Shown piece by piece: positions 1 to 64,000 of a stretch of 64,000 bases of DNA. The stretch comes from a virus. Its lineage: Duplodnaviria; Caudoviricetes. The translations under genes and the position numbers were made by a program. The stretch is taken from positions 29,019-93,018 of the IMG/VR virus record IMGVR_UViG_3300032038_000043; one strand, written 5' to 3'. Under the pieces are notes generated by a model, which was not told where the DNA came from, ran no database searches, and saw only the letters and a list, made by a program, of their open reading frames with translations. Within the stretch, counting starts at the first letter, position 1. Every line of letters starts with the position of its first letter.

Positions 1-2
1 CT

Positions 3-2750
3 GAGGTCACTAATCGCAATGCCGCAATTCAAGTTAGCGCCAACGCCATAAATCAGAGCGTTAGTGAGACATACACCACCAAAGAGGAATTCAACGACCT
101 TGAGATTGGTGGGCGAAACTACGTTCTCGACACAAGCGGAGAGCGTTCGTGGGATACCGCAACGGAGACGTATTTCCTGTCTGATGCATTGAACGAACTG
201 TCTACGTCAGACAACGTATGCCTAAACTTCGACATAAAGTCGACTATGGCTCAGTGGGCTGACGCGTACTACGTCTCAGCTCAAAGTGGCGGGTCATCGT
301 ACAACAACGCCAATAATCCGTTCCCAGCCATTCAAATCGCGGAGGCGAACAAGTGGTATCACGTAAGCTGGGAGGGTGGTGCTGGAAAGAACGTCGCAAA
401 TGCGCATTGCCTACGCATTCGTTCCAACAGCTCAGAACACGGCTCAAGTGCGAAAAAAGGCACCGTCACCGTCAAGAACCTAAAGCTAGAGAAAGGCAAT
501 AGACCAACCAGTTGGTCGCCAGCGCCAGAGGACATAGAAGCGCATTTCGTAGCCGTCGAGTCATCCATAACGCAGACGGCAGACAGCATCACGGAATCAG
601 TGTCAAAGAACTACACGACAAAGGAAGAGTCTAAGATAGACCGTTCTGGCTCTGGTACGTCGGCACTCGTAGACGGTGCAGCAAGTGCCACTCTCAAGGG
701 TTTGCATATCCTCGGTGAGTCGGTTCAGGACGGGACGCCGACACCATCTACGCCTGTGGATATTCAGAGTGTGGGTGGCGTGAACCTGCTGCCGCCGACT
801 GTACATAACATGGCGGTAGTTGCGCTTACGACCAGTTACATTTCTTCCAACCCAAGTTGGAGGGGAATGTGGTGCCAGTGCTTGCCGAATACGGACTACG
901 TCGTGACGAGGGAAACCGTGACAGGCAACAGGTTCGCCGTCGTGTCCACGACGGAAGAGCCAGCCAACAACGTTCCATGCACGGTACTCACGACGCTGGC
1001 GGCAAACACGACCGCGAAAACGTTATCGGTGACCACGCCATCTGACGCGAGATACCTGTTCATCTACCTTGCTAACAATGGAGCGACGATAGCGGCTGAT
1101 GACATTGCGGTAGTCCCAGCGGAGCGGTTCGGCTACCCAATCGTCCCATACGGGTGCTTGGGAGTCTCTGTCGCTGGCAGCAACCTGCTCACGTCCACCG
1201 AGGACATGAGCCATAACGTCAATAACGCTGCAAGCAATGGCAGCATCTCCTTCAGCGAAGGCACCGTGACTTGGACGACGACCTCAACGGGGTGGCCGTA
1301 CTTCGTTCTGACGAAGGACGCGATACCGATTGCGACGCTCGAAGAGTCCGACACGCTTACCTTATCGATTGACCTGAGGCATGTCTCTGGAGGCAACAAA
1401 GTATCGCTACAGGTCTGCACTACCAACGCAGACCTAAACCCAAGCACCCGTAGGCGTTACATAAACGATGACGTCGTTATCGCTGGCTCGCGCACCGCGT
1501 ACCCAACCTCAGAATGGGCGCGTTATACGGTCACCGTACCGACCGACATGAGCAAGTGGGACCGACAAGAGAGCGGCATAGAGTGCGCACTTGTTGCGAA
1601 CCTCTACTACAACGATACGGGAACCATCGAAGTCAGGCATCCCCAACTCGAACTCGGCTCAGAGTCAAATGAATACGAGCCATATAGCGGCACGGTAACC
1701 CCCATCCCACTCAACGGCCATGAGCTGCGCAGCCTGCCTGACGGCACGCAGGACGAGCTTACCGTTGATGTCGACGGTCATGTGACCATGACGCAGAGGG
1801 TTGGTGTCGTGGACCTCGGGACGCTCGGCTGGGCGAGCCTTTCATCGCCAGAGTCTCACGTGTTCAGGACGATTCCCAGCCTGACCAACATCGCCAAGCC
1901 GCAGAGCAACAACTACGCGGTCAGCGCCATATCCAATGAGTACGTGGCGAAAGCATACGCCCCAATCAGCGCGTCCGATGACGGTCGTTTCGCGCTTAGC
2001 ACCGATGGCAACTGTCTCGTCTTCATCGACCATCGCTTCTCCGATGTCGAGTCGTTCGCCGCCGCAGCAGCAAACGCCGTCATGCAGTACAAGCTCGCCA
2101 CTGAGCAGACCATCGACCTTGGCACCATCGACATGCCGCAGGTTCAGGACAGGGACACAATCGAGGTCATAGCAGCCGTCACGCCGTCAATCGACGCTAC
2201 GTGGTGGGCAGCGGCTGGTCAGGCCGTCGCGGACGCATACGCGAACCTATCCTCCGCAATCGAGGTCAGGGCCGAGTCAATCACCTCCACCGTTGCCAGC
2301 AACTATGCGACAAAAGCTGCTGTCCAGGAAATATCGACGCAGATAGAGCAGACCGCGACTGGCTGGACAGCCAAGTTCAACCAGCTCACGGGTGGTGAAG
2401 ACCTCACGATGACGCTTGCCGAGGCGTTCGAGTCACTTGGCGTTACCAGCGCGAACCTAGAGCAGATTCGCTCGTTCGTCCGAATAACCACGGACTCAAG
2501 CGGTGACCCCCTGCTCTTGATGGGTTCCGCGACGTCGCCAATCATGCTCGCGCTCAGCAACGACTCGCTTGAGTTCAGGCACGGTGCCGACAGGGTCGCG
2601 TACATCGACGTTGACAGCGGGACGAACGAGGGCATGCTGCACATCACCCGCGCCGTGGTGGTCAAGGAGCTTCAGTTCGGTAGCTGGAAGTGGTTCGAGA
2701 GGGAGGGCAATGGCAACATGGCCCTCAAGTGGGTCGGTGAGGAGGAGTAA
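3..2750 (+). CDS. Minor tail / receptor-binding protein with carbohydrate-binding-like modules (5' end truncated by the window)
   Basis: The frame is open from base 3 (EVTNRNAAIQ...LEIGGRNYVLD), upstream of the track start at 189. Repeated GGRN/GGVN/AGSN...(K/Q)LExG modules and coiled TA(D/E)SIT segments are typical of Gram-positive siphophage tail fibres. C-terminus ends WFEREGNGNMALKW. Confidence 0.75.
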   Translation, partial: EVTNRNAAIQVSANAINQSVSETYTTKEEFNDLEIGGRNYVLDTSGERSWDTATETYFLSDALNELSTSDNVCLNFDIKSTMAQWADAYYVSAQSGGSSYNNANNPFPAIQIAEANKWYHVSWEGGAGKNVANAHCLRIRSNSSEHGSSAKKGTVTVKNLKLEKGNRPTSWSPAPEDIEAHFVAVESSITQTADSITESVSKNYTTKEESKIDRSGSGTSALVDGAASATLKGLHILGESVQDGTPTPSTPVDIQSVGGVNLLPPTVHNMAVVALTTSYISSNPSWRGMWCQCLPNTDYVVTRETVTGNRFAVVSTTEEPANNVPCTVLTTLAANTTAKTLSVTTPSDARYLFIYLANNGATIAADDIAVVPAERFGYPIVPYGCLGVSVAGSNLLTSTEDMSHNVNNAASNGSISFSEGTVTWTTTSTGWPYFVLTKDAIPIATLEESDTLTLSIDLRHVSGGNKVSLQVCTTNADLNPSTRRRYINDDVVIAGSRTAYPTSEWARYTVTVPTDMSKWDRQESGIECALVANLYYNDTGTIEVRHPQLELGSESNEYEPYSGTVTPIPLNGHELRSLPDGTQDELTVDVDGHVTMTQRVGVVDLGTLGWASLSSPESHVFRTIPSLTNIAKPQSNNYAVSAISNEYVAKAYAPISASDDGRFALSTDGNCLVFIDHRFSDVESFAAAAANAVMQYKLATEQTIDLGTIDMPQVQDRDTIEVIAAVTPSIDATWWAAAGQAVADAYANLSSAIEVRAESITSTVASNYATKAAVQEISTQIEQTATGWTAKFNQLTGGEDLTMTLAEAFESLGVTSANLEQIRSFVRITTDSSGDPLLLMGSATSPIMLALSNDSLEFRHGADRVAYIDVDSGTNEGMLHITRAVVVKELQFGSWKWFEREGNGNMALKWVGEEE

Positions 2751-4981
2751 TGGCAGAGCTAAGCAAATATGGCCCTTGGGTCGGCGGTGATGACTGGCGC
2801 TCATGGGTAGGACTCACCGTTACATCGAGCACAGCGACTCAGGTGACGTTCAAGGTTCGCGGCTGGATGGACGTTGGCGCTGGCGGCGACTCCGACAACG
2901 CATCGAACATCAAGGGCTGGGTTGGCTACGAGCTCAACGGTAAGCAGACATGGGGTTCCGAGCACAACGTCGGTGACTTCGACCCCAATGGCGGCTGGTA
3001 CTACGACACTGGCAAGTCTTGGACGATAAGCAGGACGAAGTCCGACCAGACCCTATGGGGTGGTGCTTGGGTTCAGGCGTATGCTGGAGTCTACAATGGT
3101 TCCGTGTCAAAGGCTTGGGTGTCCGTAAACATCTCGCCGATAACGCACTACACCGTCTCGTTCAACGCCAACGGCGGCTCAGGAGCGCCGTCAGCCCAGA
3201 CGAAGTGGTACGGCGAGACGCTTGCGCTCAGCTCCACAAAGCCAACCAGAACGGGATACACGTTCAGCGGTTGGAACACCAAGTCTGACGGAAGCGGAAC
3301 TAACTACGCATCTGGCGGTAACTACACAGGCAACGCTGCACTGACGCTTTACGCCAAGTGGACGGCAATTACCTACACGATAACCTACAAGTCGAACTAC
3401 ACTGGCGGCGCGGCAGACCAGACCCAGAGCAAGACATACGGGGTGAACGCGACCATCAAGGCCGCTAACACATTCTCAAGGACGCACTACTCGTTCAAGA
3501 CTTGGAACACAGCGGCAAACGGTTCTGGCAGTACCGTTGCCGCTGGTTCGACTTACTCTACCAATGCGGCCCTGACGCTCTACGCCCAATGGCAGATAAT
3601 CACGTTCCAAGTCACGTACAACGCGAACGGTGGCTCTGGAGCACCAGCCGCCCAGACAAAGAACTCAGGAACGAACATAACCCTGTCAAAGACAGCTCCG
3701 TCCAGAACAGGGTACACGTTCCTTGGTTGGGCCATGTCATCGACGGCAACGGAACCAGCCGCTGCATCGGCCAACTACGGAAACAAGGCCCTCACAGCCG
3801 CGAACATGGCCGCTGGTGTGACATACAGCGGCAACGCAGCTCTCACCCTATACGCCGTCTGGAAGGTGGCCGCACCTACTCTGGACATCGTTAGCGTGTA
3901 CAGAGCCGATGACTCATGGAACCCATCCGACGATGGAAAGAAGGCCATCGTCACCGTCAATGCAGAGAGCAGGACTGGTTCAAACCTCTCGTTCAGCTGC
4001 ACGGTGGGGAACACAACCGTATCATCCCCGTCAGCGACATCGGGGACGATGAGGACGTTCCAGCTCAACCCAAACCTATCGGCAGACCAATCATATGCCG
4101 TGTCGGTCACGACAAGCGACACCAACGGCTCAACGACGAAGACATCCGTAATCCAGACCGCGTGGTACGCAATCGACATCCTCAGAGGCGGTCACGGAAT
4201 AGCCTTCGGCAAGACATCGTCCGTGCCGTACCTCGCAGACTTCGGAATGGCCGTCCGTTCAGACACAGGCATGACCATCGCACATGGTGACACGAGCAAA
4301 AGCGCCACCTTCACATCGACTCGAAGCGACACAAACAAGTCAATTAGTTTTGGCGTTGGCGATGATGGCGTGAACCGAGGCATATGGGACGTTCCGCTAA
4401 ACAAATGGGTTCTCTACGTCGACTCAAGCGGGAACACCAACGTGTCAGGATTGACCACTGGCAGCATACCATCGCTTGCGGCTGACAAGATAAGCAGTGG
4501 CACGTTTGACGCAGCACGTATCCCAAGTCTAGCGGCGAGCAAGATAGGCAGCGGACAACTTGCGGTTGCGAGGGGCGGTACTGGTGCCGCTACCGCTTCG
4601 GCCAACAAGGTCTTCGCAGGCCCGTCATCTGGTAGTGCAGCAGCACCTTCTTTCAGGTCGCTTGAGACCGCAGACCTGCCTACCGTGTCGTTCACATCCC
4701 TAGGCACAACGTCTGGGGAGAAAACAATAAACATAAACTGCTCCGGTTACGCATGGATTCTGGTTCGTGCGTACTACTCGACAACCTACTGGTCGACAAT
4801 CATAGTCCCGACTGGCCAGCTTGACGCAAGCACCTACCGAGACTTCTACCTTGGAGGAGGTTGGTGGTCAAGCGGTTACGGCGCCTCCTTTAAGGCAATC
4901 AAAACCAAGTTCACGCCGTATAAGGGTGTTGTTGGAAGCACCACTCGCGAAATGAACTGGGCGATATGGGGAATCAAGTAA
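2750..4981 (+). CDS. Tail-associated protein with three InlB B-repeat (Listeria-Bacteroides/Flg_new) domains
   Basis: Three repeats of the type YTVSFNANGGSGAP...PTRTGYTFSGW...TLYAxW. TAATG overlap with the upstream gene and a GGAGGAG RBS. Confidence 0.8.
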   Translation: MAELSKYGPWVGGDDWRSWVGLTVTSSTATQVTFKVRGWMDVGAGGDSDNASNIKGWVGYELNGKQTWGSEHNVGDFDPNGGWYYDTGKSWTISRTKSDQTLWGGAWVQAYAGVYNGSVSKAWVSVNISPITHYTVSFNANGGSGAPSAQTKWYGETLALSSTKPTRTGYTFSGWNTKSDGSGTNYASGGNYTGNAALTLYAKWTAITYTITYKSNYTGGAADQTQSKTYGVNATIKAANTFSRTHYSFKTWNTAANGSGSTVAAGSTYSTNAALTLYAQWQIITFQVTYNANGGSGAPAAQTKNSGTNITLSKTAPSRTGYTFLGWAMSSTATEPAAASANYGNKALTAANMAAGVTYSGNAALTLYAVWKVAAPTLDIVSVYRADDSWNPSDDGKKAIVTVNAESRTGSNLSFSCTVGNTTVSSPSATSGTMRTFQLNPNLSADQSYAVSVTTSDTNGSTTKTSVIQTAWYAIDILRGGHGIAFGKTSSVPYLADFGMAVRSDTGMTIAHGDTSKSATFTSTRSDTNKSISFGVGDDGVNRGIWDVPLNKWVLYVDSSGNTNVSGLTTGSIPSLAADKISSGTFDAARIPSLAASKIGSGQLAVARGGTGAATASANKVFAGPSSGSAAAPSFRSLETADLPTVSFTSLGTTSGEKTININCSGYAWILVRAYYSTTYWSTIIVPTGQLDASTYRDFYLGGGWWSSGYGASFKAIKTKFTPYKGVVGSTTREMNWAIWGIK

Positions 4982-4992
4982 AGGAGAAAACC

Positions 4993-5595
4993 ATGCTCAG
5001 GAGAAACGTGTTGATTGACGGCAAGATATACGACACCCATGAGATTGTGCTCATCACGAACAACCTTGCCACAAACGAGACGGTCATAACCGTGGCGAGC
5101 AGCAACGCCGAGGAGAGAATCGAGCGCTCCACGGCACTAGTCCTCATGGACGGACTGACAATCGCGGATGCAGAGGAGGTCGCTTGGTCGCTTGAGAGGT
5201 ACAGCGAGTACGTAGACGAGAGCGAAGAGCTTCTCAATGACGTGCTTGACATCCTCACCGACGAACAGGCAGAGCAGGTTCCGCAGGCGTTCAAGGAGTG
5301 GGAGGTCGGTGCAGCATACAAGGTCGGTGACCGCAGACGTTACGATGGCAAGCTCTATCGTTGTGTTCAAGCCCACACGTCGCAGGAAGGCTGGGAGCCG
5401 CCCAATGTGCCAGCGCTCTGGACTAGGACGGCTCCAGAGGGCGAGATTCCCGACTGGGTTCAGCCCACTGGCGCTCAGGACGCCTACAACACCGGCGACA
5501 AGGTCCGTTTCGATGGCGACGTCTACGAGTCGCTCATGGACGGCAACGTATGGTCTCCGGCAGACTACCCTCAGGGATGGCGTAAGGTCGAGTAG
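4993..5595 (+). CDS. Protein with two chitin-binding (CBM5/12-like) modules
   Basis: WEVGAAYKVGDRRRYDGKLYRCVQAHTS and YNTGDKVRFDGDVYESL...W motifs. AAGGAG RBS before the ATG at 4993. Confidence 0.8.
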   Translation: MLRRNVLIDGKIYDTHEIVLITNNLATNETVITVASSNAEERIERSTALVLMDGLTIADAEEVAWSLERYSEYVDESEELLNDVLDILTDEQAEQVPQAFKEWEVGAAYKVGDRRRYDGKLYRCVQAHTSQEGWEPPNVPALWTRTAPEGEIPDWVQPTGAQDAYNTGDKVRFDGDVYESLMDGNVWSPADYPQGWRKVE

Positions 5596-5645
5596 CGCAA
5601 CGTAAGCAACCATGGCAGGAACGGCCTGCCAGTGAGGAGGGCTAG

Positions 5646-6173
5646 ATGCCCATTGACGTGCAGCCGTTCCTGCAATGGGCGGCACCGATACTGTCAACCA
5701 TCATAGTGACCATCACCACGGCGTCAATCAACGCGAAGATTGCGTCGGGCGAGAAGAAGCGCGACGAGGCCCGTTCCGAGCGCGACGAGGAGCGCAAGCG
5801 CGTCGAGGAGTGGCGCAAGCGCGTCGAGGAGCAGCTGCGCACGCATGGCGAGTTCATCGCCGAGCGCGACGACTGGTTCGAGTGGCGAAAGAGAATCGAG
5901 GACGAGTTCTCTGCGCAGAACAACAAGACAGACGTCATCCTCGAGCTCCAATGCTCGCAGATACGCAGCGACCTCGTCCATCGTGCGCATCGCTATATCG
6001 ACGACCTCGGATGTGCGAGCACGGAGGAGAAGAACGCCTTCTGGGCTCAGTACGAGGATTACCAGCGCGTATGCGCGGCGAACGGAATCGAGAACCACTT
6101 CATCGACGGGCTCGCGAAGCAAGTCATGAACTTGCCGACGCGAGAAATGCGTGCAGAGAACAACGATGACTAG
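5646..6173 (+). CDS. Membrane-anchored coiled-coil protein of the lysis region
   Basis: N-terminal hydrophobic helix followed by a charged coiled coil. GGAGG RBS; located just before the holin. Confidence 0.6.
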   Translation: MPIDVQPFLQWAAPILSTIIVTITTASINAKIASGEKKRDEARSERDEERKRVEEWRKRVEEQLRTHGEFIAERDDWFEWRKRIEDEFSAQNNKTDVILELQCSQIRSDLVHRAHRYIDDLGCASTEEKNAFWAQYEDYQRVCAANGIENHFIDGLAKQVMNLPTREMRAENNDD

Positions 6174-6191
6174 GGCCCTTCGGGGCCTTTC
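6172..6191 (+). terminator. Hairpin (GGGCCC-TTCG-GGGCCT) with short T tract
   Basis: UUCG-capped GC stem immediately after the stop codon. Confidence 0.45.
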
Positions 6192-6228
6192 TATTACCCA
6201 CGGGCTTCGGCCCAGTAAGGAGGCTCTC

Positions 6229-6468
6229 ATGAGCTATCAGGACGACATCAAGGCGTGGGCAATCGCGGCGGGCATGAGGGCCTTCAAGACCTTTTGTCAG
6301 ACCTCGGTGGCCCTCATCGGCACCAACGCCATCGGCGTCACCGACGTGAACTGGGTCGGCGTCGCCTCCGGCGCGGCGCTCGCCGCCATCGTCAGCCTGC
6401 TCACCAGCGCGGCTGGCATCCCCGAGGTGAGCAACGGCGAGAGTGCGTTCACCATCGCCAACCGCTAA
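6229..6468 (+). CDS. Holin, r1t-like
   Basis: RAFKTFCQT...IG...DVNWVGVASGAALAAIVSLLTSAAGIPEV matches the r1t holin pattern. AAGGAGG RBS. Confidence 0.85.
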   Translation: MSYQDDIKAWAIAAGMRAFKTFCQTSVALIGTNAIGVTDVNWVGVASGAALAAIVSLLTSAAGIPEVSNGESAFTIANR

Positions 6469-6492
6469 CCTGCACACACATAAGCATCCGTC

Positions 6493-6518
6493 AGGGGCCC
6501 TTCGGGGCCCCTTTTTTG
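6493..6518 (+). terminator. Rho-independent terminator between holin and endolysin
   Basis: AGGGGCCC-TTCG-GGGCCCCT followed by TTTTT. Confidence 0.7.
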
Positions 6519-6532
6519 TTAAGGAGGACAAC

Positions 6533-7285
6533 ATGGCCACAGGAGCTGACGTCATCCGCATCGCGAAGGCGGAGCTCGGCACGAGCTCTGGCCGCAAGTA
6601 CTGGGACTACATCTTTGGCGGCGGCTACGTCAACGGCAACGCGACCCCATGGTGCGCGTGCTTCGTCTCGTGGTGCCTCAACCAGGCCAACGTGCAGTGC
6701 GCGACTTTCCCTCGCGCCACAGCGATTGACCGCTACGACATCCCCGACTCCGAGATTGTGGAGCCCAAGGACATGAGGCAGGGCGACCCCGTCGGCTTCG
6801 ACTGGGACGGCGACACCACGGGCGACCACATCGGCATCTTCGACGAGTGGTACAACTCCACGCAGTTCTGGGCCGTCGAGGGCAACACCTCTGGCGGCAC
6901 CGTCGCACGTAGGCTCAGGGACATCTCGCAGGTCACATGCGCCGTCAGGCCGAGGTACACCGACTCGGGCGAGTGGCGCGTCAAGGACGGCCGCTGGTGG
7001 TACCGCCACGCGGACGGCTCGTACACCACGGACGGCTGGGAGTTCATCGCGAACGAGTGGTACTTCTTCGACTCGGAGGGATGGCTCAAGTCTGGCTGGC
7101 TCAAGTGGGGCGACGACTGGTACTGGCTGTGGAACAAGCATGACGGCCACTTCGGCGAGATGGCGCACTCCAAGTGCGTCGAGGTCGACGGCAAGTGGTA
7201 CGCATTCGACTCGACGGGTGCCATGCTCACCAGCGTCAAGGTCAACGACCAGCATGACGGCACGTTCGGGTGCCTCGTCCTATGA
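6533..7285 (+). CDS. Endolysin: CHAP domain plus cell-wall (choline-binding-like) repeats
   Basis: PWCACFVSW (catalytic Cys), DHIGI (His) and VEGNT, followed by GRWWY/EWYFFDSEG/DWYWL/KWYAFDSTGAM repeats. AAGGAGG RBS. Confidence 0.9.
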   Translation: MATGADVIRIAKAELGTSSGRKYWDYIFGGGYVNGNATPWCACFVSWCLNQANVQCATFPRATAIDRYDIPDSEIVEPKDMRQGDPVGFDWDGDTTGDHIGIFDEWYNSTQFWAVEGNTSGGTVARRLRDISQVTCAVRPRYTDSGEWRVKDGRWWYRHADGSYTTDGWEFIANEWYFFDSEGWLKSGWLKWGDDWYWLWNKHDGHFGEMAHSKCVEVDGKWYAFDSTGAMLTSVKVNDQHDGTFGCLVL

Positions 7286-7497
7286 GGCTCGAGGTGCAGT
7301 GCCCGCTCTGCGGACACATGATGGAGCCCATGCCCGCGACGGAGTGGAGCCTCTTCGGCCAAGGTGCCGTGGAGATGCTCTGCCCGAACTGCACGTACAC
7401 CGAGGATGTCTACTTCTCGACGAGGAAGGTCGGGCAAAAGGTGTCGCCCGATGGTGGTACAATGAAGTTCCCGACTACCGAGCGTAGCGCGGGTTAA
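7282..7497 (+). CDS. Small zinc-ribbon protein
   Basis: CPLC...CPNC. ATGA overlap with the lysin stop codon. Confidence 0.55.
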   Translation: MRLEVQCPLCGHMMEPMPATEWSLFGQGAVEMLCPNCTYTEDVYFSTRKVGQKVSPDGGTMKFPTTERSAG

Positions 7498-7592
7498 GAG
7501 GACGGGAGTCGCGACCCGCCCTCGGACCTGAAACCCCGAGAGGGGGAGTAGGGGACACTAGGGGCGTCGGGCATATCCTGACGCCTCCTCTC

Positions 7593-7677
7593 GGACATGT
7601 GGCAGAGCGGTAATGCAGCGGATTGCTAATCCGCACACGGCCAACGTCGTGCGTAGGTTCGAGTCCTACCGTGTCCG
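7593..7677 (+). tRNA. tRNA-Ser(GCT)
   Basis: GGACATG/CGTGTCC acceptor stem, GCGGA-TTGCTAA-TCCGC anticodon arm, long variable arm, GGTTCGAGTCC T loop, G73; no encoded CCA. Confidence 0.9.
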
Positions 7678-7682
7678 CCTAT

Positions 7683-7771
7683 GGAAGGCACCCGCAGACG
7701 GCGTGCGGAACTGTCTTGAAAACAGCAGGTCGCAGAGATGCGGCCCGGGGGTTCGACTCCCTCGCCTTCCG
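7683..7771 (+). tRNA. tRNA-Ser(TGA) with atypical D arm
   Basis: GGAAGGC/GCCTTCC acceptor stem, CTGT-CTTGAAA-ACAG anticodon arm, long variable arm, GGTTCGACTCC T loop, G73. Confidence 0.85.
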
Positions 7772-7833
7772 CCTCATAGAGCATGCTTGCCGACAACGCG
7801 CCGCCTGCGGCGCTTCCAACGTGGATAGGCAAC

Positions 7834-7878
7834 AAAAAAGGCCCCCTACCCGGGATTGTCCGGGTAGGGGGCCTTTTT
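7834..7878. terminator. Bidirectional rho-independent terminator at the convergence of the two genome arms
   Basis: AAAAAAGGCCCCCTACCCGG-gattgt-CCGGGTAGGGGGCCTTTTT. Confidence 0.9.
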
Positions 7879-7902
7879 GTGTCTCGACGCAAGCTTGTGG
7901 CA

Positions 7903-8358
7903 TCACTTCATGCCAGGCACCTTCTCGTTGGGCATGATTCGTCTCCCGCACACTGGACAGTAGTTCACTGGCATCGAGAACCCGAACACGTAGCTCTCGG
8001 TCATCTCGACCCTGAACTCGATGAATGGCTCGATGGGCGCGTGCACCATCCTGACCTTCACCCGCTCGTCCCAAGTCTCCGTCAAGTCGCCGAACCCTGC
8101 CCGGCCCGCCCTCATGCAGAAGTCGCAGCCGACCTCCCTGCCAGTGTCCGAGTCGCAGACGTCGAAGCCGCCAGCCCTCAGGTGGGGGCGGATTCCAAGC
8201 AGTATGTTGTGCTTGTCATCGGGGCTCGACTTGCAGAACCTCTTCGCGAACCACGTCCCGACGCCTTGGACGAACTCGGCAAGCCTGTCACGCGAGTCGG
8301 CGTCGGAGCCGAGCGCGTCAAGCACGTCGTGCGTGTCGAACATGAGTGGCATTCCCAT
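7903..8358 (-). CDS. Hypothetical protein with C-terminal zinc finger
   Basis: CDFC...NYCPVCGR; GAGGAGG RBS. Confidence 0.6.
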   Translation of the reverse strand: MGMPLMFDTHDVLDALGSDADSRDRLAEFVQGVGTWFAKRFCKSSPDDKHNILLGIRPHLRAGGFDVCDSDTGREVGCDFCMRAGRAGFGDLTETWDERVKVRMVHAPIEPFIEFRVEMTESYVFGFSMPVNYCPVCGRRIMPNEKVPGMK

Positions 8359-9189
8359 ACATCCTCCTCAGTACCATGCCTACTCGAAGTCGCTCCACTT
8401 CATGTCAAACGTGTCAATGAGCCATCGCTTGAGCATCTTGCTCGCCGTGACCGCGAACGCAAAGAGCGTCGAGCCTATGAGGTATACCAGCGGCACGAGT
8501 GTCACGACGAACAGGGCGACGGCGGCCATGATGCCAGCGACGGTGGCGAGTGACGGCTCCATCATGCCTCCAAGAGCCCTATGAGCCTGTCGCGTATGGC
8601 GATGGCCAGCTTCTCATGCGGCTCGTCTCCGGGGAGCTCGTTGTACAGCTTCATGTAGAGCATGTACAGGTGGTCCTCTGCCGACTCCCTGACAATCTCG
8701 TCGTCGTCCCAGTTCTTGAGAGCCCATGCTGCCCTGTGCCTGTCGTCGCCAGCCGCGTCGTACGTCGGAAGGTCGGGCGGGAGCGCGTCACGCGCCTCCC
8801 TCACCTCGGCGTCGTGGGCCTCCCTCAGCTTTATGAGCATGCCGTGCAGGGCGGACTTGCCCTCCGTGTCCCAAATCCTCCATGCGTAGCCGTGCGCACG
8901 CTCATATGCCTCGTTAAAAGTCATCTCTTCCTCCTATCCAGCCTGTTTATCACAAGGGCCTTCAGGAACCGCTCCCTGGACCCAGGGCCCATCCTCAGGT
9001 CAATCCACGGGCACTCCCTCACGCAGAGGGACCTGAGTTGCTGCGTCGACAGCGGCTCCAACCTCTCGTGCATCTCCTCCATGGGTGACAGCTTGCGGGT
9101 CCTTTGCTTGCATGGCTTCCTCGTGTCGGGGACCATGTCCTCGACGAGCCTGTTGTAGAGCCTTACCGGCCTGTCTGTGTGGTGTGGCA

Positions 9190-9513
9190 TTACTTGCCCC
9201 TTGAGTTCCAGACCTTGGCGGCTTTCTCCTCGCCCTCAATCGCCCCCACGTCCATGTGGCAGTGGTTGCACCTAATCGTGTAGTACCGCTTTCCGTCCCA
9301 TATGCTGGTGAACACCTCGGGCTTGTTGTCGCACAGGGGGCAGCGCTTGAGCCTGAGCTTCCTTCCCTTGAACACGCGCTTGAGCTCCTTCTTCGAGGAG
9401 AAGTGCCCAGCGTCCATCGTGCAATGGGTGCAGTAGGCGCTCCAGCCACCGTCCTCGTGCTCCTTGCGTATCTCCAGCTTCCTCTTGCAGAATGGGCATC
9501 TCGGTCTTCCCAT
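9190..9513 (-). CDS. Lar-like (restriction alleviation) tandem zinc-finger protein
   Basis: Two CPxC...CxxC units ending KAAKVWNSR, the Lar-family pattern. Confidence 0.6.
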   Translation of the reverse strand: MGRPRCPFCKRKLEIRKEHEDGGWSAYCTHCTMDAGHFSSKKELKRVFKGRKLRLKRCPLCDNKPEVFTSIWDGKRYYTIRCNHCHMDVGAIEGEEKAAKVWNSRGK

Positions 9514-9923
9514 CCCTCTCCCTTCTCAAGTTGTCCCTGACGCAGAGCCTCGTGCGCAGTCTCCGCGTCAGTGATTGGCCATGCGGGACCGCGTCGGCAA
9601 ATGTGTCCCAACAACAGTGCCAGAACGCGTCCAGCAGCCTGTGCCTGGCCATCGCTAGTCCCCCAGAAGGTTGTACCTGACGCGGCCGGTCGGCACACGC
9701 GCGTACATGTCGTGACCGCCCACGTACCTCTCCTCGGTCATGACCACCCTGCGCAAGACGGTGACCTTCTTGAGGCACTCGTTGCAGAGGTCGACCTCGA
9801 CCCTCTCGTACCTCGTGCGTTCCAAGTTGTGGTCCTCCGACGAGAGCGTCGGCAGCTCGTACCTGCAGTCGTCCTCGCAGCCATGGCTCACCCTGAACTC
9901 GCGGCCACAGAGGTCGCACCGTA

Positions 9924-10310
9924 TCAACACTTCCTCGAATCGCATTCGCTAGACCCCCAGCAAAGGATGGATTGGTCGTTCTCGCCAACCCACAATGGAA
10001 TCCACCCGTCCATTTTAAGAGCCTTCTCGTACTTCGTCGGCTCGTCCGTCCGCAGGTACTCCCAACGCTCGCCAGTCCACCTTAGGTGCAGCATGTGGGC
10101 GTGAATCATGCCGTGGCAGTAGTACCTGCCGTTGGCGTCCCTCAAGTTGCTCCCAAAGCCGCAGCAGACGACCGTGGGCCCGTCTCCGCCACCAGCGGAT
10201 TTGCGCACGATGTGATGGCGGTTCAAAGGTGACGGCCTGCCACAGAACGCGCAGCAGGCCGTCTCGATGCTCGGGCCCTCCATGAGGGCTTCTTCAAGTA
10301 GGTTCATCAC
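9924..10310 (-). CDS. HNH-family nuclease-like protein
   Basis: CAFCG...RHHIVRKSAGG...N...CHGMIH. Confidence 0.6.
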   Translation of the reverse strand: MMNLLEEALMEGPSIETACCAFCGRPSPLNRHHIVRKSAGGGDGPTVVCCGFGSNLRDANGRYYCHGMIHAHMLHLRWTGERWEYLRTDEPTKYEKALKMDGWIPLWVGENDQSILCWGSSECDSRKC

Positions 10311-10657
10311 ATCGCCCCGTATCCCAAGTTCGGGTTCGACATCTCGATGTTCAGCTGGTTCTGCAGAACCTTGATGGCCAACTTGCAGGCCTGAAGCGCC
10401 TCGAGGTTCGCCCGATAGACAGCCTCCGCGTAGTCACGGCGCTCCCTGAGCTCGGCAACCTCTTCGACCCCGTAGACCACCAGCTGAATCAACGTCACGG
10501 GCATGCCCTCACGCTTCAGTTGGAGGCATTCGGCGCGGAGCCGCACCTTGTAGTCATGCTCAGCCTTCGCGAACTCAGCACCAGAGACTCGCAGGAGCCT
10601 GACGCATTTGTCCATGTCATGCATCTTCTTGTTAATCTCCTGATACAGGTCCATGCG

Positions 10658-11008
10658 TCACCTGCCAATCTGTTCCGCATACATGACGGGTATCCCCAGC
10701 TCCTCGGCAATCGTCACGCAGCTTCGCGTGCCAGCCCCGCCCGGGAAGGCGATGAGCATGTCTATCCCAGAGGAGAGCATCTGCCTGTTCCGAATCGGGC
10801 CGGCTGCCCTGCCATACTTCTTCCAGTCGGCGGGGTGCGGCTCCGTCATGCCGATGTGCGACGCAACCTCCGCCGCCAGCGTGTCAGCGCCACGGCACGC
10901 GCCATGCACGAGGACGTCGCCTGCCGAGAAGCTGACGGCCCAAAGGGCCTTGCGCACCATCAAGACGTCATCGAAGTCGCGCCCGCCCGTCACGGCTATG
11001 CGTCTCAT
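10658..11008 (-). CDS. SLOG-family protein (DUF2493/YspA-like)
   Basis: RIAVTGGRDF, VHGACRGAD, PADWKKYGRAAGPIRNRQM, IAFPGGAGT. Start moved to the ATG at 11008 (GGAGGT RBS). Confidence 0.85.
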   Translation of the reverse strand: MRRIAVTGGRDFDDVLMVRKALWAVSFSAGDVLVHGACRGADTLAAEVASHIGMTEPHPADWKKYGRAAGPIRNRQMLSSGIDMLIAFPGGAGTRSCVTIAEELGIPVMYAEQIGR

Positions 11009-11550
11009 ACCACCTCCAGCGGCTTGACATCGTCGCGGCTTTCTCCCGTGGGGGTGAGGTACGCGGTGCAGTCCATGCCCTCTGGGAACTTGACGAGCCT
11101 CTGCGTGGCGAACGCCTTGATTGCCGCGTCCACGCATTTGCGCATCTTCGTTATGGTCACGTCCGAGAACGAGTGCATACCAACGCCATACTCGCCACAT
11201 TGGTCACACCATGCCAAGGTCGAGTCCATGAACTCGGCCAGCTGGTCGAGCACGTCGTACGGGTCTAGGAGCATGTCGCCTCCTTCCCGACCCAGCTCTT
11301 CCAAGCCTCGGGCCTAATCACCAGCAGGTTCTCCGGCCTGTTGAAGACCTTCCCGCGCAGCTTCTTGCCGACGCTGCCCTCAACCTTGAACCAGACCTGG
11401 TTCGGGTAGACGTCGGTCACCGTCCCCGCGATGAGTCCGTCAGAGACCTTGCATCCGACGAAGATTGCCTCGCCCTTCATGTCCTTAGCTTCGCTGTCCA
11501 TGATTCCTCCTAACGAAAGGCGGGCACCCGAAGGTACCCGCCGTAAGTCG

Positions 11551-12117
11551 CTATTTGCTCCTTGCCCAGCCGTCGTCGTAGCTGTCCTTTCGGGCGAAGA
11601 AGCCGTCCCTGTTGACCTGCCACTTGCCGTTGACGACCAGGATGTACGAGCCGTCGAAGTAGTCGTGGAAGCGCTCGTGTGTGTCGGCGTCGACTATCCT
11701 TGTCGTGCCGTCCTTGTAGATGACCGTGAGCACTTCGTCTCCGCTGAGAACTGTAAGCTCCGCGAGCTCGATGCTTGGGTCATCCAGGTCGATGTCGCAC
11801 TCGCACTTCCCGTCCGTGAAGTCATACAGAATCACTTGCTCCTCCTATTTACGTAAGGCATTTCGCCTTAGGAAGTCATCTCGGTCCAAATACCACTTGC
11901 CGTCAAGTATGACGAGGTAGGACTCGGAGATGTCGTTGCGAGGGTATCCGTTCACGTTGACGTCGTACGTCCTCGTTAGCCCCCCATGCTTGTAGCTGAC
12001 CACGAGCATCTCGTCACCACAGACGCGGTTGAGTGTCGCCAGCTCGAGGCTTTCTGCCTCAGCCTCCAAGTCGAAGTCAAACTCATGCTCTCCGCCATGG
12101 CTGTCATACAGAATCAT
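11551..12117 (-). repeat. Tandem paralogous gene pair (11551-11835 and 11845-12117)
   Basis: Both proteins follow MILYD..G..E.D.DL...LE(L)A.L....GDE.L.V.YK.G...SY.....GKW...RD.F..R. Confidence 0.8.
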
Positions 12118-12912
12118 TGGCTTCTCCTAACCATTGAAGAAGCTCAGGGTCCGGCACTTGTCCGCGTAGTCATCGCCAGCATGCGCGAGCACTGTCATCA
12201 TGTGCTGCTCGAACTGCGGCACATTCCAATTGAACACCCAGCAGAACATGACGCAGAAGTCTGCGTCTGGGGCGACCCACACGTCCGTCGTGTGCGCCTC
12301 CGGGCACATCGCCTCGGCGAAGCAGTCGTCCGTGTCCAGATACGCGAACCGCCTGACGAACCACTTTGCCACCGGCGTCTCGCACTCGTATTCGACGTAG
12401 TTCCTAACTTCCATCATTCTCCCTACCGATGCCCAGAGCGCCGTGCTCGAGCATCTCCTCGGTCATGCCCCAGCTGTTGGGGCCCCTCTCGTATTCGGCG
12501 CAGGCCTTCTTCAGGGCGTGCTCGCAGAGCCTGTTGTACATCGCCCTGCAGTCGAGCCCCCAGTCGCCCATGCCTATGTAGCTCCTGCACGTGGCGCAGA
12601 TGGCGTGCCTCGCGAGGTCAATCTTCGCGAGCGAGCACACCTCGGCGTCTGGGTTGACCACGTGGCGCGTTATCCTGCAGTAATCGCCGCCCGACCACCC
12701 GCACTCACGACACAGTCTCATCGTCCACCCCAAGCGCGTCCCTCAGCCCGTCAAGGTCACTCACCGAGACGAACCTGTGGTAGTCGGACAGCGACTGGCA
12801 TATGCTCGCGACCCTCCTGAGACCCGACATGTTGCTCGGCCCGTCCGTGCACTCCACGACGACCTCGATGATGGCCCTCGTGCAGAGCAGCATGACGGAG
12901 GCGAGCTCCTCG

Positions 12913-13602
12913 TTAGTCATCCGCGGCCTCGATGTCGTCGAAGACCACGGGCACCATCGCCTTGAGCTCTTCGAGCAGGGGCGTCATGAGTGCGCGAATC
13001 TCGGGATGCGCCGCCTTCGACGTCCTGAGCTGCAGGACGTGACGCCACTCGCGTAGGTTGCCGGCCGCGTTAATCGTCGTGGCGGTGCACAGAGGCAGAA
13101 CTGCCCTTGCCTGCTCCGGCTTCGCGCCCGAGCCAAGGAGCGTCTCGTAGCAGCCTGCGGCGAAGTCACAAGCGTGCCTTATGGCAGACTGCTCCGCGTC
13201 AGTCATGTCTGGTGGCATGACGAACTCGAAGCCCTTCTTGCCAAAGTTCACGTAGCGCGTGGACTGCTCGGCGAACGAGAGCAGCCTGTGCCTGATGAGC
13301 TCGCGGGAAATCCCGATTGACGTCTTGAAGCGGACGGCCATCCAGCCGAACTCGAGCATGGCGTGGTGGCCGTTGTCACGAAGCGACTTTACCAGCATGT
13401 CGTCCGCGTCGGTGCGTGCCTCAACCCTCGTGTCGGAGTATGGGCTGTCCCATCCAGGCAGCTTCCTCGGCTGCGACTTGTAGCACGTCCTCGCCACGTC
13501 GGCGATGAGTCCCGTCGGTCGGTCTTCGTAGTCAATCCACGTGTCGTCCCACGTCTGGGCGATAATCTCGTGCGATTGCTCGACGAAGCTAATCTCTGCC
13601 AT
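12913..13602 (-). CDS. thyX: FAD-dependent thymidylate synthase
   Basis: ARTCYKS, GHHAMLEF, ISRELIRHRLLSFAEQSTRY (RHRx7S motif), ARAVLP, NLREWRH...LR...AHPEIR. Start set at MAEIS. Confidence 0.93.
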   Translation of the reverse strand: MAEISFVEQSHEIIAQTWDDTWIDYEDRPTGLIADVARTCYKSQPRKLPGWDSPYSDTRVEARTDADDMLVKSLRDNGHHAMLEFGWMAVRFKTSIGISRELIRHRLLSFAEQSTRYVNFGKKGFEFVMPPDMTDAEQSAIRHACDFAAGCYETLLGSGAKPEQARAVLPLCTATTINAAGNLREWRHVLQLRTSKAAHPEIRALMTPLLEELKAMVPVVFDDIEAADD

Positions 13603-15455
13603 TACACACCACTCCTCTTTATGAGCGCCCTCAAGCGCATCCTCGCACGCTCGCTGATTGCGTCGACGGCCAGCGCGGCCATCTCCTCCTCGGTGAGCTC
13701 CTTCTTCCTGTCCGTCCAGTAGCTGTACACGTGTAGCCTCTTCAATTCCCCTCCGTTCTTCGCCGCGTTCGACAGCCAGCTCGACGACACGCCCAACGCC
13801 TCGCACATGTCGTCTGCGTGTCCCTCCGCGACGTATATCTTCCTAACCTCCCGCATGGCTGTTCCTCATGGAGCGCCTGAGTGCCTTCATGTAGTTGCGG
13901 AACTTCTTGTCATCACCGTCAAGCGCACGCATGAACAGCCGATAGGGCCTCGTCGTCACGATTCGCTGCTGCACGACGAGCTTGTCGAAGTGAAGCTTTT
14001 CGCGGTCGCTGCCGACCAGCATGTCCACGACCTGCGGCCCGGCCTCGAAGCTGAACTCGTACGTCACGCCGTCGATGTCGAGAGGCAGGTTGTAGGGCAG
14101 CTCGTCGTCAAGCTCGCTCGGGACAATCGCGTCCTCGCCGACGTACCCAAGCGGCTCCCACCCATCGTCTGACATCACGTACATCACCCCGCCCATCGCT
14201 CGCCACCACATGGCATCTTGTCGACCTTGAAGTCCCTCCTGACCCTCGCTGGCGGCAAGTCGTCTAAGCACACGCCGTACTCGCCCTCGTCGTCGATTCC
14301 CGTGTAGTCAGAGAGGTCGAATATCCACCCGCAGTTGCCGCACGTCGCCCAGCAGGGGAGCGTCGGCTCAGGCATCCCGTCCCTTTGCAATCCGTCCATC
14401 TATTCCTCCGGCTTCTTCGTGAGGTGCCAGCCGCCGCACAACTCGCAGTGGTAGGCCCTGAGCGTCGGGGCACCGTTCAACTCGCGCATGGCGGCAGCCA
14501 TGAGCGCCTTGTGCTTCGTCTCGTACCGATACTTCCTTCCGCATGACCAGTGGCCCCCCTCGCCGTACATGTTGGTCACGCGGGCGTCCCTCTCGTCGCG
14601 CTCGTCGTCGAGGGCGTGCCTGTCGATGCCCTTCTCGCGCAGCTTCTTTATGTGTCGCCGCCTCCAGTCCCTGAGCTGGCGTTGCGGCGTTCCCTTGTGT
14701 TTAGTCATCCAAGTAGCCGTACTCCTCCCTGACCTCGTCGAACGTTGTCGGTTGCCGCTCCCAGCCGTACTTGCCGATGTAGAGCGCGAGCGCAATCGCG
14801 CTTATGGCGAGGAGCGCCACCCCGCAAAGGATGACGCCCCTCGTGTTCTCGACCATGGTGAAGTACTCGGCCAGAAGCACGCATGCCACTATGCATGCGA
14901 GCAAAGCGAGCCATTGCACTAGATGCTCAACCTGCCCTTCAGCATCTGCGCCCGCAGCATCAGCTTCGTGCGCTCCCTCTTGTTCTCACCGCATGCCACC
15001 CAGAGCATGAACTCGTCCCAACACGCCTGGCTCTGGGCGGCTATCGCCTCGTAGAACTGGTGCATCTCGTCGACGCTGTACCTGTCGTAGTCGAGGCCCA
15101 TCTCCACCATGAGGCGCGAGGCGGTGACGGAGAACAGCTCGTCAGCGTCAATCGTCATGCCTGAGCCCCAGCTCCTCCATCACGCGCTCCTTGGCGCATC
15201 GGTTCGGCTCGCCCTCGTCATAGAGCGGACATGTCCTCGCGTCGGCATCGTCGGACGTGCATACGAACATGGCCGCGATGAACCCGCGCAGCGCTTCGTT
15301 CTCCGCCTCTAGGTGCTTGATGCCGCCATATCCAAGCTCGGCGGCCTTCCGTCCGTCGCTGCGGCCAATCTCGTAGAAGAACGCGCCCACGGCGGCGAGC
15401 ACGAGCCCGACGAGGGCCAACAGCAACGGTGTAGCGAAGTCGAACATGCTTCCTC

Positions 15456-15881
15456 CTAAAGCTCGTACTTCTTGACGTACTCCCTGTCGACCTGCCACCC
15501 GAGCATGGTGGGGTCGCACTTGTTCCAGACCTTGCCGTCGAATGCCGACACCCACGCATGCGACATGCCGTCCATCGTGCCGACGACCAGCTTCGCGGGT
15601 ATGCCCAGCGAGCGGAGCATCGCGCACATCAGGCTCGCCTTGTCAAAGCAGATGCCCTTGCGCTCCGCGTACGTCGCCTCTGGGCTCGGGACGTACCCCC
15701 TCGTGCCGTTCAGTCGCTTGGCCTTCTCCGTGTCGTAGGCGAACCTCGTGGCCACGTACCGGTACACCTCGGTGATGGTGTCCCTCGTGCTCCTCCTCGC
15801 GAGCCTCTTCGCCTGCTTCACGAGCGCGGCCTTTGACGACCACCTGCAGTACTTGCCGGGGCTCAGGAACTCGTCACTCAT
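15456..15881 (-). CDS. Transglutaminase-like cysteine protease domain protein
   Basis: GICFDKASLMCAMLRSLGIPAKLVVG...HAWV...W...DPT gives the Cys-His-Asp triad. Confidence 0.85.
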   Translation of the reverse strand: MSDEFLSPGKYCRWSSKAALVKQAKRLARRSTRDTITEVYRYVATRFAYDTEKAKRLNGTRGYVPSPEATYAERKGICFDKASLMCAMLRSLGIPAKLVVGTMDGMSHAWVSAFDGKVWNKCDPTMLGWQVDREYVKKYEL

Positions 15882-16561
15882 CGGGTACCTCGACGCCCAG
15901 CTTCGCGCACCTCTCGTCGAACCCTATGTCGCAGAAACGTCCGTGGCTGCACGTCAGGCAATTGTGACGCCTGCAGAAGCGCAGGTCGGCACACAGCTTG
16001 CGCAGCTCGCCGTTTTCCTTTGCGAGGGCGCGGTACTTGTCTTCCCAGTCGACGTTCTCCTGCCGCAGGTACTCGATGACCTTCTCCTGCTCGGACGCCT
16101 CGCGGATTGCCAGCTCCTGACGAAGCCTGGCGTTCTCGGCCTCCAAGACCTCGCACGGAAGCTGCTTGCCATTCTTTCGGGCGGCGATGTCGCTGTCGAG
16201 GATTGCGCACCCAGTCATCAGCCCACCAGCCCAAGCGCGTCTATGCGGTCGCGGAACCACTCGGCCATGTTGTCGAAGCCAGCGCCCCTGCTGTAGTCCA
16301 GCATGTCCTCGCACAGCGTCCGCAGCTCGGCATTCTCAGCCTTCAATTGCTTGGCCTCCTCAATCGCGTCCTCCATCAACGCGTACAGCGCGGACCTCGG
16401 CACGTTGAGCTTATGGACGTCATGCAGCTCCTTCGCATACTGGTACGCCTCGTTGTAGGTGCCGCACAGACGGTCGAGGCTCTGGTCGCCCGCGACGCGG
16501 AACCTCACGCCGCCTTCACATTGGTAGGCATATACGTCACATTCCGACCATCGGCAATAGC

Positions 16562-16756
16562 TCATGCGTCCTCCTCACCCATCATCTCGTCCCACTCCGC
16601 GACGGCGTCTTGGGAATGGTAGTAGTACCACGTGCCCGGTTTCTTCTCGCAATCCCTGTTCCTGCACTCCACATGCCAACATCCATAGAGAAATGGCAGC
16701 GGGCGGAACACCATCTCTGGCTCCTTGCCGCAATACTTACATGGCCTCAGCCTCAT
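16562..16756 (-). CDS. Lar-like zinc-finger protein
   Basis: LRPCKYCG...VECRNRDC...DAVAEWD. Confidence 0.55.
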   Translation of the reverse strand: MRLRPCKYCGKEPEMVFRPLPFLYGCWHVECRNRDCEKKPGTWYYYHSQDAVAEWDEMMGEEDA

Positions 16757-19700
16757 GACGACACCTCGATTTCCCGCTCGCGCATGCGATGTGACTCTCG
16801 CGCTCTGATGACACGCCAATACGTGTCCTCATCCGTGCTGACCTCTTGCCCCATCACTTCCACGTGATAGTCCCCGTAATAGTCACATCTGACCCTGCCA
16901 ATGACCTCAAGCGGGACGGACACCTCAACTAACACTCGTCCACCTCGATTCCGAGCTCGCGCATGCGGTCGCGCTCGCGCTCGCTCGCCCCGTACAACGC
17001 CAGCGGGGTCATGTAGTCTACCTGCTCCCGCAGCTCCTTGTTCTCGCGCCGAAGCAGCAAGACCTCGGCCTTGAGGTCGGTCACGTCGCTCATAGCTCCA
17101 CCCCCAGCTCGCGCATGCGGTCGGAAACGACTTTCGCTTGGAATGGCTTACAACACTCTTCGCTCATGTCTCTACTCGTGCTTGCGCATGGGGACTCGCC
17201 GCCGTGAGTCTTTTCGCACAACTCGCATGGGCTGTACTTCTCGTAAGTATGGTCTGCGACTTCCCACTCGTAACTTTGCGGATAGCAAAGAATGTGCAAG
17301 TCCTCACACAGCTCCCGCAGCTCCTTGTTCTCCTGCCGCAGCAGAAGCACCTCGACCTTGAGGTCAGTCACGTCACTCATGACGGCACCTCGATTCCCAG
17401 CTCGCGCATACGCTCCCTGCATGACTCATGTACCGACCAATCATCGTCTAGCCACGTAACGGCGGGGTTGTTGCCATGCCGTTCGGTCACGTATGGGGTC
17501 GCATCCAAATCATTGATGAGTTGCCACATGTCCCGCACCAGCTCCCGCAGCTTAGCGTTCTCATCCTTGAGGTCGGTGGCAATCTTGGCGAGCTGGTTGG
17601 CCGTTAGTCCGAGATACCTTGCGTTTACGTCGCTCATTCGTCCACCTCCACCCCCAGCTCGCGCATGAGGTCATGCGCTCTGTCTAGCTCGCTCGCGTCC
17701 ATTGCTCCGTAGTCAGCGAGAGGGTAAAGCTCGTCCACCAGCTCGCGCAGCTTGGCGTTCTCGTCCATCGCCGCTTTCAGCTCTTGCGAGTGCCATACGT
17801 CCATCTTCTTGAACTCGGCCTTGCCGCGCTCCACCTCCGCTTCCAGCTCCCTTATGCGGTCGATGGTCTTTGTTGCAAGGTCGACGGACGCATCCCTTGC
17901 GCTCCTGTACTTTTCGACCTCCGCGCACAGCTCGTCTATGCGGCGCTCAAGGGTCTCGCGCTCAGCGTCGTTCATAGCGTTATCCCCATCTCGATTTGCA
18001 CGGCCAGCTCCGTGAGGTACGAGCCAGCCCACAATCCCCATATGAAGGCAAAGATAGAATGAAGGCGGGGAAACTCCCCGCCCGCCTGGTAGATGTTCTT
18101 TGCCGCCATGATGAGGCTCACTATCACGCATATGGCCTTCTTGTTCACAGGAACCATCCCGTTCTCGCGATTGTGTTTACCAGACCCAGGACGACCATTA
18201 TGATTCCGGCGACACGCGCACCGTCCTCGCCGTCAAGCCACGTCCTGAACAGCACGTATACCCCGCAAACGAGCAGGGTCACCGAGCTCTCGATTCCTGA
18301 GCTCACTCGTCCACCACCGTCAGATAGACGTGCTCACCGCGCTTGATGGCCTTGACGTCGGTGATGCCCTTGCGACGTATCGCGTTGAGCATGGCGTGAT
18401 AGACCGCGTTCGCCGTTCGCCCGTCCAGCTCGACCTCGGCGTATTCCCAGCCAGAGGCGATGAACGCATAGATGTTGGCGAGGTTATCATGCCTCTGACT
18501 GACTGGCTCTTCGCACTTCCTGATACTCATTCGTCTGTCGCCTTTCTGCCGCATCGCGGACAATAGTCCCAGTTCGCGGCCGAGAAGAATAATGCCTTGT
18601 CCTCGTAGTACATCTCGTAGTGCCCGCATCCATGGCATCGGAATCCGTACGCGCTGCCCTCGCTGTTGGTCGATGGGAGGGCAACTTGCTCTATGATGCC
18701 GTGCCTTGCGGTGTACGCTAGCTTCGCATCGTCGGTCATTCGTCCTCCATCAGCTCTTGCGGCTCTGCGGTGGCGGCGTACTCGACGTCGCCATATTCAC
18801 GAGACCAAAGGTATCTATGGTTGAACGCTTCTGCTATCGCGTCTTCGGGGCTTCTGGCATCGTCGGTTTCATAGGTGCAGATATTGGTGACCTTGATGGT
18901 CACCTTGTACTTGTTCATTTATCCACCTTTCTCCATGGCGGCGCGGTGTGACCTCGTGCCGCGATGACCTGCCAATACGTCTTCTCGTCCGTGTCGACCT
19001 CTTGACCGTTCACCTCGATGTGGTAGCTGCCATCAAAGTCGCATCTGGCCCTTCCGATGGCATCGAGCGGGATGGACACCTCGATTAGCACTCGCCCACC
19101 TCCACTGGGTCATAGAGGTAGGTTGGTTGCCAAGTGACGTGAAACTTGAACTCATGCTCACAGCTTGGGCACTCGGCGAAGTGGTCCTCATCACGTGCCA
19201 TCTCCCCGTACGAATCCATGAAGTCCTCTGAGTCCTGGACCTTCAGCGGTGTTCCGCAGTGGGGGCAGTTGAAGTCCGTCTCCAACTTGTCCGTCGCAAT
19301 CCTCATTTGTCCTCCACCTCAACTTTTATGCCGTACTCTCTGCCACTGGGGGCAGCCTGCCACATGCACTCGTATTGAAGCGCTTCGGCAATCGCCTGCT
19401 CTTCGTAGGCCGCATCGTCTGTCTCGTACGTGTAGGTGTTGCTAACCTTGATGGTCACCTTGTATTTGCTCATCCGTCCACCACCTCAAGCTGGTCAATC
19501 GCAAACAAGCCATAGCCCCTGAGCAGGTAGCACTCGGTTCCGCAGACGTTGTAAACAGTCCCATCTGTCTCGAATAACTCTCCCTTGTGGTGTACGTACT
19601 CGCCAGCGGAAAAAAGCATCGTCACTGTCATTCGTCTACCTCCACGATGCGAGCGCCGCATCGTGGGCAGAACTCGTAGCTGCCGCTGACGTGCTCATAC

Positions 19701-21832
19701 GTGCCACCGCATGAGCTGCACTCCATGACGTGTATCAGCTCCATGCGCTCGGTGTTTGGCTCGTCCTCGCACTTGACCCAGCACTTGATTACGTCCGTCT
19801 CGTCGGCCTTGCACGTCCCGCCGCCCAGCGTGGCGGCGATGGCCTGCGCGGGGGTGAGTAGCGCCTGAACGGACAGCTTGCCGTCTGGTATATCGTCGGC
19901 ACCTTCGATTGCCGTGCATGGCTCTCCGTCTTGGCTAGTCCATTCTGTGCACAACAACATGCCTGTTGGAAGACGTGCACTCATGTCCTCCCACTCCACG
20001 CCGCGCTCGTCCAGCATCTCGCGCAGGGTCTCGTTCTCCGTCATTCGTCTACCTCCACGATTCGAGCGCCGCAAAACGGGCAATAGTCCATCTGATAAAG
20101 CGTCTCCCAATCAACCTTCGCTGTCTCACCACAAGCGGAGCACTCGAACTCTGCTGGCTCGTCCTCTGGCATGAAGCCACCAAATCGCAGCGCCGACATG
20201 GCCATCGAATACTTCTTGCTTATCTTCTCTTCCATCTCGGCGAGCACTACGTTGTGGCCCGTCCCGCGTCCCAAGGTGGCCTCGATAGCCTGTTCGGGGT
20301 CAGTAATTCCAGCAATCTTCACCGCCAGCCTTGGCTTGCCATTCGATTGGTACCCATAGGCAACGCACTCTCGCCCATCTGGGCAGTTCCAGAACGTGAG
20401 TCCTTGCGCAACCCAATAGTCGATGCCTCGGGCCCTAAGAGCCTTGTGAAGCTCAGGCCGAAGCGTGTACGGGTATCCCTTGCCCAGTCGCTCGTGCTGC
20501 TCGTCAGTCGCGGTCATTCGTCCACCACCTTCCTGCCGCATACGCTCTCAAAACGGCACCGATTCCGTCTCGTCTGATTCAGACGCTCCTGCTTCCATCA
20601 TGGCGTTCAGCTCGTCAGCGATTGCCTGCCAGTCGTAGTCATCCTCAGGGTGGGCAGAGGACCAGTACGGCCCCATACCGTACTCGTCTGTAAGGTCGTG
20701 CCAGTTTCTCTCTATGACGTCCTTTACCTCTCTCGCTTGCTTGGCGGTAAACAGTGTGTGGTTGTAGCCCCTGTCGTAGCCCTCGTAGTATCCCATTGCC
20801 TTGCCGATGCAGTACGTGGCAATCGCAATGCCTATCGTGCACATGCCGAGAATTACCAACCTGAATGCCTCCACGCTCACTCCGCACCACCCGCCATGCT
20901 GCGAACAATCTTGACAAACTCATCCAACTCATCAGCCATACGCGACCAGTCGATATGCGGCGTGACCTCAACGGTGGCATGAGAGATAACGTGCTCCTTG
21001 TTCTTGCGCACCCAGCCCAAGTCAGCCATGTCCTTATCGTTTGCGTGGTACAACGCATCGTTCATCACGCTTGCGATGGCTTTCTCATGTGCCGCGTCGA
21101 TGCGGTCGGCGATGGCGGTCAGCTCGTCGTATACATCCTTGCGCATGGTGTAGCGGTCAAACCACTCCCTCAGCTCGTCGGTTATCTCCATCACGCATCT
21201 CCTAACACAATCTCGCCCTCGTGCTCGCTCATCCAGTCGTCGAGGAAGTCCTCGTCGCACGCGAGGACCGGTATCTGATTCCCGTCCACCGTCGTTCGGT
21301 ACCCGCTTATCGAGACGCAGCTCAGTACGAGGTCATACAGCTTGTCGCGAAGCCTCATGTCGTCGGTCAGCACGGTCACGTCGTCCTCCGAATCGGGCAT
21401 GAGGAACGAGCCGCCCTCGTCGCACCCGATGACCCACTTGCCGTCGGACTGGAGCATCATGCACGTGACCTCGCGGTCCTTCCCGTTGTGGTCGAGATGC
21501 ACCACGAGCCCGGGCTCGAGCTCCACGCCGTACTTGTCGACGGGCCAGTAGCGAGACGGCCTCGACGCCGCCTCCACCATGTCCGCTATCTCGAGCAGCC
21601 TCTCCTTGCCGACATAGCCAAACTTGCCGGGCTCGAAGGTCTCATCGTTCTCACGTGGCCCATACTGCTGCACCCAGTCTCTAATCATCTCGGCTATCTC
21701 GCTCATCGCTCTCCATTCCCATAAAAATTCGCACGTACTTCTCCCAGACCTCATCCCACTCTTTTATGGTCTGCGCGGTCGACGCGTCACCATAGAAGTT
21801 GGCGAGGAAGGAGTCGGCCTCCTCCCGCGTCA

Positions 21833-22810
21833 TCAGCCCATCACCTCGAGCACCTTCTGTATCACCATGCCTTCGGGCGACGCCACCCAGCACGCGAGGT
21901 CGGAGGCGCATGCGGTGAGAAACGCAAGCGAGATGATTAGGCCGATGACGACGAAGAAGCCGACTATCAGAAGCACACCCACCATCTCCTCGTCATCGGT
22001 CTTCCTAATCCCCATGTACAGCGCGACGCAGACCGCAATCGCGATGCCCGATATGACGGCCCACATGACGGTGTGCACGGTGAGCCTCGCCACCTGCATC
22101 CTCGCATACGCGGCAAGACCGTCACCCTGCAGCCACGCCCAAAGCTCACCCGTGCTCGTGCCGAGGCCCTTCGCGAGCTCGGCGAGCACCTCTGACAGCT
22201 CGTCATTCATTTGGTTCCCTTCGTGTAGCGGCTCATGGTCTTCTCGTTGACCCACATGAGCCGCGCTATGTCCCCGTACGTCATGCCGCCAGACCTCGGC
22301 AGCAGCGCAGTCTCCTCCCTCGTTATCCCTGCAGCACCTCCATGACCTTCATCAGCACCATGCCCTCGGGCGACGTCATCCATCCTGCGAGGTCAGAGAT
22401 GACGCCAACCTCTACTATGGAGAGCACAAACAGCACAATCGTCGGTACCATCTCGGCCATCATCAGGTCGTCCCCGTCGAGGTACGATGTCTTCAGGCAG
22501 TGCCTCGCGATGGCGAGTGCGATGATGGCCACGACCGCAATCGCGATTCCGATGCCCCACGCCGTGACTGTCAGCTTCGCAACCTGCACGCTGCCGTACG
22601 CCTGCACACCTTCACCCTGCATCCACGCCCAAAGCTCACCCGTGCTCGTGCCGAGGCCCTTCGCGAGCTCGGCGAGTGCGTTGGAGAGTTCCTCGTTCAT
22701 TCCTTCTCACCTCTCGTGTATCGGCTCACGGTCTTCTCGTTGACGCCCATGAGCCTCGATATGTCCCTGCATGTCATGCCGCCAGCCCTCAGCTCGCGCA
22801 TCCTCTCGCG
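21833..22810 (-). repeat. Tandem duplication of about 490 bp containing two paralogous membrane proteins (21833-22210, 22323-22700)
   Basis: Both begin MN(D/E)ELS..LAELAKGLGTSTGELWAW.QG.G and end SDLA.W..SPEGMV..KV.EV. The 3' end of the HTH gene 22697-22978 is also duplicated at about 22210-22300. Confidence 0.85.
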
Positions 22811-23156
22811 CTGCCCCATCGTCACCCGCACGGCGTAGCGACGCGGGAACATGTCGCGATGGTGGTACGTCTGGTAGACGACCCAGCTCTTCGGTACGTT
22901 GAGCTGGGTCGCTATTGACTTGACGCTCGCTCCGCTGTTCCAGAGCTCGGCGGCCTTTGCTACTTCAGCGCCTCGCATACGCGACGTCCCGCGTACCTGT
23001 CGGCGATTACGGAGCCCAGCGCCTTCTCGGCGACCGAGTACAGGGTCGTGTCCGCCCTGTCGACCGCGCCGCACAGCTCGAGCCCCTCCATCGTCCCGAT
23101 TGCGTTCCCGAGCGCCCTCGCGATGGTCGTGACCTCCCGCGAGAACTCCTCGTCCG

Positions 23157-23378
23157 TCAGAGCCCCAGCAGGTCTTCCCAGCTGCACCTGAGCACCCTCT
23201 TGAGCTTCCTCGCCGTCCTCACGCTCGGCATCCTGTCGCCGTGGCAATACATGCACACCGACGCCTGCGTCACGTCTATCAGCCTCGCCATCTCCGCCTG
23301 TGACAGGCCCCTCCTCCTCATCAGGTTCGTGAGCCTCACCCCCACGTCGTGCGCCTCGTCCGGCATCATCGTCTCCAA
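23157..23378 (-). CDS. XRE-family HTH regulator
   Basis: GLSQAEMARLIDVTQASVCMYCHGDRMPS...L...L.CSWEDLLG. Confidence 0.8.
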   Translation of the reverse strand: METMMPDEAHDVGVRLTNLMRRRGLSQAEMARLIDVTQASVCMYCHGDRMPSVRTARKLKRVLRCSWEDLLGL

Positions 23379-23591
23379 TCAGGTAGATGAGCTTCTCGAG
23401 CATCTCCGCGAACTGATGCTCCGTCAGCGCGTCCGTCGGAATCGGCTTGCTCGTCACGTCGGCGTAGAGCCGTCGACAGAGCATGTCGCTGCTTGCCCAG
23501 CTCCCATCGAGCCTGTCGGACAGCTCCACGAGCCTGCGCAGGACCATCATCTTCTCGAGTACCAACGACAGCAGCTCGTCGCCACCCATCG

Positions 23592-23954
23592 CTACTCCTC
23601 GCCGTCGTCTGCGAACTGCAGGTCGAACACGTACGGTGGGTAGTCGGAGTTGTTCAGGTCCTCGACCAGATACGTAGTCCACTCGCTGTTCTTGAAGAAG
23701 AACTTCTGGTACAGGCCGTTTCCCCTGTCCACGATGATGTCGAGGTCGCCGTTGCTGTACTGCACCGAGAAGTTGCCCGTGAGCTGCCACATGACCTCGT
23801 TGGTGCGGACGTTGAACACCGTGACTCGCCTCGTAATCTCGAAGCGGTCAGCGCTCTCGCTGAGCGCCCGCGACGTCTCGTATGCGTCCGAGCATCCGCA
23901 TCCAAATGTGACGAGCGAGAGCGCCACCATGAGCGCCGCGATTGCCCTACGCAT
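23592..23954 (-). CDS. Putative lipoprotein
   Basis: Signal peptide MRRAIAALMVALSLVTFGC with a lipobox-like Cys. Confidence 0.65.
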   Translation of the reverse strand: MRRAIAALMVALSLVTFGCGCSDAYETSRALSESADRFEITRRVTVFNVRTNEVMWQLTGNFSVQYSNGDLDIIVDRGNGLYQKFFFKNSEWTTYLVEDLNNSDYPPYVFDLQFADDGEE

Positions 23955-24238
23955 TAGAGCTCCTCGTTCACGACGATGCCGCCTTGGATGATGACGCGCT
24001 TACCGTCGAGGTCGAAGTAGACCTCCTGGTCGTTCTCCGACACGTCGAACACGCCTTCCCACTGGCCGAGAATCTCGCCATCGTAGTCGTAGAGCGTCAC
24101 CTTGCGGTGAAGCCCGCCGCCGAAGTCCGAGCTCAGCGACTTCATCTCTCGGCTGCACGACGCGCACCCGCCAAGCGACGCGCAGATTGCGGCGGCGCAC
24201 GCCATGGCGACCATCTTTATGACTGACCTCTTGCTCAT
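23954..24238 (-). CDS. Putative lipoprotein
   Basis: Basic and hydrophobic leader ending SLGGC. Confidence 0.65.
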   Translation of the reverse strand: MSKRSVIKMVAMACAAAICASLGGCASCSREMKSLSSDFGGGLHRKVTLYDYDGEILGQWEGVFDVSENDQEVYFDLDGKRVIIQGGIVVNEEL

Positions 24239-24250
24239 TGCTTGCTCCTT

Positions 24251-24751
24251 CTAGTCATGCGAGCACGAGCACGTGGTGTCAGCGCCCGAGCTCATGTAGA
24301 ACGGTCCAACCTTGAGGAATGATGGCGGCATCTTGTACGACTTCGCGTTCTCAAAGGTGTCGGCGGCGGGCTTCCCGCCGCCCGTCTCGACATCACCGAG
24401 CATCACGACCTTGATTCCGCAGGCGATGGCGACGTCCATCTCGAGCTTCGCGCCGAGGCTCTTCTCCCAGCCAGGGAGCATGACGATGACGTCGTAATGC
24501 GGGACGTGCGTGTTGATGAGCCCCTCGGGGAACTCGCGCTCCCTCGTCAGCTCGGCCAGCGTCCTGCGCATGCACTTCTCGTGCGGCTCCTTCGCGTCGC
24601 CGCCCTCGAGGTACTCCATTGCTGGGTTGTACACCTGCGCAGCGCCCGACTCCTTCACCTTCTCGTGAGCGAGGGCGAACCCGTCCACGTTCCAGTGGCC
24701 GACTCCGCTCATAGGCCCACTCAGGAAGACCCTCTTACCGCTTAGCCTCAT
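24251..24751 (-). CDS. DUF4406 / nucleoside deoxyribosyltransferase-like protein
   Basis: RVFLSGPMSG...N...F...YNPA...D.IVMLPGWEKSLGAKLE..VA...G..V. Confidence 0.8.
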   Translation of the reverse strand: MRLSGKRVFLSGPMSGVGHWNVDGFALAHEKVKESGAAQVYNPAMEYLEGGDAKEPHEKCMRRTLAELTREREFPEGLINTHVPHYDVIVMLPGWEKSLGAKLEMDVAIACGIKVVMLGDVETGGGKPAADTFENAKSYKMPPSFLKVGPFYMSSGADTTCSCSHD

Positions 24752-24949
24752 TGCCATCCTCCTCGCCGGTGACCCACCGGCCACCCGTACTCATCCTTGC
24801 CGACGCCTCCTGGGGCGTCAGGCACCAGTCCGTGACGGCACCGCACGCGTCGCACTCCGCGGAGTACCACACGGTACCGTCAGGCTGTCCAATCTTGCAG
24901 TTGACCCTGTATGACAAGTGGCTGCATCCCATCGGCTTGCTCCTTGGGG

Positions 24950-25357
24950 TCACGATTTCTGTTCTATGTATGTTATGTAGCTGTCGGCGAGCTCCTGCGC
25001 GGTCATCGGCTCGCTCGTGGGCCTCCACCTGTGCTCGCCGCTGACGAATATCTCCCTCACTGTGCAGTCGGCGAGGGTGACGTCCTCGTCCGGATTGGTG
25101 AGGTGGTGCTCGACCACCACCGCGATTGCTTCCTTGCCAGCGCGGCTGGCGTCCTTGACGAACCTCTCGAGCGCCAGCTTCTGGCCGTACGGGACGTCCT
25201 TGTCCCATATCTTGACCTCGAATATCAGCCATGCCTTGTCGTGCCACTCGATGAGCGCGTCAATATCTGTTGGCCAGAGCCGCTCGCCGTACTCTATCCC
25301 CTCGAAGCTTATGAGCTGCTTTGCCCTGTGCCTGCTCTTTATCGGAACAAAAGCCAC
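24950..25357 (-). CDS. PD-(D/E)XK nuclease-like protein
   Basis: PTDID...IFEVK.....GQ motif. Confidence 0.55.
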   Translation of the reverse strand: MAFVPIKSRHRAKQLISFEGIEYGERLWPTDIDALIEWHDKAWLIFEVKIWDKDVPYGQKLALERFVKDASRAGKEAIAVVVEHHLTNPDEDVTLADCTVREIFVSGEHRWRPTSEPMTAQELADSYITYIEQKS

Positions 25358-25637
25358 TTGTCATGTACCTGCCAATCCTCAAGTTAACGCTCCTCGTTGA
25401 AGCTCCCCACGAGCTCGATGAGCCTCTTCCTGAGCTCGACGCACTTGTCGAAGTCCTTCACGTCAAGCTGCAGCTTGATTTCGTAGGAAGGGCCGGTCGA
25501 GAACTCCTCGCACGACTCGTCTCGGTACTCGATGATTTTGATGATGTCCACGTACACGTTCTTCCTGCTCATCTTTCTCTCCCTGTCTCTTGCGACCCAG
25601 TCGTCCAACAGACCGCTAATGTCCTCTCCTTCGACAA

Positions 25638-25844
25638 TCAACCCAGCAACTCCTCCCACGTGCAGCCAGTCAGCCGCTTGACCTTCCTCAGCCACGAGAT
25701 GCCTGACGGCTCGCTCCGACCGCTGAGATAGGAGCGGAACGTCGACTCGTTCTTGTCCACCATCAAGGCGAAGTCGGGAATCGACATCCCACTGTCCCGT
25801 ACCAATGTCCTCAAGTGCTTCGCGAACGTCCCGTCAGTCATCAC
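25638..25844 (-). CDS. XRE-family HTH protein, paralogue of 23157-23378
   Basis: YLSGRSEPS...L.K.KR...CTWEELLG. Confidence 0.7.
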   Translation of the reverse strand: MMTDGTFAKHLRTLVRDSGMSIPDFALMVDKNESTFRSYLSGRSEPSGISWLRKVKRLTGCTWEELLG

Positions 25845-26449
25845 TCGTCCTTACTCGTCGTCCTTCGCGGCCATGAGTAGGCACATCACGCACATGCCAG
25901 CCCATGTGCCGAAGAGGAACGCGACTACATGCGAGACCATCTCGGGCCCCCTTCCCCGATGAAGCGCACGTTGTGCTTGACGCGTGCCTTCTCGACCCAG
26001 AAGCCCTCCGTCCCCTCGAGGTTGCGGAACCTCACCGCGCCCTTCCAAGAGACGGCCACGATGTACCCGGGCTGCCAGTCGTAGCACTCGAACTTGCGTG
26101 CCCTGCACGACCGCCCGAGCATCCATGCGTACTCTCCCGCCCCGTGGTCGCTCCTCAGCACGGTCATGACCAGCCAGACGAGGGCACCGCCGACGACGAT
26201 GCCCGCTATGAACGAGCCCTCAGCCAAGCTCATCCCTCACCTTCCTTCCCCGCTCGCCACCGAGCGACGTGTCCCTTATCACGTATGCGTTCTCGAGCCT
26301 GTGCATGCACCACGGGGGAGTGCTCGCCGCCGTCTCGCCCGAGTGGTAGAAGCAGAAGTAATTGCCGCTGGGCGCAGGCCCGAGCACCATACCGAGCTCG
26401 AGCCTGTCGCCGTTCTGGTAGACGAAGTACTCGCCGACCTCGAACCCCT

Positions 26450-27430
26450 CTACCCCCTCCAAGGCTTCACGTCCATGACCTCGTAGCGCTTGTCGATACC
26501 CGCGAACTCCAGCGCGGAGTTGAGCGTGTCGACCGTCTTGGTCGCCGTCTCCATGTCGGAGAACAGCGCGTGCGGCCCCTTGTCGGCCATCCACGTGACG
26601 TACATCTCCTCGGGGAGCCCGTCAGCACGCTTCGTCGCGAGGTCGAGCGCCCTGTCCGCGAGGCGGTTCCATGCGTCACGCGAGATGTGCACGTCGGCGT
26701 CGGAGCGGAGCTCGGACAGCGCGTAGAGCGGGATGTCGGACTCGCACACTTCGTTCACGAAGTCGGTCATGTCGGCGTCCACGGGCGCGTCGCTCCTGAC
26801 CTCGTCGACCGGCACTGGCAGCGTGAGCCCCGCGATGTAGGCGAGCAGGCATTCCCAAGCTACCGTGTCCATGCAGACCTTCTCAGCCCCGCCGAGGTCG
26901 GCACGCAGCATCTCGGCGACGTCAGACGGCGTCATGCCACTGCGAATCGGCAGCCTGTGCGACACGTCCTTGTACTCGGGCGTGGCGACGAGCTCCTCGT
27001 GCGCCTGCTCGACAGCGGCCACCTTCGCGTCCTCCGCCCTCAGGCCTTCGCACCACCTCTCCCACTGGGCCTGCGCCGTCTTGCTGCCCGTGGCGCGGAA
27101 GACCTTCTTGGCCATCTTCCCGTTCGTTCTCCTGCAGGTGCCCTCATAGACGTCCATCGACGTGTTGACGAGGCGACCGTTCTCCTTGTCCCCTGCGACT
27201 ACCTTCTCTGCCATCCTCTGCTCACGCTCCATCTCATGCTTCTCTGCGAGCTCGTACTTGCGCTTAATCTTGCTGATGGTCGCCACGGACAGACCAAGGT
27301 CAGAGGCCACCGTCTTCTGGCTCAACCCCTGCGCAAGGGCGTCGAGCACGTCCATCTCAATCTCAACCGTCGTCGGATGTCCTTTAGGCATGTTCCTCAT
27401 TGCCTCCCTAATCTGTTGCCTTTCCGTCAT
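26450..27430 (-). CDS. Hypothetical protein with N-terminal HTH
   Basis: GLSQKTVASDLGLSVATISKIK. Confidence 0.6.
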   Translation of the reverse strand: MTERQQIREAMRNMPKGHPTTVEIEMDVLDALAQGLSQKTVASDLGLSVATISKIKRKYELAEKHEMEREQRMAEKVVAGDKENGRLVNTSMDVYEGTCRRTNGKMAKKVFRATGSKTAQAQWERWCEGLRAEDAKVAAVEQAHEELVATPEYKDVSHRLPIRSGMTPSDVAEMLRADLGGAEKVCMDTVAWECLLAYIAGLTLPVPVDEVRSDAPVDADMTDFVNEVCESDIPLYALSELRSDADVHISRDAWNRLADRALDLATKRADGLPEEMYVTWMADKGPHALFSDMETATKTVDTLNSALEFAGIDKRYEVMDVKPWRG

Positions 27431-27556
27431 TCAGCTGGTCTCACCTGCCTATATGCTCTGTGGGCCAACAGGAAGCCCGTCACGGCAAACAGATGTCCGT
27501 GACGGGCACTTAGTCGAACTTTTGTTTTGGTGGGCAAATTCATGCCCCGTGGCTCG

Positions 27557-28027
27557 TTAGACGGTGCCTGAAGAGCCGAAGCCAGTGTCCCCGCGCTCGG
27601 TGTCCGAAAGCTCGTCCACAGCCACGCACTCGCATGTGGCGTGTGGCAGGATGATGAGCTGCGCCACGCGCTCGCCACGCTCGACAGTCACGAAGCCGTT
27701 GAAGTTGGGCAGGCACTGACCGTTCGCGAAGATGTGCGACGGCGCGATGTTGTGCAGCGGCAGGAGAATCTCGCCGCGATAGCCAGAGTCGATGGTCGAC
27801 GGCGTGTTGGCGAGCGTGATGCCGCGCTTCGACGCCATGCCGCTGCGTGGGACGATAGCGCCGTAGTACCCCTCTGGAATCTCGGCAGCCACGCCGGTAT
27901 GCACCAGCACCGTGCCGCCAGGCGCTATCTCGACCGTGTCCCTCGTGGTCAGGTCCATACCCGCATCGCCAGGCTTGGCGTGGAAGGGGAGCGGTGCCCC
28001 GTCCGTGAGCCTTACGTTAAGCCTCAT
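27557..28027 (-). CDS. dut: Trimeric dUTPase
   Basis: All five motifs present: AGMDL, PRSG, IDSGYRGEI, ERVAQL, RGDTGFGSSG. Confidence 0.95.
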   Translation of the reverse strand: MRLNVRLTDGAPLPFHAKPGDAGMDLTTRDTVEIAPGGTVLVHTGVAAEIPEGYYGAIVPRSGMASKRGITLANTPSTIDSGYRGEILLPLHNIAPSHIFANGQCLPNFNGFVTVERGERVAQLIILPHATCECVAVDELSDTERGDTGFGSSGTV

Positions 28028-29257
28028 TCCCTACCTCCTTGAGGTCGACGTCCGTATATCCCTGCGCAGCGAGGGCGATGCCGTACCTGACGGCGCGGAG
28101 CCAGTCGCTCGAGCTGAACAGGTCGCGTCCGATGATTGCGTCCTCGGGACACTCGGCAAGGTTCGTCGCGTAGAAAAGCTCCTTGCCGTCGTCTGGGTCG
28201 GTGACGCGCTCGAACTCGTAGTAGTAGTCGTAGCCCTCTGGTGCCTCGTACAGGAGCTCCTTGACCTTAGGCATCCTCCACCTCCAGTGCGTCAGCGGTC
28301 ATGCTGAGGCCCTTGGCGATGGCACGCAGCTCGCTCGCCATGTTCGACATGTCATGCGGGTCACGCTCGTAGACCTTGTCGACGAGCTTGCGGACCTGCT
28401 TCTCGTAGCGGTCGAAGTTGCGGTTGCGCAGCGCCTTGCGCAGGCAGCAGAACGCGATGCCCGCGACCCAGTCGTACGAGTCGCCGTCGTGGACCTTGGT
28501 GACGACCTTCGTGCCGTCGTCGAAGAGCACGATTGTCGCTGGGTCGTTGCAGATGACCTTCTTCGGCTTGGGCCTGAAGTGCTCCGCGAGCCTGTTGAGC
28601 CAGCCGCAGGACCTCACGCGGAACGTCACGTCCGTGGTGATGTAATCATGTGGGCTGTAGCCGCTGTCGACCTTGATTTCGCTCACCTCGGAAGGCCTGC
28701 CGAACATCTCGGTGACGAACTCGCTCGCGGCGTCCAGATACTTCTTGCATTCGATGTTGGAGTACACCCTTGACCTCTTCTCCTCGTTGTCGAGACGCTG
28801 TGCGGCAATCTCGTCCCACGTCATGTCATTCCAAAGCGACGCCTCGAGGAGCGCACGCTCCGCGAACCGCCTAATCGAGCTCTTTTCTTCGAGCGCCTGT
28901 AGCGCCCAGTACGACACGGGCACCCCGAACAGCTCGTCACGCATCCGCGGCCTCCTTGCAGCGCGTCAGGTACGGCACGCCTCCGAGCACCCTGAGCCTC
29001 AGCTTCCTCGGGTACTTGACGCTGATACACATCCGTATCTGGCTTATGTGCCTGTTCTCGAGCTCGATGTCGTCAATCCTCGAGCAGTCCGAGCCGGAGT
29101 CTAGGAACTCCTGTATCATCGGCTGCCAGTCGAGGTATTTAGGCCCCGCCTTCTTGAGCGGGGTGTCGCATGGTGTCAGCTTCATGCGCCCCTCCTTAAT
29201 GAGAGGGGAGACCCGAAGGCCTCCCCAACTGTGTTGCTGTGTTTTCTTGACTACCTG

Positions 29258-29827
29258 TTAAAATGGAATATCATCGCTTTCGTACAGGTCGGGCTGCTGC
29301 GCAGGCATCGGGGCCTGGTTCGGGTAGAACGTCTGCTGCTGGTACGCAGGGGCCTGCGGCATCTGCGCCGTCGGTGCCGCGTACTGCTGGGTGGGGGCGG
29401 CGTACTGCTGCGGTGCCTGCTGGTACGTAGGTGCCTGCTGGTACGTGGGAGCCTGCTGATGCGTTGGGGCTTGCTGGTACGCAGGGGCCTGCTGGTTGTT
29501 GCGAGGCGAGAGGAACTCGACCTCCTCGACGATGACCTCCAGCTTGCTTCGCTTGCTGCCGTCTTTCTCCCATGAGCTATAGCGGAGCTTGCCGTCGATT
29601 GCGACCTTCGTGCCCTTGGACAGGAAGCGGCTGAGCGGCTCTGCGCGTGAGCCAAAAACGGTGCAGTCGACGTAGTTGGGAACCTCCTCCCACTCGCCAG
29701 TCTGCGGGTTCTTGCGCCTGTCGTTGACGGCGACCCCGAACATCAGGACGTTGGTGCCGCCAGCCGTCATCTTGAGCTCAGGGTCCCTCGTCAGGTTCCC
29801 GCTGATGCTTACGCGATTCAAGCTCAT
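29258..29827 (-). CDS. ssb: Single-stranded DNA-binding protein
   Basis: LNRVSISGNLTRDPEL OB fold, QAP(A/T)YQ repeat linker, acidic DDIPF tail. Confidence 0.95.
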   Translation of the reverse strand: MSLNRVSISGNLTRDPELKMTAGGTNVLMFGVAVNDRRKNPQTGEWEEVPNYVDCTVFGSRAEPLSRFLSKGTKVAIDGKLRYSSWEKDGSKRSKLEVIVEEVEFLSPRNNQQAPAYQQAPTHQQAPTYQQAPTYQQAPQQYAAPTQQYAAPTAQMPQAPAYQQQTFYPNQAPMPAQQPDLYESDDIPF

Positions 29828-29877
29828 ATCTATATCCTCCTACTCTGCGCGAATCCATCGCGCAACGTTTGCCTGCC

Positions 29878-30690
29878 CTATTGCCTGCTGCCGTAGATTC
29901 GCATGTCGGGACCGTCCGTCACGAGCTCGACGAAGTACCCCTTGAGCCTCGAGCCGATGCTCGTCGCGTCATCCTCGTCGAACTCGGAGAGGAGCGCGGA
30001 GCGCATCAGCTGCGACGTGATAATGGTCGGTAGCATGTTCGCGCATCGGTCGTTGAGCACACGCCAGAAGCGCGACGCGTTCTTGTCGTCGACCACCTCC
30101 TTGCCGAGGTCGTCTATGACCAGCAGCGGGCACGTCGTGAACGTCTGCATCATCTGCTCGTGCGTGACCCCGGTGCCGTACGTGGACGCCAGAAGCGACA
30201 TCATCTGCGGAGCCGTGACGAACCTCGGGTCACCGTATGGGTTGCCCTTCATCCACCCCTTCAGCGCGGAGCATGCGTGCGTCGTCTTCCCCGTGCCGAC
30301 TGGCCCGTGGATGTACAGGCCGTAGCCCTTGGCGAACTGCTCGTTGTATCGCTCGTCGGTTATGACGCCGAGGAACATCCGAGGCACGCCAGCCTTGGCC
30401 ATCCGCGCCACCACGCGCTGGTAGCCCATCTCGACGATGCGCTCCTCCTCGTCGGGAAGGAGCTTCCCGTTCTTCCCGCTGGTCTCGCACATGTGGAGGT
30501 ACTTCTCCTCCTTCGTGCGCACCACCACGCCGTCGACGACGGTGTCGGTGAGAAGCCCGAGCGAGACCATCTCGTAGAAGTCGACCGAGTTGGCGGCCCA
30601 CAGCTCCTCGTTGGTCGGGGCGTCGTCGTAGACGCCCTTCGCCGGGTTGAACCCCGGGTGTCTGTGGAGCAGGTCGGCTATCGTCTCCAA
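29878..30690 (-). CDS. DnaC/IstB-like AAA+ helicase loader
   Basis: Walker A GPVGTGKT, Walker B LLVIDDLGKE, LPTIITS, SRL. Directly downstream of the initiator. Confidence 0.88.
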   Translation of the reverse strand: METIADLLHRHPGFNPAKGVYDDAPTNEELWAANSVDFYEMVSLGLLTDTVVDGVVVRTKEEKYLHMCETSGKNGKLLPDEEERIVEMGYQRVVARMAKAGVPRMFLGVITDERYNEQFAKGYGLYIHGPVGTGKTTHACSALKGWMKGNPYGDPRFVTAPQMMSLLASTYGTGVTHEQMMQTFTTCPLLVIDDLGKEVVDDKNASRFWRVLNDRCANMLPTIITSQLMRSALLSEFDEDDATSIGSRLKGYFVELVTDGPDMRIYGSRQ

Positions 30691-30699
30691 TTCGTCCCC

Positions 30700-31410
30700 C
30701 TAGTCATAGATGGAGTAGTCCACGCGCCGAGCCTGTCGGCTCGTCCTCGCAGCGTTCAGGTAGCCCTCGAACTTGGGGCCGAACAGCGTTTCTGGGCGAA
30801 GGTACTCGCGCATCTTGCGGTCCCTTGACCACAGCGCGTTCCTGTTGTCGATGACGAGCTTCATGTCGTCGACTGTGAAGCCCTCCCTCAGCCTCGCGAT
30901 GACCTTCTCTCGGGTCTTCTTCGCCGACTGTCGGTAGCTCGTCCCGCACACGTCGTTGAGATACGAGACGACCTCGCCGATTTCGGTCGCGAAGTCGTCT
31001 ACCGGACTATCTCTAGTACTTTCTCCTTCAGTACTTTCTATATTCAGTAATTTATTGTTTGTGCTTTCCCCAGTTGGGTTTTCCCCAGTTTGGAAAACCA
31101 AATCGTGGATTTTGTCCTCATCAGCTGGGCTCTGGAACACGTGCCAGACACATCCCGCGACCTTTCCGTTCTCGCGAACGCGCTCACGGTAGAGGTAGCC
31201 CGCATCCTCGAGCTCCTTGATTCCGCTGCGCGTCGCCGTCTGACCGTCAGGGAACATGGTGTAGAGGGCCCTCTCGGAGAACTCCCACTTGTCGGGCCTC
31301 CCAAGCATGTACGCCAGGAGGCCCTTCGCCTTCCACGAGAGCTCCGTGCTCTCGAGTATGTCGTTGCCGACTATCGTGTACCTGTCGGCATGCACCCTGT
31401 AGATGGGCAT
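30700..31410 (-). CDS. Phage replication initiator (N-terminal wHTH, conserved phage C-terminal domain)
   Basis: LSWKAKGLLAYML...ELEDAGYL and YLN...ARLREGFT..D...W..D.KMREYLRPETLFGPKFEGYLN. Confidence 0.85.
   Translation of the reverse strand: MPIYRVHADRYTIVGNDILESTELSWKAKGLLAYMLGRPDKWEFSERALYTMFPDGQTATRSGIKELEDAGYLYRERVRENGKVAGCVWHVFQSPADEDKIHDLVFQTGENPTGESTNNKLLNIESTEGESTRDSPVDDFATEIGEVVSYLNDVCGTSYRQSAKKTREKVIARLREGFTVDDMKLVIDNRNALWSRDRKMREYLRPETLFGPKFEGYLNAARTSRQARRVDYSIYD
31005..31110. other. Candidate replication origin inside the initiator gene
   Basis: AT-rich patch with direct repeats TTTCCCCAGTT x2 and AGTACTTT x2, in the inter-domain linker as in lambda O-type initiators. Confidence 0.5.
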
Positions 31411-31413
31411 CCG

Positions 31414-32007
31414 CTACTCCATCCTGTTGACCCAGCCCATGGCGGCGTCAATCTGCGCCCTCGGTCCCGTCTCGCTCGGCTCGAAGCCAAGGTCCTGCGT
31501 CATGGCCACCCACGTCGTGCCCGGGTCGTACGACCTCTGGTCGCACTTCGCGTAGAAGGCGTTGAGCATGTTCTGCCACGGGTCGGCCACCTGCTGCTGC
31601 GGTTGGCGCTGCTGCCCCGTCTGCTGGCGGGGCTGCTGGACGGTCGCGTTCGCGTCATCGTCCTCCTCGCCGACCACGCCGAAAGCTGCGCAGAGTGACT
31701 GGCGTTTGGAGTAGGTGAGCGCGGAGCCGACCTTCTGGGAGTCGCTTCCGGGTATGTGCTCGACACGTCCCAGCGTCACGGTCTCGGAGCCGTCGGTCAC
31801 CTTGGTGACCATCCACGAGCGGCCCTCGCTCACCTCGACCTCGTTCCACATGAAGAGGCCAGCCTCGTTAAGTGGGCCCCTAACGCATGCGATGATGCTG
31901 GACAACGTCGCGTACTTCGTGTTGAAGCGCGGGTTCACCTTGTCCAGCTTCGGGTTGCCCATCTTCGACTGGGCATTGATGAGTCTCGCCCAGATTCCGT
32001 CGGACAT
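31414..32007 (-). CDS. ERF-family single-strand annealing recombinase
   Basis: NPRFNTKYATL, QKVGSALTYSKRQSL.AAFGV.GEEDDDAN. Confidence 0.9.
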   Translation of the reverse strand: MSDGIWARLINAQSKMGNPKLDKVNPRFNTKYATLSSIIACVRGPLNEAGLFMWNEVEVSEGRSWMVTKVTDGSETVTLGRVEHIPGSDSQKVGSALTYSKRQSLCAAFGVVGEEDDDANATVQQPRQQTGQQRQPQQQVADPWQNMLNAFYAKCDQRSYDPGTTWVAMTQDLGFEPSETGPRAQIDAAMGWVNRME

Positions 32008-32531
32008 TACGCGTCACCTTCCTCAAGCTCGCTCCCGCTGCCTGGCAGCAGCCTGTCCATCGACGCGCCAAGCACCTCGGCGACCCTCTTCTTCGTGTCG
32101 TCGCTCGGCTTGACGTTGAAGAATCGGAACGTCTTCGGCGTGTCGGGCTCATGTGTCTCGACCGTCCCACACCCGTCCATCACGGCACCGGACTCGTAGA
32201 ACCAGTCCTCGGCGAACTGCGCCTTGTGCTCGGGCCACCACGTCGTCTTGAACCACTCCATGGCGTCTTCGTCCTTGTCGGCCATGAGCAGTGACTCGTC
32301 GTCGACCACGAACTCGACCCTCGTCGCGCCCTGCGTGGCTTGGAAGAAGCTCGCGTAAATCGAGCCGAGCTCCGACTCGTCGCCACGCGGCATCTTCGTT
32401 CGCTCGAGCTCGGCGTCCGTGTATGCCTTGCGCTCCTTGTCGAACATGTCCTTGAAGTGGTCGCTCATCGCCTTGAGCACGATGAGCCTGTCGACCATCT
32501 CCTGATGTTCCATATCGTCCCCCTATGCTAC

Positions 32532-32999
32532 TCACATGCAGAGCTCGGCGACCTCGCCGACCGTCATCTGCACCCATCCGTCGACCGACTCGCGCTCGTT
32601 GCCGCCGAGCAGCCTGAGCGTCCTGACGGTCATCCAACACCAGTTGTCCCTGAACGACTCGGGCACGACGCCCTTCGTCGCCCTGTCCGAGCATCCTGGC
32701 TTGTGTATCACGAGGAGGGCGAAGTCCGCGCACGCCTTCGTGCGCTCCTTCTCCGTTTCCCCGAACCACTTGGAGAGCTGACCGGCCGTCGGCCTTCGGT
32801 TCTCCTTCTTCTTCTGCCTGAACTTGTAGTTCTTGCACTCGACCGTGCCCTCGAGGCCACGGACCGCTATGCCTCCGACGTCACCCTCGTCGTCCTTGCC
32901 ATGGAGCGTCAGCCTGTGGCACGGGCCGACGTTCTGCGACCACCAGGTCTCGAACGCGACCTCAAGCCTCGACCCCTTGGCCTTGCTCGGGTTTGCCAT
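32532..32999 (-). CDS. Holliday-junction resolvase-like PD-(D/E)XK nuclease
   Basis: NPSKAKGSRLE...DEGDVGG...VECKN. Confidence 0.75.
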   Translation of the reverse strand: MANPSKAKGSRLEVAFETWWSQNVGPCHRLTLHGKDDEGDVGGIAVRGLEGTVECKNYKFRQKKKENRRPTAGQLSKWFGETEKERTKACADFALLVIHKPGCSDRATKGVVPESFRDNWCWMTVRTLRLLGGNERESVDGWVQMTVGEVAELCM

Positions 33000-33388
33000 A
33001 CGTCTCCCTGTACCTCCTCACGGCCGACGTGACCGCGTTCCTGGTCACGCCGTACGCCCTCGCTATGTCGTCGGAGTCGCAGCCATGGTCGAGGGCCCGC
33101 ATCCATATCGCCGTGCGGTAGTAGCGCTCGCCGGGGTCAGCCCTCGGCAGCCCGTAGCGGTCAATCACCGTCCATCACCGACCTTGCCTTGGTGACGTTG
33201 ACCCCGTCGGCCTCCAGCGGCCTCGTGAGGTACGCCGAGTACACCTTCGCACGCTCCTTGCTCGTCGCCTTGACGAGAGCGCCGACCTTCGTGTCCATCT
33301 CGCAGAGCGGGATGCCGCCCAGTAGCGAGAGCTGTCCATCCTGCATTACAATCCCCCTTGTGCCCTGTCGTCAGGGCGTCTCGAAACG

Positions 33389-33440
33389 GCCCTCTCTCGT
33401 GACTTCCTGCCAAAGTCCTCACGAGAGGGGCCTGTTTTTT
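33389..33440. terminator. Long GC hairpin with T tract
   Basis: GCCCTCTCTCGTGA...TCACGAGAGGGGC followed by TGTTTTTT. Confidence 0.5.
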
Positions 33441-33679
33441 CTCTTCTCATCAGTCCCGACCAACTATGTCCGTACGCCACCTACCGACGCCCTCGAGCGC
33501 CAGCTATGCGCGTCCCTTGGTCAACGTCATCCGTCTCTTCTGTCGGGACCTTCACGCTATTCTTCGCGGCGGGTCGCCCCGCCTGCCTATACGGCTGCCC
33601 TCGGCCACTTCGGTGCCACCTCATGGCGGGCGTTTGTCAAGGAACCTCTATCGGAAATGCCTTTCGGCGGTGAAATGCT

Positions 33680-33756
33680 TGGTGCGCACGGCAGGATTTG
33701 AACCTGCGACCCTCGGTTTAGGAAACCGACGCTCTGTCCTGCTGAGCTACGTGCGC
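33680..33756 (-). tRNA. tRNA-Arg(CCT)
   Basis: Reverse complement: GCGCACG TAGCTCAGCAGGACAGAGC G TCGGT-TTCCTAA-ACCGA ... GGTTCAAATCC ... CGTGCGC ACCA. Confidence 0.92.
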
Positions 33757-33757
33757 T

Positions 33758-33848
33758 TGGTGGGGGCCCTGGGAGTTGAACCCAGCTGCAAGTCTCCTCG
33801 CACTCTCCGGTTATGAGCCGGGGCCCGTATCCGCTGGGGCAGACCCCC
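33758..33848 (-). tRNA. tRNA with CAT anticodon (Ile2/Met-like) and an unusual long variable arm
   Basis: Reverse complement: GGGGGTC/GGCCCCC acceptor, CCGG-CTCATAA-CCGG anticodon arm, variable hairpin TGCGAG-GAGA-CTTGCA, CTGGG-TTCAACT-CCCAG, ACCA. Confidence 0.8.
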
Positions 33849-33850
33849 GT

Positions 33851-34081
33851 CTACGCACCCTTCGGGTGCCTGTTAACCTCGGGGAGCGACTCGTACAGCT
33901 CCCTCGGGTCGACTCCGAGCGTGTCGGCCAACGTGAACAGCTCGTACGCCGTGAACTGTGTCCTGCCGCTCTTCTTGTTCCAGAAGGACACGCGGGATAT
34001 GCCAAGCAGGTCGGCGAAGTACTGGTCGTTCACGCGATACACGGCCTTGTGCACTCGTATTTCGGTTTCAAAATCAATCAC
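33851..34081 (-). CDS. Cro-like HTH regulator heading the leftward operon
   Basis: FADLLGISRVSFWNKKSGRTQFTAYELFTLADTLGVDP. GTG start after GAAGGAG. Confidence 0.75.
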   Translation of the reverse strand: MIDFETEIRVHKAVYRVNDQYFADLLGISRVSFWNKKSGRTQFTAYELFTLADTLGVDPRELYESLPEVNRHPKGA

Positions 34082-34089
34082 TGACTGCT

Positions 34090-34395
34090 CTCCTTCGTCA
34101 CATGAATGATTTTCAGGCAAAACGAAAAAAGGCTGTCGTCCTAAGACAACAGCCTGTTTTGACCTAAAAACTAGGTGTTAAATTGGTTGAATAAGTGTGG
34201 TAAAATCGCAGGTAGAGGCAGGTACCGTTCACCGATTAATAATTTAACTACTTGTCTCTTGATGTCAGAGGTGTGAAAGAGAGTTTTGAGAGGGGGGAGC
34301 CGACCTGCATCAAGGATTGAACCATTGGATTGCAGGTTAACTCAGTGGAAAGACGTGAGGGAATAGTCTGCTATAGTAACTACTCGCTGACGCAC
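34090..34395. promoter_or_regulatory. AT-rich divergent control region, possibly including att arm sequences
   Basis: Sharp AT rise between divergent gene blocks. -10-like elements TGtggTAAAAT and TGCTATAGT, and the inverted repeat AGGCTGTCGTC/GACAACAGCCT. Confidence 0.55.
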
Positions 34396-34397
34396 TC

Positions 34398-34473
34398 GGC
34401 TGGGTAGCTCAGTTGGTAGAGCAGGGGACTGAAAATCCCTGTGTCGGGGGTTCGACTCCCTCCCCAGCCACCA
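34398..34473 (+). tRNA. tRNA-Phe(GAA), possible attP core
   Basis: Canonical cloverleaf GGCTGGG...GGGGA-CTGAAAA-TCCCT...CCCAGCC ACCA, 73 bp upstream of the integrase. Confidence 0.93.
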
Positions 34474-34546
34474 TTTGCGTCCTTACGTCACCATGATGTG
34501 ACCTCCTTTCCGATAGTAAAATCGTTGATGTTCGTCGGCGAACAAC

Positions 34547-35458
34547 GTGCAGTTCGACGAATACTGCCAAGAGTGGTGCGAGAACCTCAAGTCGATGGGC
34601 TCCGTGGAGCCGTCGACGGTCGACGACTACCGAAAGTCGCTCGTCGCGTGGCAAGACCTTGCCAAAATCGAGCTCGAGGACGTGTCGAGACGCCAAATCG
34701 AGGCCTCGATGCGCAAGATGCTGGCCGAAGGGCGCATCCCGAGCACCGTTCGCAAGCGTCTGGTCACCATCAGGCACCTCTTTGACGACGCCGTGGCCTA
34801 CGGTGACGTCCAAAGCAACCCTTGCGACGGAATCAGGAGCCCGAAGCAGCGGAAGTCGTGCAAAAACTACCTCCCAGTCGAGGAAAGGGAGCGTCTGAAG
34901 GCCAGAATCGCGTCCTCGAACCTCCAAATCACCGTCGCGGCGGCAATCGCGCTCTATTCTGGGCTCCGAGAGGCCGAAATCTGCGCCCTGAGGGCCTCGG
35001 ACGTCAATCTGGAGGCCAAAATCGGTTGGGTAAGGCGCTCGATAGGCCGCGACAACGGAAAAACGTACCTGAAGGACGTCAAAAACGGCCATTTTCGCGA
35101 CTTTCCCATCCCAGAGCCGCTCGCGATGGCTCTTGGTCGTTGGATTGACGCAAATTCGGTGCGCGGGAACGCGTTCTTGCTCACTGGTACCGAAAAATGG
35201 GCCGACCCAGCCATCCTGGGCAAGAAATGGTCGTCGTTGTGCGAGCTGGAGGGCTTCGAGGGCGTCTTGGGCAAGGCCCCGACGTTCCACGACCTCCGTC
35301 ACACCTACGCGACCGTCGCGATAGCCTCTGGGGTCGACGTGAAGACCGTTTCGAGCGTCCTCGGGCACTCGTCGGCGGCCATGACGCTCGACGTGTACGC
35401 CGTCGCCGACCCAGTTGCCAAGAGGATGTCCGCGGAGGTCATGGCGAGCTCGATTTAG
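34547..35458 (+). CDS. Tyrosine recombinase / integrase
   Basis: GLREAEICAL (R), FHDLRHTYAT (HxxR), LGHSS, TLDVYA (Y). Confidence 0.92.
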   Translation: MQFDEYCQEWCENLKSMGSVEPSTVDDYRKSLVAWQDLAKIELEDVSRRQIEASMRKMLAEGRIPSTVRKRLVTIRHLFDDAVAYGDVQSNPCDGIRSPKQRKSCKNYLPVEERERLKARIASSNLQITVAAAIALYSGLREAEICALRASDVNLEAKIGWVRRSIGRDNGKTYLKDVKNGHFRDFPIPEPLAMALGRWIDANSVRGNAFLLTGTEKWADPAILGKKWSSLCELEGFEGVLGKAPTFHDLRHTYATVAIASGVDVKTVSSVLGHSSAAMTLDVYAVADPVAKRMSAEVMASSI

Positions 35459-35585
35459 CCGTTCATAGAAAATCGAACAAACTGGAACGTGCGTGCTAGA
35501 ATGTCCCGTGGGCGGCCGAACACGCATCGTACGCGATTGCACGCCAAAGTCATAGGGTCGCCCAAATCCCTTCGATTGGAGACGC

Positions 35586-35771
35586 ATGGCGAACTCAGCC
35601 TCGAAATCTGGTGGCGGCACGCCGTTCCTGACGCTCCTCACCGTGCTCTTCATAGGCCTGAAGCTCACTGGTTACATCGACTGGTCGTGGTGGTGGGTGC
35701 TGGCACCCCTGTGGGGCCAGTTTGCGCTCGTGCTCGTCATACTCATCATCGGCGTGCTGTTCAATCTGTGA
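35586..35771 (+). CDS. Small transmembrane protein
   Basis: LTVLFIGLKLTGYIDWSWWWVLAPLW, a widespread phage membrane-protein motif. Confidence 0.8.
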   Translation: MANSASKSGGGTPFLTLLTVLFIGLKLTGYIDWSWWWVLAPLWGQFALVLVILIIGVLFNL

Positions 35772-35780
35772 GGTGACGCA

Positions 35781-36215
35781 TTGAGGGCCCGTGACGTCTT
35801 CAACGAGGCACGCGAAGCGCGTATCCGCATAGACGAGCTGCAGGAGCGCTCGCTCATGATGCACGAGCGCATCGGCATACAGGCGAGGGCCATGCAGCCC
35901 GTCGCATCCTCTACCTCCGACCCGATGAGGAAGGTCGACGACCTCATTGACTGGGAAGTCGACGAGTACGACGCAATCATGACCGCATCAAGGGCGGCGC
36001 TCGACGAGGCCGACGTCCTCGTCAGAGGGATGAGGGCCATGGGCTACCCAGACGCGGCCACGGCACTCAGGATGTACTACATGGACGCCATGGAGCTCAG
36101 CGACGTGTCGCAGCGCGTCGGCCACAGCAAGGAGCTTGTGCAAATGATGCTCGACGCCGCCCTGTCGTTCATAGACGAAGTGGGAATCGCGAAGGTCAAG
36201 GAGGCAGGCCGATGA
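35781..36215 (+). CDS. RinA/ArpU-like transcriptional activator
   Basis: Helical N-terminus and a sigma region 4-like C-terminus (LRMYYMD......VSQRVGHS.......DAAL). Confidence 0.55.
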   Translation: MRARDVFNEAREARIRIDELQERSLMMHERIGIQARAMQPVASSTSDPMRKVDDLIDWEVDEYDAIMTASRAALDEADVLVRGMRAMGYPDAATALRMYYMDAMELSDVSQRVGHSKELVQMMLDAALSFIDEVGIAKVKEAGR

Positions 36216-36394
36216 CGAAGCTGCAGGAACACCTCGACAAGCGCGGCATGTCCAGGTCGGCGCTGTCACGCCTCACCGGCATACAGCTGAAGACCATATC
36301 GGCGCTCTGCGAGGGTCGCAGGGGAGGCCGCATGGACACGTGGCGGCTCATGGCCCAGAAGCTCAGGTGCAACCTTTCGGACATTCTGGAGTAG
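36212..36394 (+). CDS. Cro/C1-type HTH protein
   Basis: LDKRGMSRSALSRLTGIQLKTISAL...L.C.LSDILE. Confidence 0.8.
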   Translation: MTKLQEHLDKRGMSRSALSRLTGIQLKTISALCEGRRGGRMDTWRLMAQKLRCNLSDILE

Positions 36395-36631
36395 AAGATG
36401 AACGTTCTGGTTTACGCAAGCGACATGGGGTCGCAGGACCCGAGGCTCGCCGACATGCAGGTCGGCGAGGAGTACATCCGTCGTTACAGCAAGTACGGCG
36501 GCCTGTACCTCAGGGGAGGCTACGAGTACGCCACCCTGCAGAGGGTATCTGACGGGCGCGTCTTCAGGGTGCGTGCCGAGAAGCTCAACGACCACTTCGA
36601 GCTGAAGCGGGAAGAGAACGAAAGTTCGTTG

Positions 36632-36640
36632 TGATACAAT
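36632..36640 (+). promoter_or_regulatory. Extended -10 promoter for the tRNA cluster
   Basis: TGATACAAT (TGn-TACAAT), 11 bp upstream of tRNA-Trp. Confidence 0.5.
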
Positions 36641-36651
36641 CGTTTCCACAC

Positions 36652-36722
36652 AGGGGGTTAGCACAAGGGTAGTGCGACGGTCTCCAAAACCGCTGATGAT
36701 GGTTCAAGTCCTTCACCTCCTG
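36652..36722 (+). tRNA. tRNA-Trp(CCA)
   Basis: AGGGGGT/ACCTCCT acceptor, CGGT-CTCCAAA-ACCG anticodon arm, GGTTCAAGTCC T loop. Confidence 0.85.
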
Positions 36723-36727
36723 CCTAT

Positions 36728-36803
36728 CGCGGATTGGTAGCAGTGGTAGCTCGCCGGCCCCATAAGCCGGAGGTCACGGGTTCGAGTCCCGTATCCGCCA
36801 CCA
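36728..36803 (+). tRNA. Initiator-like tRNA-Met(CAT)
   Basis: CGCGGAT/ATCCGCC acceptor with a 1:72 mismatch, CCGGC-CCCATAA-GCCGG anticodon arm, ACGGG-TTCGAGT-CCCGT, ACCA. Confidence 0.85.
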
Positions 36804-37012
36804 GACCACCTCGGCGGCACGCGCTCACTCCTTCCGGCGCGTGCCGCGTTTTTGTACACACTGGCGTGTACAATCTTGCCCAAGGATGCCCCTCCCGCCG
36901 TTGCCGCGGCAGTCGCCCAGTTCGTCTAGCCAGCGAGCGTGGCTCTTCTTTTATGTCCTCTGACCTGCGCTTTCACACGTCGTACATATTTGAGAAGTTT
37001 CAATAATGATGT

Positions 37013-37042
37013 TTGCCATCCTGTGTACATTTAGGATGGCAA
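37013..37042. promoter_or_regulatory. Perfect inverted repeat (operator-like) overlapping a probable -10 of the Y-RNA/Ro60 unit
   Basis: TTGCCATCCT-N10-AGGATGGCAA. TAGGAT at 37032-37037 lies about 6 nt before the first ncRNA. Confidence 0.55.
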
Positions 37043-37170
37043 GGGCAAGGGGAGAGCCGCAGGCGCGAGCTACTTCGCTAAATGGTTTAGCAATTACGCT
37101 GAAAACGTAATCTTGCGGTTCAAGTCCGTTATTTTACCGCTCACGTCGACCATAGCCTCCCCAACCCCCA
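37043..37170 (+). ncRNA. Y-RNA-like ncRNA 1 with a tRNA-Phe-like D/anticodon/T cassette
   Basis: Scaffold GGGGAG-A-GC-CGCA-GGCG-C-GAGC-TACTTC...GCTC-A-CGTC-GACCATA-GC-CTCCCC. Inside: GCTA-AATGGTT-TAGC, ATTACG-CTGAAAA-CGTAAT, GCGG-TTCAAGT-CCGT. Adjacent to Ro60. Confidence 0.8.
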
Positions 37171-37185
37171 AGCCAGCTGAAACGC

Positions 37186-37336
37186 AGGGAGATGGGGAGA
37201 GCCGCAGACGCGTCTTACTTCGCATTCGGGGCGAGAGGTCTCAGGTTCAAATCCTGAAGGAGCCGACATACGGCTTTTTAGCTCAGCGGGAGAGCGCTTA
37301 AACGTAGACACGTCGACCATCGCCTCCCCGTCCCCT
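37186..37336 (+). ncRNA. Y-RNA-like ncRNA 2 with a circularly permuted (YrlA-type) tRNA module
   Basis: Same scaffold. Cassette order is anticodon-like hairpin, T arm (TCAGG-TTCAAAT-CCTGA), closed acceptor-like hairpin (AGGAGCCG-ACATA-CGGCTTTT), then TA and the D arm (GCTC-AGCGGGA-GAGC). Confidence 0.85.
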
Positions 37337-37345
37337 TACGTAGAT

Positions 37346-37484
37346 GCACCGCCCGATGCCGAGCCGCAGCCGCGTCTTACTTCGCCCAGTTGGTAGGGCA
37401 CCCGACTAGTAATCAGGCTGTCGTTGGTTCGATTCCAACAGTTTCCAGACACGGCGACCATTGCCGGTGTCGGGCGGTGCTCCA
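37346..37484 (+). ncRNA. Y-RNA-like ncRNA 3 with a tRNA-Thr-like D/anticodon/T cassette
   Basis: 16-bp closing stem GCACCGCCCGATGCCG/CGGTGTCGGGCGGTGC and the same scaffold. Inside: GCCC-AGTTGGTA-GGGC, CCCGA-CTAGTAA-TCAGG, GTTGG-TTCGATT-CCAAC. Ends TCCA. Confidence 0.8.
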
Positions 37485-37500
37485 AGAGGACGGGGGAGAC

Positions 37501-38946
37501 ATGGCAAGCCACAACAAGCCCGCGGCTGACAGCCGCAAGACCACGAACATCAGTGGCCACGCCGCCTACAGGCTTGACGACAAGGTCAAGCTTGCGACGA
37601 TGGCGCTCACCACCATGCTCGGCGAGCCCAAGTACTATGGCGACAACACCGACGAGCTCGTCAAGCTCGCCGAGCAGGTGGCTGGGCAGGACGGCGAGTT
37701 CGTAGCCAAGCTGGCGGTCTGGGCTCGTTGCGAAGGTAACATGCGCTCCGTCTCCCATGCGCTCCTCGCTGTCGTCTCCCACGCCAACCACGGCACCGAG
37801 TACGTCCGCAAGGCCGTGCGCAGGGTGGCGTCGCAGCGTGGCGACGACGGCGTCGAGACGCTCGCCACCTGCAAGGCGCTCTACGGCAAGCCGTTCCCGC
37901 ACGCCGTCATCCGTGGCGTCGGTGACGTCCTCGGCAACATGTCGCCGAACGCCGTCGGCAAGTACCGCCTCAACGAGAAGGCGTTCAAGCTGCGCGACGC
38001 GCTCCGCGTCACCCACCCCGTGCCGAAGAACGGCCGCCTCTCCGACGCCTTCAAGGAGCTCGTCGATGGCGACCTCAAGGCCACCGAGGGGTGGAAGACC
38101 GCGATTCAGGGCGGCCACAACGACGCGGAGACGTGGGACGCGCTCATGGCGAAGGGCGAGCTCGGCTACATGGCCACGCTCCGCAACCTCGTCAACATCG
38201 TCAAGACGGGTGCCGACGTGGACAGGGCGCTGAGCCTCATCGCGGACCCCGACGAGGTCAGGCGCTCCCGCCAGCTACCGTTCCGCTTCTGGAACGCCTA
38301 TAAGTCCCTCAAGGCGAACGGCCTCATGTCAACCAAGGTGGCACGCGCCATCGACTCCGCCCTCCTCGCATCGTGCGACAACGTCGAGAGGCTCCCTGGC
38401 AGGACCGCCGTGCTCATCGACTGCTCCGGCTCCATGAGCCAGACGCTGAGCATAAAGGCGAGCGAGTCGTGCTTCGAGGTCGCCGCGCTGCTCGGTGCCA
38501 TGTTCACGCACATCTCCGACGACGCATGGGTTGCCGTCTTCAGCAACGGCGCTGAGAAGGTCGACCTCATGGGCACCAGCGTGCTCTCCGACGTGTCCGC
38601 CGTGCCGTTCCGTGGCGGCGGGACGGATATGAGGGCTGGCTTCGAGCTGCTGTGCCGCTCTGGCTTCGACGCCGACCGCGTCGTCGTCCTCTCCGACAAC
38701 GAGGTCAACGGCAGGTGGTGGGGCAACGGCAAGGAGGCCGTGCAGGCGGGCCTCGACATGTACCGCAAGGTCGTCGGGCACGACGTGTGGTGCCACGCCA
38801 TCGACCTCGTGGGTTACGGAACCGCCCAGTTCATCGGCCCGAAGGTCAACATCATGGCCGGATGGTCGGACAAGGTCCTTGGCTTCGTCTCCAAGGTCGA
38901 GAACGGCTCCTCCTTCGTCAAGGAAATCGAGGCGATAGCCCTCTAG
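37501..38946 (+). CDS. Ro60/Rsr-like TROVE + vWA RNA-binding protein
   Basis: TTN.SG..AY, KYY, LAVWAR...NMRS, KY...LRDALRVTHPVP, W..L....LGYMATLRNL.NI, RRSRQLPFRF..AY; vWA MIDAS DCSGSM, GGT and LSDNE. GGGGGAG RBS before the ATG at 37501. Confidence 0.92.
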   Translation: MASHNKPAADSRKTTNISGHAAYRLDDKVKLATMALTTMLGEPKYYGDNTDELVKLAEQVAGQDGEFVAKLAVWARCEGNMRSVSHALLAVVSHANHGTEYVRKAVRRVASQRGDDGVETLATCKALYGKPFPHAVIRGVGDVLGNMSPNAVGKYRLNEKAFKLRDALRVTHPVPKNGRLSDAFKELVDGDLKATEGWKTAIQGGHNDAETWDALMAKGELGYMATLRNLVNIVKTGADVDRALSLIADPDEVRRSRQLPFRFWNAYKSLKANGLMSTKVARAIDSALLASCDNVERLPGRTAVLIDCSGSMSQTLSIKASESCFEVAALLGAMFTHISDDAWVAVFSNGAEKVDLMGTSVLSDVSAVPFRGGGTDMRAGFELLCRSGFDADRVVVLSDNEVNGRWWGNGKEAVQAGLDMYRKVVGHDVWCHAIDLVGYGTAQFIGPKVNIMAGWSDKVLGFVSKVENGSSFVKEIEAIAL

Positions 38947-39044
38947 CTACCCACGGTGCCCGCCTCACCGTCCCCCGGGACGGGCACCTCGGTATATCCT
39001 CTCTCAAGTGGCCAGCGCCCCCTGGACAGGCGCTGGCCACGCTC

Positions 39045-39869
39045 CTATGTCGTGATGATGCGGATGAACAGCTCGTTCACGTCGTCCCAAGCGGGGGGCT
39101 CTGGGCACTCGAGCTTACGCGCCATCGACTCGCATTCGGCGATGTTCGACTTGACCCACTCGTCGAGCATCGGGATTCGCTCGTGGATGTCCGTCTCCAT
39201 CCCGTCGCGCTTCCTCTCCAATAGGTCGTCGATGGCCTCGCAGATTGCTTGGTTGTCGACATCTTGGAAGTACTCGTCAAGAAGCTCGTCAAGCGTGAGA
39301 TACGGCATCTCCAGGTTGTCTATGACGTGTCGTGCGGACAGCAGCGCCCTCACGACATAGAGGTACTTCTTCGTCTTGGGCGGCTCGTCCCTCGTGACGC
39401 CGTTGGCGATGCGAAGAAACTCGTTCGCGTTCTCCTTGGCCATCCCGATGTAGTGGAAGGCAAGTGAGCGTGCCTTGAAGCACGTTTCCGCGAGCTCCTC
39501 TATGGCGTGAAGCTTGAACGGGTCGCTGACGACGTAGCGTGGGCAGTCGAGCCACTCCAACGCGGACGGGTTCGACCTGTGGAGCAGGCTTAGGTACTTG
39601 CTCACGTCCCATCCGACTATGTCAAGCATCGTGTCTGGGTGCCAATCGATGGTGTCCTTGCGCTTGTCGAGCCTCAAATAGTCGTAGATTGGCCTCTTGT
39701 AGACGAACCTGACGTCGTAGTCGGAGTTCTCCGAGGCCATTCCCCACGAGCGTGAGCCAGACTCGACCGCGAAGAGCACTTTCACGTTGTTTTCCGACTC
39801 AATCTTCCTAATTTCCTCGTGAATCATCGCCATTTCGTTGTCCGATGGCGTAAAAACGTCATTTGGCAT
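39045..39869 (-). CDS. Pol-beta superfamily nucleotidyltransferase, RlaP/YcgL-like
   Basis: VLFAVESGSRSWGMASENSDYDVRFVY (GSx9DxD), D.VGWD..K...L..SNP...EWL, KKYLYVVR. Confidence 0.88.
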   Translation of the reverse strand: MPNDVFTPSDNEMAMIHEEIRKIESENNVKVLFAVESGSRSWGMASENSDYDVRFVYKRPIYDYLRLDKRKDTIDWHPDTMLDIVGWDVSKYLSLLHRSNPSALEWLDCPRYVVSDPFKLHAIEELAETCFKARSLAFHYIGMAKENANEFLRIANGVTRDEPPKTKKYLYVVRALLSARHVIDNLEMPYLTLDELLDEYFQDVDNQAICEAIDDLLERKRDGMETDIHERIPMLDEWVKSNIAECESMARKLECPEPPAWDDVNELFIRIITT

Positions 39870-39990
39870 GCTTTCTTCCTCCAGAACGTGCCCTTGCGGG
39901 CAAAAAATGACTGAAAATCACGTTTTCTAGCCCAAAATGCGTTCTTATTTATGCTTTTAGGCACAAACCATAACTTGGTGGGCAAAAAAC

Positions 39991-40040
39991 GGCCCCAAAG
40001 TCGTACTTTTTCTCGCTTAGTACCACTTTGGGGCCAAAAA
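39991..40040. terminator. Long imperfect inverted repeat in an AT-rich gap
   Basis: GGCCCCAAAGT.GTACT...AGTAC.ACTTTGGGGCC flanked by A tracts. Confidence 0.45.
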
Positions 40041-41877
40041 ACAGCTTCCGAGCGTGACTTCTACTTCGGGACGGTCCAACAGAGCCCGTCCTTGTCCTTG
40101 ACCCACCTCTTTCGGGCGTAGACGTGATACTTCTTGACCGCGTCCTTCACCGGCATCATCCTGCGGGTGTCAGGCGACTCCTCGACGAAGTCCTCGGCGC
40201 TCCACAGCCCGCCGAAGCGGTATAGGCGCTGCCTGCCGTCAGGAAAGGTCATCTCAACGTACTTCATGGCTAGACCAGCCTGAATCGCTCGACGATTGGC
40301 TCGGTGATGGCTACGATTGAGCTTCCCTCGACCGACACGGTCACGTTGCCGTGGCCAGCCCTGAGCAGGGCCATCAGGCACTCGCTCGCCGCCCTGCGGA
40401 TGACGATTGGCTCGACCTTGCTCGGTTCCGCCCCGATGTGGCTCGCGAACTCGTCGATTGCGGCCGCCAGGATGAACGTGGCGACCAGCTCGCCGTCCTC
40501 GTCGGGCTCACTACCCTCGACGACCGCGCATGACTTCTCGCCGAAGTCCTTCGCCCACTTGTCAATCTCCTCGAACTGGTAGAACTCGTCCAATACTACC
40601 TCCTTCGCTGCGGTGGCCAATCGCCACCATGTTACCCGCCTTGGCGCACATCGTCAGTAGCTTTCGGGGCCGAAGTCCCTACCAAGGCGCACGACGTCAC
40701 GCGCTCTCGAGCGTGCCTTGTCCTCGTCCATTCCCTCTCGGACGAACCTCTGCTGAATCGCGTTGACAAGCGTCTCCTCGGCGACCTTGCAAAAAGGTCT
40801 CGTGACAGGCTTGCCGACGAACCTCCATGCAAGGACGGCCGCGTAGAACCCGACGACCGCAAGGCCTGCGTAGATTATCGTGAAGTCCCAAAGTCCCATC
40901 AGAGCCTCACCCATCCTTCCTCCATGACGATTCGCAGGGCGACGTCGTTGATGTCGCCGTCGCTCATCGGTATGTCTCTGTCTGGTCCCGAGCTGATGGA
41001 CACGGACTCGCCGGTGCCGACGTTCATCCACCTGAAGCCGTCCCGTATGTCCCTCGCCACATGTATCGACCTGAAGTACTCGAGAACCGTCTCGCACATC
41101 GGCTACTCCCTACGCTCGAAGCGGAGCATCTCGGTCTCGAGCTCGTCATCCGTGAGCGAGCGGAGCATCTCGAACGTCCAGACGCGCCCGTCCCTCCTGA
41201 AGGATGCCTCGAGCGTCAGCGTGTCGTAGTTGACGTTCCATACGCAGGGGACGAAGCTCGTCGAGCTTGTCAGCGACAAGATGTAGGAGTCCGTCCACAG
41301 CGTCACGTTGCCATGCTCCGCCGCCACGACGTCCAGGATGTTGAATCCCGTCTCGGTGCTCGCCGCCTCGTATCTCGTCACGAGCGGAGCGCCGATGGCC
41401 TCGATGAGCTGCTTCCGCACAGCCATGAGCGTCTCGTCGTATATCGTGGTGTACCTCGGGACGCCAGCCTGACGGCGCAGCGTGCCGAACCGACGCTCGA
41501 TTTCCGACATCTTCTGGAACTGCGGGGCACCAGTCATCGTCAGCCTCCTGTCGAGATTCACCTGATGCTCGAGCGGCAAGTGCTGGTAGTCCAGCAGGAT
41601 GACGTTGTCGAGGTAGCCCCTCATCTCGTCGTCCGGCGTGTTCCGAATGAACTTGGCGATGTGCATCCCGCATATCGTCGGGAATCCGTCGTACAGGCCG
41701 AACTGGCAGACCTTCGTCTCGCCCTTGTGTATGACCCTCGTGATGTTCTCGTATAACATGGTCGTTCCTAACCTTTCAAAGATAGGTGCCGAACTGGCTT
41801 GGTCGAGGAACCACAACACGAAGTCCGCGCACCACGGTGTCGCGTCGCCGTCGACGTGGTTTCCCGCTGGCATCGCC

Positions 41878-42180
41878 CTAGTCGAGGACGCGCCAGAAGT
41901 ATTCGAGCTCCTCGCCCTCGAGGTGCTCGTACCCATATGCCTGTGCCTCCTCCCACAGGTCGTTGTACAGACTGGCCATCTGCTCGTGCCCCTTCTGGTA
42001 GTGCTCCCACAGCTTGTGGTTGAGCACGGCGACGAGGTCGGTCAGGTAGAGGTAGTCGTCCTTCCACTCCCCGAACGCCCTTTTGTACGTGTCCTTGACT
42101 GCTGCCATGCCGAACGCGTCGGCGACGGTGAAGTCCATCCAGAACGTCGTGGTGAAGCCTTCCTTGCGGTCTTCAAGCAT
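41878..42180 (-). CDS. Conserved hypothetical phage protein
   Basis: TTFWMDFTVADAFG..AVKDTYKRAF.EWK...YLTDL..VLN.K.W pattern; GGAGGT RBS. Confidence 0.7.
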   Translation of the reverse strand: MLEDRKEGFTTTFWMDFTVADAFGMAAVKDTYKRAFGEWKDDYLYLTDLVAVLNHKLWEHYQKGHEQMASLYNDLWEEAQAYGYEHLEGEELEYFWRVLD

Positions 42181-44101
42181 GTCCTTACCTCCGAATCTCC
42201 GCTACCCATTCGGGCATGTAGTCGTACATCTCTTCCCTCACCCTGTCGAACATCTGCTCGACGATGGTCGCCGCCTCGTCTGGCGTGATGCTCAGCTCGG
42301 GGAACTCGTGCGCTATGGACAGGCAGTCGACGTACGCCGTGTAGATGGCCCACTCCTCGCTGTCCTCGATGGTGATTGACGGGCCGTCGTGATACTCGAG
42401 CATGCCTACTCCTCCTCTCCGAAGAAGTACGGATACTTCTCAACCAGTGACCTTGCGTAACCACCACGGTTTGCGTCGGCGGCTATGGCATCGAGCAGGA
42501 TGCCCTGAAGCTCGAACCAATCCTCCTGCCACACGGCGTCGTAGTGCTGCTGGATGAAGTCGACAATCTTGAAAGCAGTTACCTTGTTCACCTTGTCCTC
42601 CTAGTCGTTGTTGAGCACGTAGCGGTAGTACTCCCACTCATCGGTGAACTCCCGCTCGAACTCATGGAGCGTGTCCACGATGTCGTCGACAATCTCGTCG
42701 AAGTCCATCTCGGTCGCGTACTGCCAAGGCGTCACACCCTCAGCCGCTATCCCGCCGAAGTAGAAGCAGTAGTCACGGTCTCCGATACTGCACATGACGC
42801 AGCCATACGGGTCGGACACGAGCCTCACCTTCCCCGTGAGAAGGCCGCGCTTGATGTCCTTGCTGGTGATTGGCTTGATGGTGTCGTCCATGCCATCCTC
42901 CTAGACCACGTGGTTGAAGGGTTCGTTGAACTCGATTGCGTACCCGAGGAACTCGTCCCCGTCCATCGCCTTGACTGCCACCACGTCTCGGTATCCCTTC
43001 TTTCGCAGGCTGTCCATCACGTCTTCCAGCACCTTCTGGACAAGGTCGCGCTGGATTGACTCGTAGCTGACCCCATGGATGATGGACAGGTCGAGTGCCA
43101 GGTCCGCAAGGTCCTTGAACATCAGGACCCTGTGGAACGAGGTCATCTTGTCCACCTCGGCCAGCGCCTTCTTCACGTAGGCGGATGCCAGGTCGTCAAC
43201 CTTCATCAACGCGGCCATCGCCAGGCTCATTCCTTCGTACATGTTTTCCTCCTAATGCAACTCGCTAAGGAATCGCTCGTATTCACGGTAGCCGAGGTCC
43301 ATATACTCGACACCTGTCTCCTGTAGGAAGTCCTCCATGACCTTCTGATGCAAGTCGTACACGTCTGACGCCCCTTGTACGTCTCTACGAGGGACAACGA
43401 CACCGAACGGGTGGTCATCGCCAAACATCCTCACCTCGCATGCGACGGTGTGGTTTCCGAGGTACGTGGTCACGACGAACGCGTCCATGTAGCAGGCAAT
43501 GTCGCCGTCCTCGTAGTCAATCCTGTCAACGTAGACAATCTCCGTGTCCTGAAGCATCTCGTTACCCTCCTCTAGCTAGAAAGCCGTTCGATTTCATAAC
43601 GGAACACGCGCCCAGCCTTTCCGATGAAGTCGTAATGGAGCGCGTAGTCCACACCGCCGTCCTCATACCAAATGTCGCCTTCCTCCCAAGGCCCCATGCT
43701 TGAGTAGCCGATGGCTGGCTCGGCGGTCAGCTTGCATTTATGTCCGACAAACGCCTTCAGGACCTCCTGCACATCGTCGTCGGTGTCCATCCACATCACG
43801 TGGTCTGGAAGCTTCACGTTCGTGTACTTCATTTCGTTTCCTTTCCTCAAGCCGCCAGCAAAAAGGCCCGCTCCCACAAGCGGGCCGTCGTGCCGTGCTC
43901 ATGTCGTCTCCTACTTGTCCCAGAGGAACGTGACGAGGTTGTTGCCCTCGTTGTCGTGGTCATCTTCGTATCGCTCAATCACGCCAGCCAAGGGCATCGG
44001 CTCTCCCATCCGCACATCCATCGGGTAGTCGAGGTAGAGAAGCGCCTCGGTGTCCAGCATGTCCTCGTGCCTGTGCAGCTCCGCTATGAACTCCCGCCAA
44101 G

Positions 44102-47100
44102 TCATGACGTGCAGTCCTCAGCCGAGTAGATTCGCCACTCGACCCCGCTTCCGTCCGGGGTGTCGTACGCCCCCCAGTCGGTGATGAAGCAATAGCCATC
44201 CTCAATCTCGAGTCCTTCGCGCTTGACGTACGCATTGAAGTCGTCAGTCATGCACCGCTGCGCGTCCTCAGGGGAGGAGAACACCATCGCGTAGACCTTG
44301 AGCTCCATGAATGTCTTGAGCAGTACGTACAACATCTTTCATCCTTACCAGTTGATTTGCTTGGGGTTGTCACTGTCGAACACGTACCAGAAGATGGCTC
44401 TCGGGAACTCCGTAGCGCCCCTTACGACCGCGCAATCGTCCTCGACCTCGCACCACTCCTCGTCATACAGCTCGTCAGACCCAAGCTCGTCATGGTAGAG
44501 CTCGTACATGAGCCTATGCGCTTCCTCAAACGTGTTGTAGGTGCCGCAGAGCTGGGCAGAGCGCTCGCCGTTTACATACTCGACCGTCTCGAACACTATG
44601 AACATGTCGTCCTCCTTACCACTCGAACGTCTGGCCGGGGTCCTCGGTATCGAAGATGAAGTAGCTCTCGTGGTAGCTCCCGTCGAACAGGCCACCATCG
44701 GCAAGACCCCCAGTCTCGTCGTCGACCAGCATCCGTATGGAGCTTGGGTCTCTCCCGTACTCCATCGCCCAGTCATCACGATGGCGCTCCATGCGCTCGA
44801 CCATCTCCGTGTGCGCCTCGTCACGGGTCTCGAACACGTCGCAGAACGTCGCGTACATGGCGCAGTCATCGATGGAGTTCATAATCAGCACGTACATCTA
44901 GTCCTCCTGTCGATAGTCGTAGAACCATTCCACCTTGCCGTCGTTGATGCTGCATCGGAACGTCTCGCCGAGCAGCTCGAGGTTGCTCGGGATTACCCTC
45001 ATCAGCATCTCTGGGTCAGCGCCCTCCTCGATGCGGATTTGCAGCTCGCTCGTTGGGTAGGCCCACTCGGTGATGCGTGCCTCCTCGACGAACGGGAACA
45101 TCGAGGCGTAGGCTTGGAACCCCCTGCCCATGAGCCTCACGACACCCTTCGAGAGCTCCCGCCTGTAATGCGAGGCGACGCCGCTCATTGTGTTCAGCAC
45201 GGGGTGGTATGCCATCGGCATGAAGTCGTCGCACTCGCCACAGTAGGCGAGGAAGGGGTGCGTCCTCACGAAGTCGGCGAGCGCCACCATCTTGCGCATG
45301 GCCCACGGCTCGTTGACCCATCTTGTCTTGTAGTTGCCATCCATGATGTCCACTAGGTCGTCCATGTTCAGATTGACGCAGCAGGCGGACGCCGACGGCT
45401 TGAACTTGTCTATCTGTGTCTTGTGCTGGCAGAACAGGCTGAGCACGGTGATGCCGTCGTCCTTGACGAACTCGCCTTTTGCCCAGATTCCCCAGAGCCA
45501 GCCCGGCGTCTGTGGCATGGTGAAGTGCGTGACGCTGTGCGGGCAGCCAGTGAAGATGAAGTACGTGTCGCCGTCGTAGGTCACCTTCGGGCCGTAGCCG
45601 TGCGCCCTCAGCGAGTCGAGCACGAACTTGACCAGCCCCTCGTTGACGTCGCCGACGATGCCTTCGTACACCTCCATCTGCCCGTCGTCCATCATCTCGT
45701 ACAGTTCGCTTTTGAATGACATGCCGTCCTCCTTACAGGTGCTCGGTGCTGTCCCATGTGTGCGGGTAGCTCTGGTCGAAGACCACCCACACGGTCAGCC
45801 TGTCTTTGTGGGTCGCGTATGCCGAGCGACCAACGACGCGACGCCTGTATGACCCGGGGCTATTCCTCAGGTTCTGGCTGTCAATCCACAGGTCTACATC
45901 GTCCTTCATGGACTTAATTGCCGTGTCCAGACCCCTGCAAAGCTCGAGCATGTCGAGCTTGAAGCTGCCGTTCTTGAGCCTGTCGTACCTAATCAGTACG
46001 TACATCTAGACCTCCTTCGTCTCCAAGATTGTCCAATGGGATTTGCAGTCCTCAACCCACGCATCTCGCTCCATCAGGCAGCCCACGAACACACCCTCCT
46101 CGTCACGAACGACGCCAAGCTCGTCAGGCGGCATGGTGGCGTATCCGTCGGACGAGCCGACCTCGTTGAAGCGCCTCGCCATCTCCGCATACGCCTCCTC
46201 GTACGTCCTGAACGCATGGGCCGTGTTCCTACTGTCGAGAAGCTTGTTCGCGCTGTGAATCAATACGTACATCTATTCCTCCCCGACGTTCTGCTTGCAG
46301 TGGCCTTCTATGATGAACGTGAGCTGGTTGATGATGTGGTTTATGTCTTGTATATCTTCGTTGTAGCCCTTGACGCTGGGGTCTTGGTATATCTCCCGTC
46401 GTGCAAACTCAAGGTTGTCGATTGCCGCCACCAGCCTGCTTACGTACTCACTGCGAATCATCTAGTCCTCCGCATCCTTCTCGACCTCACGCACCGTCGT
46501 CCCGACTGGGTAGTACGTGCATGTCTCCTCGCAGTACCACCTGTCGGTGAGGGTGAAGCCCTCCTCGTCAAGCGGCGCGTCGCTGAGGTTGACCGTGCCA
46601 ATCTCTTCGGGCGTCATCTCGTTGACAATCTCCTCCGCCTTCATGTCGATGTAGTCGTCGATGGCATGCATGAATGCCTCCCACGCATCATCGAAGTACG
46701 TGGTGCTGACGAACCATCTGCCGAAGTCCGTGTAGAGCTTGTCCTTAGGCTCGCCGGCCCTGTCGATGATTTCCTGAGTCACCCTCTCGTAGTCACTGTC
46801 GGGCAGCCCCTCGAGAATCGAGTGACCCTCCATGTAGTCCCTGAAGTCGCTCTCTTGTACGCAAAGCTCGTAGATTGCCATTCCGCTCTCCTTACCAAGA
46901 CAGCAGGCTGCTCCATTCAAGCGGCCTGTCGGCGTCGAAGATAATCCACTGCCAGAAGCACTGGTGCAGGAAGATGTGCGCTCCCATGAAGTAGCGATGG
47001 ACGTCGCAGGTGTCGCTCATGGCGTCGCGCTTGGTTATGCGCCACTCCATGCCGCCAACGTCCTTCTCCATCGACTCACGTGCCTCGTCAACCGTCTCGT

Positions 47101-47167
47101 ACAGCCCGAGCAGCCTCACGCTGAACTCAGGCTCGGTCGTGCCGTCAATCCTAATCAGTACGTACAT
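44102..47167 (-). repeat. Six-member paralogous small-protein family (MYVLI...EEA...M...W.(I/V)FD...P)
   Basis: Members: 44102-44335, 44345-44605, 44616-44897, 45733-46005, 46006-46272, 46892-47167. Confidence 0.75.
44898..45722 (-). CDS. Hypothetical protein
   Basis: 274-aa ORF with AGGAGG RBS and phage-typical codon usage. Confidence 0.7.
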   Translation of the reverse strand: MSFKSELYEMMDDGQMEVYEGIVGDVNEGLVKFVLDSLRAHGYGPKVTYDGDTYFIFTGCPHSVTHFTMPQTPGWLWGIWAKGEFVKDDGITVLSLFCQHKTQIDKFKPSASACCVNLNMDDLVDIMDGNYKTRWVNEPWAMRKMVALADFVRTHPFLAYCGECDDFMPMAYHPVLNTMSGVASHYRRELSKGVVRLMGRGFQAYASMFPFVEEARITEWAYPTSELQIRIEEGADPEMLMRVIPSNLELLGETFRCSINDGKVEWFYDYRQED

Positions 47168-50100
47168 ATTCCATCCTCCCGTAGCTGCACTCCTCGTTGT
47201 GCCAGTACTGGAAGTGGTGGCCGAACAGCCATTCGTGGCTCGCAATCACGAGTCCTGGGTCCATGCCATCGAGCTCGTTGACCTCCACCGCCACATGGTC
47301 GAAGTGGTGGTCGTTCCTGTTGTCACGCAGCGCCTCGAGCGCCATCTCCTGAGTGAAGCCGTCGATGTACTCGATGGCCTCGTCACGGTCATCGAAGAAG
47401 CACTCGAACGGGTGGTAGCCGCCACCCATCAGGCAGTACTCACCGTCCATGCAGACGTCGTTGCCGTCCTCGTCCTGCTCGAGGTTGAACAGCACCACGT
47501 CGATGCGCCACAGCTGCCTGTGAAGCGCCTCGGCCTCGTCATAGTCCGTGTACCTCATCGCTTGCCCTCCTGCGCCCTCGTGATGAACTCCTCAAGCCGC
47601 CATGCGAGGTCTTGGAGCTCGTCGTCAACGTCCCACCACTCCTGCCGTTCCTCATCTGCGTACTCCTTGTGCGCCCAGCAGATGGTCTCGTACATCTCCC
47701 TGGCCGTCTTGCCGTCGATTGTCACGGGCTTGAACTCGTCCATGTCGTCCTCCTTAGTTTGAGCCGTCGGGGTTCTTAGCCTCGCCCATGAGGTAGGCGA
47801 CGCTAATGCCCGTCTTCTCCTCTATGTCGTGCCAGATTTCCAAGCGGCTGTCGCCGATGAAGTACCACCCGAGGATTGGGTTCTCCCAGTCACGGTCGAT
47901 AGCGTCGCCGTCCTCCTTGACAGGCACCCATCCAAGCTCCTTCCAGATATGTTTGGCTACCGTCAACGCGTCGCCGCTGAACGACTCAGCCCAGCCACAT
48001 GCCGGGCACCATCCGAGACACTGCTCGTGACGTGCCATGCAGAACTCAGTGTCGTCCATGCACCTGCAGTCGCCGCACCTCTCGATTTTGAAGAACTTCA
48101 TGCCTTCCTCCTATCGCTGGATGTACACGTCGGTGTACTTGCCGTCCTTGTCTCTGAGCCGCTCAAGGTCGCACTGGTCGCACAGGTAGGCGAGGAGCGA
48201 GTCGTAGCCACGGTGCTTGGCTATCGCACGCTCCATGAGGTCGAGGATGTCGGGAAGCTCTTGGAACGCCTCGTACATGCCGCCGTGCTGGCACTGGTAG
48301 ATGTCTGTGGCGAGCGACGAGAGCTCGTCACCAGCCGCGTTTGAGTCCATACAGAAGATTGCGTCGAGGATTGTGTAGACATCATCCTCGTCAATCCTCT
48401 CAGGGTCGTCAGAGTAGGCGAGCCTGCTCATCTCCTCGGCCATTCGGTGAAACATGCTGCGCTTGTAGCCCATGCTTACTCCTCGCCAATGAGCAGCTCG
48501 TCAGTGTCCCACTCGGGGTCACACTCACGAACGACCTCGACCTCGACGTTGTCCCGAATCCAGTCGGTCTTGGCTGGGTCGTCCCAGTCCTCCAAGAGGT
48601 CGTACCAGACGCCGTCCTTGTCCAGCAGCTTCTCCGCCTTCTCCTTGGCTTCCTCGGGACTGTCAGCCTCGACCACCCGCTGCTGATAGAGGCTCATGAT
48701 GAAGTCGATGTAATAGCGTGCCATGCTTACTCCTTTGTGTAGTCATATGCGAGGTCGTCAAGAACCTCCCAGCCAAGCTCGATGCTTCGGTCGGTGAGCG
48801 CCTTGCGTGCAAACCGCATGAAGTCGCTCACCCTCTCGTCAGTCGGCTCGACGTGGTGCTTCACCAGGACTTCCTCGAAGTCCTGCGGCATCCATGCGAT
48901 TCCAATCGCGTCGCTGCGACGAAGCAGTGCGCTGATGAGCATCGACGTGTCGTACTTCTCGAGCTCTTCCATGTCGTTACTCCCTAGTCCGTGTATACGT
49001 CGATGTAGCCACCGTGCACCGAGTGTCCGAAGCAGAGGTTTCCGCCGTCACAGAAGAGGGCGATGTGCCTCATTGACAGCTCTATCGGGTTGTCAACAAC
49101 CCGATACTTGGTGTGGGCGTAACCGTGTGAGCTGAGCGTCACCACGACGTGCTCGCCATCGGGCTCGTCTCCGAAGACGCACACCTCTTTGAGCCTTAGG
49201 TAGGTGGCTCGGTTCTCTTTTGCCTTGCGATGCTCGTCCTCGGTGAATGCCCAAGGGCTGTGTACTGGGAGCTTGTTGTAGTCTTCCATGTCGTTACTCC
49301 CTTACCACTCGATGTGATACCTGTATGAAGACCCTCCGCCTGACGAGACACGCTTGTGAACCGCACAGAAGCCACGGTCGCGCAGCTCGTCGACCACCCT
49401 TTCGATGCGTTCATCGTTGCCTTTTCTCACGGTCGTCCAGCTACCATCGGGATTCGGTGCGTCGACATCAACTTCGCGCACACCGTTTCCAGATGCCTTG
49501 TACACTGCCCTCAGGCAGTCTCGCAGGTCTATCTCCACAACGTTCTCTATCCAAGGCTGCTCCGAGTAATGCCTTGCCCTGTCTGCTGTGATGGTGAACA
49601 TGGCCTCGTCTCCCTACCAGTCGATGTGGAGCCCGCCGTTGGCGACGCTTACCTCGAACCCGAGGTCACGGAGTCGCCCAGCCTTCTCGTCCGCACACTC
49701 GAAATGCTTGACGTATAGGTGACGCTCCCCGTTGACTGCCGCGCTGCGGATTGAGCGGCACGTGTTGTTGACCCAGACGTCAATGTAGGTATCGTTCTTG
49801 TGCTCCTTCGAGCGCTGCCGTGCTTCCTTCGCCGTGATTTCCTTCATGTCGCTTACTCCTCATACGATTCGCTGTGGTGGTAGCGATACACGTCCACGTG
49901 CTTGAACCCGCAGTCGTTGCACGTGACCGTCTGCCACGCAATCTGACCTTCGTCGTCCATGCCAATCTCAACGAAGCCGCCTTCGACCGAATCGCTGCCG
50001 CACTTAGGGCACGTCGGCTTGTCGTAGAAGATGATTTTCATGTCGTCACTCCCCATAAACGCAGTAGTAGGCTCCACAGGGCGTATCCTCGTCGACCTCG

Positions 50101-51356
50101 CTGTAGCTCAGCTCCGTTCGGCCACGGAGGATGTCGTGTGGGTCCATGTGGTCATAGAGAGGCTCGCCGAGAGACGTGACGCCCTCCTCGACCGTGATGT
50201 AGTGCTCGCACATCCCAAAGGCGAGGTCGAGCCTGTACTTGCTCAGCTCCGACACGGGAAAGGCCCTGTCTCCATCGGGGCATCTCCCAGTGTTCACGAG
50301 CGCCTCGTCGCGCCACGTGCATTGGTCGTAGTTCTCCGTGTCATACCAGATGAACCCCTCGTACACGAACGTCTTGACGCCGTCTCGCATCTCGATGGTG
50401 TAGTAGTCGTAGTCAACCGCCGTATCCAGCTCAATCATGTCGTCCACCTAATCGATACGCTCCTCGCCATCGCCCAACCAGATGCCGTTCAGCCCGTCAC
50501 CTATCCACTCGCAGGTGGCCACGATGTTGATTTCGTACACCTGATTGACGTCTGGCATCACAGGGTCTTCGAGCACGATGATGTCGAGTGCGTTGCACCT
50601 TGACTCACGCTCCCATTCGAGCGCCTGCTCCTTCGTGATGGCGAACAGGTACTCGACGGCTTCCTTCTCGGTGTCGAAGTGAATGTCGCAGACGAACTCG
50701 TGCTCGTCTGACCACTCGCCGTCGATGAAGTCGCATCCCATCACCTCGACCGTGTATACATAGGTGACGTCCATCATCCCTACCTCCTTAGAAAGCGTCC
50801 GACTATCTTAGTGACCTCGACGAACACGAATGCCAACACGACTGGCAGTTTGAAGAGCATCGTCAGCATCACCAAGCCACCAATCGCACGACCGTCTTGC
50901 CCGTCAGCTCCTCGACCATCTCCTTCAGGTGCTCGGTGGTGAACCCGCACCTGTCCTTGGAGTGGTCGAGCAGGTCGTGCCACTTGTCGTCAATCCATGC
51001 GGAGTTGAACGTGCCCATCTCCCAGTCGTAGGTGATGGGCACGTAGTCGTCAGGCCCGAAGTAGGCCCTGTATGAGCTGTGCTGTAGCTTCAACTAGAAC
51101 CCCCTCTCCATGAGGACGTGTGCGTTCCAAGCGAACTGCGCCGCAACGTACAGGTCACGGTAGGTCGGCGCTTCGAGCGTCAACCTGGTGTCCCCTGCGA
51201 TTTCGTCGTAGATGAGCAGACGCTTGGTCACACCGTCACTTGTCACGCAAGCCTTGTACCGCTCAGGGTCAACAAGCTTGCCGACGATGCGGTTGCCGAC
51301 CAGCTCGGCTTCCTGCTTGAAGTCCATCGTTACCACCTCGCATTCCACTAGACGCG

Positions 51357-52635
51357 CTAGAAGGAGATGTAGTCGTCCTTGCAGTCGTACACCGACGACG
51401 TCTTCGAGGGTCGATACACGACGTACCGTCTCGGGTACGAGTAGAGCTTGAAGATGCACCCGTACATCTCGAGCCTGGCGTTGAGCCTCTTGAAGACCCT
51501 GCCGTACTGACGCCGCTTGCGCTCGGCCATCGGGGAGTCGCTGCCCCCGTTGAGCCCGTTCCTGTTGACGAACGTGCGGTACGACTCCGAGATGTAGCGG
51601 CATCGCTCGAGCAGCTCGAACGCGACGCGCACGTCACCGACAGTGGGTGACGGCGTGGCCTCCTTGGCGAGGTCGTACGCCCCCTTGTACCTGCGGAACT
51701 CGGCGTGTGAGGACCTGCTGTCGCCGTAGGCTATAAGCCAGTCCCACCAGTCGTACTCCGTGGCAGGCGCGTCCTCTGGGGCGGTGAGAACCCTGATGAT
51801 GGTTTCGTACATGTCGTTCTCCCTTTCTAGAAGAAGTAGAGGAACCCGGTGCCGCTGACGCCCGTCCCGTCAGCCTTGGCGAACACGTCGTAGCAGCACC
51901 AAGGACGGTAGAGCTCGCAGCCGTACTCGTCGAGCTCGGACTGGAGCCGCTCATGACGTCTCTCCAGCAGCTCCTGCCTGTGCTTGCGGTACGGGCTGTC
52001 CCAGTTGGACTCCGTCTCCGTCTCGTCCATCCGCATGTCGGCGAGGGCGTAGCGGACGCAGCGACCGAGCAGCCTGTACGCCTTGTGGACGTCGTTGGTT
52101 GTCGGCCTGTCGTCCTTGCGTGCCGCCATGTCGTATGCGGCCTGCCGCCTGTTGAGCCTGACCATCGAGCGCCGTGAGCGGCCGTGGGCGCTGACCCAGT
52201 CCTCGAGGGTTGGGCGAATCGCGTAGTCATCCATGTCGTTACCTCCTAGACGAGGACCTCGACGGGATGGTTGCCCATGCCGTCCCTCAGCCCGATGTAG
52301 AACTCGTCGTACGTGATGTGCAGGCCATAGCGTGCGAGCTCGGTGTCGAGCTTGGCGGCACGCCCCTTGATGAGGACGCCGTCCACCTCGTACGCCTTGC
52401 GCCCAATCCCAGTGCGGATGCCGTTGCATCGCTGCGTCTCGTGGGCGCAGTAGAGCCTTGACAGCGCCGCGAGTCGCCTGTAGAGCGACTTCGCAGCCGC
52501 CATGTCGTCCTCGGTGGGACGTGGGTTGGCGAGCGACGCGAGCCGCCACACGTTGCATGCCCTCTCGTACACCCTCTTGTTGGCGGCGTTCTTCGGGAGC
52601 CACCACGGCCACTCGGGCCTCTTCATCTCGTCCAT
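51357..52635 (-). repeat. Three tandem paralogues (51357-51812, 51827-52234, 52246-52635)
   Basis: Shared N-terminal W-rich patch, PT..D...A..L..R, and C-terminal (R/K)L...L..YG. Confidence 0.6.
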
Positions 52636-53322
52636 GCTTCCTCCTAGTAGATGCTCTCAACGTACTCGTCAGAGATGGTGATGCCGTTCTCTACGAGCCA
52701 CTTCGCAAGGAACGTCTCGAACAGCTCGTCGTACATCGCACATGCCGTCTGGAAGCGCTTCTTGCTCTGGCGCTCGCAGGGAAGGATGCACGCCTTGACG
52801 CCGTGGCCGTTGGCACCGATGGTGAACTCCTTGCTGGAGTAGCCGCCATGGTCGACGTACTTGTACGGGCTCACGCTGAAGTAGTAGCCGCGACGCTCGG
52901 GCTTGCCAAAGAAGTAGTTCATCCCTCCCAGCTCGTAGCGAATCTCGACGTCCAGCTTGTTGATGCCGACGCCCTGTGCGTCGTAGGTGCGCTTCATGGT
53001 GTTGAGCATGTCTTACCTCCTAGATGTGGGACTCCGTGTAGATTGCGATGGCGTCCTGACGGGAGCGGGCCATCACGCTCTCCATCCCGTCCTTGTATCG
53101 GTACTCGAAGTAGTAGATGGAGTCCGAGAAGCACTCGGAAGCGCCTTTGTACTCGTAGCCCATGTCCTCGAAGAGCTCCCGCTCATCGCAGGGCTCGTGG
53201 TTGGGCGTCACGACCGTGACGTACCTCGTCACGCAGCGCTCCCCGTCGCACAGGTACTCGTTCATGTCCTCTCCTTCCAAGATGGGTGCGGGGCGTCACG
53301 ACGACGCCCCGCCTGTTCATGA

Positions 53323-54240
53323 CTAGACGCAAACCGAGTAGTCGGACTCCATGTAGTAGTCCTCAGAGCCGTACGACCTGTCCGCAGGCCACCCGTAGCG
53401 CTGGATGGTCGAGTTGTCGTACCCAGCCCACTCGTAGCCGCCGTACGACGGCACGTAGTCGCCTGGCTCATCGACGAGCATGTCGTAGACGTCGTCGCAG
53501 GACGGGCCGTAGTGCATGCAGGTCGCCTTGCAGCAGCAGCCCTTGCAGAGCATGTCGAACGTCTCTTGGTACTCGGGGCCGTACATCGGGGCACCGTACA
53601 GGTCGGGCTCGGTGCTCGACCCGAGCCACTTGTAGTTGTAGAGCTTGTAGTTGTACAGCGACGCGACCCTCCACGTGGAGTTGGAGGCCTCGATGCCCGT
53701 CGTGACCGTCTCCCAGCCCTCGCCGATGCGGAACACCTTGCCGTTGCCTGTCATGATGGCGAACCTGTTGCCGGGCGCGGCGTCCATGATGGCTCGTCGC
53801 ACCTTCTTGTTCACCTTGTTGTGCGTCTTGGCCAGCAGCCCGTTCACCACGCAGACGACGAACGACACCGTGTCGCTGATGCCCATCTCGGTGCTCGTCG
53901 GCATCCCCGTGATGATGCCGTTATGCGCTATGGCCGCATGGCACTCGGTCATCTCGGCGTGGAGCGCGTTGAGGTCGTCACAGACGGGGAACGGGTGGCA
54001 GGTCCCAGCGTTGATGCCGCCGCTGGTCGCAATCCTCATGTGGATTACGAGCGGCGACTCCTCGGGCACCTCTTGGATGGCGTCGAGCAGCGACCACTCG
54101 TCCATGAAGCCCTTGGCCGTCTGAACGAGCCCGTTCTCGCACCACATGATGCCAGCGCCGTCGGGGTTTGCGGCGAAGCAGTCGGACACGAGGTCCATGC
54201 TGGGCCTGTGCTTCGGCTCGCAGGTAAGGATGATGCACAT
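53323..54240 (-). CDS. Class II (Ntn) glutamine amidotransferase
   Basis: N-terminal MC, NPDGAG, HMRIATSG, HPF, HNGII, SDT. Confidence 0.9.
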   Translation of the reverse strand: MCIILTCEPKHRPSMDLVSDCFAANPDGAGIMWCENGLVQTAKGFMDEWSLLDAIQEVPEESPLVIHMRIATSGGINAGTCHPFPVCDDLNALHAEMTECHAAIAHNGIITGMPTSTEMGISDTVSFVVCVVNGLLAKTHNKVNKKVRRAIMDAAPGNRFAIMTGNGKVFRIGEGWETVTTGIEASNSTWRVASLYNYKLYNYKWLGSSTEPDLYGAPMYGPEYQETFDMLCKGCCCKATCMHYGPSCDDVYDMLVDEPGDYVPSYGGYEWAGYDNSTIQRYGWPADRSYGSEDYYMESDYSVCV

Positions 54241-54256
54241 GTCGTGCCCCTCTCTC

Positions 54257-55450
54257 TTAGAGACCGCGGATGGTCAGGTAGTTGTCGAAGTCGTTGCGGG
54301 GGATGTCATTCGCGTCGAGGGCGTAGCGGAGCAGGAGCTTGAGCATCGGCCACGTCAGGCTGTCCGCGAGCTCGTCGCTCATCGAGTTGGAGACGATGGC
54401 GAGGGCGGCGGTCATCTCGATGGTGGCGCGGAAGGTCACCTCGTTGAGGGTGCCACGCCACAGGCGAACCTCGACGGTATGCGGGTTCTTGTCGTTGAGC
54501 GCATGGTAGCGGCTCTCGTCGTACTTCTTGCGCTCCCAGACGCGCTTGCGCTCCGACACGCTCTTGATTTCGTGCAGGTCATCGTCCTCGAGCACGCAGT
54601 AGTAGAAGTCGGTGCGGCGGGAGAACCTGACGAACTCGTTCTTGAAGCGGTGGAAGAGTCGGTCGAGGCGGTACACCGCGTCGTGGCTGCTGAAGTAGTC
54701 GCGGGACATGTGGATGTGAAGCCCGCAGTGGTTCGCGTCGTACGACCTCGCGTCGAAGGACTTGGCCGTGTTGAGGATGCTCTCCCAGATGCCGCTCTTG
54801 AGGTGGTAGAGCGGGGTCATGGGCTGGGACACAATCTCGAGCCCGTCGTCCGACAGGGAGCCGTCCTCCTTGAGCTCGAGACGGTCCCTGCCCCAGTCCT
54901 CGATGAGCTGGTCGGCGAACGCGTCGAGGTCGTTCGCGTAGTCGGTCTCCAGCTCGACGCCGAGGTACAGCGCGTTGCGCTCCTCCTCGGTGAGGTCGTA
55001 GCGGTTCACGCCGACGCCGCTGTCGAGCCAGAACACCTCGCCCGTGGTCTGGTGGTAGCGGTTGATGTTCTCGCTGTGGCGATGGCCGGCGATGTGGTCT
55101 GGGCAGTACCAGTAGCCGTCGTCACCCTGCTCCGCCTCATCGTTGGGGACGAGGCAGCCGCACTCGTCGCACTGACGGTAGTAGTCCGAGCGGCAGTCCT
55201 CGCAGAGGGTCACGTACCCGCCGTCCCACAGCTCGTACTCCTGGACGTAGTCGTTCGAGAACATGGTTTGGCAGCACTCGCACTCGCTGGCGTGGTTGTC
55301 GTAGCACTCCTCGCACCACTGCTCGGTGCGGCCATAGCGCCACCAGTCGGTGACGACGGTGTACGTGGTCTCGACGAGCCTGTCGCAGTTGTCGCAGTAC
55401 GTGAGGTTGCTGTCGTCATCGACAAGGCGGTTTGAAACGTTGAGTTCCAT
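54257..55450 (-). CDS. Phage amidoligase (COOH-NH2 ligase, glutamine-synthetase-like fold) with N-terminal Zn-ribbon repeats
   Basis: GVELE, EDGSL, EIVSQP, CGLHIH, RYHALN, TVEVRLWRGT; six CxxC/CxxH pairs at the N-terminus. Confidence 0.88.
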   Translation of the reverse strand: MELNVSNRLVDDDSNLTYCDNCDRLVETTYTVVTDWWRYGRTEQWCEECYDNHASECECCQTMFSNDYVQEYELWDGGYVTLCEDCRSDYYRQCDECGCLVPNDEAEQGDDGYWYCPDHIAGHRHSENINRYHQTTGEVFWLDSGVGVNRYDLTEEERNALYLGVELETDYANDLDAFADQLIEDWGRDRLELKEDGSLSDDGLEIVSQPMTPLYHLKSGIWESILNTAKSFDARSYDANHCGLHIHMSRDYFSSHDAVYRLDRLFHRFKNEFVRFSRRTDFYYCVLEDDDLHEIKSVSERKRVWERKKYDESRYHALNDKNPHTVEVRLWRGTLNEVTFRATIEMTAALAIVSNSMSDELADSLTWPMLKLLLRYALDANDIPRNDFDNYLTIRGL

Positions 55451-58402
55451 GTCTTTTCTCCTCCAATGGAAGGGGCTCCCCGCAGGGAGCCCCGTTTACA
55501 TGCTTGGTTGTGTGTCGGACGGTCTGCCATCGAGCGGCTAGCTCAACTTGCCACCTCCCATGATTCGCTTGATGTCCTGCTCGTCCGTGGGCCACTCGGT
55601 GTACCCACGCTTGGCCCACTCCCTCTTGAGCTCGGCCATGGTCGTGAGGTCTGCCCTCAAGCCAAGCGCCTGACACATGCGGCGCTTCAGCACTCGGTAG
55701 GCGTGTGTGCTCATCGTTACTCCTTGCTTCCGTACATGTCCCAGAAGACGAACCCGAACGCAGCCACCTCTCGGTCGCTGCTGAGCACGTCCTCTCGATA
55801 CTGGGCGAACTGCTTGATTACTGGGTGGTGCTCGTTGATGAGCTTGTCACCGTAGGCCATTGCCGATGCGTACCCAGCGACCTCCCTGCCCTCGACGTCG
55901 GCGTCGTACAGATACCTGTACATGTGCACGAACTCGCGTCCGAGCCGCTCCATGTCATACGTCATGCTTACCTCCCTAGTAGGCGTACTGGACACCATCC
56001 ACCACGTTGAGCTTCACTGACACGTCGTCCGTCCCGAAGAAGCGACGGGCATACTCGTGGAGCTGGATGCGGGCGAAGTGCGACTTAACAATCTGCCCAG
56101 TCGACGTCACGTGACTGGGCAGCTCGCAGTAGTGGTTCTGTGTGATGGACACGCCAGTGGCGTCGTCCGTCATGGTGAAGTTGACGTTGTACATCGTTAC
56201 CTCCTAAGCGCACATGTCGATGACGCGCATCTCGTCAATGAGGTCAGTGAGGTTGTCGAGCATGTGCTCCTCCTCGGCGATGCGACCCGCAATGAAGACA
56301 CGGTCACGCTCGTCGTGGGTGGTGCGAAGCAGGCGCTTCAGCTCGTCGCATCGGTCCTGCATCACGGCCAGCACCTCGTGGACGCTGTAGTCACGCCGCC
56401 TGACCCTGACCTTAGGCATGTCGTAACAGTGGGTGTGCATCGTTACCTCCCTAGCAAAGAACCGTTAGCTCGGTTATCCGCGTCTCGACGTACAGCTCCA
56501 ATGAGCAGTCGTCAGTGTCCCACCCAAGCTCGTCGCAAGCCCAAGCCTTGATTTCCTTGGGGCTCACGTGTCCGTAGTCGGGCAGCGGCTGCGTGCCACC
56601 GACCCTGTACGGGTACCCGTCGCAGTCGTAGTCGACGATGTGCAGGCCGCCCGAGCCGTCGCTCAGGATGTCGAATCCGTCATCGAGCTCGTCATTGCAG
56701 ATGGAGTAGGTGAAGGTCGTCTGCGTGGTCATCTCGGTTCCCTCCTAAGCGGTCTCGAACCAGACGAGGTTGTACTGGTTCGGCTTCCTCAGCTTGTTGC
56801 CGTTGCGCTTGTGCCTGTGCTTCCAGCTCTTGATTGCGTGGGACTTGGCTCGTCTCACGAGCCCCTCGACGCCAGGCTTCGTGAAGGGGACTCTCGTCAC
56901 TGACTGCTGCATGGCTATCCCTCCTTGGTGTTGCATCCGCACTCTTCTAGTAGTAGTAGAGGTCGTCGATTGCGTCACGGACGTCGTCCATGTCGAGGCC
57001 GAGTCCCGCTATCCTCCAGTGCATGTTGAAGATTTGGTTGCGCATCGCGGCAAGCTCCCTCTCAAGGGTGGCAACGCGCTCCTCGAGAGCCTGCTCGTGG
57101 TGGGTGGCACCAATGTCGTCTGGCTTGGAGTCGTTCATGGTTACCTCCTAGTCGATGAGTATGTCGAAGCACACCATGGAGTCGTATACGTAGGGGTTCT
57201 CCTCCATGTCGTAGTCGATTTCATCGACCACGTAGGGCTCGACCTTGATGACCTCGTGGTCAAGGGCAGCGCCACGCTCGTACATGGCGGTGCGGTCGGC
57301 GTTGTAGATGCTGATTTCGTCGCTGTCCAAGACGGCGAGAAGCTCGCTAACGGTCATGTCGTTACCTCCTTAGGCGTAGACAAGCTCCGCTACTGCGGAG
57401 TAGTTGTAGTGGGTGAGCAGGTAGTTCATCTCGTCTACCTGTGTATCGCTTATGACGACGCCGCACTCGTCACGCTCGAACGGCTCGAACAGGTCGAAGT
57501 GCGGGATGTGGCGGTACTGCTGCTCGCGCACCTTCTTCCACGGCTCGTGGCGGTGCTTGTGCTCGTTGACGTAGCGAGTGGAAGGCTTCCTGTCGTTCGC
57601 CTTGCAGGGCAGGTCGTCACAGTTGACGGTGGTGAAGTCGACGCGGCTCACCTGATAGCGGTTCGGGTACTTGTTCATGGCTTGTCCTCTCCTACATCTC
57701 GACTGTGCGATACTGGTGACGACGCTTCGTGCTCGACTTCCAAGAGCCCTTGTCGTGGCTCTTGGTTGGACGTCCGTAGTCCCACCACTTCCAGTCGTAG
57801 TCGAACATGGCCTTCTTCAGCTCGTTGTATGCCCTGCGGTCGTATTCCTCGCAAGCAACCATCGAGCCATGCACCTTCGGTGGTGGGCACACTCGCCAGT
57901 TGCGTCGCTTCATAGGGTCTCCTCCACCTGCCATAGGTCGTTCCTCTCTCTCGGATTGCTGGTCGTAAGTAACCAACGTGAGGGGCGCACCATACGATGC
58001 GCCCCGCCCGTCGGCTGCTAGGCGACGCGCTCCACAGTGACGGTGATGGAGCCGTCGACGGGGGAGCAGCCGTCCTTGCGGGCGGTGCCCTCGGCCGTGC
58101 GGGTCATGGCCTTGCGGTGGTGGGACTTGATGGCGGCGAAGGTGCGGTCGCCAACCTTGCGCAGCTCGTCATAGAGACGGGACAAGCAGTCGTGCTCGTA
58201 GTCGTCGAGGAAGGCCAGCGCGTCCTCCTGGTCGGAGAACTCGTAGGGGAGGACCTCGGTGGTGGTGGCGTTGCCAATGGTGGTGACGATGATGATGTTG
58301 TGCATGGTGACCCCTTTCAGGTCGGTGGTTTGGAGGTCAAGTGACCATCGGAGGGGACACACCCCTAATGGCTTGATGTGTCCCCACTCGTCGGCTACTC
58401 GA

Positions 58403-59062
58403 CTATGCGACGCCCATCTCGTCGCGAATCTCCTGCAGCTCCTTGAGCGTGCCCTCGAACACGATGCCGTTGATGGTCGCCTTGAAGACCTTGGCGGCCA
58501 TCTCCTTGTGCTTGCGGTTGTCGCGGGACTGCTTGCGACGGTCGGCACCCTGCTTGTTGACCTCGGCGGCACGCTCCTCGTCGTACTGGGGCTTGCCGAA
58601 CTCCCAAGTCACGCTGGACTCGTGCCAGAGGTTCTGGGGACGGTAGTTGGGGCCGAACGCGACAACCTTGTCCTCGTCCTTCGCTTCGCCGTGCAGGATG
58701 TACAGCTGGGTCTTGGTGATGAAGCCGTTCGTCTCCCAGCCCTTCTCGTAGGCCATGTAGGAGAGCAGGGTCACCCACTGGTCGTTGACGAACAGGGGCT
58801 TGACCTCGTCGCAGCGGCCCTCCTCGGCGTTGAGGACGTGGAAGATGTTCACCACGCCGTCGAGCTTGGGCTCGCCGTACTTCTCCTTGTAGGCGGCGAT
58901 GCGGGCGTCGTTCTCGGCGATGCGCTCGTCACGGGTCATCTTGGGCTTGGCGGTCTCGTTCACGGCGGTCTCCTTCTTGGCGGCAGTCTTGGTCATGGTC
59001 GTCTCCTTCTTGGCGGTGGTCTTGGTGGCGGTCTTGGCGGTCTTGCTGGTGGTGGTAGCCAT
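58403..59062 (-). CDS. Hypothetical protein with a Lys/Thr/Ala-rich histone-like N-terminus
   Basis: MATTTSKTAKTATKTTAKKETTMTKTAAKKE; AAGGAG RBS; strongly biased codon usage. Confidence 0.7.
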   Translation of the reverse strand: MATTTSKTAKTATKTTAKKETTMTKTAAKKETAVNETAKPKMTRDERIAENDARIAAYKEKYGEPKLDGVVNIFHVLNAEEGRCDEVKPLFVNDQWVTLLSYMAYEKGWETNGFITKTQLYILHGEAKDEDKVVAFGPNYRPQNLWHESSVTWEFGKPQYDEERAAEVNKQGADRRKQSRDNRKHKEMAAKVFKATINGIVFEGTLKELQEIRDEMGVA

Positions 59063-60932
59063 GATTGGCTCCTTCCTGACGGACGCATCCGTCGTCGTTG
59101 ACCTCCAGTTGCAGTCCGCATACGGGAGGTCGGGTCGTGTTACGTCCCAGAAGGGACGTTTATCTGCAAAGAGCCACCCCGCAGGATGGCTCTTCACATA
59201 GCTTTGGTCGTTGGGCACGGGTCGTTATGCGAACAGACGCTCGAAGACGTCGTTCCACATGTCCCCGCAGGGGATGACGATTTCGAGCAGGTCGAACACG
59301 GCGTCGAAGATGCCGATGACGGCGTCGGTAATCTCGACGCCGAAGTTGTCTACGAGCCAGTCGGTGAGGTTGAGATACGGCTCGCTCGTCATGATGAGCA
59401 TTGCGATGATGGTGATGTTCATGTTCTTTACTCCTTGGGCTTCGGGTCGTCCTGCGGGAGGATGACAGGGATAAGGCGAATAAGAATCGCGGCGATGATG
59501 AACACCGCGATTGTGAACACTCGGTCGGTCTGGTAGTACATGACGGTCAACCTCCTTCGTCGTCGGAATCGTCAGATACGAGCGCGGCGAGAGTCGCCAC
59601 GCAGAGGACGCAGAACATGCGTCGTCCTAGCGATAGGCGAGGGCGTACTCGACGGGGTCGCCGTCGATGAGGGCGAGGCGGACGGTCGTATAGCCCGCCT
59701 TGAGGATTGCCGCATGGGCAGCCTTGCAGAGGTGGCTCCAAATCGTCACCTTGCACTTGAACTTGATGGTGCGCATGACGCCGTTCCAGTCCTCAAAAGT
59801 TGCGATGTGCATGGTCGTTTCCTTTCATCAAAAAGTTAACTATCTGGTCAAAAAATATATGGCTAGATGCGCTCGTATGCGATGGTGCAGGGCTCGCCCC
59901 GACCAATGCGGAGCACGTCGCGAACCATGCGATTCGTCGGGCGGTTGGAGCAGCGATAGGTCTTGCCGCGGTCGTTGACCTTGCCGCGGTCGTTGACGGG
60001 AGTCAGGTCGGCAGTCCCGTCGAAGTTGATGTTGCAGACGACGTCGTACTCGTCGTCCATGAAGATGACGTGAGCGACATACTGCCGCTTGCACTCGGGG
60101 TCGTAGATTTCACCTGCGAACTTGCACATGATGGTTCCTTTCTATCTCTAAGGACTAGGCAACAGCCAGCGTCGTAGCGCTGGGGAACGTGACGTTTACC
60201 GTCTGCACCTCGCACATGATGGCCTCCTGGTTGAGGGAGAATGCGAGATGGGGGACGTGAATCGTTACGGAGTCGGGGTCGTCGGTGACAATCTCGACTC
60301 GTGTCGACATTTCGGGGACTCCTCGCCACATGCCCATGCAGGGAATGGCCGTAAAGGCATCGACGCCCATGGTCGTAGTGACGGCATTGCAGATGGTGGC
60401 GTCGTCGAGCGTGTCCACGTCGCCGACCTTGTGGCCGATGGTCAGGATTACTTTCTGCATGACAGTCCTTTCTCTCGATTTGTCGTTTGGGTATGCGCCA
60501 GACAGGCCCCACGTCGTAAGCCGAAGCATGGGGTCTGTCCTTTTTGGGCCGACGTGGCCCTGCCACCTACCTGCTCGTCGTATGGCAAGCAAGCAGGCCG
60601 CGAGGCAATGGTGGTGGTCGTTACGAGATGGTGAGGTCGTCACTCACGAGGGCAGCGATGTGGAACGGGTGATAGTCGTAGCGAATCGGCTTCCAGCCAA
60701 GACCGTCGGCGAGGTCGATGAGCCTGTTGATACCCTTCTCCACGTCGTCGCGAACGTCGCCCATCTTGATGCTGATGATGGGGACGTAATGGTCGCTGTC
60801 CTGATAGTACTCGTCCTGCAAATCGGAGAGCGAGTCCCACTCGCTCGTGATGCTTTCGAGCATCTCGCCGATGTGGCGGATGATGCCGACTTCCTTGTCG
60901 TCGGTCGTTGCGGGGTTGTAGATGTACTGCAT

Positions 60933-61046
60933 GGCTATTCCTCCAAAAATCGTATGGTCGTGGGTCGTCTATGCCCACAAATCGTGAGTGTTCCCACGGT
61001 TTCTAGGCATAAGGAAAACCCCACGTCGTTTAGGCGCGGGGCTTTC
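60933..61046 (-). promoter_or_regulatory. Structured 5' leader, copy 1
   Basis: Two hairpins plus ACGAY repeats before the GGAGG RBS of 60621-60932. Confidence 0.6.
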
Positions 61047-61245
61047 GGTCGTCGTGTATGTCGTGAGGTCGTTACTTCTTCTCTCTCAAACCAATCTTTG
61101 CGATGAGGTCGGCGAGCGTATTGTCGATGTCGTTAAAATCGTCCGTCTCCTCGGGCGTAAGCCCGTACTCCTCGCCATCACAGGCGAGGTCGAGAGCCAA
61201 CTTCTCAAATCGGAGCAGCTCGTCCCAAATGTTATCGGGCAACAT

Positions 61246-61385
61246 AGGTACCTCCAAAATCGTGTAGGTCGTCAGGTCGTTAGGGGCAAAAATCGTCAGG
61301 TCGTCGTATGCCCACAAATCGTCGGTGTGCCGACGGTTTCTAGACGTACAGAAAGCCCTGGGTCGTTTAGGGTGAGCGGGTTTCC
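61246..61385 (-). promoter_or_regulatory. Structured 5' leader, copy 2
   Basis: Homologous to copy 1 with compensatory changes; precedes the gene at 61072-61245. Confidence 0.6.
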
Positions 61386-61450
61386 GTATGTTTATGGAAA
61401 GTGGCCCTAAGCCTAGATGGCGTAGGGCCACAATCGTCGTGATGGGCTCT

Positions 61451-61684
61451 CTACTGTGGGGTGACTCTTATCTCAGAGCCATCGTCACGCCTGCGCACAA
61501 TGAGGTCAAAGCCGCATGCGTCTAGAATCTCAGAGTAGGTTGACGTGCGTGGAATTGCGCTCTTTGCGAAAATCGTAGCTATGTAGGATTGCTCTCGCCC
61601 CATCTTGCGAGAGATGTCCGTCTTAGCCAATCCGCATGCGTTGACAGCCCTGAGAAGTGCGGTCAATGGGTCTGCTTCAAACAT
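61451..61684 (-). CDS. HTH DNA-binding protein
   Basis: KTDISRKMGREQSYIATI....PR..T...ILDACGFDL. Confidence 0.7.
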   Translation of the reverse strand: MFEADPLTALLRAVNACGLAKTDISRKMGREQSYIATIFAKSAIPRTSTYSEILDACGFDLIVRRRDDGSEIRVTPQ

Positions 61685-62378
61685 GGCTTCCTCCTAACGC
61701 TTCATGGGCCAATTCTAGCATTTGGTGGGGGAATCCATGTGCATGAAAAAGGCCCCAACGCAAGCGTCAGGGCCTTTACAGAGGGTATGTCACGAAAACT
61801 CACCTCTCGTTCAGTGTCACCTCCCACTCCTTGCCGATTCCGACAATCTCACAGAGCCTAGGAATGTTCATGTGCTTAGCCTGCGGAATCTGCTTGTTGA
61901 ATCTTCTGGTTGTGCCATCAGAGCGACAGAGCCACAAGTCCTTGTGGCCATCACACTTGCGAACGGTGACAAAGCCTATTGGTTGTGCGGCCACATCAGT
62001 GCCGCGCGGCCTAACCTTTAGGCACAATACCTTGGAGTAGTCATCACTGACAGGCTTAACCATGCCGATATGCTTAGGCATGAGCTTATGCATCTTAGGC
62101 CTAAGCTCTGGATGGTAGGGCAATGAGTCAGACCGCGCGGGTATGGGCATTACGGGTACGGTGTTATCATGATTTTCCCCAACGCTTTCACCGTGGATGA
62201 TAAAGCATGCAGAACCATATTCCTCACGCACATGCACATATGAGATGTGCTTTTTAGGTTTCTCTGTGTCCATGACCACTCCAAACATGGGTAAGAAATA
62301 GGGCCCCATGTGGGGCCCATGAAAACAGGGTAAGAAAAAAAGGGCCCCATGTGGGGCCCCATGTGGGGACAGTTGACG

Positions 62379-63041
62379 CTATGACCGCGCGATGGCTTCA
62401 CCCGTGGCGATGGGTACAAATTCCATGCGGCAACGTGCACGCTTACCATCAAACGAGTTATACAGCTGTCGCGCGATACCCTCTGCCCATGGTGCAGCGT
62501 AGGGAACAAACAGCTTGAAAGCAGCGACAGCACCGAACGTGCGCGGGTTGATTACGCCTTTAGGCGCGCGCAAGTCAAACTCACGGGTGCTTTCACCGTC
62601 CGCATACTCCACACGAACACCCACGGTGCGCGGTGTGCCGTTCTTACCCGTAACCTTATATTCACGGGTGATACGGGACAGGCCGACGAACATGTTACCC
62701 TCACGATAGGGACGGTCAACGGTATAGGTTTCAATGTCATCGGCGCTGGTATCCAGCTTGTTGAGTGCGGTGTAAGGGTCTGCGCTGATACCCTTAGCGG
62801 TGGAGTCAATGACCGCCGACGGGATGTTACCACCGAAAAAATGGTCATTCAGTGAGCGCAGAGAGTCGCGCAAAGCATCAACATCAAGTGCGGCCGCCAC
62901 GGTGTCCGTTAGGGTGTAGGTGTGTCCGATGATGGGCATGCGGTCATTGTCCGCCACGTGCTCAAACGTGGCAATGGTGACGCTTTCGGTGGTGTCACCG
63001 TAGGTTGAAACGGTGTTGAGCTGGTAGGTGCTGGATTTCAT
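62379..63041 (-). CDS. Hypothetical protein, first gene of the leftward early-type block
   Basis: 220-aa ORF with AGAGGAAAG RBS. Confidence 0.7.
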   Translation of the reverse strand: MKSSTYQLNTVSTYGDTTESVTIATFEHVADNDRMPIIGHTYTLTDTVAAALDVDALRDSLRSLNDHFFGGNIPSAVIDSTAKGISADPYTALNKLDTSADDIETYTVDRPYREGNMFVGLSRITREYKVTGKNGTPRTVGVRVEYADGESTREFDLRAPKGVINPRTFGAVAAFKLFVPYAAPWAEGIARQLYNSFDGKRARCRMEFVPIATGEAIARS

Positions 63042-63873
63042 GGTCTTTCCTCTCTTCTAGGGTCCTAGTGGGTTTCCTCTGTACCCACTACACAGAGCAA
63101 ATGGCGCTGTGTGCTGGATACAGCTGGTTGGCTTTTTTGTCCCCTCACCACTAGCCTTTAGGCCGTGGCGTGCGTTACCGCGCGGGTTTTGGCGTGCCTA
63201 GGTTTTCAAGGTTCCGTGGGTGCACCCGTGGCGCACCCGTGGGGCATGCCCCACTTGTACCTAGTCTACCCACACGGCATGCGGGTATTCACCCACGGGT
63301 TATGCACACAATTCCTACACATTACGCAAGTCTAGTACAGCTAGTAATCATTACTAGGTAAATGCATGCCGTGCGGTCGCATTTGCGGCCGCGCGATGGA
63401 ATCACACACACGTTGGGCGCGCGCACGCGCGATGGCATACACAGGTGCCTGTTGTCAAGACAAAACGGTAAGATTTCACGAAAAAACTTATGCAACATAC
63501 GTTGTTTAACTATCGCAACCCGTGGTAGACCGTGAGAGGCGATACACGGCACACATGATGCAATAATGAGTAGTAACCCACGATGTTTATGCACGCTAGT
63601 GTAAATGCGGTCTTGTGACGCTGTAAACCAGCATGTAAACGGCACAATAGGCCGATTGATTGCGCACAATCTAAAATTTTATGCATAAACATGCGGGTTT
63701 TGGGCCTGTTTTATGCATTTACACGTTAGTTTGGCGGGTACCGTGAGAGGGTGACCGTGGTGTTCACCATATCAACTAACAGGCTGTTCACGAACAACTA
63801 CAGATGCAATGTGGTGAACAATGCGTATCTGTTCACGATAACGACTAGGTGAGAGTACGTGAACATAGGCATT

Positions 63874-64000
63874 GTACGGTTCACGAACGGGTAACGGGTA
63901 CGGTTCACGAACGGGTAACGGGTACGGTTCACGAACGGGTAACGGGTACGGTTCACGAACGGGTAACGGGTACGGTTCACGAACGGGTAACGGGTACGGT
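63874..64000. repeat. 24-bp perfect tandem repeat GTACGGTTCACGAACGGGTAACGG, at least 5.3 copies, running off the window
   Basis: Copies start at 63874, 63898, 63922, 63946, 63970 and 63994 (partial). Confidence 0.95.

What the first reader, a model, noticed from the sequence alone, without database searches (positions are those of the whole stretch)
37043..37484. Three tandem Y-RNA-like RNAs: one scaffold, three interchangeable tRNA-mimic cassettes, upstream of phage Ro60
Seen in sequence: three units of about 130-150 nt share the architecture closing stem - bulged A - GC - CGCA - stem with an invariant C.A mismatch - TACTTC - [cassette] - stem - GACCATN - GC - closing stem. The stems covary between copies (GGCG/CGTC, GACG/CGTC, GCCG/CGGC; GAGC/GCTC vs GTCT/AGAC; a quite different closing stem in unit 3), while the loops stay invariant, as expected for a protein-binding RNA. 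The cassettes differ. Unit 1 has D, anticodon (GAA, Phe) and T arms. Unit 3 has D, anticodon (AGT in a tRNA-Thr-like arm) and T arms. Unit 2 is permuted (anticodon-like hairpin, T, closed acceptor, D). Established: bacterial Ro60 (Rsr) genes sit next to Y RNAs; YrlA RNAs carry a permuted T/acceptor/D tRNA-like domain; some phages encode them. Inference: units 1 and 3 have the opposite topology, with the Ro-binding stem replacing the acceptor stem and intact anticodon loops displayed. I do not recognise this as a described Y RNA class. The array could programme one Ro60 with different tRNA decoys or tethers, for example to bait host anticodon nucleases or to recruit PNPase or repair enzymes.
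Basis: partly seen in the sequence, partly recalled or inferred. Interest (0 to 1): 0.92.

Follow-up and report, generated by a model that had tools for sequence, protein, structure and literature searches.

The report
Phage Y RNAs displaying tRNA anticodons
A 93-kb uncultured phage encodes, just upstream of its Ro60 gene, three small RNAs that share one Ro60-type "handle" but carry different tRNA look-alike modules with authentic anticodon loops; this is a new variant of the known bacterial/phage Y RNAs and hints that they act on anticodon-reading proteins.

Summary
Window 37043-37484 holds three tandem 115-140-nt units sharing one scaffold: closing stem, bulged A, GC, CGCA loop, 4 bp, invariant C.A, 4 bp, TACTTC, module, GACCAUN. 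They lie 17 nt upstream of a TROVE/Ro60 gene in a complete 93-kb phage genome.

In eight related phages, 15/43, 13/37 and 23/33 pairs show compensatory changes. The scaffold is a YrlA-type handle: GCCGCAG is a variant of GNCGAAN0-1G, followed by the conserved YUAY.

Unit 2 is a divergent YrlA (Rfam 21.9 bits, gathering score 69). Its "V" hairpin sits exactly where an anticodon arm would. Units 1 and 3 carry non-permuted D-anticodon-T modules with the handle replacing the acceptor stem. This orientation was previously noted only, in degenerate form, for D. radiodurans Yrn1. Unit 3 ends stem-N-CCA in 9/9 homologues.

Modules and anticodon arms are swapped between near-identical phages. In about 40 related loci the loops follow tRNA rules: U33, and G37 only after G36.

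Function is untested. I favour Ro60 adaptors or decoys for anticodon-reading proteins.

Verdict: new variant of a known kind, interest 0.7. Earlier notes of this scan (unchecked) report similar handle-plus-anticodon-arm RNAs beside Ro60-like genes in other phages.

The parts
36652..36803 (+). Phage tRNA-Trp(CCA) and tRNA-Met(CAU) immediately upstream of the array
   Evidence: ARAGORN; Rfam tRNA 57.3 and 42.5 bits
36814..36853 (+). Terminator-like hairpin (11-bp G+C-rich stem, 12-nt loop, T run). It separates the tRNA genes from the Y RNA array, so the array probably has its own promoter.
   Evidence: Read from the sequence. It is conserved in L008-L012. The consensus scan does not list it because its loop exceeds that scan's 8-nt limit.
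37026..37031 (+). Possible -10 hexamer (TACATT), 12 nt before unit 1. Relatives have TATAGT, TACATT, TACACT or TAGAGT at the same distance. This is an inference only.
   Evidence: Sequence comparison of the upstream regions. The sigma-70 consensus scan found nothing.
37043..37167 (+). Y RNA unit 1 (core 37049-37162). YrlA-type handle plus a non-permuted tRNA-like module: D arm 37077-37091, anticodon arm 37093-37111 (loop CUGAAAA, Phe-like GAA), T arm 37115-37129. It has an A15/U48 Levitt-type combination.
   Evidence: (R1 99.7 bits)
37194..37329 (+). Y RNA unit 2. Same handle plus a complete circularly permuted tRNA: anticodon-arm-like hairpin 37219-37235 (loop AUUCGGG), 5-nt variable loop, T arm 37241-37257, closed 7-bp acceptor hairpin 37258-37278, UA, D arm 37281-37295.
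   Evidence: Rfam YrlA 21.9 bits, full length, below the gathering score of 69. Covariation in 13/37 pairs with 99.5% of cells paired. RNAalifold recovers the fold.
37346..37484 (+). Y RNA unit 3. 16-bp closing stem plus handle plus a non-permuted tRNA-like module: 3-bp mini-acceptor ACU/AGU, D arm 37384-37399, anticodon arm 37401-37417 (loop CUAGUAA, anticodon AGU), T arm 37423-37439. The 3' end is stem-U-CCA (37481-37484).
   Evidence: Rfam tRNA 42.4 bits, model 5-66. Fold z = -4.5. Covariation in 15/43 pairs. N-CCA is conserved in 9/9 homologues.
37501..38946 (+). Ro60 (TROVE + vWA) gene. The start codon lies 17 nt after the CCA of unit 3 and is preceded by GGGGGAG.
   Evidence: Pfam TROVE E = 1.6e-16; vWA_Ro60 27.3 bits against a cut-off of 27.7. 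The best solved relative is Thermus phage phiLo Ro60 (9KOP/9L5Y), E = 6.5e-33 over the full length.
39045..39869 (-). RlaP-family nucleotidyltransferase, convergent with Ro60. This neighbourhood is conserved in relatives whose Ro60 is 77-96% identical.
   Evidence: Pfam PF10127 E = 2.5e-66; neighbourhoods

Best explanation
The three units are phage Y RNAs, meaning partner RNAs of the Ro60 protein encoded directly downstream.

How they are probably made (inferred): they are transcribed together with the Ro60 mRNA from a promoter behind the tRNA terminator and then cut out. Unit 3 probably matures like a tRNA, because its closing helix ends in N-CCA.

How they are built (shown): each RNA has two parts.
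- The constant part is a YrlA-type handle: closing stem, bulged A, GC pair, CGCA//GACCAUN internal loop, 4 bp, C.A mismatch, 4 bp, UAC. I infer that this is what docks on Ro60.
- The variable part is a tRNA-derived module that keeps the elbow-forming nucleotides (U8, A14, G18G19, the 15-48 pair, the UUCRANU T loop) and an authentic 7-nt anticodon loop.

The module is plugged into the handle in two ways. In unit 2 the whole tRNA is circularly permuted, opened between positions 26 and 27, and has a closed acceptor. In units 1 and 3 the tRNA is not permuted and the handle takes the place of the acceptor stem.

Proposed mechanism (inferred): the RNAs act as adaptors that present tRNA elbows plus specific anticodon arms on a Ro60 platform. 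This would let tRNA-binding proteins that read the anticodon loop be captured, titrated or brought to Ro60 and its nuclease or repair partners. The most likely such proteins are host anticodon-loop nucleases of anti-phage defence. Fast exchange of the anticodon arm would retune which protein is engaged.

How sure I am of each step: about 0.9 that these are structured Ro60-partner RNAs, about 0.5 for the anticodon-specific adaptor role, and about 0.3 for the nuclease-decoy version. The single figure given is a blend of these.
For: Identity as Y RNAs:
- The units are on the same strand as, and 17 nt upstream of, a TROVE/vWA gene. That gene's closest solved relative is phage phiLo Ro60, which binds two upstream Yrl RNAs and host PNPase (PMC12135203).
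- The handle motif GCCGCAG differs at one position from the published GNCGAAN0-1G. Relatives carry the canonical GCCGAAG (L064) and intermediate CGUAG forms.
- The conserved YUAY follows the handle, as in YrlA.
- Unit 2 aligns end to end with Rfam YrlA.
- The handle occurs nowhere else in the 93-kb genome.
- Arrays of such units precede Ro60 in every relative examined, from 28% to 96% protein identity.

Structure:
- Compensatory changes occur in 15/43 pairs (unit 3), 13/37 pairs (unit 2) and 23/33 pairs (all D-AC-T units). Slid-partner controls give 0-4.
- The mini-acceptor ACU/AGU becomes UCA/UGA in L010 unit 1.
- The Levitt pair switches between A15-U48 and G15-C48.
- RNAalifold independently recovers the handle and the arms.

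Modularity:
- The orthologous unit 1 of L010 and L012 has a 98%-identical handle but only a 61%-identical module.
- In three phages that are 96% identical, 8 of the 13 variable columns fall in the 17-nt anticodon arm (Fisher p = 9e-6). The loops are CUUGUAA, CUGGUAA and CUAGGGA.
- In a second pair of phages, 3 of 8 differences fall in the 7-nt loop (p = 0.004).

Authentic anticodon loops:
- In the roughly 38 loops I tabulated by eye from the arrays, nearly all have U at position 33 and a purine at position 37.
- G37 occurs only after G36 (UGG, AGG, CGG, UCG); A37 follows U36 or A36.

Context:
- Phage tRNA genes lie upstream.
- A convergent RlaP gene lies downstream. RlaP enzymes add 1-2 nt to damaged RNA 3' ends and restore over-trimmed tRNAs (bioRxiv 10.64898/2025.12.29.696909; PMC7824862).
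- The bacterial rsr-yrlBA-rtcBA operon is induced by tRNA cleavage, and YrlA has been proposed as a competitive inhibitor of an anticodon nuclease (PMC7790460).
Against: - There are no transcript, binding or processing data for this phage or any close relative. Everything beyond structure and synteny is inference.
- Unit 2 scores far below Rfam's YrlA gathering score (21.9 against 69). Units 1 and 3 do not match YrlA at all.
- Within the window's own clade the anticodon changes in unit 3 are single-base steps (UGU to AGU or UUU). With nine sequences they cannot be told apart from drift.
- Unit 1 lacks the mini-acceptor pairing.
- The anticodons seen most often (GUU, GCU, NGU, NGG) only partly overlap the classic anticodon-nuclease targets that I know of.
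- No RtcB or other RNA ligase is encoded by the phage.
- Salmonella YrlA was not cleaved by the SOS-induced anticodon nuclease. This is compatible with an inhibitor role but proves nothing here.
Confidence: 0.55

Rival explanations
1. Generic RYPER-type tethers. In this view the Y RNAs only bridge phage Ro60 to host PNPase or another exonuclease to degrade structured RNA. The tRNA-like modules serve folding, stability or nuclease docking. The anticodon loops are inherited baggage that drifts neutrally.
For: D. radiodurans Y RNA tethers Rsr to PNPase. Thermus phage phiLo Ro60, Yrl RNAs and host PNPase form a ternary complex (PMC12135203; PMC7790460). phiLo Ro60 is the closest solved relative. 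Anticodon changes in the window's clade are single-base steps.
Against: Neutral drift does not explain three things: why the loops keep U33 and the position-36/37 coupling across 28-96% Ro60 identity; why changes cluster in the anticodon arm (p = 9e-6 and 0.004); and why whole arms are replaced together with compensating stem changes.
Confidence: 0.22
2. Sponges or substrates for tRNA maturation and charging enzymes. Candidates are position-37 modifiers such as the t6A, m1G37 and i6A enzymes, TruB, Dus, CCA-adding enzyme, RNase P and aminoacyl-tRNA synthetases. The effect would be to reprogramme host translation or stress signalling rather than to counter nucleases.
For: YrlA is modified by TruB and DusA. 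M. smegmatis YrlA is cut by RNase P and receives CCA (PMC4201824). The loops here carry the usual sequence contexts U36-A37-A38, A36-A37-A38 and G36-G37 (that these are modification determinants is my own knowledge). Unit 3 has a tRNA-like N-CCA end.
Against: Housekeeping enzymes are not expected to drive rapid swapping of anticodon arms between near-identical phages. Nothing here tests modification.
Confidence: 0.12
3. The units are not Ro60 partners. The shared stems would be processing or stability cassettes (for example RNase III or RNase P sites) around degenerate or spare tRNA genes of a phage tRNA cluster. Some units might be matured into working tRNAs.
For: The arrays are interleaved with genuine tRNAs in many relatives. 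One relative has a complete tRNA with a 7-bp acceptor and CCA nested in a handle (L032 865-977). Unit 3 ends in N-CCA.
Against: Units 1 and 3 have only 0-3 acceptor pairs, and ARAGORN rejects them. The handle carries the published Ro60-associated motif and YUAY. It is found only next to Ro60 in this genome and in all relatives sampled.
Confidence: 0.05

Closest known systems
YrlA RNAs of bacteria and mycobacteriophages (Rfam RF02553; Chen et al. 2014, PMC4201824; Wang et al. 2018, bioRxiv 10.1101/312249)
   Same: Encoded just upstream of Ro60 on the same strand, often in several copies. The 5'/3' stem carries a GNCGAAN0-1G-type motif followed by the conserved YUAY. The tRNA-like domain has T arm, closed acceptor stem and D arm. 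Unit 2 aligns end to end with the model, and many YrlAs have a 'V' hairpin before the T arm.
   Different: All units score below the gathering score (21.9 against 69; relatives reach 28-48 bits). The motif is GCCGCAG. The hairpin before the T arm has a 5-bp stem and a 7-nt loop that obeys anticodon-loop rules, and it sits at positions 27-43 of a tRNA permuted at 26/27; published YrlA is described as lacking an anticodon loop. Units 1 and 3 carry the tRNA module in the non-permuted order on the same handle. Unit 3 has an encoded N-CCA 3' end.
Deinococcus radiodurans Yrn1 (Chen et al. 2000, 2013, 2014)
   Same: A Ro60-bound Y RNA whose effector module was modelled in the order D-like region, 'anticodon arm', T arm. 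That is the same orientation relative to the Ro60-binding stem as units 1 and 3.
   Different: Yrn1 has a 6-nt loop, no clear D arm and no V region. Its Ro60-binding helix resembles metazoan Y RNAs rather than YrlA, and it was considered an independent lineage. Here the D-AC-T module is a nearly complete tRNA body (Rfam tRNA 42 bits) on a YrlA-type handle, side by side with a YrlA-type paralogue.
Thermus phage phiLo Ro60 with Yrl1/Yrl2 (PMC12135203; PDB 9KOP, 9L5Y)
   Same: A phage Ro60, the closest solved relative (E = 6.5e-33), with Y-like RNAs encoded directly upstream. These have a stem-bulge-stem with a CGAA-type motif. A complex with host PNPase has been shown.
   Different: In the text passages I searched, no tRNA-like or anticodon-bearing module is mentioned for Yrl1/Yrl2. 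Protein identity is low.
tRNA and other tRNA mimics (tmRNA, plant-virus TLS; permuted tRNA genes of Cyanidioschyzon, the last from my own knowledge)
   Same: Elbow-forming nucleotides, 7-nt anticodon loops, an N-CCA end (unit 3), and circular permutation of the gene order (unit 2).
   Different: There is no 7-bp acceptor stem next to the T arm. The distance from CCA to anticodon is far too long for decoding. Nothing suggests aminoacylation or re-ligation into a working tRNA.

Membership tests
Y RNA (Ro60-partner ncRNA, bacterial/phage type) | Encoded next to a Ro60/TROVE gene, usually upstream on the same strand | tested here: met
   Unit 3 ends 17 nt before the TROVE gene's start codon. The same arrangement is seen in all relatives sampled.
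Y RNA (Ro60-partner ncRNA, bacterial/phage type) | The 5' and 3' ends pair into a stem carrying the conserved Ro60-associated motif GNCGAAN0-1G | tested here: met
   Stems are supported by covariation. The motif is GCCGCAG, one substitution from the published form. Relatives show GCCGAAG, CGUAG and UUGUAG at the same position.
Y RNA (Ro60-partner ncRNA, bacterial/phage type) | Physically bound by Ro60 | not testable with these tools
   Needs immunoprecipitation or EMSA.
YrlA (Rfam RF02553) | Scores at or above the family's gathering score (69 bits) | tested here: not met
   Unit 2 scores 21.9 bits. Units 1 and 3 give no hit. Relatives' units score 28-48 bits.
YrlA (Rfam RF02553) | Permuted tRNA-like domain in the order T arm, closed acceptor stem, D arm, preceded by YUAY | tested here: met
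   Met for unit 2. Units 1 and 3 keep YUAY but have the order D-AC-T, so they do not meet this feature.
YrlA (Rfam RF02553) | No anticodon loop; the Ro60 stem occupies the anticodon-stem position (Wang et al. 2018) | tested here: not met
   All three units carry a 5-6-bp stem with a 7-nt loop of anticodon type. Which helix stacks on the D stem cannot be decided without a 3D structure.
tRNA (Rfam RF00005) | Cloverleaf with a 7-bp acceptor stem closing the D, anticodon and T arms | tested here: not met
   The unit 3 module scores 42.4 bits but only over model positions 5-66. Unit 1 scores 22.8 bits over positions 10-63. ARAGORN finds no tRNA. Only 0-3 acceptor pairs are present.
Yrn1-type Y RNA (D. 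radiodurans) | Module order D-like, anticodon-like arm, T arm relative to the Ro60 stem | tested here: met
   Units 1 and 3 have this order.
Yrn1-type Y RNA (D. radiodurans) | Sequence homology to Yrn1 and a metazoan-like Ro60-binding helix | not tested
The handle here is YrlA-like.

The most novel reading that the evidence does not exclude
Phage Ro60 particles are programmable. A constant Ro60 handle is combined with hot-swappable tRNA modules whose anticodon arms serve as anticodon-specific baits. The baits would inhibit, sense or redirect host tRNA-targeting immune nucleases, or deliver their damaged products to repair by RlaP. This would be a new RNA-based counter-defence principle, and it would supply the long-missing effector logic for the tRNA-like domain of bacterial Y RNAs.
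Probability: 0.25. Interest if true: 0.9.

Novelty: new variant of a known kind. Interest (0 to 1): 0.7.

Why it matters
The partner of the tRNA-like domain of bacterial Y RNAs has been unknown since 2014. The field expects a tRNA-binding protein that recognises the elbow.

This phage clade adds three findings:
- The domain can be a complete tRNA body with a genuine anticodon loop.
- The same handle accepts the module in at least two topologies.
- The anticodon arm is the fastest-changing part between near-identical phages.

Together these point to anticodon-reading proteins as the relevant partners. They also give concrete, matched RNA pairs (same RNA, different anticodon arm) for pull-down and nuclease-competition experiments. 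The question of what YrlA-type RNAs do therefore becomes directly testable. If the decoy reading is right, it adds an RNA-based layer to the phage-host conflict over tRNAs.

Tried and rejected
- DNA similarity search of 36800-39000 against 50,697 cultured-phage records found nothing. Protein-level Ro60 hits in cultured phages are all below 33% identity, so no annotated relative exists.
- Exact handle-pattern scans found nothing in IMG/VR other than the phage's own record. JGI metagenomes gave one chance hit inside what looks like unrelated G+C-rich protein-coding DNA (L017). Close relatives were reachable only through exact-protein look-ups.
- The idea that TACTTC is an invariant single-stranded protein-binding loop was rejected. 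In YrlA-type units UUCG is the 5' strand of the anticodon-arm-like hairpin. In unit 3, ACU pairs with AGU, and in L010 unit 1 this covaries to UCA/UGA.
This held only for unit 3 (9/9 homologues). The CCA after unit 1 is not conserved; relatives have CCG or CAC there.
- RtcB was searched for in the whole phage genome and is absent.
- A sigma-70 promoter scan found nothing. The promoter assignment stays an inference.
- The review PMC10870794 (Sim et al. 2020) is not held. I could not check whether it mentions D-AC-T or anticodon-bearing Y RNAs.
- Four full-text searches returned no paper describing them.
Full report
WHAT IS THERE

The window is part of a complete 93,018-bp uncultured phage genome with direct terminal repeats. 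The order of features is:
- tRNA-Trp and tRNA-Met (36652-36803)
- a strong terminator-like hairpin (36814-36853)
- three tandem units at 37049-37162, 37194-37329 and 37346-37484
- 17 nt further on, a 481-aa TROVE/vWA protein gene (37501-38946)

The closest solved relative of that protein is the Ro60 of Thermus phage phiLo (E = 6.5e-33, full length). A convergent RlaP-family nucleotidyltransferase gene follows (39045-39869; Pfam E = 2.5e-66).

A 25-nt pattern from the shared 5' part matches only these three places in the window and none in 100 shuffles. A covariance model of the whole unit finds only these three units, plus genuine tRNAs, in the entire phage genome.

ANATOMY

- Unit 1 carries a D arm, a 6-bp anticodon arm with loop CUGAAAA, and a T arm. 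Rfam tRNA scores 22.8 bits over model positions 10-63.
- Unit 3 carries a 3-bp mini-acceptor (ACU/AGU), a D arm, an anticodon arm with loop CUAGUAA, a 5-nt variable loop and a T arm. Rfam tRNA scores 42.4 bits over positions 5-66.
- Unit 2 carries a 5-bp hairpin with a 7-nt loop, a 5-nt variable loop ending in C, a T arm, a closed 7-bp acceptor hairpin, UA, a D arm and G26. This is a complete tRNA circularly permuted at 26/27. It aligns end to end with Rfam YrlA at 21.9 bits, against a gathering score of 69.

ARAGORN calls none of the three a tRNA. The tRNA tertiary-interaction nucleotides are present: U8, A14, G18G19, the UUCRANU T loop and the 15-48 pair. The 15-48 pair covaries: A15/U48 in unit 1, G15/C48 in units 2 and 3 and in the replaced unit 1 of L010.

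COMPARATIVE SUPPORT

The Ro60 protein has hundreds of homologues in metagenomes. I fetched the loci of those at 96, 88, 83, 82, 80, 78, 77, 65 and 58% identity. I also fetched 36 IMG/VR loci at 28-45% and 18 genome or MAG loci. Every locus inspected has an array of such units directly upstream of Ro60, often interleaved with real tRNAs.

Pair counts on my structures:

| Set | Pairs with changes on both sides | Cells paired | Slid-partner controls |
|---|---|---|---|
| Unit 3 | 15 of 43 | 93.9% | 0-3 |
| Unit 2 | 13 of 37 | 99.5% | 0-4 |
| All D-AC-T units, aligned to model R1 | 23 of 33 | 97% | 3-4 |

The alignment for the third row is fitted to the model, so that count leans towards the structure. 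RNAalifold on the plain MAFFT alignments independently recovers the handle and the D and T arms of unit 3, and the full fold of unit 2.

The mini-acceptor ACU/AGU of unit 3 becomes UCA/UGA in L010 unit 1. So part of 'TACTTC' is helical in these units.

WHAT THE HANDLE IS

Chen et al. 2014 (PMC4201824) defined YrlA RNAs by four things:
- a GNCGAAN0-1G motif near the 5' end
- a conserved YUAY that starts a variable 'V' region
- T and D arms that flank a closed acceptor-like stem
- location within 4 kb of Ro60 on the same strand, sometimes in several copies, and also in 22 phages

The units here have GCCGCAG, one substitution from that motif. Relatives have GCCGAAG (L064), CGUAG (L063, L015) and UUGUAG (low-GC phages) at the same place. 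The YUAY is the YUAC of UACUUC. The scaffold is therefore the YrlA-type Ro60 handle, not a new one. The C.A mismatch flanked by two 4-bp helices is also kept in L002, whose Ro60 is 45% identical.

WHAT IS NEW RELATIVE TO THE LITERATURE I COULD READ

(a) Non-permuted modules on a YrlA handle. Units 1 and 3 carry a D-anticodon-T module with the handle replacing the acceptor stem. Chen et al. noted this orientation only for D. radiodurans Yrn1, with a 6-nt loop, no clear D arm and a different, metazoan-like handle. They regarded it as an independent lineage. Model R1 also picks up D-AC-T units in distant relatives whose Ro60 is 34-39% identical: L032 726-837, L048 1215-1316 and L053 1268-1372. 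The class is therefore recurrent.

(b) The hairpin before the T arm looks like an anticodon arm. Chen et al. call it 'V' and Wang et al. call it a long variable loop. In this family it has a conserved UUCGN/NCGAG 5-bp stem and a 7-nt loop, followed by a 5-nt variable loop. That is exactly the place and shape of an anticodon arm. In the roughly 38 loops I tabulated by eye from YrlA-type, D-AC-T and minimal hairpin-only units:
- nearly all have U33 and a purine at position 37
- G37 occurs only after G36 (UGG, AGG, CGG, UCG)
- A37 follows U36 or A36 (GUU, GCU, UGU, GGU, AGU, UUU, GAU, AAU, GAA, UGA, UCA)

(c) The module and the arm are exchangeable.
- Orthologous unit 1 of the window and of L010 share 98% of the handle but only 61% of the module. 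The L010 module is closer (72%) to unit 3.
- Three phages from one sample are 96% identical across a YrlA-type unit. Of 13 variable columns, 8 lie in the 17-nt arm (Fisher p = 9e-6). The arm includes a coordinated change of both stem strands, the anticodon and position 37.
- In a second pair of phages, 3 of 8 differences fall in the 7-nt loop (p = 0.004).
- In the window's own clade the unit 3 loop reads CUAGUAA, CUUGUAA, CUUUUAA, CUGCUAA or a 9-nt loop, on an otherwise 82-94% identical module. With so few sequences this alone is not significant.

(d) Unit 3 ends closing stem-N-CCA in all nine homologues. N varies (U, A, G) and the downstream sequence varies. I found it true for unit 3 but not conserved for unit 1. 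A tRNA-like end suggests RNase P and CCA-dependent maturation. That would also separate the RNA from the Ro60 mRNA. [quoted passage not shown]

MECHANISM

Shown: structure, synteny, modularity and the tRNA-like rules of the loops.

Inferred: Ro60 binds the handle, and the module presents a tRNA elbow plus a specific anticodon arm.

I favour an adaptor/decoy role towards anticodon-reading proteins, above all host anticodon nucleases. The reasons are:
- The arm is the hot spot of change.
- The loops are faithful copies of real anticodon loops.
- The locus sits between phage tRNA genes and an RlaP enzyme. RlaP adds 1-2 nt to damaged RNA ends and restores over-trimmed tRNAs.
- The bacterial rsr-yrlBA-rtcBA operon responds to tRNA cleavage. 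Its authors already considered YrlA a possible competitive inhibitor of an anticodon nuclease.

The main rival is a generic Ro60-Y RNA-PNPase machine, as in D. radiodurans and phage phiLo, with the anticodon loops carried as neutral baggage. Less likely alternatives are titration of tRNA-modifying or charging enzymes, and tRNA-processing cassettes unrelated to Ro60. None of these is tested. The phage encodes no RtcB.

NOVELTY AND SCORE

Phage Y RNA arrays next to Ro60, and tRNA mimicry by Y RNAs, are established. The following I found in none of the papers searched:
- the non-permuted, anticodon-bearing topology on a YrlA handle
- the recognition that the 'V' hairpin is an anticodon-arm mimic that follows tRNA rules
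- its rapid exchange between near-identical phages
- the N-CCA end of unit 3

I class this as a new variant of a known kind, with interest 0.7.

Earlier AI notes of this scan report handle-plus-anticodon-arm or stem-enclosed tRNA-mimic RNAs beside Ro60-like genes in other phages. I did not check them and they did not affect the score.

The likely host lineage is Coriobacteriia. The closest Ro60 sequences found in the bacterial/archaeal genome and MAG contig collection, at 53-55% identity, come from rumen Coriobacteriaceae MAGs.

Noticed in passing
L032:865-977: A complete tRNA (7-bp acceptor, discriminator, CCA; Rfam 60 bits at 883-955) is nested inside a Y-RNA-type handle (5' motif plus UUACUUC before it, matching 3' strand after it). 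This may be an intermediate between a tRNA gene and a D-AC-T Y RNA.
   Followed up: partly
L054:1256-1401: A 146-nt Rfam 'tRNA' hit has an open acceptor stem, a D arm and a T arm. Its anticodon-arm region is replaced by a closed Ro60-type handle (UGUAUUGUAG ... UUACUUC). This would be the same four-way architecture with the chain break at the acceptor end, a third permutation.
   Followed up: partly
L044:1250-1370: A unit with the order closed acceptor hairpin, D arm, anticodon-like arm, T arm inside the handle. The break lies between the T arm and the acceptor 3' strand, which is yet another permutation.
   Followed up: partly
L032:726-837; L031:~53-90; L044:~41-80: Some Y RNA anticodon-type loops carry stop-codon-reading triplets: CUA (amber) in L032 and UCA (opal) in L031 and L044.
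   Followed up: no
L033:1395-1480; L038:1385-1465; L029:~560-680: Minimal Y RNAs whose only module is an anticodon-type stem-loop (loops CUUUUAA, CUUGUAA, CUGCUAA, UUCGGGA) on the handle.
   Followed up: partly
L008:564-680 (also L007): In the phage whose Ro60 is 96% identical, the unit 3 anticodon loop is expanded to 9 nt (CUUUCAGAC) on an otherwise conserved module.
   Followed up: no
window 37403/37415 (alignment A1 columns 59/73): The middle pair of the unit 3 anticodon stem is a conserved non-Watson-Crick C.A or A.C in 7 of 9 homologues.
   Followed up: partly
window 37015-37040: An 8-bp inverted repeat (GCCATCCT ... AGGATGGC) overlaps the putative -10 region of the Y RNA array. It is kept in L008 but not in L009-L012. 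It could be an operator or a 5' hairpin.
   Followed up: no
window 33758-33848 and 7683-7773: Two 91-nt tRNAs, Met(CAU) and Ser(UGA), are called by ARAGORN but are not listed by Rfam at its gathering score.
   Followed up: no
window 34398-35458: tRNA-Phe(GAA) is immediately followed by a tyrosine-integrase gene (Pfam Phage_integrase E = 1.4e-20), and an HTH gene lies at 36212-36394. This suggests a temperate lifestyle with a possible tRNA-linked attachment site.
   Followed up: no
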